Part shown: piece after piece, positions 1 through 64,000 of the stretch
Layout: every line of letters begins with the position of its first letter
Numbering within the stretch: position 1 is the stretch's first letter
Assembly: GCA_028023455.1 (NCBI GenBank)
Contig: JAQFVV010000006.1
Span: 7,564,001-7,628,000 of the forward strand
Reading direction: 5' to 3'
DNA length: 64,000 bases
From: Epiperipatus broadwayi
Taxonomy: Eukaryota > Animalia > Onychophora
The notes under the pieces: model-generated
Told to the model about the DNA's origin: nothing
The model's database searches: none
The model's input: only the letters and a program-made list of their open reading frames with translations
Translations under genes and position numbers: made by a program

Positions 1-74
1 ATATCAAACTTCGAAAGTTAATTATTATTACGTTTTAAATACAAGTATATTTTATATACCTGGAGTCAGATATA

Positions 75-430
75 ATATAGAGGATTTGAACACAGACTTT
101 CAAGCTCCCTTCAGCCATCCACTTTATCTCATACAGCCAATACCCATGTGAAAAAGATAAATGATCTCCACTATATATATTTCATGCTGAACCAGCACTC
201 TTCTGTTGATCCAGCTAATCTGCCACATACATATATGATGTAATCAGTGCTTGGTTTATATTAAGATAACAAACCTTCACACTTTAATGGACATGCTTCA
301 ATCTACTCCATTGTCCAACTCTTTAGCCACCCATACCACTAAAAATCTGATGATGGAAAGTTCAAATCTCTTCATAATGACAATATTATTGCCATGTCCA
401 AGTTGACTTTAAGTTCATTAAAAATACATT
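75..430 (-). mobile_element. Family A hammerhead-bearing non-autonomous repeat (retrozyme-like), old copy with degenerate HHR at about 168-211
   Basis: Colinear with copies at 10320, 12261, 40255 and 48365 (gatttgaac.cagactttcaag ... catgctgaaccagcactc ... ctttaatggaca.gcttcaatctactcca). The core reads CAGAAGA instead of CUGAUGA on the minus strand. Confidence 0.85.
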
Positions 431-929
431 CAGACTTCTAAAAAATTTTAACATGTGGACATTGAAATCATTTAGAAAAATATCAAATAGATGTCTCATG
501 TGAAGAATGACTCTTTTGTAACTTGTAAGATACATGGGTGATGTTTATGACAGTTAAACAAGCAGCAGTTTCCAATAACATGAGGTCAAATTCAATGGGG
601 ATTTCTTGAAACTCATATAAAATCATACTCTAACATAATTTTTCACATGAATGAAAGTTTTTTTTTTTGCTTGATGTAATCTCTATTTACTTTTATTTCT
701 TTAATTTTCCATTTTACTTCACAAAATATTTCCTAATAAAACTATTATATAACATTTAGGGTATATGAAATCATTCCAACATATAGCTTTATCACTACTG
801 TTACTTTTTGATAAACAGTTTACATAAATTAACAATATTCTGTGTCTATAAGTAAATAAATGTAACATCTTTTCTTTAAAATATTGTTTATTTATACGTT
901 CATTACTTTTGCGATTCAATATGTTCAGC

Positions 930-1069
930 ATGTATTTCAACGAGCAAACAAAAGTCGCCTATCTGACTGACAATCTTAACTGGGGCTCATATTTGAGGCA
1001 TATGAGCGTGCTGAAAAAATCATGCTAGAGCTTATTTTCAGGTTAGGTCTTATTTGAGGGGAAATACAA
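930..1069. mobile_element. 3' end of a pogo/Tigger-like (Tc1/mariner superfamily) MITE
   Basis: Ends in ggtcttatttgaggggaaatacaata, resembling the ggtcttattttcggggaaacacggta terminus of pogo-like elements. The other end was not identified. Confidence 0.4.
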
Positions 1070-1074
1070 TATAT

Positions 1075-1690
1075 AAACTGAACAATGATAAAGATACATG
1101 TAAGAGACTGTGATCTGTCAACCAATGAGTACTAGTACATCTTAGGGATCATAATCTTTTTCACATCTCTGGTCATATGTTTATGATTGCACCCCTCCTC
1201 AGGGTGTTAAAAGTCGATAGAAACCAATCCCCACCTTACGTGGGAGTGGTGTAGTAAAAATTACACTACAGAAATATTATTCATTAAGTGAATAATCTCT
1301 AGTCTAATGAATGCCTAATAAAAATTATAAATATACTTCCATTAAGGGATTTGGGTCACAGTTGGGAGGGTAGTTAAATTTGACTCTTATTAATTAAACT
1401 GTAGTAATTGACTGTCTATTTATACAGAATAATGATAAAGATATGTGTAAGAGATTGTGATCTGGCCAACTGATGAGTGCCAGATCAGCATGAAATATGC
1501 ATTTGGGAATCATGCATCTTTTTCACCACTTTGGTCATGTATTTATGATTAAACCCCTTCACAAGGTGATAAAAGTGAATAGAAATCAGTCCCTATCTTG
1601 TTTGGGAGTGGTGTAGTGAAAATTACTCTACAGAAATATTATTCTTTAAATAGACCTCTAGTCTAATGAATGACCAATAAAAATTATTAG
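1075..1690 (+). mobile_element. Family B hammerhead-bearing tandem repeat, about 1.8 units, 347-bp period
   Basis: tgatctg at 1111 and 1458. Shared blocks follow in both units (aaaagt.gatagaaa.ca.tccc, gggagtggtgtagt.aaaattac.ctacagaaatattattc, ctctagtctaatgaatg). The unit 1 HHR has lost part of stem II. Confidence 0.85.
1464..1507 (+). ncRNA. Type I hammerhead ribozyme, near-intact (family B unit 2)
   Basis: CCAA CUGAUGA GUGC(cagauca)GCAU GAAA U AUGC A U UUGG. The core is intact, but the cleavage-site nucleotide appears deleted and stem II is partly mismatched. Confidence 0.65.
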
Positions 1691-1803
1691 TTATCTTGTG
1701 AAATTTGTTTAAGTCTGAGTTGTCTTTGAAGTCTGTAATAGTTGAAAATTATTTGCATGTACTAGCTTCAATTCGATAAGAGCGTTTTGGAAAATTAGGA
1801 AAA

Positions 1804-2320
1804 TCAAGAGCTAATACTGTCTTTCTTAATAGCTTTTGTCTTTCTTGTTTTGTGATAATACCATATTTTACATCTCACTAATTCGTGATCACTTCTTAGG
1901 TTTAATCTATTAAGTATCTTGAAAAACATATTTCTCTCTTCATCAAAATATACCGCAATTCTGCCAAACTTCCATTTTGATGCATCCATATTGAATTTTT
2001 CTCAAAAATTAATTCACAGTATACTATTTTTTTCTTCCACCTATTTGAGATAGGTATTTTTTCCCTCACTTCCATATTGGTATCCAAATTTGATAACAGC
2101 ACTTTATTTCAGCCATTTTCAAATTCTAGCATTAAAATCCCATACGATAATTTTAGAATGTTTATTCTATACATCTGGTTTACAATCCTCTAGTTCTTAA
2201 TTGCAATGAGAACTTATTGGGTCATAACCAAAATTTATCCCCATTTTGGTATCTTTCATTAAATTGTAATCTTGCCTCTCCATCTGAAAAACCATCAATC
2301 TCCACAATTTTAATGTTTTA
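1804..2320 (-). mobile_element. Decayed apurinic-type endonuclease (APE) region of a non-LTR retrotransposon
   Basis: Minus-strand frames give IIVWDFNARI (GDFNA motif), KNSIWMHQNGSLAELRYIL (WTW..PNG...EIDYIL-like) and SDHELVRCKI (SDH motif), with stops and frameshifts. Confidence 0.7.
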
Positions 2321-4020
2321 TTTTAATCTTAAATGAATCTCTCACATATGGTCCAATACTTGTGCTTTTATAGGAAAGCACATATTCATTTTTCAATTCA
2401 ACTGCACTATTATCTTCAAACCTCATAAAATCATAATAAATGACACTCCCCATCCCCCAGTTTCTAATTCTATACTTGCAGATAACTAAATAAAAAGTCA
2501 TCATCAAATGGCAGTCTAGTTTATAATTCAGCAATTTTGGCACCTTCTGCCTCCAATCTCCAACTTCTACCTGAGATGATAGCTTTGTAGCTTTAAGATA
2601 ATGGGGCCACTATCAATTTTTATCTGACATGATATATATAACCATTAAAAACCAGTCAACACTTACATAATACAGATAACAACCAACAATCACAAACTGT
2701 TGTCATGGCAACCTTCTTTTAACAATATATATATATCATTCACATGGACATTTATTCAGCTTTCAAGAAAATCCAACTAATGTTCTAGTTACAGAAACAA
2801 ACATGATATTTCCTAACCTTAAACTAACATAACAAATAAATAATCACATAATAATGACATCTGAATAAAAAAAAGCATGTAATTGATCATCAAAGATGAA
2901 TCAAAAGACCCCCTTTTAATCAGCAGCAAACATCTTTTTGCAACCATGGAAAAAATAAATCAACATAAATGTAAAACTTCTGTGTTTATGTATACATACA
3001 AGATGTAACAAAAATTAATTTTTAATAAACAACAGCTATTAATAAATATTCCATATACATAAATTAATGTCATTCAACCTTTTAAGTAGCAGCAAGATAA
3101 AATAATAATAATAATGTGAATGGCTATATATTATATGGTAGGGTAATGGGAATAATATAACCCTATACTGTTAAGTGCCCATTAATTGTGTAAGCTTATA
3201 ATAGATGGCTCTGGGATAAGTGAAAAAAAACTGCTCTTGGGTATCTTATAAGCACACGAGAAAGTGATAATATTGTTGCTATTAATCTTGAGAGCCAAAT
3301 GGTAGAAGAGACTAGCTACTCAAATTAAAATGAGGATCTGTAACATACGTACAAAATGATCTGATGTCAGATCTATATTACTATGCAAGTAAGTTAACCT
3401 GGGTTTAAAACCATCAGGTTTTCATTTCTGGACTGTTTAGGTTGAACTGCATAAAAAAATGGCAGCGGTATGCATTAAATCCTAATCCTAACTAATGAAA
3501 ACAAAAGCCAGAAACTATCCTGATATTATAAAACTGTAACATCTAAGTTTCCATTGGTTACTAAAGTTTCCAGTAGATGACTCTGTAACAAGTTGAAGGG
3601 AAATATTCTTGGTAATAATTCCAATCCAACATCCAAACCTTTTTATCAAACATGATCTGGTTTTTCAACAAGACTAACTATTCTGTGCCTTAAATTACAT
3701 TTTGCCTTGTATGTTAGGTATATAAGATGGAAAATAAACATTGTTTATTCTGTGCAGTTTACCATGGTACTAGGATTGTGGATTCAAGAGAAAATGGTTC
3801 CTCGATTGATTCTCAGCAAGAAAGAAAACTCAGTTTGGTCAATCATTCAAATGCTCCTCACAGGATAATTGAAAAGCTTGATAACAATGCCTCTTATTTA
3901 CTATTTCTCTGTGGAGGGGCTGATAGTTGATATTGTCTTAACATGGTTTATTTAAATGCTGCCTTAATTTTTATTATCTATTGAAAAACCAATTTTGATG
4001 AATAAACTATTGATGACAAT

Positions 4021-4415
4021 TCATCATCATCATTTTCAACCATTATCAATGCACTGCAGGATGAAGGTCTCTCCAAGGTTAATTCATCTTCTTTAATCTC
4101 TAGCCTCTCTTCCCCAAATCACCCCAGCACATTTCTTTATTTAATCCATAAATTTCATATGTGATCTTTTTTTTGTCCTTTACAATGTCTTGGAATCCAA
4201 GATTTCAATTGTCCATCTAGTATATGTCCAACCCAACTCCACTTCAATCTCTTAATTCCTTCAATGATGTCATTACCACCTGTTTGTTCTCCCACCCAGG
4301 ATATTTTGTTTTCAATCTATCCATACTTCTGTGAGACACCTGAAGTCTCTATTACTTTTCTGTTAAGTGTCCAAGTCTCGGATCAGTAAGTAAAAACTAG
4401 TAAAACACATTAAAA
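4021..4415 (-). mobile_element. 5'-truncated RTE-type LINE 3' fragment (same family as 17698-18270)
   Basis: Colinear with the 17.7-kb copy (cactgcaggatgaaggtctctccaag, cttggaatcca, cccaactccacttcaatct, ttaagtgtccaagtctc). (CAT)n tail at 4022-4033. Confidence 0.85.
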
Positions 4416-5664
4416 TACTTTATATATAAACACTGGATGTAGACTTCCATCTGGCAAATCATAGACGGTAGTTTGTCGAATCTTAGAAGAGAAGTGGTTA
4501 AAAAGACTCATTCATATAGTATATGCTAGTCAGAATAGTCTACTTATTTATGCATACGATTAGAACAATGAAGAACATTTACGAGACAAATCTGTCTTCG
4601 TTTTTAAAGTGTATACGTGCTTGCGCGTATGTTTATTTAAACCAGAGTCAAAATTCTGAGAAATAGATTTTTATCTTCTTTCGTTTCCATTTATTTTTCC
4701 GTTAGAATTTGAGATAAACAGTATTCAATTTCAAATTTATTTAAAACGATCCGGCCACTATTTTTCTCTAAATTTCAAAACACCGGCAGAAAAGGAAGAT
4801 TAAAAATACAGACACACACGTAGTCCATCAAAAAAAAAACTAATGCCAATCCATTAGCGAGTGAACATGCTTTTGATTAATAGACATTTAAAAAAAAAAA
4901 GGAATAGAAAAAGATTTGTTTATATATTTATTGTCAGAAATTATTATTATTACCAATGCTCGTAAACATATGTCAAAATTAATTGTGTCAAACTCTTGCA
5001 AAATTAAATTGTTACTTTAACTAAAAATGTCAAATAAATTTTTCATGACAACATAAATGTTTTCTTGGCAGAGAGAAAGAATCGTATTCCTTGGACTTCC
5101 AACTGTAAACGGATAATTAAATTTATGTTCTTATTTCACAGACATTATAAAATTAATAAACTAAATATTATTATAATAAAAAAAATTGATTTAATCTGAT
5201 TAGTGTAGAGAGAATTAAAGAAATGTTAATTTCACTAAAATTGAAGAAATGCCAAAAATCAACACATTGAAAGAAGTTCAAATTTCCTCACTTAAAAACA
5301 ATTAATATTAAACTTTTTCATTTCCTCCTTGATTGATTAAATGTCAACTACGAATTAAATGTAGGAGCTGTTTCTCGTTCACATATATGCATTTTATGAG
5401 AATAAACTTCATCATCATTATTTGTTAGCATCCACGTGTAAATGAATACAGGCGTTCCAATTCCAGAAAAAGAAAAAAAAAGATAAACAATAAAACATTA
5501 ACAATGGGACTAAGCAATCAGTCAATTACAAATCTATCCGAACTTCCCATGTGTTAATCTTTTTACGTCTTGTGAGCTATCTTTAAATTCGTTTACATTA
5601 AAATTTTGCTCTCTGGAAGACCTGAAACATCTTATTTAATTGTAGTTCATTACATTTTGTGTGC

Positions 5665-5764
5665 GGGTACATCTTCTGAATGAAGGCTGTTAATATTACA
5701 CCTTCCTATAAATAGGGTACATCTTCTGAGTGAAGGCTGTTAATATTACACCTTCCTATAAATA
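5665..5764. repeat. 50-bp tandem duplication
   Basis: gggtacatcttctga(a/g)tgaaggctgttaatattacaccttcctataaata occurs twice with one mismatch. Confidence 0.95.
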
Positions 5765-6989
5765 GAATCCGCTTCCCTCTATAAAAATCATGCTCAAATT
5801 TAACTTTTTTTTTTTTTTTAGGGAAACCGATTACTTAATTCACCCAAATCAATAAACCAAATATGATCAATGTAGGACGAAGAATTACTTGTCTAGTCTT
5901 ACTATCTTGTGGCAAATTTTGAAAATCTTATGAAACATCTCTAAATAAAACTTTTCCAGTGTCTTTATATTACTACATTCAAAAATTTAGTTAAGAAGAA
6001 TTATATATACATAACAACCCCATATAACATGCCATCACTTTTTTCTCTAGAACAACAACCATGGTTAACTTTTCACAAATAACTAAAGCGACTGACTTTT
6101 AAAGCAGCACAAATTAAATATGACAGGAGAGGCAATGAAGAATTACTTAAAATAAAATCTTAACTCTTAATATGCCTACACTTATAATTATCCTTAAAAT
6201 ATGACGAATAATTTGAACAACAATCATATATACAAAACCAGATAAAGATGAAAAACATGTTTATAAATTTGCACTTATGTTAACAATGTACTTTAAGAAT
6301 TGATTCTATATTGATGTGACACATGGTTTTTTTATTTGCCTTACATAATTTAATGGAGGCACTAGCAGAGTCCAAGGTCCATGCCTATCACTTCTGGTAT
6401 TCAAATTTCATGTGAATCCCTGAGGAATATCAACCATTTTGCTTTTTATTATTCAATATTTTTAAAATCAACAATTGAATAACAATTTGCTTTCACATAA
6501 CTCTTTTGCTTAGTTGTTTCTCGATTCCTCACTGAGACTCAATTAACTACTTTTTCAAAGAAACTCAATTTTGAATCAAAATTGCAGCTAAGTTTAATTT
6601 CGGACAAAAATTTTAACCAGAGTACTATGAATGGTTATATATTATCTCTTCAAGTTCTGACTATCAGCTTTCAATAAATAATTGATAGAATGATATGTTA
6701 CTCAGGAATTCAGAAAACATTCATGCACTAAAATAGATGGAGTTGGTCTGTGATATGTGGATACCAAGATCCAGAAGCCAAACATATAAATATGTAGCTA
6801 TTATATACTGCAAATGAAATTCCCCCCAAAAGGGCCAAATTTTTACTGTTGAGCACAGAAAACTGTAGATCGACTTCCCAGAACATTTTAAAACAAAATA
6901 TAAATTCTTTTGCAGAACCTTTTTTTTCTTTTCCTTTCTTGGTGGGGGGGGGGGGTTTGGTTAATCTCTCTTCTCCAAAAACACTCCTC

Positions 6990-7175
6990 TCAATTCAACT
7001 ACTTTTTTCTTCTTTTCTTCAAAAAAAAAAAAAAAACAAAAAAAAACAAACAACAAAAATATAATATGATTTTTTTTTAAACATAATTAAACACCAAATC
7101 CTAAACTAATTAATTGTTTTTTGATTTTTTTTTTTTTATATTTCTATATTTCATTTTTATTTTGGGGTTTTGTTG

Positions 7176-7208
<33 letters not shown>

Positions 7209-7310
7209 AAATTTTTATAATAAATTTTAATTTATTATTTTTTTTTGTTTTTTTTTTTTTTTTTTTTTCTTTTTATTTTAAATTAAATAAATTTAAAAAA
7301 AATACCTATG
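6990..7310. repeat. Poly-A/poly-T low-complexity tract
   Basis: Almost exclusively A and T runs; possibly poorly resolved sequence. Confidence 0.9.
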
Positions 7311-9177
7311 AATGACTTGGGATTCAAATGCAGGCCAAATAAAACTTGGAAATTTTTTCAACTCACAAGCATGTTAGGATTTCTCTTTCAGATAATTATG
7401 GCCAATCCAAGTAGCCATGCCATTACTAGTCACAACAAAATGGCTATCTAGTTGTAATTCATTAGAAAGTATAGGTAACCATGATATTTTAAAATTATCA
7501 AAAAAATTTCAATTATAAAACCTAAAAAATATGATCGTAATATAATACAGCCATCATTTCTAATGGTAATATCTAAGACCTGTGTTTAAATTGTTAATTT
7601 GCTGAATTCATTTTTTAATTCAACTTTGAAATGCATGAGAGATTTTAATATTTAAAAAACATCACAGTTAATAGCATTATTACATCTTACAAACAACAGA
7701 ATAGTTTGGAATATTTCTTCTATTGTCAAATAGCAATGTAGGTAAAATGTAAAAATAGTTCAAATGTAATTATTTATTGTCTCCTGAAACTGAGAAAGTG
7801 GGGGACTGTAGAGCTCAAAATTTCAGGATAGCTCTGTTATTTCCAGTACTCCAAACTTCTTACGAATTTCTAAATCAGCAGTCGCCAACCGATTGTCTGC
7901 AAGAAAATTTTCGTGGTCTTCAGAAAAGTCATGATATTATTTGCACTTTTTATGTTTATTAATAATTAAACAACAATTATATTCTAAGAAATTATTATAT
8001 TCTGAATGACAATTTTTGCCTTTATACTGCACAAAATTCATGAAATAAACTAGAGAGAGGGGGAAAGAGAGGCGCAATAATACCGAAGCGGCATTTATAA
8101 TTTTATATGAAATAAGTGCACTTCAAATTAATAAAATGGAAGTTCTCTGATCATTATTTTACAAATGTATTCATCTTTTTTTAAAAAATTATATTAGTGG
8201 TTTACAGAATTTAAAATTATGAATTTAGCAGTCTATGAAGTCTGAAACAACTGCTGCTGTTCTAAACCAATACTCCATTTGATTATTTGTCATGTGGTTT
8301 AGTGCAATGGTAGAAAGGCAAAATCTGAGATCATGGTCCATGATTCATAACATATCTGTCATTCCAACTGATTGAATTTCTTATGAACTCCAATGAGCTA
8401 TAAACCATCTGATAATATACATTTCCTAAGACAAGTAGACATTGTTTTAGCATTGACCACAATAACTATCACCAGCAGTGGAAGCTGCATCATTAACCTG
8501 TCATTGTTTCATTTTAGATAATATCCACTGGATACCCAGTTACTGACCGTATTCAGGTAGTTCACCAGTTGACTACCTGAAAGAAAAATACTACACTTGT
8601 GCCAGCATCCAGATGCTCTAACACTATAAGACCATTTTTCTTAAAAGAAATGATCCAGTAAGGTTTTATTTGTTAGTTGTTTTTTTTAAAATACAATTTA
8701 GCATATAGAAGATATGGTTATACATATTCTCCATTCTATATACTTTCATATATATATAAACAAAGGAAGTAAATCACCGTACTCCTAGTCTATGAATTAA
8801 AAGCACTACAAATACTCATCAAAGGATCAAGAACAGAATGAATCCACCTACTTTTGGAAACTCTGATGTTTATAAATATACCTTTGTCGACACTGTTGCT
8901 AATTCGAAGTGAAATTAATTTATCAGCCAGATGGAATATGGGATTTAAGAGTTATTAAACTCATAATCATTTATAGAAAGTTGGAGACAGCGTTTCTCTT
9001 TTAACACTTTGATTGTAGTGATTAAATAAGATTTAATATGTATATATATTCTACTGACTTTAACGAGTGCATAAATAAATTTACCGATTATCAAATATGT
9101 AATGCTAAGAATATAAACCTGTTCATGAAATAAATAAATCTGAATACACTACTAAAATAATTCCCAAATCAGATATT

Positions 9178-9330
9178 CCTAAGAATCATTTAAATAACTT
9201 TGTAAATAATGCCCCCCTTTTGCTATATCAAGGCGAATTAATTTTGTCAGATAAGTCTGACAAAATAAAATAGCATTGAGATAGCAAAAGTGGGCATTAT
9301 TTATAAAGTTATTTAAAAGATTCCTTGTGA
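9178..9330. repeat. Foldback palindrome, about 70-bp arms (MITE-like)
   Basis: aagaatcatttaaataactttgtaaataatgccc...ttttgtcaga / tctgacaaaa...gggcattatttataaagttatttaaaagattcctt, with a 4-nt centre. Confidence 0.85.
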
Positions 9331-10319
9331 TCTAGTTTGTGAACTATCAACAAAAATCAATATCTTGATTGGTAACTGCAAGCAAGACTCAAAATCACTA
9401 TGGGATTGATGGGTTTATTGACAAAATTACTTACGTTCTTTACGTTAGCCAATAATGTGGTATTTTACATATAACAAAGTTAAAATTATCTGAAAAATAA
9501 ATACATATTATGCCATTCTGTTTCTTTTTCCATAAATAAATTTTGCACATGATTCTAAAATTCAGAAAATTAGCATTATATATAATGAATCAAATGACGG
9601 AAAGAGAAAAATTCAGTAAATTTCTAATTCTAATAATCACAAAAGCAAGTCATATGTAACGTGACATTACTTTTATAAGCTTGTATTTACAAAAATGTAA
9701 TACAGAGGGCATACCAATAGCTCAAAGAAGCTCTTAATTGATAACTGCGGTATGAGAAAATATTTAAAATCTCTATCCAGAACCTTCCCATCTCCAGACC
9801 AACTGGTTTTCAGCTTATAACATTAATAAGATTCAACTGAACATGCTTTGGAATTTTAATTATTAAATACCTTTTTTTCTCTCTTCATCTTGATGACTGA
9901 TTGGTATAAGTCTGGTGTACTGCTCCAAAAGCATGCTCAGCTTAATATTTTATAATACATTTATTTTGTTCCATACACTGACGCATGTGTGATTTTGTTA
10001 TTTACAGATTATATATGAAGTTTAATTGATTTTATTTATATACATTTATACTTCACTTCATCTACATTCCTGCTTTTAGAAAGAACCTTTATAGCAATAG
10101 TGTTTTAATTAGTGGAGATGTGGGGAAAGCCTAAAATATGTGTGGATATTATTCAGAAATCTTTAGACAGAATAATATGTTCTTCACTTATCCTCTAAGG
10201 AGGACACTGAAACAATGTTATTTAAAATTAAATGTAAAAATAAAATTAATACATTATTTTTTAAAATTATTTACTTATTTAGAATATGTAATATCTGAAT
10301 ATAAGTATACTTTATGTAC

Positions 10320-11065
10320 TTGGGAGTTTAATTGTAATTATAGGGGATTTGAACCCAGACTTTCAAGCTCCCTTCAGCTATCCACTCCATCTCATACAAC
10401 CAATACACATGGCCACGCACATGTGAAAAAAATAAATGATCTCCACTATAAGTATTTAATACTGAACCAGCATTCATCAGTTGATACAAATCATTATCTC
10501 CCACACATATGCATAATCAGTGCTCGGTTTATATTACGGTAGCAAATTTTCAAACTTTAATGGATAGGCTTCTATCTACTCCACCCTCCAACTTTTTAGC
10601 CATCCATACCATTGAAAATCTGATGATGGAATGCCCAAATCCCTTATTGATGCCAATATCATCATCTTATCTATGTTGACATTAAGTCACTCTAACCTCT
10701 CATATGTAAGACCTTATTCATTTAAATACACAGAAGACAGATGGACAGGATACAGGTTGAAGTATATTTTATAGTTGAGGAATTTGAACTCAGATTCTTC
10801 AGTCTATTCATCTTCCACTTTATTTTAAGCAACCAATACCCATGACCTCATGCATGCAAAAAAAAAGATCCCTAATATATATATATTTCATGCAGTTGGG
10901 CCAGATCATAATCTTCCATATATATATATAATCAGTGCTCAGTTTATATTACAATAGCAATTCCTCAAACTTTAAGGGACAGGCGTCTATCTTCTCACCC
11001 TTCCAATTATTCAACTGACCATTTCATTGAAAGACCGACGATGGGATGCTCAAAGCCCTGGTTGT
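10320..11065 (-). mobile_element. Family A tandem array, about 1.7 units, period about 435 bp
   Basis: (g/a)atttgaac at 10346 and 10781. The unit 1 HHR (10441-10484) has GAAA changed to UAAA; the unit 2 HHR (about 10875-10900) has stem II deleted. Confidence 0.85.
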
Positions 11066-11245
11066 ATATATGTGTGGAAGATTACGATCTGGCCAAACTG
11101 ATGAGTGCTGGTTCTGCACAAAATACGTATATTGAAAATCATGTATCTTTTTCACATTTATGTGGTCATGTGTACCAATTGCTTGAGATGGAGTGGAGGA
11201 TGAGTAGATGGAAAAATCCTGAGTTCAAATCCCTCTATACAAGAA
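11066..11245 (+). mobile_element. Inverted partial family A copy fused to the tandem array; HHR at about 11092-11135 with G12A
   Basis: ctggccaaaCTGATGAgtgctggttctgcacAAAAtacgtatattga ... cctgagttcaaatccctctatac, the reverse complement of the family A left end. Confidence 0.85.
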
Positions 11246-12260
11246 ACATTCAGAATAAGTAAATTACACACTGCCTTAGAATTATTGAGAATATGGATAT
11301 TTGTTTTTTAGACAGCCAATTATTAACAAGAATAATAAAAAAACTGTAGACATAATAACAGAAGAAACACTAATAAATGGTTTTACAAAATCCTTTAACC
11401 CTACTATTGTATAAAAAGATATGACAATCACTACCTAAGAAAATCATGGCTTGAGTTTGGCCATGTTTACATAAGTCAAAGGCTGCTAAAATCCATTTCT
11501 AAAGCAGCAAATGAAGTAAGCATGGAAGATAATTAAACAATCAAGGAAACTCCAGTAATCTCTAGGATAATCAAATCCATTGTAAGATCTGCAGTATTTA
11601 CAAGCTTACAAAAAAGTCATTTCCTTATCGTAATCCGGCCGTTATTTGAAGAGATACTTGGTTAAACATTTATTCGCTAACCCAAAACAATTTTTTTTAA
11701 ATGTCAAATCTAACGAAAAAAGTGTTCAAGATTACATAACAGATGCAAAATTTGAAACTCAAGTGACAACAGATGATACTGAAATAGATGTCATGGTAGA
11801 AAAATTACAAAAATGGAGTCAGGATAGTATGAACTTATTAAACCAAAACCAGTAGGTAAGTTCTTGCACTTATGAGTAAAAAAACACACGACTAGTTAAA
11901 AGTAAAATTGGATGTAATTTTTCTGCTAAACTTTAGATTTCACTAATTTTCAACAAAAAACTCAATGAATCGAATAAAAAACTAGATGTAGTTGTTAAAT
12001 ATGATTATCGTTAATAAATTTGAAAGATATTACTTTTAAAAAACATGATATTCGGATATGAATAATGTTACTGGATATGAATGTTTGTTATGGAATATAA
12101 ACATTATTGGACATGGCTGACCTTACTGAGATAAATTACATTGCAGAGTATAAATTATGTTATTGGATATGAATGATATTGCTGAATAAAGGTTTGGGTG
12201 TGGATGATACTTCTTGATAATGGATAATATTACTGAGTTTGATAATGATATTAGTAGACA

Positions 12261-12666
12261 GGGTATGAGCACAGACTTTCACAAGACCCACCACTCTCCA
12301 CACTATCTCATAACACTGATACACCTGAACACACATATGTTGAAAAGATAAATAATCACCAATATACGTATTTCATGCTAAACCAGCAATCATCAGTTGG
12401 TCCAGATTACCATCTCTACACATATATGCTACAAGTGCTCAGATATATATTAAGATAGCAAATTCTCCTACTTTAATGGACAGGCTTCAATCTACTCCAC
12501 ACTCCAACTCTTCAACCATCCATCCAATTGAAAATCTGATGATGGAACGCTCAAAGGCCACCCTGAGGCCGAGATTATTGTCACACCCATGTTGACCTAA
12601 AGTCAATCTGACCCCTCATGTACAGGACATAATCCATTAAATACATATACAAGGGATAGGCAGACA
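12261..12666 (-). mobile_element. Family A full-length monomer inserted in the minisatellite
   Basis: Colinear over about 400 bp with 48710-49135 (reverse complement). Confidence 0.9.
12358..12401 (-). ncRNA. Type I hammerhead ribozyme, near-intact
   Basis: ACCAA CUGAUGA U-UGCUG GUU UAGCA-U GAAA U ACGU A UA UUGGU. Only the 10.1-11.1 pair is mismatched; the ACGU loop is palindromic. Confidence 0.8.
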
Positions 12667-15600
12667 TCTCTAATATGTAATTGATTTTACTAAGTATGGA
12701 TAATGTAACTAGTATGGGAGATATTGCTATGTATAGATTATTTATGGATACAGATTTATTATGAATGATGCTGTCAAATATGGATAATATTGCTGAGTAT
12801 GGATATTGCTACTCAGTATGGATGATATTATTGGAGATGATGTATAAACGAATATGAATATTGTTAAAGATTATGTGATAATGTTAGTGAGCTTGATGAT
12901 GTTAATGGGCAGGGATGACGTTACCGAGTGTGGATTCTGTTTCTGAGTATAGATTATGTTAGCAATTATAGATGATACTACTGAATACAAATGATGTTAC
13001 TGGTTATTGATAATATTATTAAATAGGAATCATGTTCCAGGTCGTGAATGTTATTATTGAGTAGAGATAAATGCCACTGTATATGGATACTTTCAAGATG
13101 TGTAAACGATGTTATTGAATACGAGAATTATTGTATGCATGATGTTATGGAATATGAGTGATGTTACTAGTTATGCATGACCTTATTGGGTATGGATGAT
13201 ATTACTAATATAGATGATGTTACTGAATATTGATAACATTATTGAATAATAATAATATTACTTATTGTAGACAATATCATTTAATATGGATGATATTACT
13301 AGGTATGGATAATGTTAAGAAGTATGAATATTATTGGGCATAGTTGGTATTAGGAAGCATGGGTGACTTTATTGAGTATAAGTGATGTTACCCAATTATA
13401 GATGATGTTACTTGATATGGATGGATAAGGTTTCTGACATGAATGGTATTACTGGATTTGAATGCTATTATTAGCCAATGATAATGTATTCAGTATAAAT
13501 GGTGTTATTAGACATGGATAATATTAGGGCTATAATGAATTTTTTTTGAGAAATGGAAATCATTACTGAATAGCTAATTTAAATCATTACTGAATAGCTA
13601 ATTTAAATATTCTAAAAAAATACAGCCCAACAAGTAAAAGGTTTTGGAAATTATATTTTGTATGTAAAAAAAATACAAGCCTTATGGCAGGTGTAGGGAT
13701 ACAAAAGTAATAAGTAACAAAAAATCAATAAATATATTTTTTTAAGAAGGCAAAACTTCTGGATTGATTATTGGTTGCATAAACATAACTCTCTCTCTCT
13801 GCCTTTTGAAGTTAATTACATTTTATTAAAATCTTCTATTGAATAAGCAATTTTTATAATCATTTAATACTAGATTAACTCAAACTCTTTGTGCTTTGTT
13901 TACCCAATATAAGAGTACATTAAAAGCAATTAATTACTCTAACTAGCGCCACCTGTTGTAAGCTTGAGGAATTAATGTGGTGCAACTACCTAGTGGCTAC
14001 TGAGTTTCCAATACTTGATTCTGAAATAAAATAATATAGTAAAAATTTGTTCCTAAAGTAAAATTTGAAAGTAAGCAGAAAAAATCGTATGATGTTTTGT
14101 TTGGTCCATTTTAAGAAACCATAAAACTTTTTCCACAAACTTTTAACATTTTCTTGATTGATGTTTATAAAAATAAAAACTAATAAAATGAATTGTGACA
14201 ATCCATAAATGTTACCTCTATGAAAATTTAATCTTTGCATGCATGTGCATGACAAAGTAAATGAAATGATAATAGAAATTCCAAGAGCCGTTCTTTTCAC
14301 CCTGTTTCAATTTACGTAACTACACAAACGAATCAAGTTGGATTTGAAGCATTTAAGATTTTTTTAAAAAAAATTCAGACCAATAGCTTGAATACAATAA
14401 AAAAGTAAAAAAAATGGCTATTAAGTACGTAAGTGCATTAATTCCAACTTTAAATCCTAGTTGTCAATCATGAGGATTAACATTAGGAACTGGTTTAGGG
14501 ATATTACAGTCATAATATCTGAGCTTCCATTATAATGTGAAAAGAACGGCTTTTGGAAGATACATTTAAGTATAGAAAAATATAATTTGATATTGTTGCT
14601 GATATAACCTGAATTATTTCAAAATTTCATCTCGGAGATGATGCAATTGGCTTACCTCAGGTAATTTATCTACTAATCGATGAAGATTATCATCTGTAGT
14701 TGACAGGGGAACTGTTGAAGTTTCAGGACCTGCAATTAAATGTATGCATACAATGTAAAGCACTCTCTATTGAATGTTTTATATAGCATACTGCTAAGTT
14801 TAATCACAAACTACTGCGTAACTGTAATTGGATTATATATAAATTACATATGCATTATAGTGCATTTAAAATTCTTCTAATAAATTAAGTTTGTGGAAAA
14901 ACTGTAAAATAGAAGGCAGACTATATAAAAAACAAGTAAGTTACAAATTAATAAAAATATGCGACATATAATAAAAAAAGTTACTTCTTTATTCTCAAAA
15001 AAACAACAACTAGAAATCAGATTTGTGCGCAAGGTGTGTCCCAGTAAAAAAGCGACCAGTTTTATTTCCAAGCTCTGTGCGACACCATCTTTGACTCAAT
15101 GTATATGTTTAATACTGACATAGTTTATCTATTTTCGGCAAAAATTTTAGGGCATTAGCATGTCTGAGTCATGTTATGATATAAAATGTAACACATTTCG
15201 TACCTTCAGAGATCGTGAAATCTTGCAAATCACATGAAAATGTTCTTGTTACTTATGGCTGTAAAGTACTACATAATTTGAATCTTTTCAATTGATTATA
15301 TAGCAGTTCTGCTAAATTCAAAACAAAATTTGATGTTAGTGTTATTAATATGTTGTAATACAAAATACCCTATCACATTTCATGTCATCAGTACCCAGAC
15401 CAGCTAGCATCTTAAAATTTTTGTGGTGAATAACTAAACTGTGTTTCTACATAATGTATGTATTGACTTATATGTGGTGATAAAAGCAGTTTGGACAGCC
15501 ATTCTACCAGTCACCGTCTCAATGCACTTTAAGAATATATATATATATATAATAAATAGGAATACAAAGTTAATCTATCTAAATACTTTAAATGCTTAAT

Positions 15601-16080
15601 TAATATGATGGATTAACAAAACTGGTAACTTTCTTCCAACCTTGCATTTGGAACTTCGTCAGTTCACAAATGTAATTTTCATTTCGGTTTGTAAAAAGGA
15701 AACTTACCGTGTTTTGGAAATTAACTTCTCTGCGAGATAAATTAAAAGTTTGGGCTGCATTATTAATATACATAAATCCGACTTATAAATTTTCAGCAGT
15801 AGTAGAGCAATAAACTTGACAGCTTGAAGTTTCTGGACCGAACAAACCTCAGACTGTTACTTCTAGTACCAGAATGCCACATGATCTCCGAAATAGCTAA
15901 CCGTTTGCTAATAAAACTAAACCTGCTCCATATCTCACATGGAATAGGCTTGTGTGTTTAATACCGGATATAAAAATAAAAATCAATTAAAATATAGTAA
16001 AAATGTAGCAATAAATATATGAACAAAATTCTAATATAATTTTTTTCTCATAACCGTGGGTTTTTTCCCCCATATGTTAA

Positions 16081-16170
16081 AGCATCGGCCGAGAAGCGAA
16101 CCCATGACAACTGTCTGCAAGCAACTGCTTGCTTGCAAGACAGCTGCGCTGACCTCTCGGCTACCGATGC
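16081..16170 (-). mobile_element. tRNA-Gly-derived short repeat with duplicated anticodon-arm segment
   Basis: GCATCGG..CCGATGC acceptor stem, A-box TAGCCGAGAGG, B-box-like GGTTCGCTTC. Sister of 55085-55170. Confidence 0.75.
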
Positions 16171-16746
16171 TTGACATAACAACTGTGGTTTTGCTTATTA
16201 ACCAATTAGATGTCTTTGAGTGAAAACTACTAACAATAACATAAAGAAATACAAATATAAAGAAAGGCTCACAAATGAAAACAAATATTAATCATTTCTA
16301 CCATTAAAAAATGTTCTCGTAAAATTCAGGACTTCAGTTCCAAAATGATTAACAAAATGAGACAGTGATCTTTCTTTTGATTTCATTGCATTCAAAAGTG
16401 ATAATCTATGGATTATCATGAATTAAATAAAATCGAAAGAAGGAGTAAACAGGCTCATTTTATTAATCATTTTAGATAGGAGGCTATCAATCTTAAAAGA
16501 ACATCTTTTAATGTTAGAATACTTTGACATTTATTTTGAATTGTGAATAATTAGGTGTTTTTATTAATATTTTTTACTTTGTAATTTTATTAAGACAGCG
16601 ATGAATCAAATCTATCTGCTCTCTGATTCTATTAAAACTTCGGCTGAGTTCAGTATTTTCTGGACTAGCTTGTCATGTCCCTGTTCACAAATGAGACATT
16701 TAAAATAAACTGGACATGTTCAAATATGAATCTCATGTGAGAAATA

Positions 16747-17485
16747 ATGGCTGTCCCATTTGTGGTTTGCATGAAAGAAGAATAGCATGCAGTGATTTAT
16801 TTTTTGTGGTCTGAAAGTACGTCACCCATATTTATTGTAGATTTGTACACAATATGGACAAATTATTTTGTCATTACAAAAGTGTGTATGAATGAATAGA
16901 CAAGTTCAAAAAAGGTCACACAAAAATCAACCATAAATAAGATCTAGATGCTCATTCACGTGCATGATGGATGACAACATTGAACGTACATGTGAACTGA
17001 TTCTGTAGAATATATAAGTAATAATGGATTGTGTTGCAAACAAACTATGGCTTTGCAAAAATACATGACTGATTTGGATTTTGAAAAGTTTGCGTGAGAC
17101 GGTATTGACCCAACTTGGAATGGCACAAATGGAAGAATTTGGATATCTGCAAACAAAATTTGGCTCATCACTTTAATGAAAATTTCTTAAAAAGAAACAT
17201 TACTATCCCATCAGACTATCATCTGTTTAATCCTCCAAAAGAAGGTCCTACAAGAATGAAGATACATGCATATAAAAAATAAGACAATGGAGCATTTGTG
17301 GCTCCTCAGTCCACAGAAATTTTAAATGAGGGAATATGAAAACTTTTTGACAGACACACAAAATATATGGAAAAGCAGAAGAATTATGGCAAAAAAAATT
17401 ATATATTATATATTTATCTTATCTGAAAGTTGAGTAAAATAAATTCTACAGCCAGAGTAGACATAATTTTTGACTTGCCCTCAGA
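16747..17485 (+). mobile_element. Internally deleted mariner transposase fossil with right TIR
   Basis: MAVPFVVCMKEE*HAVIYFLWSE (mariner N-terminus) and PSDYHLFNPPKEG...GI*KLFDRHTKYMEK (mariner C-terminus). Terminus ataatttttgacttgccctca is shared with 54601-54620. Confidence 0.85.
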
Positions 17486-17697
17486 TCATTATTACTATAT
17501 CTTTATTTTATTTGGATTATAATTACTCGCATAGCATTAAGTAGTATTATAAATATATATAGAATTGTCATTGCCATATAGAATTAAATTTTCCAAAGAA
17601 TTTTTAAATAGCACTATTAACTCCCATACATTACCAAATGCTAAACATTTTTAAAATTTAAGTAGATTAATTCACCTGTGTTAACAAATTTCTAAAC

Positions 17698-18270
17698 CAT
17701 CATCATCATCATCATCTACCATTACCAATCCACTGCAGGATGAAGGTCTCTCCAAGTTCAATCCATCTTTTCCGATCTTTAGCTTCTCTTCTCCATATCA
17801 CTTCTGCACACTTTCTTATTTCTTCCATCCATCTCACATGTGGTCTTTTTCTGGGTCTTTTACAATCTCTTGGAATCCAGTTTAAGATTTCAATTGTCCA
17901 TCTATTATCATCTCTTCTAGCAATATGTCCAGCCCAACTCCACTTCAATCTTTTAATTTTTTCAATGAGGTTAGTAACACATGTTTGTTCTCTTACCCAT
18001 ACATTGCGTTTTTGATCTCTTCTTGTTACTCCCAACATGCATCTCTCCATACTTCTTTGAGTGGTCTGAAGTCGCTGTATTGCTCTTCTATTAAGTGTCC
18101 AAGTCTCAGATCCATAAGTAAGAACTGGTAAAACACATTTATTAAAAAGCTTCCTTTTCAAACACATAGGCACATTTCCTTTGAGTATAAAGTTATTTCT
18201 ACCAAAAGCACTCCAACCAAGTTTAATTCTATGATTAATTTCATCCATTATGTTTCCATCTGTATTAATT
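17698..18270 (-). mobile_element. 5'-truncated RTE-type LINE 3' end (ORF remnant 17712-18248)
   Basis: CVLPVLTYGSETWTL...LKWSWAGHIARRDDNRWT...W.PRDCKRPRKRP.VRW is the typical RTE C-terminus. (CAT)6 tail at 17698-17716. Confidence 0.92.
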
Positions 18271-19129
18271 ATTTGTAACGGTTAACTTCTAATTCATCAT
18301 AATCAATCTTTATTTTCACATTTTGAGAAAATCGATTAAACTATAACGATGTATAAATAAAATAAATAATCAAACATATTATTGCTCAGTAATTCTGAAG
18401 TAGTTTGGAACTAGAAGATAAAACTGAAATAACAATCCATAAATCCTGGCCTCAAAGTCTGCTACTTTAAGATTGCAATGGACCAAACATATTTAATCAA
18501 ATAAGTAATTGCTTATCAAGCTATATAATGTTTTAGCCATACCTGTGTTTTGATTCAAAACCTTACCCCCTTGGCTCTGTCAATATGTTAAGATTCTAAC
18601 TTTTAAAAAGTAGTATACATCAATATGTAGAAATAAACCTTCAAAATATTTACTACTAATTTAAAACTTCCATTAATTTATCTGGGTGTTTTTACCTAGA
18701 GATGGCACTGTTCAGTGCCTACTTTATTTTGCTCTTATACAACTATCTGTAGCCCCATTTTGCAGATTTTTTTTTATTTAGATGATAGAAGGTGGGGCTA
18801 AAATATACTAGTTCAAAAAAAAAAACTGAAGAAATAAGCATTTTCCAAACATTGAGAACTTCAAACTGATTTATTCCAGTTTTCAGCACATATGATTGCT
18901 AAATTTATTGTTCTCCAGTTTTGAGATCATTTGCGAAATTACTTTGAGAAGATGTTTGGAATTGCAAAAAAAAAAAAAATGATTTTTTGCCTAAATTATT
19001 AAATATTTATGATTATTTCTCATAATAATTGTATGAAAAATATTTAAAAACAAAGGTATATATGATTACACTTTAATTTTATATGTATATGTTTTATTTT
19101 GAAAAACAGCGAATTCAATCATAATGCTG

Positions 19130-19500
19130 AAAAGAAAATTATGATGGGTAAGATTGCAATACCTTTTCAAACAGATTAATAATGCCTTTGCTATCATGGC
19201 CCTATGGAATTTTTGAGATATTTAACAAATTATAAATGCAATTTTAAATTTTAGAACAGAATATATTTATATCAGCTTCACATTATTTTGTTCACATTTT
19301 AAAATTAAAGTTTAGTCAGTTAATTTTCTGGTTTCACTGACTTGGATAGCTTTCCTTTACACCATCCAATAAGAAAACAGTTCATTATGTTTACTACATA
19401 TTCACTTTATTATTATTATTTCAACAATTGCAAAGTTCAATGATGATTTTTAAAATGTTTTCATTTGTAAACATATATTTCTAACAAATCAAATCCAATT
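19130..19500. repeat. Old dispersed repeat shared with 55610-55960
   Basis: Shared blocks aaattataaatgcaattttaaattttaga.cagaat, acattttaaaa, ttcctttac/atac and ttttcatttgtaa...tttctaacaaat, in the same order. Confidence 0.7.
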
Positions 19501-21639
19501 TATTGAATTCTAATATAGAATAAGATTTTTAATAATAAAATCCAACAGTTGAATAATTACAAACATTCTCACCAAGGAAAACAATAGAAACATCAACATG
19601 TTAAGGATTAAAGTGTACAAACATTAAATATTTATAAGAATAGAGATATACTAGTGATCTGTCTTTCGCTTAGTGAAAAATGGAAATTAAGGTAATAACA
19701 TCATCAATGAATACAACTAATTTTATTTCACAGTAAAATAAAATGTGATTGACAAGAATAGATAAATATAGAAAGCAGAAATGATAGCTCTCCTGTATAT
19801 AATACGTTATGGATGTCCCTGATAGGCAAGCTTATAAAAACATCCTTTCATTTGTCATACACTTATCATCTCAATTATCATCTATTCTTAATCTGAGGTT
19901 TGTTTCCTCTTTTTAATTTGAGGCATGCATATGACCAAAACTTAGCGCTTTTATTATAACCCTGCATTGATAAAATATTTCTCCGTTTCTTCCACTACCT
20001 TTTCTACATTGGTTATTATAATTTTAATATAAAAAGTATCAATACTGAAAACACATAATGCAAGGCAATTTCTTTATTGAATTCCACATTTAGTTGACAT
20101 CTAGTTGTAAATATACAAAACATATAAATGCCAATGACATCACTATATGTAAACTTTCTATAGTATCCTGAGGAGGACTGTTAAACAGTTGAAACAGTAA
20201 TTGAGGGATTTAATAAACAAGTTGCAGTGCATTATATACATCTAAAAGTATTAAAATATTATTACTTATTATATTCCATGCATAGTTTAGTGCAAGAGTT
20301 GAGAGGCATTTGGGGAGTTCAAAGTTCATGAAAGCACATCTCAGATCAGTTGCTTTGGGCACTCATACTTCTCAGGAGCTCTTGAGCAATAAAGTCCTTC
20401 TATTATTTAGTTACTCTTTATATTATCAATGTATTATTAAAAAGATTTTTCTTTAATGTAAAAGTGATTGATATATAAAAAATGTAATTATTAGATTTTC
20501 ATTTAATTTTTTTTTTTTTTTTACAATGATGTTTTCATGTTAAGCTATAATCTTCTTTACATTATTCTATTCAAGAGTCATTCATGTAAGCATGAGTAAT
20601 CAATGAATTCTAGATGACAATGCTAATAAGCTAATTTACAGATGTTCTTATATCAGGAAAGTCACTGAATTCTAAATATCCAACCAGCAGCCTCTATTAT
20701 TCTATTGGAGCAAATGAAACCTTAAAACATCTGAAAGTTTTGTTCACTGGAAGTTGTGTCCCAACCTTTGTAATTCTGATATCCTATTAATATTCTATAA
20801 TCTTCAGTCCTCTTACTTACAAGTGATCTTCTTTGATGAAGATCAATGGCCAGAAACAAATATGGAAAATTGATTTGCCTTGCCATCTGGTATCTATCAG
20901 CAACAATAATACTTCACTCACAGTTCAAAAGTAATGTAAGGTGAAATATAATATAGGAACTGATGAAAATTTTAAAAGCAAAGATAGTTATGTAATTTAT
21001 TGCTTTATGATATGACCATAAAAGAACTTGAGGGTGATTTAAAAGTTAAAAGACATCCTAGAAAAAAAATAGTAATATTAGAATGAGGAAAAGAGCCAAT
21101 ATATGGTAATATATGAGGGAGACCTAAAAATAACTGGAATTGTTCTCTGGTAGTCATATCTATTGTAGTACATGTTTCTGCTTTTAGATATCTATTATAA
21201 AGACCCTTCTGCATAAATCTTCCAAATGAGGTCATTGTGTAAAATCTCGGTCACAAGGAGCACCTTTTTTGAAAACTGCATGTCACATATTTGCCAATTT
21301 TTGTTGTAGCTGAAAAGTTGGATCAATAAGAAATTCCGTTTTCTTTTAGGGAAAAATGGCAGGGAAAACAGTTCCAGGATTTGAAAAAGTTTATAAGTAA
21401 GTGCCAACAAAGAGTGGTGAATGAAGTCAAATCATTTTTGGATGCAAACGGTGATTGTTTAACAGAAGTGTTAAATTTACCAAATGCCAACAAAGAGTGG
21501 TGAATGAAGTCAAATCCCTTTTGGATGCAAACGGTGATTGTTCGGACAGATTTCACATTCTTAACAATCAAGCATTTAAAATGTCTAAGTTCTGAAATGT
21601 TTGCATGATGTGGTAAGATGTAAATGTCCTGTTTTGTAG

Positions 21640-21960
21640 CAAAGTGAGGAGTGAATGTTCCATCACACCAGCATGGCTACCACATAAAGCTTGAGTGTAA
21701 ACAGTTTTTAATTAAATTTAGTCTGACCCAGCTTATCCATGTGTCTCATTCTCTCGATGCTCCATGCAACTTCTTTTTAATCTCTCAATATTTTTTTCCA
21801 GAGTTAAATGCGATGAAGAAAAAAACAATGGAGGCATTAAAATGCATCACTTTGCAAGTGTTACCAAATTATTAAAAAAAAACAAAAAAAACATATTCAA
21901 ACAGATGCTTTGCATTAAATAGACTATACTTTGGAAGCAATTCAATTTGCAATGCCTAAA
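21640..21960 (+). mobile_element. Mariner transposase C-terminal remnant
   Basis: QFLIKFSLTQLIHVSHSLDAPCNFFLI resembles QFL.K......HPPYSPDLAPCDFFLF. The 3' part matches 46400-46470. Confidence 0.65.
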
Positions 21961-22799
21961 AATAAATATAATCTTTTTTAAATACAAAATTCCAATTATT
22001 TTTGGGTCCGCACTCATATATCAAATTTAATGTTATTTTAATTAATGTAAGTTATAATAAAGAATTAAAATGTTGATCACATTAATGGACAATATTTCAA
22101 ACTGATAATCATTGTGAGTTAATAGATGAATTGCCACTTGACCACTTTGAATGGAATTATAATGGTGAGATATAGTCATTCGTTGATTTTAAGTTCCATC
22201 TTTGCTCTCATTTCTGATCAAAAATTTATTCTGCGAGATGAAGTTGAACTGAAAGCCTTATCAATTTTTATATTGTAGTCTGGATTTAATTTATCTATTT
22301 ATAAAACTAAGACTTTAGACGCTAGTAGTGATATATTCTAGTCATTGTTCTTATTATTTTACTAACCCTTTTGCATTTCAGCATTTTATTACTGACCAGT
22401 GCAAATTTGAGTTATGAGTTAATTTTATTTCAATATTAAATTTTTTATTCAATATTATCAATCAATAAATTGTACTTGATCTATTAGAATATAAATTTAC
22501 AAATGAAATATATCATTAAAAATCATATTTGAACTTTCCAAATGTATATAAAAAAGTAATAAAGTAAACTATGTAAGGAGAACAAAAAGTTTTTCTTATT
22601 GGATAATTTCAGCAAAGTTCATTAAAAAATAAATTAAATAAATCTTTGTCGATTGAATGTCTTTTTTTTTTTAAAAAACATAAACAACTTTTTATTAAGT
22701 CAAAATAAAGCCATGAAATTCTGTTCTAAAATTTAAAATTGAATTTATAATTATTAAAATGTCACAAAAGTGCTGTATATAATGCTTGATAGAGTGAAC

Positions 22800-23168
22800 A
22801 ACTGTATTGTTTTCCTGAAGGTTTGTAGTGATGTTATTCTAGTTGTATTTTTAAGTTGGACTATTTCCATTGTCAAATATGCGTATTGAATGTTTTTAGA
22901 AAAATTTAACTTTATTTAAATATTCCAAATACATTCAACTATTAATAATAGCACATCAAACAGGTTAGTATATACACAATGTTTTGAGAGGTATTATACT
23001 CACCTCTCCTTCGGGTGTTGCTGGCTTGACCAGTGACAGTACTAGCATGGGATTCAAATCTTGATCCTTAGATTGCTTGACCAGTGACAGTACTAGCATG
23101 AGATTCGAACCTGGATCCTTAGATTCTTGAATTTTAAGGTAATGTTCTAACCAACTGAGCCATCCTTG
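22800..23168 (-). mobile_element. SINE-like element: tRNA-type head (A-box 23147-23165, B-box 23102-23111), 51-bp internal duplication, minimal HHR (22975-23017) and about 170-bp tail
   Basis: Minus strand GGATGGCTCAGTTGGTTAGA ... GGTTCGAATC ... catgctagtactgtcactggtcaagc cagcaacac-ccgaagga-gaggtgagtataatacctctc-aaaac-att-gtg ... tail shared with 28463-28600 and 38281-38700. Confidence 0.8.
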
Positions 23169-23172
23169 GCAG

Positions 23173-23350
23173 GCCAGCAACACCTGAAGAAGAGGGGAGA
23201 ATAATACCTCTTGAAACATTGTGCATATGCTAACCTGTTTGATGTGCTATTACTAACAGTTGAATGTATTTGGAATATTTAAATAAAGGTATATTTTTCT
23301 AAAGACATTCAATACGCATATTGAAAATAGTCCAATATAAAAATACTAAT
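23173..23350 (+). mobile_element. Inverted copy of the SINE 3' part, with the best-preserved minimal hammerhead (23181-23223)
   Basis: CAC CUGAAGA A GAGGGG(agaauaaua)CCUCUU GAAAC AUU GUG. About 175-bp reverse-complement match to 22842-23025. Confidence 0.8.
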
Positions 23351-24419
23351 TGAATAACTATAGTTTCCTTTTTATTGTTACTTCAAATTTCTTATCTTGT
23401 ACTTTTAAAAATAAAATATATTTTAAAAGAATCTCAGTGTAAATATAAAAATACTTTTGTAATAATTTGTAAAATTAAATCATTAAAAGCTAGTCAATAC
23501 TTAGACAATGTCAATAACAATCAACAATCTCAACCTGTTGTCATGGCAACCTCCTTTAACAATAAAGGTGGAATCCTACTTTTATTAATGATCTAATATT
23601 TTTATATAGACCCTAAAGATTGTAACTTGACCACAGAGATTGAAATCATTGATACAAAGAAGTTTAAATAAACTACAGGCAATATGCAGTTTTATTTATA
23701 TGTGCAAGATCAAAGAATCTACCAGTCAGTGACATTTTAGGCTTTTATCTGTTCATACATAGTTTTCCTCTATGGAATTTTTAAACTGATAAATCAATAT
23801 TTACTTCACATCCATTTTTTCTTTGTCAGGGAAACATAAAAAACAGCAAAACAGTGCTTAAGATAGTACAAGAGAGCAATTTAAAGACAAGCAAAGTAGT
23901 GTGTTATCACAGCAAACTGTAACCTCATGAAGCTAAAAATCAGTTCACTAAAATAAGAGAGTACAGTAATTCCATCAATATCAATTCACTTTAGTTCTAG
24001 GTCTTCCCATGGATTTATGATACCATATGGCACATCTTATATATAAGTTAAACATACACACTCATCTATAATATAGTTTAATTTAAATTCTTTCAGATTT
24101 AAACTTCATTAAAAATGCAGCTATCAGAAAGGTGATACAAAATAAATAGAAAAGAAAGAGAGTGACCACTAAAATAATTGACTTCCCAAACAAGAACATG
24201 GCTGATAGAAAGATTATTTCTGTTCATATTTATACATGTGGATATATGGCAGAGAACATTCAAAGTTTCCACATTAGTAGACGATTGTGGTACGATGAGT
24301 TGAAATGAAAGGGAACATCAATAAGAAACAAAAATGGTGAAAAGTGTTTGTAATATTGACTACTAAATTAATTTTCATTTACTATTTTCCTCATTCTCTA
24401 TTTTCGTTTACCAGAAGGC

Positions 24420-24650
24420 AACGAGAATAATAATGCTCAGTTGGTGTAACCCTTTTATCATATCAGCCACTTCTCTGTGCTAAAACAATGATATTGTTTG
24501 TTGGGAAATCATATATACACTCTTTAACTGCATATGTAGCAATTACGCCTCCACTGCATCTTTTCTTTCTTCTTTGTTTTCTAACTTTTGCATCGCTAGC
24601 TTCCTCATCCTATGTATTTATTCTTCTGGAACTGAAACAGCCACACTTCT
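24420..24650 (-). mobile_element. Decayed Penelope-like GIY-YIG endonuclease fragment
   Basis: Minus frames VWLFQFQKNKYIG* then GVIATYAVKECIYDFPTNNIIVLAQRSG*YDKRV, resembling the SA.A.HA...H.FD..N..VLA.E...KR pattern of PLE endonucleases. Frameshifted. Confidence 0.5.
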
Positions 24651-24679
24651 TTATGAGTATGTAATAATCTATATTTATT

Positions 24680-25420
24680 AAATTTTGATTTACAACCAAC
24701 TAATGAGTGCTGGTTTGTGCAAAATGTACTTCGAGTCATTTGACTTTTACTGTATCTTTATTCATGTGTTTTGAGAATGTCTGATGGTCTGGAGGTTATT
24801 AAGAACCTCTGTAGTAACTTATATTTGTGGTTTCATTACTTTTCTATGTCCTTTACATGATGTAAATATAATATTCTAATAACATCCAACTTTCAAAATT
24901 AGCTGAGAGTTTTGACTACCTCATATTCTTCCTTATCTCAACAAAATTATTTTTAATTCAACTTTTATTCATCCTTCTCTGTTCATAATGTTTGTGTCAC
25001 TAGTTTTCTCATATTATATATTCTTTTTCTGGAATTAAAATACCCACACTTTTTTATTAGATTTTGATTTAGAACCAACTGATGAGTGCTGATTCGGTAC
25101 AAAATGTACCTTGAGGGTCATTTGTCTTTTACAGGATCTTTATGCATGTATTTTTAGAATGTATGGTGGTCTAGAGGTTATTAAAAACATCTCTAGCAAT
25201 TTATGTTTATGGTTTGACTATTTTTCCATGTCCTTTACATGATGCGAATATAATATTCTATAACATCCAACTTTCAAAATTAGCTGGCAGTTTTAACTAC
25301 CTCATAGCCTTCTTTAACGCTGTAACTTAGGCAATACGTATTAATATCTTTACCATAAGAAAATCATTTTTGACTCAACTTTTATTCATCCTTCTCTATT
25401 CCCAATGATTTATATTATTT
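24680..25420 (+). mobile_element. Family C hammerhead-bearing tandem repeat, 2 units, 379-bp period
   Basis: accaact(a/g)atgagtgctg at 24695 and 25074. Shared body (gtcctttacatgatg, taacatccaactttcaaaattagctg, caacttttattcatccttctct). Both HHRs have GAAA changed to AAAA. Confidence 0.85.
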
Positions 25421-26899
25421 ATCATGGGACTGACTTCAAATTCACTGCTAATTCTTCTTTATGGTTATACCACATTGTTAAAAGATCTAATCACTGGATT
25501 TAACCCAAAATCACTGATGATATATTAAGATATGCGACATCTGACACCTGTTATATAAATATAAAGGACTAATGCGTTAAAACTATATGAACAACTTATA
25601 AATTCGTATTATGTATGAATATTGCAGATATAATGTAAAGTTTCCTTAAATAATATATAACAATAGTAGGTCCATATTATGAATATAATCTTACTTTTTG
25701 ACGAAACTGTTTTGTCCTTTTTTCTAAGTACTGAAGAAAAGCCTAAATATAAATAATATAAAAATGTTAAAACAGACTAATAATAAAATGACTCAAAATA
25801 AAAAATAATCAACTTTTATTATTGATAACAATTTGCTTTCAAAGAGGGCGCTAATTTAAAATTTTAGTTGCAAGAATTTCTTAAATTCCAAGAAAGTTTA
25901 AATGACATCATAATTAAAGTGGGGGGGGGGATAATTTACAACTTCCAATAAAAACTAAATTCTTTTTACATTAATGTTAGATAGAACGAATTCTCTTTTA
26001 TTTTCGTATATTTTCTTCATAAATGGTGTTTTAATACGCGTAATACATTGCGTTCTCTCAATTACTTTATAAAAATTTAAACAGATATAAGTTTTAATAT
26101 ACATATATTTAAAAAAAAAAAGAATAATTAATGCTTACCTTGATTCAAAGTCAGTTCAGGTTGATTAATCTTAAAATTCAGTTTCTATTAAAAAGAAAAA
26201 AGTCTAATTAAATCTGTAACATTTTTATAAATGACAGAAAATGAGAAAAGAGGGGAAAAAATTACTTTTAACTTGACATGTTTTTCTGTTAATTTAACAA
26301 CTATAATTATAGAAGAATTCAACGCCACTTCAGCCATGCAAGGTTGTCGAATAGTTGGTACATCCTATAAATATACAATGTACGCATTAGTAAGAGACTG
26401 ACATTACATAGTAATAACAACCACATCCGATAAAATCAGTATTTCTCAATCACTCGGCCATTCACCCACTTAGGTCCACAAACTATGAAAACATTTGACC
26501 AGTTTGCAAAAGATACCTCACTTCCACATTCACTGTTGCAACTCTCATATTCTTCAAGATATCATATTCATTGTGACACGGGCATATAAAATAACATGGC
26601 TCCATTATCTATCACTAATAATAATCAAATGATTTATTACTATGGAGTCCATAAGAAGTTTGAAAGATGAGCCACAGTCTATGGATCTTGAGTTATAAGG
26701 TCTGCCACAGCACCGTTGTACTTTCAGGGCGATTATCTACTAATTACTGGTAAATGTATACATCCAGCTTCTGAGAGGCAGTTAATAGCATCGTGCTTTG
26801 AGACTTTTGTCAAGTATAATATTCTAATTTCATTATGTTATTCTCACGCAATGTGTTTTCTCATTGATTTAATAACATATCTCATTTATCATGAATCTT

Positions 26900-27150
26900 T
26901 ATAACCCTATCGTAATAACAAAAACTGCCCTACATGGATTCACTTGCCTGGCAGACTCCAGAACTGAAGATCCCTCACTTGGCCTGGCAGACTCCAGAAC
27001 TGAAGATCCCTGGATCATGGCTGGCCCTTTCAATTCCTGTGTTCAAACCTCTAACAAACTTCTAAACAATAAGTCACTTGATTACTTTGCCCTGTGTAAT
27101 TTGATGCAATGGGGGAGTGACAGATTCTGAAATTTGAAATCTGGAGATAA
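26900..27150 (+). mobile_element. Possible LINE reverse transcriptase remnant containing a 35-bp tandem duplication (26941-27011)
   Basis: KIPGSWLALSIPVFKP resembles the IP.SW..A...P..KP motif. The duplication cacttg(g)cctggcagactccagaactgaagatccct is seen directly. Confidence 0.35.
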
Positions 27151-27755
27151 TGGGCCAGCTAGGACTTTTAGTGCGTGTACTCTTAAGCAGTTAGCCACTG
27201 AATATTTTTTAATTGTAACAATAATGCAGTGAAACTTGAGCTATAATAAAAATATAAAATATCTGGGAAAAAAAATTTCTTAAAACCTTTTAATAAACAA
27301 AAGAAACATTATTAAAGTTTTCAAATATTTTCTCTTACCGCACTTATGAATTAAGAGCTTGTTCAAGCTATTGGTACACTCTCTATATTACATATTTATA
27401 AATACAAGCTTATAAAAGCAATGTCATGCTAAATATGACTTGCTTTATTGCTTACTAAAGTTTTTAATATAAATATCCAAGCTATTTAACTCAGAGAAAA
27501 AATCAAGCATTGATCACAACAGCAGAAATATTCTTGAATCTCCGACAGTAAATCTAGTTTCATAAGATGAGTAATGACAATTATTTTAAATGTATAGCAT
27601 AATGCTTAAAACATAAATAAATGCCACATTTTATATGTTGGGCCACAAAAATTTATCTGATTTATCATTAGTTTACAAGAGAAATAAGTTTGAGAAAGAT
27701 TGATTTAAATGATGCTAAGTAGGATGTACTCCCTGATCAAAGGCACGGAATAATG

Positions 27756-28150
27756 CAGAAGTGTCCAACCTGCAGCCTGTGGGCCATATGTGGCCCAGAA
27801 CAATTTTGAAGGCAACCCAACACAAAATCATAAATTTACAACCAGTGAGTTTTTTTTTTTTTTGTGAATATGTGTCACAATGTGACTAAAATAAATGTAT
27901 GTATGCTCTTGTTATTTATATGCATGCACAGCTTCAGTATTACAGTGGTGTGTGGCTTCCAGTGAATTATCTTCCAAGAACAGACAGTAGAAGTGACAAA
28001 ATCAGAGGTTACATGTGCAGATTGTGACTTGGTGAAGCAGTGATTACAAATATTATAATCTACCATTGTGTTTGGGTCCTAAATGTATAGCCCAAGATAT
28101 CTCTTCTTTTCCAATGTGGTCCAGAGATGACAAAAAAATAGACACCCCTG
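27756..28150. mobile_element. hAT-Charlie-type MITE with MER30-like termini
   Basis: TIR-like ends cagaagtgtccaacc / atagacacccctg; 8-bp flanks gaataatg / atataatg (6 of 8 match). Subterminal sequences resemble the MER30 consensus as recalled. Confidence 0.75.
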
Positions 28151-28462
28151 ATATAATGATTAGGCAACAAGGGATTACAACCAGGCAATAATACTTCATC
28201 GTCATTGGTAATAATTAAGTTCATATACCACTTTAGAATTTTACTACTTTACAATGTGTTGCTATGGACTGGAACTCATAAAACTTTACAATCACCTCAA
28301 AGTAAAGAGTATTAAGATAGTGACAACAATGCCTTCCATCTTCCTATTATTATTTATTTAATAAGAGTATGGAAGTTGTTTAAAGTATTATATTGCATAG
28401 ACAAAATATTTTCTTGCCTCAGTCAGATTGATATAATTATAAATTGTTAAAATACTTATAAT

Positions 28463-28600
28463 TAGCTGTATTTTTATGTTGGACTATTTCCATCATCTAA
28501 TAGGTGTGTTGAATGTCTTTAGAAAAGTTTAATTTTATTTAAATATTCCAAATGCATTCAACTGTTAGTAATATTACAGCAAACAGGTTAGTATATGCAC
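28463..28600 (-). mobile_element. Solo tail fragment of the tRNA/HHR SINE family
   Basis: ttggactatttccatcatctaat...aaatattccaaatgcattcaactgttagtaat...aaacaggttagtatatgcac matches 22856-22977. Confidence 0.85.
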
Positions 28601-29310
28601 CAACTGTATTTTCTTGCCTCAGTCAGTTAGAACATGTATAATTACATTAATCATTACTCTCTTTTATTCCCTATTTTATTTTACTACCTTCAGCTATGTA
28701 GACTAATTCTGGGCTGTCAACATGGCTCTCTCAAAATGTAGGAGAGAAATTAGAATGCATTATGACCAAAAAAAGACAAATAAATAATTTATGTGATAAA
28801 CTACAATTTAAAAAGAACAACTTTTTTTTTTTTGAACAGAAAATTTATTTCTAGCAACAATTAATGTTTCGGTCAAATCCTGTTGCCATCTTCAGAATCC
28901 AAAAGCCGTGTAAAATAAACTTTCTCATTATGGTACAAATTTAGAAATAAAATAACCATAAAATTGATGTTTTTATAACAAACATTAAAAAATACATGGT
29001 TAATTTCTCAGTCATGTGATTTCCAAAGGACCAAGAGGTAGAATTAGCAAGACAGTTCCAGTTAGTTAACTAAATGAGATTTTTTATTTTACTCAGCTGA
29101 ATACTGAGTGGGGAAATTTATATCTCAGGTCCCCCATTCTACTGAAACACTAAAATGCATAGAAAATGCTAAACATGATCCACTGTGATATTAAATTTAT
29201 TCATGAGTGAAGTAAAAGTATAATCAAATTGCAGAAATCTTTCTACATGCCTCAGCATGATTGTAAATATGGTAAGTTGGAGAGCAAAAGGATCTTTCAT
29301 CAATTTCTTA

Positions 29311-29710
29311 AAAGTGGATAGAAACAAGTCCCTACCTGCAAGAGAGTGATATAATGAAAATTACACTACAGAAAATTTTTTCATTAGATGGATAATATTG
29401 AGGCTAATGAATGACTAATAAAAATTATTAATATACTTCCATCAAATAGTTTGTGTCAATGCTGTAGCAACAGAAAGTTTGACACATCAATTAAACTGTA
29501 GTAATTCTGCAAGCTATATATATTGAACAATAATAAGGGTATTGTCCATTGATGAATGCTGGTTGAGCACAAAATGTGCATCTTGGGATCATACATCTTC
29601 TTCACGTCTTTGGTCATATGCTTAAGATTACATCCCTCAACAAGATGTTAAAAGTGAATAGAAACCAATCCCTACCTTATGTAAGAGTGACGTAATGAAA
29701 AATTATACTA
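29311..29710 (+). mobile_element. Family B copy, about 1.2 tandem units (period about 340), degenerate HHR at 29546-29587
   Basis: aaagtg(g/a)atagaaac.a.tccctacc at 29311 and 29651; ccattgatgaatgctggttgagcacaaaatgtgcatcttgggatc. Confidence 0.8.
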
Positions 29711-30377
29711 AATAAATAATATATAAAAAATTAAAAATAAATATAATAATTAAATAAAATTTAGGGGGGGAAATGTGATATATGCAGGTAGAAATTTGCT
29801 TAAAAATGACAAATACATCATCATCTTCATAAAAATAAATGTGTTGTGGAAATTAATAAAAATTATAATGAAATGATGATGGTGTGGTAAACTAATCTGT
29901 AAAATCGTCAAGATTAATTACTTAAAATTACAGATACCTAACAAATAAATCGCATAACCTCAGTCAACGCTTAAAATAAACCAATAAAAAATGAGCAATC
30001 TATTGTCAAGGCATTAATGTACTACCTGTGTTGCCGTGACAACACCTTGCTAATATTCTATTGGTCTATTTTAATCATTGGTTGGAATGATATGACTTAC
30101 ATTTGATATTCAATTAGCTATGTGTACTTATGGTTGATAAATAAGGTAGATAAATTTAATAATCTATTTTGCAATTGATGTAGTAAGCAATGGTGACATA
30201 AAGTACGATTATCAGATTATAAACAGTAAGCTTCTTTGTATGGCATCTGCTTTGATAGCTAATGAATAATGCTACTTAATATTGCTTATATTTTAAAATG
30301 CAACCAAACAGCTTATTAAACAAAATAAATGTAAAATTATTATGAATAAATATTTTTATAATATAGTCACTACTTAC

Positions 30378-30530
30378 CCCCCCCCCCCATTTTAAAGCAA
30401 CTTTAATTCCTGTTTCGAATTTCAGGCCTTCATCAGAGATACAATACATTAAGCAGATCTCTGATGAAGGATGCAGGTTCAGTTGAAACAGAAAATTAAA
30501 TTGCTTTAAAAAGTGCAAAAGGGGGGGGGG
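30378..30530. repeat. Inverted repeat whose arms carry degenerate hammerhead-like cores
   Basis: Poly-C...gtttcgaatttcaggccttcatcagagat / atctctgatgaaggatgcaggttcagttgaaac...poly-G. Confidence 0.7.
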
Positions 30531-32385
30531 GATACTGAAAAGATAGAATATATTTTTTTAAGTTCGGCACATACATGTGTGTAAAATAGAATTTTTACTC
30601 AATTGTGATTCTATAAAAAGTGCTATGGGAAGAAGTCCTATTTGTTCTGCCCTGTGTACCACTCTATTTCAAATCCTTCATTAACCAAAACAGATATTTC
30701 AAACAGTAAAGAAAAAGATTACAATAGTTCTTTAATAAAAAAATGGCCGATCGCATATTTCTTCTGGTTATACTTAGGATTCAATCATATAGTTATGTAA
30801 AGTAGTAATAAAATAATCGAAATGTCTGTTTACCAGGAAGTCGTAAAACACTTCAGCACCAAAGTGAACGATTGATTTTCGCCTCAAATATGGCAACCCC
30901 CTCTCTCCCATGCAAAACTGCTCAGGGAAATACAAATTTTATTCTAAGAAACATCTAATCATACTTAAAAACGAAGAATCGATGAAGATTGTAAGTGAAA
31001 CTACGGTACGAACTCAATAACAGACAAAATAACATATATATATAACGCAATTTGGATTTACTTCTGTGTGGTTGTACGGAAATAATTTTTAACAATCGTC
31101 TAGTTTATTAATTATCAGCAGTTCAATCAGCATATTAGCTGAACCTCACTTCTTAGTCACGTCTCTTTGTTTCACCATTCTCTTTTCTGTAATGCTAATG
31201 GAGTCCCTTATCTTAAATAGTATCCCGATACAGTTACATCTAATTACCATAATTCCATTGACACATTTTAGATTAATTAACTTCATGAAAAAAAGTCGCT
31301 CTCTACTAACAAATACTCTTTTTTTTTTTCTAGCAAATCATCCTCTCTTTTTTTTTTTTCCAAAGCAGTTTTAATGCCAATCTTATCACTAGGCCAATTA
31401 CTATCGGAGTTGTAAACAATGACCTTCGAGGTTGTTCGCTCGCATACTAATAAAAAGATCTATATATTTTTTTTAATATTAGTTATGCGTCTATTAAAAT
31501 ACTCAGTATTGCTTTAACAAAGAATAATAAGACGTCTACAGATACTTTCTCATTTGATTGTAACCCATATTTCAATAGTATTATCCCAATAAGTGTAATC
31601 TAATCATTCCTACATAGGGGTGAAGAAAAGAGGAAAATATCAAACCATGTTTCATAATTGTTAACATTATGTGAACCATCTGTTCTTCAGAACTAATTTA
31701 TCAACATTATTATCAAGAGTCAGTTTATAACAATAACAAAGAAAACGCTCAGATTTTTTTCTTCTCTCTTTTCAGCAATTATAAATCGAATTATAAATAA
31801 ATAGTAATTTATTAAAATGATTTTAAATGGGAAGGGGGGAGGGGAACTTTCTCAAAAAATTTGAAAGCGAAAAATTCAATTCCGATAACAACAAAAAACT
31901 ATATACGCAAATTATATTTATTTTGAAGTAAATTATAACCTTTCCTGCAGAATTAAAAGAATTCATTCTGAAAATAAAATGTTACAAATTACATTAAATT
32001 ACAGTTTATTAAGTGGCAATAAAGATTTTATTGCTATATTTATTTCAAATAAATCATCTCTCTAATAACTATAACACAATAATTCACCATTATTCTTTTT
32101 CTAATTCTATAGCTATTATCATTTACTTTCGATCACTTGGATTAATCCAAGATCTAATCATCTTAAGCCTATCTCAACCACTTTTCCATCTTTTAATTAC
32201 GCACATAGCAATTCTAACTTTAATACATTTTTGCTTTATTTTCTAATTTTTTATTATTTCTCTATTTCTTTTTTATTACACTCGTCTACGTGGTTGTTAT
32301 GACAATAAAGATATCCAAAATTTATTACTTTATAATCAAGGCTTGAACGCTTGTCTAGGCAGATAAAACAATAACTGCTTAAAAT

Positions 32386-34910
32386 CAGCAATGGGAACAA
32401 TGCAGTAATTTATTACTTGAATACCACCGTATTGAATCTTTTTCTTTCGGGCGACATATTTATCTATGCTACGCTACGTGGGCCATAATATAATACACCC
32501 TACCTCATAATATAGTATAAAAATAAACCTAAATGTGTCCAAGCATTTATTTAAAAGTTAGTATGATTTTTGATGTTGAGACAAACCGCTGACTATTTTA
32601 AATAAATCAAATTCATAACTGCTATATGCTACTCTTAATATATCATTAAGTTAGTAATTGGTAAGCCGACTTCTATATACGTTTATCACTTATTTAATTT
32701 TAGAATAGAATGGTTTGCATAGATACGTTGATGCGAATGTAGGCAGCATTTGGGCATGCTTTTCTAGTTTTGTATTTTTCGGGCACTTATTTTCAAAATT
32801 TAGCATACTCCTTTCCTTCCTTCTTTTCGTTAAAAATAACCTACAGATTAGCATCATTTTTGAGCTTGATGAATTTAACAAATAACTTTTCACAATCATA
32901 TCCCAAGGCAGCTAGTGGTTTAATAATTGCTGTTTCTTAGTGCCAGATATTTTCTACAATCAACAGACAATTCTTATTTTTTAAATCCTGAAATTTGCTC
33001 TTAAATTCCTTGCATAAGACATCTAAATAATTTGAAATAATCATCTAGTTTTTTGAAAAAATATCAATAAAATCTTGTTTAGCTTTTTTATGTTAGAAAA
33101 TTATGCAATATTTAGTTATATATTTCCTTCTAATAGGTGCTTGTTTCTTTCCAAAAGAAATACTTTATTTACCCTCTGTAAAATAATTGTATTGACAGCC
33201 TGAAAACCCATAATTGAGCTCACCAAACTTTTCTTTGATGTCACACAGAAAGGCTAAAAGACACCACTGTCCATCATGTTCAAATTTCACTATCAACTTT
33301 GTTTAATTATAAAAATAATTTCTTGCTGTAAAGAAAATGACAAATTCAAAACTTTTCCTTTATGTAAGTATCACACTGACATACATAAAAGGACTTCAAT
33401 AAAATAGCTGTTCATTTCTTCCAAAAGAATTTTAAATTAATTTTCTATGGTTCAGTTCGTATGTTTGGGTAAAATTCACTATATTTGTGCCAGTTTTCAT
33501 CACAGTATCTACTTTATTTATGAAACTATGCACTGCCAAGTTTTCTTGGTGAATGATGCCAGAAAAATGATGAGATGTATTAAACTGTGTTTTTTCCAAT
33601 AGTGAAACAAATCTTTTTTTTAAATCTAATCATTGAAGAACAACCATCAATGTACACACAAATCAATTGCTTTGTAACAATATTATTCTGCTCCAAAAAA
33701 GTATTAATAATATTGAAATAATCAGAGTCCCTGGATTGATTCTTCGTAGAAAAAAATAAAAATATTTATGAATTAAATTCCATTCAGTACGGTAAGTAAT
33801 GAAAACAGAATGTGGTGACGTTGCTGAAATCTCAGTGCTAAAATCAAAAGCCAAGCAAAAATATTTACAATTTTTCATATTTTCCATGACATGATCAGAA
33901 AACTTTTACAAGATCTTTAATATGTCTAAATCAGATAAAATTTTAAGAGTTGAATGTTTTTAAAGTTGCACATATTTTATAAAGAGTTCACAAATAAGCT
34001 CTTAACAAGTTTTTCAGAATATCCTTAACCTCAGACCGGTTTCTAGCTCTGGCTTTCACCAGTGAGGCACTAGGATATTCAAGCATTAAATTTAAAATAC
34101 CAAGCCCAGCACTTTATCTAATGGATAACTATTAAGTAGAAAATCTGAAATTTTTCAGACATCAATATGTTTTCCATTCCAGCTATCTAGCGTAAATAGG
34201 CATATGGGACTGAACTAAGTTCAGATACACCATATATTAATAGCTTTAGCACTATAAAATCACCAAAGCCTTAATAGCAAAAAATAAAAATAAAAATAAA
34301 TCAAGTCAGATGGCACATGCCTTAATTTAAACAAGCTCGTATTACAAATGTTTTATAAAGAGCTCGCAAATAAGCTCTTAACAACATTTGTAATACAAGC
34401 TTGTTTAAATTAAGTCATGTGACATCTGATTTGATTTATTTGTAATTTAAAATTTGCAATGTAATTTGATTTCTATTGTTAAATTTATCAAATAATACAT
34501 TGGAATCATTGATGGAAATATTTTTTTCACAATTTCAGTGTCAGTAAATGGTTTCATATTTTTAACAAGTATATAACTAATTTCGTATGATACTCATGCC
34601 ACTGCTGGATCTAATGATATCGCCACTGACATAATGCTTTATTGGAGTTACAGTGACTTCTTGAAGAAAGTTAACTTTTCACATCTTCTTAAAAACTGCG
34701 AAACACTGTGTCATTAAATGATTTGCATTTTGTGATACAATGGTAAACAATATTATATATTTTTTTAACATAACACATATGACAAATAAACAAGTTGTCA
34801 AACTGTGTTTATTTTGTGCGATAAAATATTCTTCTTTCCGATTTGATTGAAACCATCTATTTTCTGTGGATATTTTTTGTTTGTATTTCGATGGCATTCC
34901 TGCCATTCAG
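32386..34910 (-). mobile_element. hAT (Buster/Charlie/SPIN-like) transposase fossil
   Basis: KQKISTENRWFQSNRKEEYF (N-terminus), KYFCLAFDFSTEISATS (YFSLALDESTD motif), LPTFASTYLCK and YRSRLTN.*LNDILRVA (hAT C-terminal dimerisation region). Possible TIR cagcaatgggaac at 32386. Confidence 0.85.
34295..34441. repeat. Foldback with about 58-bp arms inside the hAT fossil
   Basis: aaataaatcaagtcagatggcacatgccttaatttaaacaagctcgtattacaaatgtt / aacatttgtaatacaagcttgtttaaattaagtcatgtgacatctgatttgatttattt. Confidence 0.9.
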
Positions 34911-36051
34911 AATGATTAAAATATGGTTTGTTACAAAATAATAAATTTCAAAATAGTTACAAATTTGCTGTATCCTTATAATACAATCGTCACTTGAATT
35001 ATAAAAAAAAAACGGTCATGGAACTACAACAAACACATTGCAAGTAGAGGTTCTGATTGAAGCATAGGATGCAGGCAAGGTAAGAAGATGCTGTCCATAT
35101 CTGCTTGCCAATTGATTGACTGTACCTATGCAGCTCAAGATTTTAAAAAAATAATGAATGTGTTTTTTGGTTGCACATGAAAGCTCAATGGGAAGTAGGC
35201 TGAGTATGACAACAATGTAACTCAATACCTTTTCTGCCTTAGATGTTTTAATGAAGTAATATTTGGCAGTTGACTAGGGCTCAAAGTCGATAGATTATGG
35301 ACCAACTATAGAATTTCTGATGATCATCTTGTGAACTGCTCACCAATAAAACTATTTATTTGGCCCTGTATTGTTTGGCACCATGGTAGAGTGATGGAAA
35401 CTGGAAGTAAAAGCCCACGACTTCTGGTACATCTATATCTTTACCAGAGCTGAAACTAGTTACGAAATTCAAAACAATAACCCATTTGATTGTTTTACGG
35501 CTAGATTCACAAATCAGTTTAATTATATATCTTACTACAATAAATAATCAAAGAAGTAGGAAACCAAAAATGTCATGTGGCATTTAAATACCAAAAATCT
35601 CAGAAATCATATCGAGAATGTTTATATTTTTCACTGTAGCAGGATGCCAAATTGCACATGGTTTCATACTAGTGATTTTATTTTTTTAACAATGGATGAA
35701 TACTTTGCAGATGTGGATGTGAATTAGCTGTGATCCCATAATGCATTTGTTCAAAAAGAGGAACTTTGTCGGGTAACAAATATTTTAGATTTACTTTTAC
35801 CCTTAAAAGTTATTCTGAGATCAATAGTGAAAAGAAGTGCAAAATACAGTTAACCCAATCTATGAAGAGGGATCATTATTATTACTCTTTGAAAGACTAC
35901 CAATAAATAACTTAACAATTACTTAAACATCACATGATTTCAGCCTATGCATTACTTTTAACTTTTACAATGTCAACTCGGCCTGGCAAATTTTTGAATA
36001 GTTTCTAGCGACTCTTATATTTAATATAACTCTATGTTTGATTTTCTGGTA

Positions 36052-37250
36052 TTCATTGAAGAGCCCCCATATCCCACTGGATGGCACCATTTTTGCGCTA
36101 AAACACATAAAAATGCCGTCTCCACGGCCGCCACGTTCGAACCCGCATTTCCTATAATACAACTTTTTTGTTGTGCTACATATTGCAGGCCGCTATGTCG
36201 CGTCGCAGTACAACATGTATGTTTTACGCAGCAAATACATTTTCCGAATTCGCACAGTTTATAAAATGGTTATGGCTTGGGGAGAGGATGTGTTTTTTTG
36301 AATTGGATGGAAATGTTGTTTTCATTGTTTTTTTTTTTTATTTTAAAGTATTAAAATGTTCAGATTTTGTAAAGTAATAATTAACAGAATTTTTACACCG
36401 TAGTGTATTGAAGTTTTAAGCAGTAAATGTTGTTGAGATATATGTATAAAATGATTTGGAATTAGGTAACGAGTCAAGTAACATACTGTTCGTAACATTC
36501 CATGAGACAACGAAGATTGTACCATGTGTATATTTTTAAAATAAAAAAGAGCGTTAACACAAAAAAATCCCGTAAGAAAAGTGTAATTGTACACTGTTTT
36601 TTTAAATGTCATAAAAAGCATATATTATAAACATTATATATATATATATTTGTTGTTGTTTAAAAAAGTTTTAGTTTATTTCTTTTCTCCGACTACTGTT
36701 ATACTTTGTTGAATAAAGTTTACGTTTATTGTTATCATTTATTTTATAGATGTTAGTAAAAGAAAATATTTACAAAAATACGATTTTGATATTTTTTATT
36801 TTAGCATTACAAACAACAGAACACTAACCGTAAACCTAACCCTAAAACTAACCCTAAACCTAACTGTAACAACTTTTACTTTTAGTTGTCATTCTATTTG
36901 AAATAAAAAATAACGATAAACAACAACAAAAAAAAAAGCCGTAACCCCAGTAAAAAAATCTCCGATAGAAAATTGATTTTTCTAATAAAAAGCAAACTAA
37001 AAAAGACGAATCAAATTATAATTTGTTTATTTTATTTTACATTTATTATTATCATTTAATTTGGATACGTTAATAAAAAATAATATTTAAAATTAAATAA
37101 TATTTAAAAAAGACAATTTCCTTTTGTTTTTATTTTCGCATTACAAAAAACAAATCAAAATGATTATAATTAACGGCCCAGGAATGATCATATTTTATAG
37201 TTTAAGCGTGAAAACTGTGCCATCGAGTGGGATATAGTAGCTATTTGATG
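36052..37250. mobile_element. Putative non-autonomous DNA element with about 80-bp imperfect inverted ends
   Basis: atatcccactggatggcaccatttttgcgctaaaac (about 36069) vs gtttaagcgtgaaaactgtgccatcgagtgggatat (about 37200). Internal cctaac-type repeats at 36821-36870. Confidence 0.6.
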
Positions 37251-38280
37251 ACAACCGATTTTCTTTTGGTGCAATTAAATGTTTTATATATATATAATAT
37301 AATTAGTTCATACATTATAAATATTTAAGCTTTCTAATAATTAAAATTATAAAATATTTAAAACTAATATTTTAAAATTGTAAAAATAAGAATCTAACTG
37401 AAGGTCTTACTAATAACAAAGGAACACGTTATTGGCTTCATGAGACCTATTAAAAAGTTAGAAAAATGAAATATTAGATATTATAATTTTATGTTATTAA
37501 AAATGATATATTTAGAATTAGTTATCATCAAAAAAAAATTCTAAAAGTTAATAAATTATTAATTGTTATTAAAACATTTCACTGACAGTTTTTACAAAAA
37601 TGATTTTATTTTAGCCTGTATGGCTATTTCTGAGGCAGTTTCTGGTTCTCATAACATACTTACTATACTTTTTAAGAACAGACTTTTTTAAAAAAAATGT
37701 TTTCAAAGACAAATGGTTGAACAGGAAACACCTTTTACAAAAATATTGCTCATAATCATTAACAATTACTGAAAATCATATTTTTTGTGTCATTTAGCCA
37801 TAGGTTAAAATGATCTAAAGCAATAGCCAAGTTGTGAGTGGAGGAAGTTTGACAATGGTAAATGAAAATGTAACAACAACAAAACTTTTTAGATGATTTA
37901 ATGAAAGGCTAAAATGAAAAGTGGAATATGTGACAATTGTGGATGTTCCATAAAAAAAAACATCTAACTTTTTCTAGAGACAATTATTGCATCATAATCA
38001 ATTTATTTTTTATTTCATAGTAAAATGCCCCCAGTGATAAAAACAATAAACTACAACTCAAATGGAAAATAATAGTACTGGCTGTGAGAACTCAAACTGT
38101 TATTACTACACTTTTGCATATGAGTCAATAGCAATCCATTTATCAAATCGTAATGATTAATATAATATTCTCACACAACATGGCTTTCAAATATCAGCAA
38201 AATAAATTTTATATTTTTCATAAAATAAAAGAAAATCGATGAATAGGTTATAGACAGTAAAATAAAAGAACAAGGGAATT

Positions 38281-38700
38281 GTATTTTCTTGAAGGCTTGT
38301 GATGATGGTATTTTAGTTGTATTTATATATTAGACTATTTCCATCATCTAATATAAGTATTAAATGTCTTCAGAAAAAATGAACTTTATTTAAAAGTCCA
38401 AATACATTCAACTATTAGTAATAGCACACAGGTTAGTATATGTACAACATTTTGAGAGGTATTTTTTTCCCCTCTTTTTCAGGTGTTCCCATGCTAATAC
38501 TATCACTGGTCAGACTGGTAATGCCCGAGAAAGAGGGGAGAATTATACTCTCCAAACATTGTGCGTATACTAACCTGTCTGATGTGCTATTACTAACAGT
38601 TGAACGTATTTGAAATATTTAAATAAAGTTAAATTTTTCTAAAGACATTCAACACTCATATTAGATGACGGAAATAGTCCGATATATAAATGCAAGTGAA
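38281..38700 (+). mobile_element. Second tRNA/HHR SINE insertion: 5'-truncated sense copy (38488-38700) preceded by an inverted tail copy (38281-38487)
   Basis: cccatgctaatactatcactggtcaga matches the post-B-box linker of 23024-23050. Both arms carry degenerate minimal HHRs (aagaggggag..tata.tctc.aaac.ttgt). Confidence 0.85.
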
Positions 38701-38892
38701 TTGTATATTTAAAAACATTGCTTGACATAATTTCCAGTAATACTGATACTTTTGTCGTATCATATTATCAGTCTTTGGAAGTTGAATCATGGAAGTAACT
38801 TGTCTGTTGTTTCAGACGTTATGAATCCTCAGTAGGTTTTGAGCACTTTTGAGAAACCTCTGTGCCTAGTTTGAATATCTTGAAAAGATAGA

Positions 38893-39112
38893 TAATTTGG
38901 TGCTCTTTTATTACGCAATCGTTGCCATTTTGAATTTCAAAAATGACCAAAAATGTCGACTGACACATCTAAGTGATAAAAAAGTACACAAAAAACAAAC
39001 TCCAAATGTTTTGCATTTTCACATACTTTTTTATCACTTAGATGATGCTGTTTTTGGTCATTTTTGAAATTCAAAATGGCAGATATCGCATATTAAAAAA
39101 GCACCGATAATT
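38893..39112. repeat. Foldback MITE-like element, about 90-bp arms
   Basis: gccattttgaatttcaaaaatgaccaaaaa...catctaagtgataaaaaagta / tactttttatcacttagatg...tttttggtcatttttgaaattcaaaatggc. Confidence 0.9.
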
Positions 39113-40254
39113 CTTCTCATAAGCAGGAAGTATTCCTTTATTAATCTCCTTAGTTAGGGAACCTTTTTATCCACAAAAGATGCACACTATGCCAGATTTC
39201 TGGCAGTATACCCTGCAAATATATTTAACAATTAAATTACTAAAAGCAGCCAGTGAAAATATGTAAGCAAGGTAATTGTGAAGTATACAAAAACATGACA
39301 CCTTTGTTAAAATTGGTTTACGTTCATTTGAAAACTGATTTTCTTTTATCCTTTAATCATTAAAATAAAATTACATGCTTTTCAAAATGACATTTATGTT
39401 TATTCCTTACTCTTTATTAGTTTATATTTGAATTTTCATAAACATAACAATAGAATTTCAATAATGTAATTACACTGCAAACTTATTAATATATATGGTA
39501 ATGTGTGGAGTTATCCATTTATAATTACTTAATTAGAAAACACTTTATTTAGAAGAGCAGCTAATGAAAGCTAAAATGCACCAGGCTAAGAGTGTAAGTA
39601 AAACTATCAGGTTAATTGCATTCAAAAGGAAGATATATATATATAATACAATCAAAGAAAAAAATTTGTAACTAAAATGGCTACAATACTTAGTACAACA
39701 CCCACTGATAATAAAATTCAGACAGTTAAAATTGAAGACTTTCATTCATTCATAAGTTCTTGTACACATACCTAAAAAATTCTTATATGAAACAAATTTA
39801 AAGGAATAAAGACATACATAAAGCCTCACTCAAACTGGTTTACAATTCTATTTATATAGACTGAGAGCTATTTTGTAAACAAACAATAACCTGCCATATA
39901 CATAAGATAAATTACCAAGTACTAAATAATACAAAATGCAATTAAGAAATAACACTTCTAAGTTAAATATCCTGAGGCAATTACTGTACTGAATGAAAAT
40001 GGAATCTTTCATTCATTCATATATTTTTTATTATGGATATCCAAACAAACTCTAACATTGTGCGCATGAAATATGACTTATAATTCAATTTATAAAGGTG
40101 GAATTAATTGCTATTCATTTTAACAACCTACAGCTAAGTTAGCTATATGATACCTAATTTATTGTATGGCAGTAAAATTTGAACATTCAATTGACATAAT
40201 AAAAAAGGATGAGAAAAGTTTAATTCAAGAATGCTCTATAGAATTGATTAAATA

Positions 40255-40950
40255 TAAAAAATCTGAACTCAGACTTTCAAACAATCTTCAATTATCCATA
40301 CTATCTCATACTACTGATACACCTGACCACACACACGTAGAAAAGATAAATAATCACCAGTATATATATTTTGTGCTGAACCAGCACTCATCAGTTGATC
40401 CAGATTATCATCTCCAACACATATATATATATATAATCAGTGCTCAGTTTATATAAAGATAGCAAATCTTTATACTTTAATGGACAGGCTTCAATCTACT
40501 CCAATCTCCAGTTCGTCAGCCATCCATACCATAAAAAAATCTGATGATAGAATGCCCAAATCCTAAGCTGGTGCCATTATTTTTGTTATGTCCAGGTTGA
40601 CCTCAAGTCACATTAACCCATCATGTATAGGACAGTATCCATTTAAATACATAGAAGAGGGATGGGCAGAATGAAGGCTTAATGTGTAAGATTGGAGTAG
40701 ATTAAAGATTGACTCGTAAAGTATAAAGATTTGCCATCTTAATATAAACTGAGCACTGATTATATATATATGGGAGATGATAATCTGGACCAACTGATGA
40801 GTGCTGGTTCAGCATGAAATACATATATTGGTGATTGTTTATCTTTTCTACATGTGTGTGGTCATGTGTATCAGTAGTATGAGATAGTGTGGATAGTTTA
40901 TGGTTGCTTGAAAGTCTGAGTTCAAATCCCCTATATTTACAATTAAGTTC
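40255..40950. mobile_element. Family A head-to-head inverted pair (minus full monomer 40255-40672; plus partial 40690-40947)
   Basis: The arms are reverse complements over about 255 bp. The minus HHR (40356-40399) has G12A; the plus HHR is intact. Confidence 0.92.
40789..40832 (+). ncRNA. Type I hammerhead ribozyme, intact core; predicted cleavage after 40827 (AUA)
   Basis: ACCAA CUGAUGA GUGCUG GUU CAGCAU GAAA U ACAU A UA UUGGU. Stem I extends through a UGG bulge (AAUC/GAUU, AGAUGA/UUAUCU) over about 40772-40846. Confidence 0.9.
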
Positions 40951-41269
40951 CAGGTATAAAAATACCTGTATTTCAAAAGAATTGATTATTGTAAATTTAC
41001 ATCTTCACTCATATGGACATGCAAATCAAATGAACCATGTGAGACTTCATAAGAGAGTATTTTATGGTAACATAAGCATGGACTCTGTGAGAGGTATGCC
41101 CTGATTATGCTATAAGGATTATCTCAAAAATAATCTAAAGAAATGCAATGTCAAGTGGTTCTATTGAGAAGATATGGCAGTGAATAAAATACGTTGGGAA
41201 ATTGCAGTGAAATTTGGTGTTGGGAATCAATCAATAGTAGTCTGTCCAAGAGACAGGTGCAAAGAGTAG

Positions 41270-44200
41270 TCACTACATCAGTTCATCCATTCTTCCATTC
41301 CATTCTCTTCCTTGCCCATTTCCTCAATTCCACATAAGCCTTTCCATCTCTTATATCATCCAATAATGTCAATCTCTTCCGTCCCCTCTTTTTAATTCCA
41401 CTCACCATTCCCTCCAAAACATCTTTCACTAAACTATAATCTCTTCTTAATATATGTCCAATCCAGTTTATCTTTCTCTCTCTGATATTTTCAATCAATC
41501 TTCTTTCCTCATTAATTCTTTTCAAAATTTCTTCATTTGTTACCCTACTCATCCAACTGATGTTTCCCATTTTTCTCCATGTCCACATCTCAAAAGCTTC
41601 CAATCGTTTCTTAATTCTATTACTCAATGTCCATGTCTCACAACCATACAGTAATATACTCCACACATAACATTTAATTAATCTCTTCCTTAATTCTCTT
41701 TCCATAGGTCCACAAAATATCTTTCTTTCTTTTTTACAAATGTCACCTTTGCCAATGCTATTCTTCTTTTAACTTCATTTTCACTTCTTCCATCTTCACT
41801 CAACCAACTACCCAAATATCTAAATCCCTTCACCTGTTGAACCATGTCATCATGGTTTCCAATTTGCAGTCTTTTTGCATCTCTCCCTATCCATAAACAC
41901 TTAGTCTTTTCAATATTAATCTTCATTCCATATGCAATACATCCTGCTTCCAATTTATTCAACATATTCTGAAGATCCTTTTCCTTCTCAGCAATGAGCC
42001 ATATTATCTGCAAATCTTATACACTTTATTATTCTCCCTCCAACATTTGCTCCTCCACAGTCCAAATAATTATTTAGCATATCTTCTAAATAAATATTAA
42101 ACAAAACAGGTGACATACTACACCCTTGCCTAACTCCACTTTCTATATTCACTTCATCAGTCTCATTACACCCAAATCTAACTCTTATCCTTTGACCATT
42201 ATACATAGTCCATATCAATCGTCTTTATTTCCAAAATACTCCTTTATCTCTTAAGATAGACATCAGTTTATTCCAGCTTACTCTATCAAATGCCTTTTCT
42301 AAATCCAGAAAAAAAAATCCTTTATCTCTTTCAATGTATCTTTCTGCAAAATATCATAACAATACCAATGGCATCTCTTGTGCTTTTCCCTTTCCGAAAA
42401 CCAAACTGTTCTTCACCAATATAATAATCAACTTCCCATAAATCCTTTGAGTTAAAATCCTCAATAATACTTTAGAAATATGAGACAACAAACTTATTGT
42501 CCTATACTCTTCACATTTAACAGTGTTCTTCTTTTTAGTAATGGGGAATCATTATAGTTCTTAAAAAATCTTCAGGCCAAACTCCACTATTATATATCAA
42601 ATTGCAAAGTCCAACTGTTTCCTTCATAGTAAATTCTCCCATTTCTCTCAAAAAATTCTATAGGTATTGCATCAAATCCAACAGCCGTACCATTCTTCAT
42701 TTGTGCGATTGCCTTTCTTACTTCATCCGGCAATATGTCCATACCTCTATCATCCATTGCAACATCTTCATTTTCAAGTTCATAATCAATTGAATTATTT
42801 CCTCTACTAAACAGATACCGAATATATTCTTCTCATCTTTTTAATATATCATTACTATCAGTTAACCTCCTTCCATTCTTATCTGCAATATCACTTGCTA
42901 CCCATGTCTTTTTCTCCCAAGTGATACTCCATATTCTATCAAATGCCAGATCATATCTTTTCATCTCTTGAAGCCTTTCTATCTCTTTACATTCTTGCTC
43001 CAACCACTTTTCTTTTGCTAAATCTGTTTCTCTTCTGAATTCATTATTAAATTTCCTATATGTCTTTTGCCCTTCCTCAGTATTTACATTCTTCCATCGT
43101 CTTCACACTTCTATCTTTTCCAACATACCTTCAGTTATCCAAGGTCGTTTTGCTTTTCTCGCATGAATAATACCTATTTCATTTTTTGCTATTTTCAAGA
43201 ATCCTTTTTTAATTCTATTCCAACACTCATCAGAGCTATTAATATATTTCCCATCCTGAACAATTCTTTTAAATTCATTTTCACATATTAAACCAAATTT
43301 TCCTTTTTCCATTTGTCTCAATTTATCCAAGTCCCATCTTGTGTATCTTTTCCCTCTTTTAATGCTTTTTAAACTCAGCTTTAATTTAGCCATCACCAAA
43401 TTATGATCCGAATCTATATCAGCACCAGGCAAAGCACGTGAACCCTTAATAGCATTCTTATATCTATCCTGAATCAATATATAATCAATTTGATAACGTT
43501 CTTTGTTACCTGGAGCTTTCCATGTATACAATCTTCTAATATGATTTTTAAAACAAGTGTTTGCAATGACAAACCCATTCTCTTTACAAAATTGTACAAG
43601 TCGACTACCCCTTTCATTTCTTTTTCCAATACCATAATTTCCAACAAATTTTCCCTTCCCTACCTTTCCCCACAACAGCATTCCAATCCCCCAATAGCAA
43701 TATACATGAATTTTTTCCTTCACATTGAATACTTTCTTCCATCTTCTCATAGGTTTCATCAATTTCAATATCATCATGACTACCATTGGCATATAAACTT
43801 GTACAATTACCAAATCTCTAGGACTTGCATTTATTCTCATCACCATCAACCTATTGTTAATACCATCAACCTTTGCCACACTATTCCATATTTTCTTCCT
43901 CACAGCAATGCCAACTCCACTAATTGACCTATCATCACCTAAATAAAATAACTTTACATCTCCACTACTTACTTCTCCACATCCCTCCCACCTCCTTCAC
44001 TTAATCCCATAACATCAATATTATTCAAATCCAACTCTCTTTTCAAATTCTCCAATTTCCCACCTCTCCTCGAATATCTAACATTCCACGTTCCAATTCT
44101 CAGTGTATCCCCTCTCAATGAATTATATTTATGAGGATTTCACAGGTTGACAACCTGAGTAGCCTCATGTCCACTCCTGCTGGGCAAGACACCAAAGTTA

Positions 44201-44270
44201 TTCTTAGCTAAGATCTCAACACCAAATGTAATGATTCCTGTGGTTTCCCGTTGTCTTCTTTGCCCAGCAA
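41270..44270 (-). mobile_element. Near full-length RTE-type LINE (APE endonuclease plus RT), inactivated by stops and frameshifts
   Basis: RIGTWNVR at about 44100; YTWKAPG...QIDYILI...DIDSDHNLV; GVRQGCSMSPVLFNIY...IRFAD; YVWSILLYGCETWTL...WIGHILRR; GA-rich coding strand; 5' UTR with gaagacaacgggaaaccac. Confidence 0.95.
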
Positions 44271-45019
44271 TAACCTCTATAATAGGCTTAGTGCGCTATC
44301 CAAATCCCATAAAATGAAAATCCAACTACCGCTTCCTCCTCATCGTTGTCACCTGTGGGAATATTTTAGAAAAAAAATTTCTGCTAAAGAAATTAAAAGA
44401 GGCCATTGTAAAATGTCAAGTAAACAGAAAGATGGACAAGCATGTTCTATACATGGATAATTGGTTTATATAGTCATTGTAAAACTCATTTCTTGAATAG
44501 TTTTTTCCTTCTCACTCTCCTTTCTTTTTTCTTTCTCTCAGAATTAGAATAGCTACATATATTTAAGAGTGACTGTTCATTATTATTAAAGCAAACAATA
44601 AACTATCATATATAACATTATCAAATTAAAATTTCATAATCCCCTGTGTGAGAGACTGTTTAAACAATCATATAAAAATGTGAAATCATGGGACATTTTA
44701 GCGAAGAGCTTTATCTCTCCAACTATATTCCATATTTTGTGATGTTGATTAATTTATCATACATATATGATAGTTTGTTGTTGTGTTTACAAGACTATAA
44801 AAATGAATAATTCTGCCATTATCAATTAAATTATGAGTCAGACAGCATGCACATTTCCATTGACTAAATGTCATGTCTGCTAAGGTTAATACTGTTTAGA
44901 CGGATGTCAGTATAAGAAAGTAGTGGTTATTAAAATCCGTATCATGGCATGCACATAAATATTAATATAAACAAATCATTGAATTCTTTGCTTTAACACA
45001 ACAACTGACAAAAAAAAAG

Positions 45020-45282
45020 TAGCTTCTACTGTAGCACCACCTATAGTAATCTTGAGTGACTAGCTTGTGGTAGAACATTTAAATCTCTATTCCAGAGTAA
45101 TGTCTGACTCTTGCCATTATCAACAAGGCTTGGAATATTCAAAGCTTGGTATTAAAAGTATTTTATTACTTTCAGAAATCATTCTGAGAGTAAAAATTTA
45201 AATTCATTACCATCTGGAAATGAGGCAATAACTGGTAATCATTATTTAAGTTTAGTATAGATGGCACTAGAATATAGCTTAT
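45020..45282. mobile_element. MITE, same family as 61859-62316
   Basis: ctactgtagcaccacctatagtaatcttgagt / actggtaatcattatttaagtttagtatagatggcactagaata inverted ends. Confidence 0.6.
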
Positions 45283-45730
45283 CCTGAGTTGAATATTAAA
45301 TCTAATAATCAATTGTAGTAATGTTATTTTGAAAATGGAACTGTTATAATTAAATTTATAAGCTGACACAAATTTTACTGAAATACATTCTGTCAACAAA
45401 CAATAATCATTTATAACCAAATTTTTACCTAACTATAATATGTCTTACCTCTGTAATACTTTTTAATACCTTGCCACCAGCTGCAATTACATTAACGGAT
45501 ATTTCAACACTAAAACATATATATATATATATTATGTAATTGAAGTATAATTATATGTCCATTATATTGCAAATAATACAAGTGGCAATTATAGTATGTA
45601 TAATAAACTTAAATATACCCATGTAATAAACTTAAATATGCCCATATATATATATAAGTAAACTTTTACAGCTCTGAAAAATACGTAACAATTAGAACAA
45701 TAAATCTAATATATACTATTGTATATATTA

Positions 45731-46622
45731 GGGGTACCCAAAAAAACCCGGTATTGTTCTCTGGTTTGTGTTCCTGCTGTAGTATATGCTTCTGCTGTTA
45801 CATACTTCATCACTCTGTCAAATAATATCACTGTGTGAAATTGTGGTGCCGTGTAGTACATTTTTTTGTAAAGGGTGTTTTGGACATTTGACGATTTTTA
45901 TAAAGACTGAAAAGTTCTAACAATGTGAAATTCTGTTTTTGTTTGCAGAAAACAGTAGGAAAAGCAGATGTAGTACTTAAAACAGATTACAAGCAAGCTG
46001 GTTTCAGAAAAATGCAAGTTTATGAGTGGTTTAATTGAAATGTTAAATTCATCATGTTCCTAAAAAGTATAGTGAATGAAGTCCAAAGTTAAACCAATGC
46101 TAATTTTTTTCTCTTTTTTTTATGCAAACGACATTTTTCTTTCAGATTTAGTTCGTTATGATCAGGCATTTTATCTGCAAGTTCTGAAACATTTACATGA
46201 TGCAACAAAATACAAACATCCCACTTTGTGACAAAGAAGAAGTGCAAGCTTGACCATGACATAGTGTCATCATTCAAAGCCTTGCGTGTGAAACACTTTT
46301 TAATTAAATTCAGCACAAACCAACTTATCTATCAGTTATATTTGCTCGAACTCACTTTATGCAATTTTTTTTTTTAATATCTTGAATGAAAAAAGTTTTT
46401 TTTTTCTTTTCAGGACTTGTAAGCGGTGAAAAAAAAAATGCCACAGACATTAAAAGGCATCACTTTGCTTTTCCGGACTTCCTTGAAAAATAAAAAACAC
46501 ATTTAGACCGGGGTATTACATCAAATGAATAGTAGTTTGAAAGAAATTAAATTTATAACACAAATTAATAAATAAACATTTTTTTATTATAAAATTCTGA
46601 TGACTTTTGGGTACTCCCTCAT
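45731..46622 (+). mobile_element. Rearranged mariner-like element with TIRs
   Basis: ggggtacccaaaa / ttttgggtactccc ends; VKFCFCLQKTVGKADVVLKTDYKQAGFRKMQVYEWF resembles the mariner HTH N-terminus. Confidence 0.7.
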
Positions 46623-46939
46623 ACTAATGTAATTCTTGCAGTCTCAAAGTCAATTATATATAGAGATAAAAATGAATCCACTTCCATTTGCTATCCAAGA
46701 TCTTGGATGGATTATAGATTAAATAAATAACTGTCAGAATAAATATCAAAAAGAAGCCACAAAATCTCAATTGATTTGATATTCTCCCTAATATTTATTA
46801 TTGTCTGATCTACTAGCTACATAAAATCTTGGATAGCAGACAAAAGTGGGTTAATTTTTCATCTATTCCATGATGGACTTTGATAACTAGGGTGTGTTGC
46901 ATTAATATAGCCAACACTTCAAGGTCTACTATGTGTTTC

Positions 46940-46940
<1 letters not shown>

Positions 46941-47026
<86 letters not shown>

Positions 47027-47086
47027 GAGGAAGAAGAAGAAGAAGGAGGAGGAGAAGGAGAAGAAGAAGAAGAGGTGGAGGAGGAG
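46941..47086. repeat. Compound microsatellite: (TAA) about 28 times, followed by a (GAA/GGA)n purine tract
   Basis: Seen directly. Confidence 0.97.
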
Positions 47087-47621
47087 TAATAATAAAAACA
47101 ATAAAGTATTAATGACACAGAAATAATTTCAATTATCTGCATAACTATTTTCAACTGGAAACCATTTAAATTTGGTTGAAATGAATATCATTATCTAATA
47201 CCCCAAAAATTATGAATTTTAACATTTATAACTTTATCTATTTATTAAAGATTTCATATTTCTATTAACTGTAATAAAAGAAAAATCAATGAAGAAATTT
47301 TGATAAATAGAAATAAAGAACCTTTTATTAATAGACCAAGGGCAAATATTTAAATTCATTAATCTTGGGATCTCACACAACAATGTTCCCTTGTGCCAAA
47401 TTTAAAAGATTTCCATTTGAAAATGGTTATGCAAATAAGTGAAAGTATTTCTGCATTTTATAATGGCTATTGGCAATATTTATTGTCACTGTAAATACTT
47501 TATTCTATTCTTGTTATATCCGTATATATATATTTACATAAGTTCCAATAATTTTTAATGAGTAACACTTTTGATTATGTTGTAATTCTTATCAACTGTA
47601 AAGTAATATTGAAGGTGTATA

Positions 47622-47990
47622 TCACATCATTTTCCATGAGCTGTATATGTCAGTCTTTGCTGATTGTCTACTTATTATAAAATCTTTGAATTTATTTATC
47701 AATATTGCTTCCTTCACTTTTCTCTTTTTATGATTTCCTTCTATTATTATTTGTATATCACTTATATCAAAATTAAATTTAAAATTACAAGATTTTTCAT
47801 GGTCAAAAAATATTGTGGCAGTATTAAATTGTTTATCTATAGTTTTTTTTTTTACCTGATTATATAATAACATGTTATTTTTCCCAGAATACATCTTGAT
47901 TCCCCAATGTATGATTTTTTACAAGCACATATAATCTGATAAATTATATTACTTCTTTGTATTTTAGATATAACATTCCTAGAATTATTA
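47622..47990 (-). mobile_element. Decayed Penelope-like element C-terminal GIY-YIG endonuclease
   Basis: SNIIYQIICACKKSYIGESR (YIGE at 47911-47900), then after a frameshift FKFNFDISDIQIIIEGNHKKRKVKEAILINKFKDFIISRQ...SSWKMM*. Confidence 0.8.
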
Positions 47991-48488
47991 ATTAGTCTAT
48001 TTACATATAAATGGAGATACACCCACATATCAATTTTGCTTTTTTAATCACACTATAGTCAAATATGGAATGATGTATATGATTAAAATTGCATATATGT
48101 CTATGATTTAAAGGTTTATAAGTATTTAAAAGATTTCATTATAAAACAGTATCCATAAAAGTAATAAAAATAGGTAAATCACTTAGGTTCCTGAAAAATA
48201 GCATTACAAAATAAAATGGAGAAAGAATATGAATACAAAGTATTAATAAAAAAGTATACATTGGGTTCAAAAAATAATATTATGATACTAATACAAAAAG
48301 GTATCGAAAACTATAAAATACTAATAATAAATTTAAATATTTGAAAACCAGGCACTCTTCACAAACCTGGGAGCTTAATTGTAAGTATAGGGGATTTGAA
48401 CTCAGATTTTTAAGCACCCTTCAACTATCCACACCACCTCACACAACTGATACACATGACCACACACATGTAGAAAAGACAAATAATC

Positions 48489-48532
48489 ACCAATATACAT
48501 ATTTCATGCTAAACCAGCACTCATCAGTTGGT
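48489..48532 (-). ncRNA. Type I hammerhead ribozyme, intact core; predicted cleavage between 48494 and 48493
   Basis: ACCAA CUGAUGA GUGCUG GUU UAGCAU GAAA U AUGU A UA UUGGU. Confidence 0.9.
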
Positions 48533-48983
48533 CCAGATTATCATCTCCCACACATATATATAATCAGTGCTCAGTTTATATTAAGATAGCAAATCTTCAT
48601 ACTTTAATGGACAGGCTTCAATCCATTCAACCTCCAACTTTTCAGCCATCCATATCATTGAAAATCTGATGATGAAAACTCAAATGCCTGGTTTTCAAAT
48701 ATTTACACATAAAGCTTGTATCCTGTCCATCCCTCTTATATGTATTTAAATGGGTACGGTCCTATACATGAGGGGTCAGAGTGACTTCAGGTCAATATGG
48801 GCATGGCAATAATATTAGCGTCAGCATAGGATTTGAGTTTTCATCATCAGATTTTCAATGATATGGATGGCTGAAAAGTTGGAGGTTGAATGAATTGAAG
48901 CCTGTCCATTAAAGTAGGAAGATTTGCTATCATAATATAAAGTGAGCACTGATTATATATGTGTGTGGGAGATGGTAATCTGG

Positions 48984-49026
48984 ACCAACTGATGAGTGCT
49001 GGTTTAGCACGAAATACTATATTGGT
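48984..49026 (+). ncRNA. Type I hammerhead ribozyme with canonical G10.1-C11.1 pair; predicted cleavage after 49021
   Basis: ACCAA CUGAUGA GUGCUG GUU UAGCAC GAAA U ACU A UA UUGGU (one loop nucleotide deleted). Confidence 0.88.
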
Positions 49027-49860
49027 GATTGTTTATCTTTTCTACATGTGCGTGGTCATGTGTATCAATTGTGTGAGATGGTGTGGATCGTTGAAGGGTG
49101 CTTGAAAATCTGAGTTCAAATCCCCTATACTTACTAATAATACAGTTATGTATGTTATGCCTGCTGTTAAGATTTTAAACAGAAATTCAAGTTGGGGAAA
49201 CTATTTACAATTACAATTTCATTTTTAAAATGAAATTTTGTAAACGAGTAAAGTCTATCTATGGGATATTTTCAATAGTCGCTCGTGAAAAATAATTTCC
49301 TTGACATATATTTCTATTTTTACTACTGATAACACTATGTGATTTTTAGATCTGATCTTAATGACTGATATTCCTTCTTTCTGTCATTTTTTCCATATAT
49401 TTCTGAATTGTTCTACTTCTGCAATATGTTCTGCCATTTGCACTTTCTCCGTTACCTAAGCGGTCTGTGTATGTGGCTTCTGGATCTTGTGGTTCAGGGA
49501 TCACTGCCCAACTGTCACTTCCAGTGTTTGTCACTTTATGAGTACCTGAGCGATGAATCATTTGATTATCTATTTCTTGAATATTTAGACTGCTTTCAAT
49601 GAATGTGGCAATTGTAAATGAAAATAATCATACAACCACTTGCCATATCTCATTTGAAGCCCATGTGTCTGGGTTAAGGAGATGATCTCATGCATTAGGA
49701 AAATGTATACTCTTGGGAAAAGTTAATAGTGCAAAAAAAGACGATGATCATTTCTATATATGAGCCATACTTTAATCCAAACAGCCACCCACAATTATAC
49801 TTTGAAAGTAAATACAGAAGTTTTTGATAATTTCACGACTTTATTATTCAGGTTGTATAA

Positions 49861-49921
49861 GATGGAGTGAATGACAATAGGGAGTTTGAAAGTCTGGGTT
49901 CAAATCCCCTATAATTACAAC
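49861..49921 (+). mobile_element. Terminal fragment of family A
   Basis: gggagtttgaaagtctgggttcaaatcccctataattacaa is the reverse complement of 10332-10372. Confidence 0.8.
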
Positions 49922-50890
49922 TAGCTTAAAAGTATATACAATATACTTGTGTTTAAATATTATATATGAAATAAGTAATAGGTTAGTATGTTTAACTAGT
50001 GACTTGCCGGTTTAATTCCAAAAAATAATCAGTCTTAATCACACACACAAATAATTTGTTAGAGTTTGACTCCATTACATATTATTGAAAGTCATTCATT
50101 TCAATTTAATAACTTTCTGTTAGTTTCCCCCTACTATTTTCATCAGCACTACTCTGCTCACCGACATTGGGTTTAACAAGCAGCTCTGACTCAGTCTAAC
50201 GAGCTTTGACTGCATCTCACTTTTTTTCCTCTTCATTAACGTTCTGCAGACATTTTTAATAACTCTTCTAATTTGCATAAATATTTCATTACTTTCCATA
50301 TGCAAATTAAGATATACAGATTAACTTGCACTTTGCATACATTTTATTTACTCTGCAGTTCATTATTTCTAGAGTGACTACAATGTCTTTTGTATTGACC
50401 AGTTACGAACACCCGTACCCACATGTGTAACTTTATTTATTTCCACAAACCAGTTAATACACGTCAATCATAAAAAGGTGCGAGAACTGCACCATCTCAA
50501 TAACAAGTGTCTTTGAACAACCTGAAGATCCAAGCAGATAATAAGTCATTTTAAAAATGGTAAACATATGATCATCAGGATACAATATCAATTTAATAGC
50601 AGTAATAATGGTAAGTTGCTTGGAAAGTTATGGTGTTTGATCTTGATAATGAATATGCCCGATATGCTTAATAAAAACTGATTACTAATCATTTATATTT
50701 TATGAAAAATGCCTTGCTTGTGTAAATGCTGTCATTTCCTGTGCTTAAATGCTATGACCTCCCAAGCAACAAATCGTTTTCATACTCTAAATTTATCTTC
50801 TTATTTTTTTTTTACAAAACAAAAATGATTTTCAATGTTTTTCAGTAGCTTCATAACTACTCCTGAAGCTATTCTAAATACAGGCTTGTA

Positions 50891-51196
50891 ATGTTTTACC
50901 TAATATTTTTTATTTGGAATGGACATAGATCTTCATTTAATTTGTGCTCATTTGGGAAAATGAAGATAATATGCAGCCAACCAGTATCATTGGCATTTTT
51001 GACTGAAGTGCTGACAAGATATGTAGTTGAAGCTTTAAATTGCAAAAGATCTACAGAGAGATATGTGAGATGGATGCATAAAGATAAGGAAGATATTTGG
51101 AGTGATGTGGAGGAAAAAAGCTATGATCCGGAATCTTTGAGAGATTTTTGGAACTGCAGTGGAATAATTGAAACTGACGATGATGAACCTGTATAG
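50891..51196 (+). CDS. Candidate coding segment of unknown product (possible terminal exon or decayed ORF)
   Basis: 101-codon open frame in roughly 70% AT DNA with protein-like acidic composition (…RYVRWMHKDKEDIWSDVEEKSYDPESLRDFW…). No family recognised. Confidence 0.3.
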   Translation: MFYLIFFIWNGHRSSFNLCSFGKMKIICSQPVSLAFLTEVLTRYVVEALNCKRSTERYVRWMHKDKEDIWSDVEEKSYDPESLRDFWNCSGIIETDDDEPV

Positions 51197-52154
51197 ACAC
51201 TGTTTTTCTTATTCTAAATCTCTTTCATTTAAAAACAAAATTTACATGGATTAATATTAATCTTAGCTTCTTTCTTCTCTTTTGTTTCTACAAATACATG
51301 AATATAATTCAGAGATAACTAATGTTTTTTAATACAAATCAGTCTGTACCATTAATAAATCACGAATGATTCCTAGTTGAAATCTCTAGAGATTCCTAAA
51401 TACTTTTTTAATAATTATGAATGATTATCAAATTGACACAACTATGAGGTTTATAAGAAGTTTTTGATAAAAGAGATAGCAACTGATACAATTAATATCT
51501 TAAAACAAACCCAAAAGCTTATAAAGGACTCAGACAAAAATCACATGAGGTGGATGAATACAATAGGAATGTTTGCTATGATGATGTGTAGAAGAAAAAC
51601 TACAGATTGGAAAAACTGGTGAATCCTGATTCTACAATGGACTGATAATGACTGAAAATGACAAGTTCTCTGTCAGAAAACTGGTGAGGTATCTAAGCCA
51701 TTGGGTATTATGGCAAACAAAAATACTTGAACAATACCTTACCTTCTAAGATATTTCACAAAAGCGATCAAATATGTTCATTTGTTATAGTACCTTACGA
51801 TTACAGCTGTCATAAATGAACCCTTGTTCTGTATAGTTTGATGCATGTATGGATTAGTAGAATATGAAGGTCAGGTCTGTGGATCAGGCCCCAGCTCTGC
51901 CAATTCCGGAAACAGAATTTTTTATGTTTTCCCAAAACAATTAACCATTTGATTATGTTATATTAAAATAAATTACGTTGACATTGGTGACTACCACTTA
52001 TTTTATTTAGCGTATCAATTTTTTAAATATATATAAACAGCTCATCTATTAAGAAAATGTCATAAAGGAACATAGGGAGATTCCTACCAGGAAAGTACAA
52101 TGGATAACAAAATTACCACTAATTAACCTGCTTTCAGCTGTAGAATAAACGTCT

Positions 52155-52425
52155 ATAATTGTAAGGGATTTGAACATGAACTTTCAAGCAGCTTACATTT
52201 ACCCAATCTATCATATACAACTGATATGCATAACCCACATGCATGTATAAAAGATAAATAATCTCCATTTCGTGCTGAACCAGCATTCATCAGTTGACCC
52301 AGATCACCATCTCCCACACATATATACAATCAATGCTCAGATTATATTAAGAGAGCAAATCTTTAAACTTTAATGGATAGGCTTCAATCTTCTCCAATGT
52401 CCAACCCTTTAGTCGTCCATTTCAT
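52155..52425 (-). mobile_element. Family A partial copy; HHR keeps CUGAUGA and CGAAA but has lost stem III and the cleavage site
   Basis: atctcca tttcgtgctgaaccagcattcatcagttg at 52261-52296; flanks are colinear with family A. Confidence 0.85.
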
Positions 52426-52996
52426 TTAAATATAACAAACATATATATAAAATAATCGAAAGATAAGTAAAATGTTATTTAGTTTAGATTTACACATCTT
52501 ATAAAATTCATTGGTCATCTATCTATTCACAAAGTATTACGAAATAATTCTGTATTTGTGCAACAAAAACAAACAAACAATTGAAATAAATAAAAAAACA
52601 AAAGAAGGAAAAGACAGCGGATTTAAACAATAGCAGAAAAAATTAATTGCTTTTACTTTGACCTTTGATCTAAACTGGAATGATGTTTATCAAGTTCACT
52701 CTTTTCCCAGATGTTTATTTCTTTTCAAAGCTATTGAAATTTTTTGACTTCAATGCTATTATTACACACATAAGTCTACCCCTCTAAGAGCAGAAACAAG
52801 CTACCGTTCACACACTTCTTTCTAAACTTGCGGTAATAGATATATGTTAATAGAAATTAAATACTGTATATGTTTTGTTTTTTTTTACTTTTTGCAAGAC
52901 AAAAGCATATAGATTAATTGCAATACATATATTTTGTTTGTAGTCAATTTTAATATTTTACTAAACTGGAGATGACTATTATACTATATATGTCAA

Positions 52997-53068
52997 AGCA
53001 TTGACCGGGAAACGAACCCGGGCCGGCTGCTTAGAAGGCGGCTATGCTAGCCGTTAGGCCACCAATAC
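52997..53068 (-). pseudogene. tRNA-Gly(UCC)-derived pseudogene or SINE monomer, anticodon mutated to UCU
   Basis: GTATTGGTGGCCTAACGGCTAGCATAGCCGCCTTCTAAGCAGCCGGCCCGGGTTCGTTTCCCGGTCAATGCT aligns end to end with metazoan tRNA-Gly-TCC, with stem mismatches. Confidence 0.8.
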
Positions 53069-53929
53069 TTGAATAACGAAATATCTAATCAGCTGCATTC
53101 CATTAACTATATTATTACAGAGTTCTATTTAATCGTCATCAACGCCGGGTGAGCCTATATTTGATATTTAAGGTTGCTCAAAAACGCATTCATTATTGTG
53201 ATAATAAGATCTTTTCATGTAAATGCTGGTCGTACTCATCTTTCACTATTTATATACTTTATACTTACTTAGAGATGTCTCATAATAAAACTAAAATATT
53301 TCTTTACACCTTTTTAATAGTTATATTGTTAGATAGAAGAACTATGACTACTACTAAAATTCGATCAAAATAACCAAGGCAACCATCAAATTTTCGGCCG
53401 CGAGTTTGATTATTTTAGCATGAATTTTAATCTACTTAATCATAAAGAGACACAAATTAAAAAACAACAACAACATTACTGTAAATAAATAAATTATGCT
53501 ATATTTTAGATTTTTTGTTTTAAATCCCACATTTCAGCTAAAGCAGACAGTTCTCTATTTATACAATCCTAACTTATGTAGATCTGAACTTATCTAACAC
53601 CCTTTGCCATCTACTGAATAATAAAAAAATTGATATGTAAATCAACATAACCCTTAATTATTGTTTGCCTTGTGCTGGGAAAACGTTTCAAATAACATAG
53701 TGTAAAGAATGGTTTCTCTTCAGTAAAAAAAAAAAAAAATTCACATTTGGTAATCCCATTTAAATGGTCAGCATCTGAATGAGAATTTAGCTTAAATATG
53801 ATGGCTCCATATCTTGGCTGCACTATCTTATCAATGCTTTTTGTATGAGATCACTGTTTCCCCAGCCACTAGTATGCAGTTATGAACAAGGTACATCGAT
53901 TCAATTGCGACTGCAGTGGGTGAAACAAA

Positions 53930-54620
53930 CGGCTTAATTTGCACGAGGAAAGAGCAATGTTGAATGACTCATTTTTTGTGGTCTGAGGGTTTGTCTAGTA
54001 CTGACATTTATCGAAGACTGTGAAAAGCATAGAGAAAGTATTTTGTCATAAAGTGTGTAATGACAGAATAGGGAATAAAAACATTTTAAATTGCCAACTA
54101 AAGAAAAGTTTAAAGGTCGACCACCAGCTAAAAAATAAGTGCTTACAATTTTCTAGATTTCTCAGGGCCCATTATCAGGAAAAGGTCGATAATCAACAGT
54201 GCCATATGTTCACTGTAGGGCTAAACCCTAAAATTCAGACAAAATGTCTAGCAAGGGCATTATATTGTTGCATGGCAATGGAATCCCCACACCACCATTC
54301 ACACTGTTGACACTCTCCAGAAACTTCATTTTCAAGTAAAACATTCTCCCTATAATCCCGATCTTGACCAATTGAACTATTACCTATATGTTCCCTAAAA
54401 AAAATCTATAAAGATGAAAATTCATGTCTGATGATATGAAGGGTGCATTCATGGCTTGCAGTTCAAAACTTAAAACATTTTTTAATGCGGGAATATGATA
54501 GACAAGGTTTAGTGAAAAGCTGATAGAAAATATCCAAAAAATGATGTATTTTTCTTTTCTGAAAGTTGGTTAAAATAAATTCTACAACCAGAGAGTGAAC
54601 AATTTTGGACTACCCTCATA
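53930..54620 (+). mobile_element. Internally deleted mariner fossil, same family as 16747-17485
   Basis: HFLWSEGLSSTDIYRRL, KGIILLHGNG, HSPYNPDL; shared 3' end ...aaataaattctacaaccagag...aattttggactaccctcata. Confidence 0.8.
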
Positions 54621-55084
54621 AAACTTCTGTCTTGAGTAAGAAGTGGACAAATATTCATCTTTCATTAACAGAAAACAGCTTTTACCAATAGAAGGTTCAA
54701 CACTGGAAATCTACTTAATTTGTGGTTTTTCCATTTTTCCCAAACAGTAACAGCTTTAAGCAGCTTGTAGAGCAGTTGATCAATAAGGAAAAGAAATTTT
54801 AAAGAATTAAATAAAAAGTAAATATCCAATACCCATATACATTAAAATAAATGTCCTTTAGTAAATGATATTTAGATTTTCAGTAATACATGTCTGTATT
54901 TTTATTAAAGGCAAGAAAGGTTTATTATGAGATGGTAAAAGATTTATTGCCATGTTTATTAATAATCACACAGTATTTCATTTGTAGATCATTTGACAGA
55001 GCATTGAGGAACTTTCAACTTATCTTTGTTCTCCTGCAGTTACCTGCAATGCTATTTTGCTGGGCTTTTTTTTCCAACTGTCAA

Positions 55085-55170
55085 ATCATCGGCTGGGACG
55101 CGAACCCATAGCAACTGTCTGCAAGCAACTGCTTGCAAGGCGGCTGCACTGACCTCTCGGCTGCCAACGC
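55085..55170 (-). mobile_element. tRNA-Gly-derived short repeat with a 14-nt anticodon-arm duplication
   Basis: GCGTTGGCAGCCGAGAGGTCAG...CTTGCAAGCAGTTG CTTGCAGACAGTTG...GGGTTCGCGTCCCAG. Confidence 0.75.
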
Positions 55171-56629
55171 TTGATAACATAATAATTTATCCATTTTAAA
55201 AAAATCTGAAGAGGGTGGAAGTCTACAATCAAATACACTTCAAAGGATTACAACCACACTTATTAGGTGCTGATTGGTAATGTGCAGTTGTGATTGTAAT
55301 TGTGTATTCAATTCTTATGTTCTTAGTGATCAACAAAATGTTGCTCTGTGTTATTTGGCACAATTGGCAGAACATCCAACTTGGGATCAGGAGGTTCCAG
55401 GATCGATTCTGATTCTCACAGGTCTGGTGTTCTAACTTCTTATGTACACCTGAGGAATAACAATACATGCCTTTTTTAAAACAAAATAACTGCCTTGTTT
55501 CCACAGTTCACTTAAATATTTAAAACCAAAGTATACATTATTACAATTTGATTTTATTCACAAATGTTTTATTTTTAAAACTTTTAAGTTAACAAATTTA
55601 ATCCTATCAATAAACAGAAAACTATGGCTGTAAATATTGCTAACATCTTTTTTAAGTCAACTCCTTGCAATGTTTATAATGTTTTAAAAATTATAAATGC
55701 AATTTTAAATTTTAGAGCAGAATGTGACATCACATTTATTTGTTTACATTTTAAAAGTGTTTAATCAGTAGTTTTGTTACCTCCTCCCCCTATTAAGGTG
55801 ACATTCCTTTATACTGTCAAATCACAAAAAAAGTTTACTGTTCTGAGTATATATTGTTTATTATTTTTTCTGGCATTAGTAAAATTGAAATATGATTTTT
55901 TAGAATATTTTTCATTTGTAATCTAACATTTCTAACAAATGAGGTCCACTAAAGATTTAATACTACAATGAAATGTTAAATGATTATAAAAATTGCCACC
56001 AGGGGAAAGAATGAAAATCTTTTGACAAGTTGAAAGGTTAATTTAGAAACTGTTCTAACCAAAGAAAATTAAAAAGATAAAAGTACGGAATTAATATTAT
56101 TATAACTAAATTGAAATTTTATAGAGCAATGGAATGGATTGAAAGCTTAAAATATTCTCGGATCAAAGCTAAATTTGTCATTTCTCATGTCAAATATCAT
56201 ATGACTTCCTAAGCAACTGAGCATTTAATATTTTTTATTTCAAAAACAATGATTGTTTTTTTTTACTACTGTTTCATTTTTTACATGATATACATACATA
56301 ATTTTAGAGATAAATATTTTCAGCCGTACATTTTTTATACCAGCTCAATCTAGCTTTGTTCCAATATTTAGACTAATTTTTAAAACAAAATTAGGAAAAT
56401 GAACTTGCAACTATTATTATTCACCTTATGATTTTGTCAAAATCAAATGAATAATAGATGGAACTCTTCTCATTCTCCAAAATACTGTCAAATGTTTGGA
56501 AACAAATGACATGGACTACCTAGAAGTTGCCTCAATATGTTGTAAATTCATGAATAAACATAAAAAATGCCTACAAATTTTATAAAGCAATTGCCACTTA
56601 AAATTTAAAAAAATGAGAATAATGAAATC

Positions 56630-57134
56630 AGCTTCACCTATTCATCTATAAAAGTAGGTTGAAGTAAAGAAGGGTTCCCCTCTTTTCTTCCATAGTGTAA
56701 GCTTATGGTTAAGACCTGTAGAGGTCCCTACCTTCGCATTTTCAAGCGCATATTCTTGAGGTTACAGCCTTAGTAAATATTACTTAATATAATAATGTGT
56801 GTTTAAATAAATTTATAATTACAACTTTAAATTATCATAATAGATTTCTTACTATAAGATCTTTCCATTGACTCATTGTAAATCATAAGATTTCTTGAGT
56901 AATAATGTATAATAGGAATTGTGGACTTAATCAGTGAAGTATTGAATAGCTTCACGCTCTTAGATCTAACTGCTTCAGCTTTACCTATTCAAATATAAAA
57001 GTAGGTTGAAGTAAAGAAGGGTTCCCCTCTTTTCTTCCATAGCAGAAGCTTGTGGTTAAGACCTGTAGAGGTCCCTACCTTCACATTTTCAAGTGCATAT
57101 TCTTGAGGTTACAGCCTTAGTAAATATTACTTAA
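56630..57134. repeat. Two about 158-bp direct repeats (56630-56787 and 56977-57134), period 347 bp
   Basis: Near-identical aaaagtaggttgaagtaaagaagggttcccctc...gaggttacagccttagtaaatattacttaa. Confidence 0.92.
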
Positions 57135-60100
57135 ACTGTAAGATGAAAGAAATATGATATTTGTACTGCAATCTGCATTAATTTAAGGTTCAAACAATAT
57201 ATAACAGATAGATTTTAATTGTTGGTATTATTCTAGATGTCAGCTGTTACCAGTATATTAAAGAAAGAGAGGTACATTTTTCATTAGAAGTAACCTTGTA
57301 CACTTGTGCAATGTTTTCTACTAAGGTTTACAGAAAAATTAATATATTTGCTAGAATTTCTATTTTGGGAAAAATTATTAAATATTTATTTCTTATATAA
57401 TATTTATATATATATAACTTTTGTTTAAATACATTTGATTTTCAGTAGAAAATTAGCTTTTTGAAAATTGTAATATCAGATGGAGAAATAAGCATTGTAG
57501 ACAAATTTATTTTATTTATTTTTTTGATTGAAAAGTTGATTAACATTTTGAAAATTATTTTCAAATTTTAAATTTGTGGTTTTAATAAAATGTACTTAAA
57601 CAAAAAGATTTGAAGGAGAATACATTTTTTTCTTTAAATACATTTTTTTAGATTGAAGGTTGAAATGAATTTCTTTGTTCTGATAAACTTTTATTTTTAA
57701 AATTAATTTTATTTTAAACTTATATTTTGATTGAAATTTAACTAACACATAATGATTTGATAATAAACAAGTTTTTTTTTCATTAAAAAATACAAGTGGA
57801 AAAAAAAAACAGAATAAAAAAACAAAAAAGGTCTATAAGTGTGTTCCAAAAGAATACATTTAACCTGGTAAAAAGAACTTTGATGAGTTCTATAAAATGA
57901 GTTTCAAATAATTAACTATGGCAATCAAGTATTAACTTCAATATTTCCATAAATAAAACTTATAAGTTAATTGTATTGGATAGATAGTGAACAAAATATA
58001 AAATACTTTTATCTGAAGCAGAATGGCAATTATCGATAATTTTTAACTCTCTCAGAAGATGTTTTAATTACTTTCATGTTCAACATTGAATTTAAAATTA
58101 AACCATTATTCCTTAACAGAGAATAATAAATTTTACTTGGATTTGATAGATATTTTTGCTTACAAATGAAATAAATTCTAAATATTGACATTTTATTTCT
58201 GAAAATATTAAAAAAAAATGAGATTGTAATCAAAACAAAAAGCCTTTACATCATCATTTCTGGAAAGATTATTTTCATTACTCAAAATCAATGAAATCTT
58301 CATTATATGACATTTGTTTTTAAAATGTGAATGAATAAATATTTATTTCTCTTAAATCAAATGAATTATGCTTTGAAGGTTTGAAAATTTTTAATATTCT
58401 TTATAATATTACCATATTTTCAGACTTGTCTTTATTAATTGCACTAATCACATAGTAACTAAGCTTATAAATGCCCTCAGGGTAAATTTGCATTGTCCAA
58501 AAATATAATGTTCTGTTTTTAAAAATAAAATACTTCCATTCAAAAAAATTATTAATAATTTATGTTACTGATTTGTAATAATTATTGTGTGAAAAGCATC
58601 TTGAATTGTAATAAATTCCCAAATAAACATGTTTTTTGTTATTGGAGCTATTTTCTCCAAACAATGTCACAAAAATTAATGATGTCCGAATATAAAAGGG
58701 TGACTCCTCAAGGTGAGAGGTAAAATGGAATTAAAAGTTCTCATATCTTGCTGAATTTTTACTTTTCTGGTCATTTATGAAATTATTTTAGAACTAAAAT
58801 GTTACAGTGAAATACGTATAAAAAACATATTTAAAAATAAATCTCGTGAAAATTCTCAATAGAGGGTAAATAAGTCTAAAACGCAGAACTGTGTTTGGGC
58901 TGATTGAAAAGTTTAACATTGAGAAAATATTTGGTAAAGTATTGGTAATAATTTAAATATATTAGAATGTAAAATTTAATAATGGCTACCAATTTTATTC
59001 AAAAATGAATCCACATGACTAAAGTCAATAAATGCAACATTTCAGATTAATAATATTTTTATATCACTAAGTTTACTTTGTGTTTGCTATTGTTGCTATA
59101 ATTACAGAGTTTTCCCAACGATGTTTAATATACGGTTCGATTACAAAAGCGATCTTCCAGTTTGTGTTTTAAAAAAAAACTGCAGAATATCAAATTTAAT
59201 TCAATTTTCAAGATGTTCTCAATTTTTAGGAAAACAATACGCTAAAGAGGTTTTGTTGTCAGAAAACTATTGAATATGTTAAATATATAGTGGGGAGTCA
59301 TAGAGTTAAAAGCTGACAATAATCGTCAACCACAATTCATCTATCACTTAGATTAAGAAATAAAATAATCTAAATATCACTTTATGGTTTATTTATGTAT
59401 TTTTTTCAAAATTAATTTTTTTAATATATATATAATTTAAAATACAAAATATTTTGCTGTTCACATTATCTGGTAGGAAAGAAGAATGCAGCTATCAACT
59501 CCCCATAATACCTGCTCCCTTCTATGGTCTGGAATCAAATTGTGAAAACTATGGCAATCCTGTTATTAACTAATAATGTTATTTCCTAAATCTTTGAGTT
59601 CTGAAGTGATATTTTGCAAACAAAAATAATCAAATAGTTGATCACTTATGGGTCATGTGACATACAGCACTAAAAATGACTGCTAAGTTCTAATCCAAGG
59701 ACATACGCCTCTCAATTATCAATCTATTAGGGCATTAAACCTCTTACACCGAGATATTTTATGTCTGATGGTAATAATTTATGTCTTCAATTTGATAACT
59801 AAAAAAATAAAAATTATTTTGCCCTTGACTTTTGCATTTATAGATTTTGTTTCATTTTATGAACACTGCTCCCCCCCCCAACCATATCCATATATATGAC
59901 AAATTTATGAAGTATTATAACTTTATCTTTCCTACTGTATTGCCAAATCCATATAATATTAATATCATCTATGTTCTTTATTCTTTTTACAATGCTTTTT
60001 TTACAACCTAATATGACAGTAGCATGTTTAAAAAAAATTAATAACTGTGTTCTGAAAAAGATTGCTGGGGCAATTAAAACTGTCATATTAGATTGTAAAA

Positions 60101-60357
60101 AAAAGCATTGTAAAAGTAATAAAGAACATAAATGATATTAATATTATATGACATATCTCCACTTACATTTTTACTTACATTTTATTCACTTTCAAGATTT
60201 ATTCTTTTACCCAATTATCTTCACTTCATAATACATATACCTTTTTTTGAAAAGTTATTAAATAACATGAAGTGGCAATAATTGGGCAAAGAAATAAATC
60301 TTAAAAATGACCAAAAGACTTGATTAAAATATATGAAAAAATGAGAATAATATACTA

Positions 60358-61691
60358 TATACACCTGGGTCTCTTTTTGTGTGGATTTTTTAAATGCGAT
60401 TTTGAAGTTATGCGATTCATGTTTCTTCTTTTTTTTATGCGATAAAGAAGTTCATATTTCACTTAAAATTGGAATGTCCCCATTTTATATACACACATTA
60501 AATTTTACATACTTTAAATGTCTGTTGGAAAAAGGTTTGGCAATAAATTTAGATACCTTAGAAGATTTAGAAAAAGATACTGAAACAGAAATTGGAACCT
60601 GTTCATTTCACGGCAAAAATGATTCGAGAAAGTCTTCAACTTTCTAATCAACTGGAAAATCATTTTTTGTTAATGACATGAATTATGAATGAGCTCTTAC
60701 ATTCCAACAAGACCTAAATAGTTGTATGTCTGTGTTATGTATGTGTATGTTTATATTTTCTTTTATACACATATATACATGGAGAAACTTTTAGACAGAA
60801 AAAAGTTACAAGTAAAAATATTTAAGAACTTTTAATTTCTACTTAAAAAGAATGTATCTTTAAAATGTGTATGTTTATATTTTCTTTTATACACATATAT
60901 ACATGGAGAAACTTTTAGACAGAAAAAAGTTACAAGTAAAAATATTTAAGAACTTTTAATTTCTACTTAAAAAGAATGTATCTTTAAAAGTTCTTAAATA
61001 TTTTTACTTGTAACTTTTTTCTGTCTAAAAGTTTCTCCATGTATATATGTGTATAAAAAAAAATTTAACTGTTAGTCATTATTAACACACTCGTGGAAGC
61101 ATGTTATATATATATAGTTGCACTCATGGAAGTGCATTCTCTAATAGCTAGACATAACAGTCTGGATATCATGAGCTTCATAAACAATTAGTAAAATCAT
61201 CATCTCAAAGTTTAATTATGGATTACATTGTTGACAGAAAACCATTAACACAGCATGAGAGTGAAGTTGGCACTAATTGTATTTCCTCTTGTGACGAATC
61301 TGATTTCTTACCATTTCAAAAACAAATCCGCATATTGTCAAATAGCAATAATGATTAAAATATATATGAAAAACTGTAAAATAAATTACACATAAAAACA
61401 TATTGTTTTGAGTAAAATTAAATAGTTAATAAAAGAAGTAAAAAACGTTTGTCGTCTATCAATTTTTTTCAAATATTTGAAATTTTTTATTAGTTATACT
61501 TTATTTTCTTATTTTTTTATAATGCGAATTTTAAAGTAATTTTTACCTTGCTGCTTTGGTTTTATGCAATTTCTGAAAATTAAGGAACATATCACACATT
61601 TTCAATGTAAGTTAAGTCTATTTTTGTGCGATTATTTTAATGCGGGTTTTCTGTGGAACTTATCTACCGCATAAAAAGAGCCCAGATGTAT
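60358..61691 (+). mobile_element. Tigger/pogo-like non-autonomous element
   Basis: TA-flanked inverted ends tacacctgggtctctttttgtgtggat / atctaccgcataaaaagagcccagatgta. Internal FTAKMIRESLQLSNQLENHF and DMNYE*ALTFQQDLNSCMS resemble the Tigger transposase C-terminus. Confidence 0.65.
60741..61058. repeat. Perfect 124-bp tandem duplication followed by a 73-bp inverted copy
   Basis: Copies start at 60741 and 60865; 60986-61058 is the reverse complement of about 60884-60956. Confidence 0.95.
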
Positions 61692-61858
61692 GTGGATATA
61701 GGAAAAAATTGGTTCGCAAAATAAAACAAGATCCACAAAAAAAAGTTGTGTCCAGAATTATTTATATATTTAAATTAATGGGTCATTTGAGAAAGAAAAA
61801 AAATACGAATTCCATGTACCGATTTATTAAATCAACAAATATGCATTAATATTTAAAA

Positions 61859-62316
61859 TAAGAGCAACTGTCTACTCTAGCGACATCTACTTTAAGCTTG
61901 AGTAATTAGTGATTACTGGACTTTTTTATTGTAATTTAAATCCCCATCCTAAAACTACTTTCTGATTTTTTGCTTTATCAATTACGCTTGGGATTGAAAG
62001 CTGGAAATAAAGCAGTTGCTAATACCACCTTTGATTCATTTTTACTATTCAAGCTAACGGCCTCAAAATTTAAAACACCTTAAGGTTTTGAACCCAAGCC
62101 AATCTGTTTGAATAGTAATATAGATCTGGATCTAGGTTAGTAGCTACATATTTTAATACCTCCAAATCATTATTAATTGTAGGCATAGTCTCTCATTAAT
62201 AAAAGCAAAAGCCAGAAGCCTGTCTGAGGACTAGCATTTAAATGGAACAGCATATCTGGTAATCACTGATTACTTAATCTTACAATAGGTGGCGCTAGAG
62301 TAGATAGTTGTTCTTG
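61859..62316. mobile_element. MITE with about 60-bp TIRs
   Basis: aagagcaactgtctactctagcgacatctactttaagcttgagtaattagtgattactgga / tctggtaatcactgattacttaatcttacaataggtggcgctagagtagatagttgttctt. Confidence 0.8.
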
Positions 62317-64000
62317 TTTTATCTTACATTGTGGGAGTTGGAGATTTAAATAATTGACTATTGCTATTGATATTTAATTTGCATAAGTTATTAATTTTTA
62401 TTAGATTTTGCTATCAAAAATGAATATGAATCACATGACTTAATTATCATCTCTAGATATAATATGACAAGTTTTTATTATTAAATAGATTTTACTATCA
62501 AATCCATCCACCTGACAAAAGTGTCTCCTCTGCTCCTACATTACAACTTGATTTTTATTTGACATGACTAAAAAAATTATCTTCTTTTGTTGTTTTTAAT
62601 TAAAAACAATATCTTGCTTTTTTAAAAAACTATTAACCAATACCTTTTTTTTTTTAAAGGCTCTTCTTAAAATAAAACAATTGATTTGTTTAAAAATAAT
62701 GCAATGTTTTAGTCTTGGAAAGTCACCAGAAGTTAATTTTTATTATAAAATGGTTAAAAGTGAGAGGAAAAAGGTACTGAGGGTAAACTCTTATAAATGG
62801 TTTTTCAATTTATATGTTCTCCTACAAAAAAAAAAAAAAAGGATAAATTACATTAAGTCTAAAATTATTCTTATAAATTTAATGCCTATGGCAAATATTA
62901 ACAAGTAAGGTAAAAAAAATCCAAAAAAAAATGATTAATTTAAAAATCAAACTGAAGATGTCACTTTGCACAGAATTGTGAAGACAGGTTGGGGTAAGTA
63001 GATAATAAAGTATAAAAATAGCACCTAACCCAGCTTACACAATACTTTTATGTAGCAAATTGATGTAATGCGATGCACTATGGCTTCTTCTTTATTGGGT
63101 CAGGAACCTCTCGGCCACTATGCCCACAGATACCTGTTAGCCTCCTTACCTTCCCCATCCTAAATTTATTCCCATATTTTTCTCCATCCTGCTCCATCCC
63201 ATTTCTATAATATATTGATATTTCCCTAACTCCACTTCATCTAGGGTAAGTTTGAGTAATCAGTCCATGCCAGATAATAATACTAAATAAATCCTTATTT
63301 AGTGCAATCCAGTTCAAAGTTTCTAAATGCTGTAGATTCAGATCCAAAACTCCATAAGCTGGAAACAGTGCTGGATAAAGATTTTATTAAGAACTACTAT
63401 ACTATTTGTACTGATTACTTGAGAATACATTGGATGGCAAAACTGTAAAATGTGCAATAGATTTGCTGAATAGACAATAAGGTACATTGGCCAAATAATG
63501 GTGTATGATCATTATCACTGTTAACACCATTAAAATATCTGGGGGAGATATATATATATAGTCATTATGTTTTAAGTTTGTAGTTTATGAAAAAGCAGCT
63601 ATTTTCAGAATGTTTAAAGCTTAGACACAAAGATATAAGGCCTGGGGTACCATCATATTTTGAATATTTATCAAAATGCATGACCAGTCATTAGATCACA
63701 TAGTCACACTAAGAATATTAACATTGATAAGAGTGTATAATGTTTTGTGAATTGAAATGGAAATCTAAGGGAATAAAAAGGCATGGAACTTATTTTGCAC
63801 ACCTAATTTTGGCAGAGGATATATACTTGTTGTACAAATAATGTTTCAGAGTTGTAGAAAATGTTGCAAGACTAACAGGTAGAAAGTAAGCAAGTAAGAT
63901 TGCTAAAAAGACTAAAATAATGCTGTATGGATTTTCTCAAAAGAGGCAAATAAAGATTGATAATCAGGGATTAGAAGTCATCATCTACAAATATGTTAGT

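Follow-up and report, generated by a model that had tools for sequence, protein, structure and literature searches.

A head-to-head pair of hammerhead-bearing repeats in Epiperipatus broadwayi, probably the product of one Penelope-type insertion

How did two hammerhead ribozyme motifs come to face each other in an inverted repeat, beside the remains of a GIY-YIG endonuclease? The question is raised by a short region of Epiperipatus broadwayi DNA, examined here within a 64-kb window (the whole stretch that was analysed, 64,000 nucleotides; all positions refer to it). The initial annotation, made from the sequence alone, regarded the repeat family, called family A below, either as the terminal repeat of the adjoining Penelope-type element (PLE) or as a partner mobilised by it, and it proposed that a read-through transcript would fold into long double-stranded RNA and feed siRNA pathways. 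In our assessment, 48330-49134 is very probably the product of one Penelope-type retrotransposition of family A, a non-autonomous, hammerhead-bearing and retrozyme-like repeat of ~435 nt.

Anatomy of the insertion and its counterparts in the window

The two arms of the inverted repeat are located at 48375-48685 (left arm, minus strand) and 48828-49134 (right arm, plus strand) and are 94-96% identical. A repeat search aligned them in two blocks, of 186 nt (48500-48685/48831-49016, 96% identity) and 123 nt (48375-48497/49018-49140, 93%), with one 1-nt indel between the blocks. BLAST of the two arms gave 94.2% identity across 311 nt, and 17 substitutions and one indel were counted in the aligned part that both arms share. 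The divergence accumulated since insertion is thus ~6%, and the changes, CpG losses included, look neutral, with no signal of selection in the comparison of the arms. The closest relative of each arm is its partner (94% identity vs at most 91% to other family-A copies), and the identity of the arms stops exactly at the 3' ends of family A, not in the flanking DNA. Gene conversion could in principle have maintained or changed arm identity.

Ahead of the shared part, other family-A copies have sequence homologous to the 143-nt 'spacer' between the arms. The spacer is therefore the 5' part of the right copy, and the locus consists of a full-length copy together with a 5'-truncated, inverted one. 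This 5' part (48703-48827, plus strand) has homologues at 40564-40689, 12563-12663 and 10673-10754. When the family was aligned in ribozyme sense, three copies with unrelated upstream flanks started at one common position; consequently, 48703-49134 (plus strand) represents a full-length monomer of ~435 nt, and it has no tail. The left arm, delimited by repeat search, BLAST and alignment, corresponds to the 3' 310 nt of the monomer. This inverted, truncated copy alone is followed by a 45-nt 3' tail (48330-48374, minus strand), which alignment also placed on the copies at 10328, 76 and 40717 and whose hairpin (8 pairs, with one compensatory pair) is kept in five copies. At the inner junction, adjoining the full copy on its 5' side, there is a 20-nt fragment (48686-48705, plus strand) which matches the distal end of the tail (48334-48353) with 100% identity, in inverted orientation.

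Comparison of the flanks revealed an 11-nt target-site duplication, TACTAATAATA, present at 48319-48329 on the left and at 49132-49142 on the right, where its first three bases overlap the terminal TAC of the element. The duplication encloses the whole family-A pair, and none was found around the single arms. When such flanks were placed at random in the window, 0.3% of the placements shared an 11-mer or longer (null 0.003 per locus).

BLAST identified at least eight family-A loci within the 64 kb, in the form of head-to-head pairs, solo full-length monomers and partial tandems. One of these, at 40261-40977, is built on the same plan (a tailless full copy and an inverted, truncated one that bears the tail) and is bordered by its own 11-nt duplication, AGAATTGATTA, different from that of 48319-49142 (null 0.003). 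At 40261-40977 the tail is found on the right arm only, whereas at 48330-49134 it is found on the left arm only. The two loci also differ in arm start, truncation point and inner junction (40689/40690 vs 48685/48686), and since their truncation points differ, they arose in independent events and are not copies of one foldback unit. The initial view of the arrangement as a PLE-style inverted 5' copy is therefore borne out, by the full copy with its inverted, 5'-truncated companion and by the recurrence of this plan at 40261-40977.

A third locus, 10328-11240, is composed of a tandem partial copy (10328-11063) and an inverted copy, again with the tail on one side only. The tail is thus present on exactly one end in all three of these loci (48330-49134, 40261-40977 and 10328-11240). 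A search for target-site duplications at 10328-11240 and at two solo copies returned only weak 7-9-mers, none of them clear. Although an 11-mer close to the 3' end of family A resembles a B box, ARAGORN found no tRNA in the repeat, and a tRNA-SINE reading was therefore rejected.

Hammerhead motifs in the two arms

The search for ribozymes used a strict hammerhead descriptor, which demanded the CUGANGA core, GAAA, a cleavage site of the form UH, 4 bp in helix I and 4 bp or more in helix II. Both arms show the order that defines type I (helix I, core, helix II, GAAA, helix III, UH, helix I). The descriptor matched three times in the 64-kb window, in both arms and in a sister copy at 40794, with 0.013 matches expected per 64 kb under a first-order Markov null. 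In each arm, helix II follows CUGAUGA; GAAA, a helix III of few pairs and UA come next, and the two strands of helix I enclose the whole. The core of the left-arm motif (C3 to H17) spans 48494-48527 on the minus strand; the fold recovers its helices I and II, and the cut is predicted after 48494 on that strand. A C11.1>U change produces a G.U pair that closes helix II, and loop III reads AUGU. In the right arm the core (C3 to H17) spans 48989-49021 on the plus strand, with a predicted cut between 49021 and 49022, and a 1-nt deletion has reduced loop III to ACU. The family-A consensus has a palindromic loop III, ACGU.

Among the 10 family-A copies of the window, the proposed helices I and II pair in 90.6% of cells, compared with at most 51% when the partners are slid. 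One compensatory pair was found in the hammerhead helices of these aligned copies; with no more than 10 related copies to compare, covariation did not rise above the shuffled control. At the gathering score, Rfam returned no hammerhead match in the whole window, as is expected of the metazoan form, with its minimal helix III (2 bp). No hammerhead match was obtained with 3.5 kb and E up to 10 either. When 131 nt were submitted, the best match was Hammerhead_3, on the right-arm core (14.9 bits, E 0.92; gathering threshold 48.5), a weak hit within the hammerhead clan. Another Rfam match, to the plant model MIR7533 (100.9 bits vs a threshold of 230), was dismissed as a generic long-hairpin artefact.

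Judged by their sequence, both arms carry type I hammerhead motifs of the metazoan form, with a putative 2-bp helix III. Like canonical metazoan type I hammerheads (PMC4209133), they have a complete core, a helix I with an internal loop, a helix II of 5-6 bp and a helix III of 2 bp, and the palindromic ACGU loop is present in the family-A consensus. They depart from the canonical form in that the palindrome is gone from both arms (AUGU on the left, ACU on the right), helix II of the left arm has G.U and the Rfam gathering score is not reached. The near-identical arms and their catalytic cores were confirmed, but the description of both ribozymes as 'intact' holds, in either arm, for the catalytic core alone.

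A short palindromic helix III makes these hammerheads depend on a second copy, and opposite-strand hammerhead pairs 100-700 bp apart have been noted before (Cervera and de la Pena 2014, PMC4209133). By analogy, good cleavage by a motif whose helix III has 2 bp and whose loop is palindromic would need a second sense copy or a protein. Each transcript of a head-to-head pair contains one sense copy, and the antisense copy is transcribed first, so that a read-through transcript of 48330-49134 is expected to cleave poorly. The family-A element carries the ribozymes as passengers.

The endonuclease relic and the origin of the pair

The neighbouring relic (47622-48028) was recognized by translation as two pieces on the minus strand. 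Piece 1 (47852-48028), which is broken off by a stop/frameshift, contains the GIY motif (as IIY), two cysteines, YIG and R. Piece 2 (47622-47894), in another frame, contains the H, H, E and N positions, followed by a stop codon. A single match to the pattern GIY-C..C-YIG-R is present in the 64 kb (0.0025 expected), and two cysteines between GIY and YIG (the CCHH motif) are a hallmark of PLE endonucleases (PMC8557442). In a language-model Atlas, GIY-YIG accounted for 52 of the 100 named nearest clusters of piece 1, all eukaryotic, and for 65 of the 100 of piece 2, also eukaryotic, the two pieces having been placed independently; these placements count only as a lead. Sequence comparisons with the relic pieces gave no homologue: Pfam (E up to 10) returned no match, phmmer against 1.84 billion proteins returned two matches only, both compositional and to low-complexity proteins, and neither a PDB sequence search nor two word-based searches detected homology. 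Pfam had no match for the four longest ORFs of the window either. No signal of reverse transcriptase (RT) coding was found upstream of the relic (48028-48330) or beyond the insertion, and its lack upstream is consistent with 5' truncation. The relic is accepted here as a probable decayed, 5'-truncated PLE copy, separate from the family-A insertion and older than it. The frameshifted segment of the initial annotation was thus confirmed, in two minus-strand frames, and its distance from the repeat corrected from ~400 bp to ~300-350 bp.

Proximity of this kind could mean that family A is the pLTR of the PLE to which the relic belonged, relic and repeat being one element. The relic and the left arm do share a strand, ~300 bp apart, and PLE terminal repeats do bear hammerheads (PMC4209133). 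However, the target-site duplication (48319-48329/49132-49142) encloses the family-A pair only and leaves the relic outside, the relic has no sequence in common with family A, and no family-A-like sequence follows the stop codon of the relic, where a 3' repeat would be expected (best match 14 nt, E 0.11). Moreover, RT coding is missing upstream of the relic and past the insertion, where 49219-49824 is unique DNA, and, given eight family-A loci in the 64 kb, chance alone would place a relic within 400 bp of one in ~20% of cases (about one in five). A terminal-repeat role for family A in the adjoining PLE is therefore highly improbable; the relic lies outside the duplication and no such repeat is present 3' of it.

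Two other histories were weighed against the same anatomy. In one, the unit would be a foldback or MITE-like transposon ~805 bp long that moved as DNA and whose terminal inverted repeats measure 310 bp. Such an origin would suit long terminal inverted repeats flanked by a direct duplication, in a unit that folds into one long hairpin, but it has little in its favour once the family as a whole is considered: family A is also found as solo full-length monomers and partial tandems, inner junction and arm length vary between loci (48685/48686 vs 40689/40690), the arms are asymmetric (the tail at one end, the 125-nt 5' part on one arm only), and the 11-nt duplication and frequent 5' truncation suit target-primed reverse transcription. 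We consider movement as DNA scarcely credible. The other history would involve two independent family-A insertions in opposite orientation, side by side, or a later local inverted duplication. It is slightly less improbable, though still very unlikely. The density of the family (at least eight loci in 64 kb) and the ~6% difference between the arms are compatible with it; against it, one duplication surrounds the pair and none surrounds each arm, the arms are mutually closest, their identity ends at the 3' ends of the element and not in the flanking DNA, and the structure recurs at 40261-40977.

The single Penelope-type retrotransposition favoured here can be set out in steps, the priming being modelled on published PLE biochemistry, which was obtained in vitro with one lizard PLE. 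A PLE endonuclease would make a staggered cut in AT-rich DNA, and both DNA ends would then prime reverse transcription on family-A RNA. One cDNA, begun at the proximal start site, would extend through the full length of the monomer and 20 nt of the tail upstream of it. The second would start ~45 nt further 3', at the distal site, and halt after ~310 nt. Because this second cDNA would begin further 3', its copy would carry the tail, and the full copy with 20 nt of upstream tail sequence would imply a template RNA with a tail before the monomer, tandem or circular. The two cDNAs would finally be joined head-to-head, and the stagger would be filled in to give the 11-nt duplication.

Published features of PLEs agree with this reading. 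PLE insertions contain a 5'-truncated copy in inverted orientation, and one of their ends bears a tail of 30-40 bp (Craig et al. 2021, PMC8557442). In vitro, a PLE protein cuts both strands of the DNA, extends them and prefers AT-rich, ATT-containing targets (Frangieh et al. 2024, PMC11167929). PLE reverse transcription uses two adjacent internal start sites by a stem-loop, the tail being the sequence between them, and PLE ribozyme cleavage is protein-assisted and dispensable for insertion (PMC11167929). The locus shares with published PLE insertions the 5'-truncated, inverted copy placed against the 5' end of a full one, the tail on a single end, the target-site duplication around the pair (its length varies among such insertions), the AT-rich ATT target and the hammerhead within the repeated part. 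It differs from them in that the unit is only ~435 nt long and has no ORF, the tail measures 45 nt instead of 30-40 bp, and a 20-nt tail fragment lies at the inner junction. The initial suggestion that family A was mobilised by PLE machinery is accordingly supported, namely by the head-to-head copies, the one-end tail, the target-site duplication and the AT-rich target.

Family A also appears to fit the metazoan non-LTR retrozymes, short non-coding hammerhead repeats (Cervera and de la Pena 2020, PMC7229834), and animal retrozymes have been proposed to be non-autonomous derivatives of PLE terminal repeats (Li et al. 2026, preprint 10.64898/2026.07.22.740005). Like them, it is an AT-rich, non-coding type I hammerhead repeat of a few hundred nucleotides, dispersed, partly tandem and abundant in RNA-labelled libraries. 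In contrast to them, this locus is an inverted pair and not a tandem array, so that no monomer could be released by double cleavage, and the ends of family A do not match the ribozyme cut site. Retrozymes are defined by tandem arrays and circular RNA, whereas family A is known here from its sequence, with a partial tandem at 10328-11063.

Hairpin RNA and the use of the locus

A different question is whether the locus now acts as a hairpin-RNA gene, with a read-through double-stranded RNA of ~305 bp, ribozymes masked by the antisense strand made first, and Dicer products or siRNAs that restrain family A. The fold itself, as originally proposed, is physically correct: a read-through transcript is predicted to form a long hairpin of ~305 bp (-541.6 kcal/mol, z = -52). 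In head-to-head copies the antisense arm is transcribed before the sense ribozyme, which makes masking of the ribozyme by the antisense arm plausible in this model. There is also a precedent, since siRNAs exactly matching Penelope inverted repeats were found in transformed D. melanogaster (Evgen'ev 2013, PMC3681739). Publications thus already describe hairpin dsRNA and siRNA derived from Penelope inverted repeats, and the idea is not new. The rearranged Penelope repeats of that study resemble the present ones as long, insertion-made inverted repeats that could give dsRNA; however, siRNAs were measured there, while the present hairpin is a predicted fold.

Four RNA-labelled runs, available as contigs, contained thousands of family-A-like contigs, with a depth peak around the ribozyme, and this abundance could be taken to favour a hairpin-RNA gene. 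No contig, however, spans the unique flanks of the locus, where the depth is 0 in all four runs, and no locus-specific transcript of 48330-49134 was found in them, nor any read ends at the cut site or small RNAs. These libraries are contig sets of uncertain kind, in which a high-copy repeat carried over as DNA would give the same picture, and the arms decay neutrally, with no signal of selection. The signal reflects the abundance of the family as a whole, possibly through DNA carry-over, and not expression of the 48330-49134 locus. Overall, a present role as a hairpin-RNA gene seems unlikely, if less so than any of the alternative origins considered above.

The arrangement at 48330-49134 is the ordinary, already described footprint of a Penelope-type insertion, and little about it is new. 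Its value lies in being a clean natural example, in which both copies of the target-site duplication are preserved and a non-coding hammerhead repeat appears to have been inserted as the 2024 in vitro work on the lizard PLE predicts, with both ends primed and each start site used once. Counting such loci across the genome could put that model to the test in vivo and reveal which autonomous element is the partner of family A. If the tail were found on one end only throughout the genome, the DNA ends of a PLE integration might use the two RT start sites coordinately, a behaviour not seen in vitro (PMC11167929). For annotation, 'foldback' repeats of this kind are best read as single PLE-type insertions, and an adjoining endonuclease relic is no evidence of linkage.

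Other family-A loci in the window

Family A, the short non-coding repeat with a hammerhead ribozyme, is present at further sites in the window. A sister insertion of the same head-to-head kind as the locus under study (48330-49134) lies at 40261-40977, with the 11-nt duplication AGAATTGATTA on both sides. It comprises a full copy on the minus strand (40261-40689), whose hammerhead is dead (G12>A), and an inverted truncated copy with the tail (40690-40977), whose hammerhead is intact. A complex locus at 10328-11240 consists of a full copy with the tail, a tandem partial copy upstream of it, joined without a tail, and an inverted partial copy. The hammerheads are mutated in every copy of this locus, and a search for a target-site duplication gave no clear one. 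Finally, a 71-nt fragment at 49853-49923, 76% similar to the family-A 3' end and followed by the beginning of the tail, is probably a severely 5'-truncated copy; around it, repetition in the RNA-labelled runs is confined to that stretch.

Sequence and depth within family A

Four differences between the arms of the locus under study (at 49010, 49017, 49051 and 49089) have a CpG pattern, in which a CpG retained by the right arm corresponds to TpG or ApG in the left, except at 49017, where the right arm itself has lost the G. This pattern points to CpG decay and suggests that the family-A master has C at ribozyme position 11.1. The 3' module (49100-49134 and its equivalents in other copies) contains a B-box-like 11-mer. 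Its sequence is GGTTCAAATCC in some copies, and the arms of the locus under study have GAGTTCAAATCC; no tRNA was called there by ARAGORN.

In the four RNA-labelled runs compared, whose organism labels differ, the summed contig depth over the ribozyme-centred 200 nt (48411-48612) was about 30 times that at the 3' end of the element. The opposite pattern would be expected of a DNA repeat whose copies are simply 5'-truncated. The excess may reflect several families with a common ribozyme region, or RNA abundance. The hairpin also gave an Rfam match to MIR7533 (48606-48910), scoring 100.9 bits against a gathering score of 230; this sub-threshold match was rejected as an artefact driven by the structure of the long hairpin.

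Surroundings of the endonuclease relic and remaining features

On the 3' side of the decayed Penelope-like element (PLE) GIY-YIG endonuclease lies a second inverted repeat (47118-47227 and 47344-47453; 110-nt arms, 77% identity, 116-nt gap), which has no hammerhead core and had low depth in one run. Long microsatellites of the (TAA)n and (GAA)n type at 46930-47110, about 500 bp past the relic's stop codon, give rise to spurious low-complexity ORFs; microsatellites are reportedly favoured as targets by PLEs.

The sole tRNA gene in the window, as predicted by ARAGORN, is a tRNA-Arg (TCT) at 52996-53069 on the minus strand. A 67-codon ORF (49358-49561, minus strand), which lies rightward of the insertion within unique DNA, might be an exon. 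Its translation, judged by eye, has a GC-richer look.
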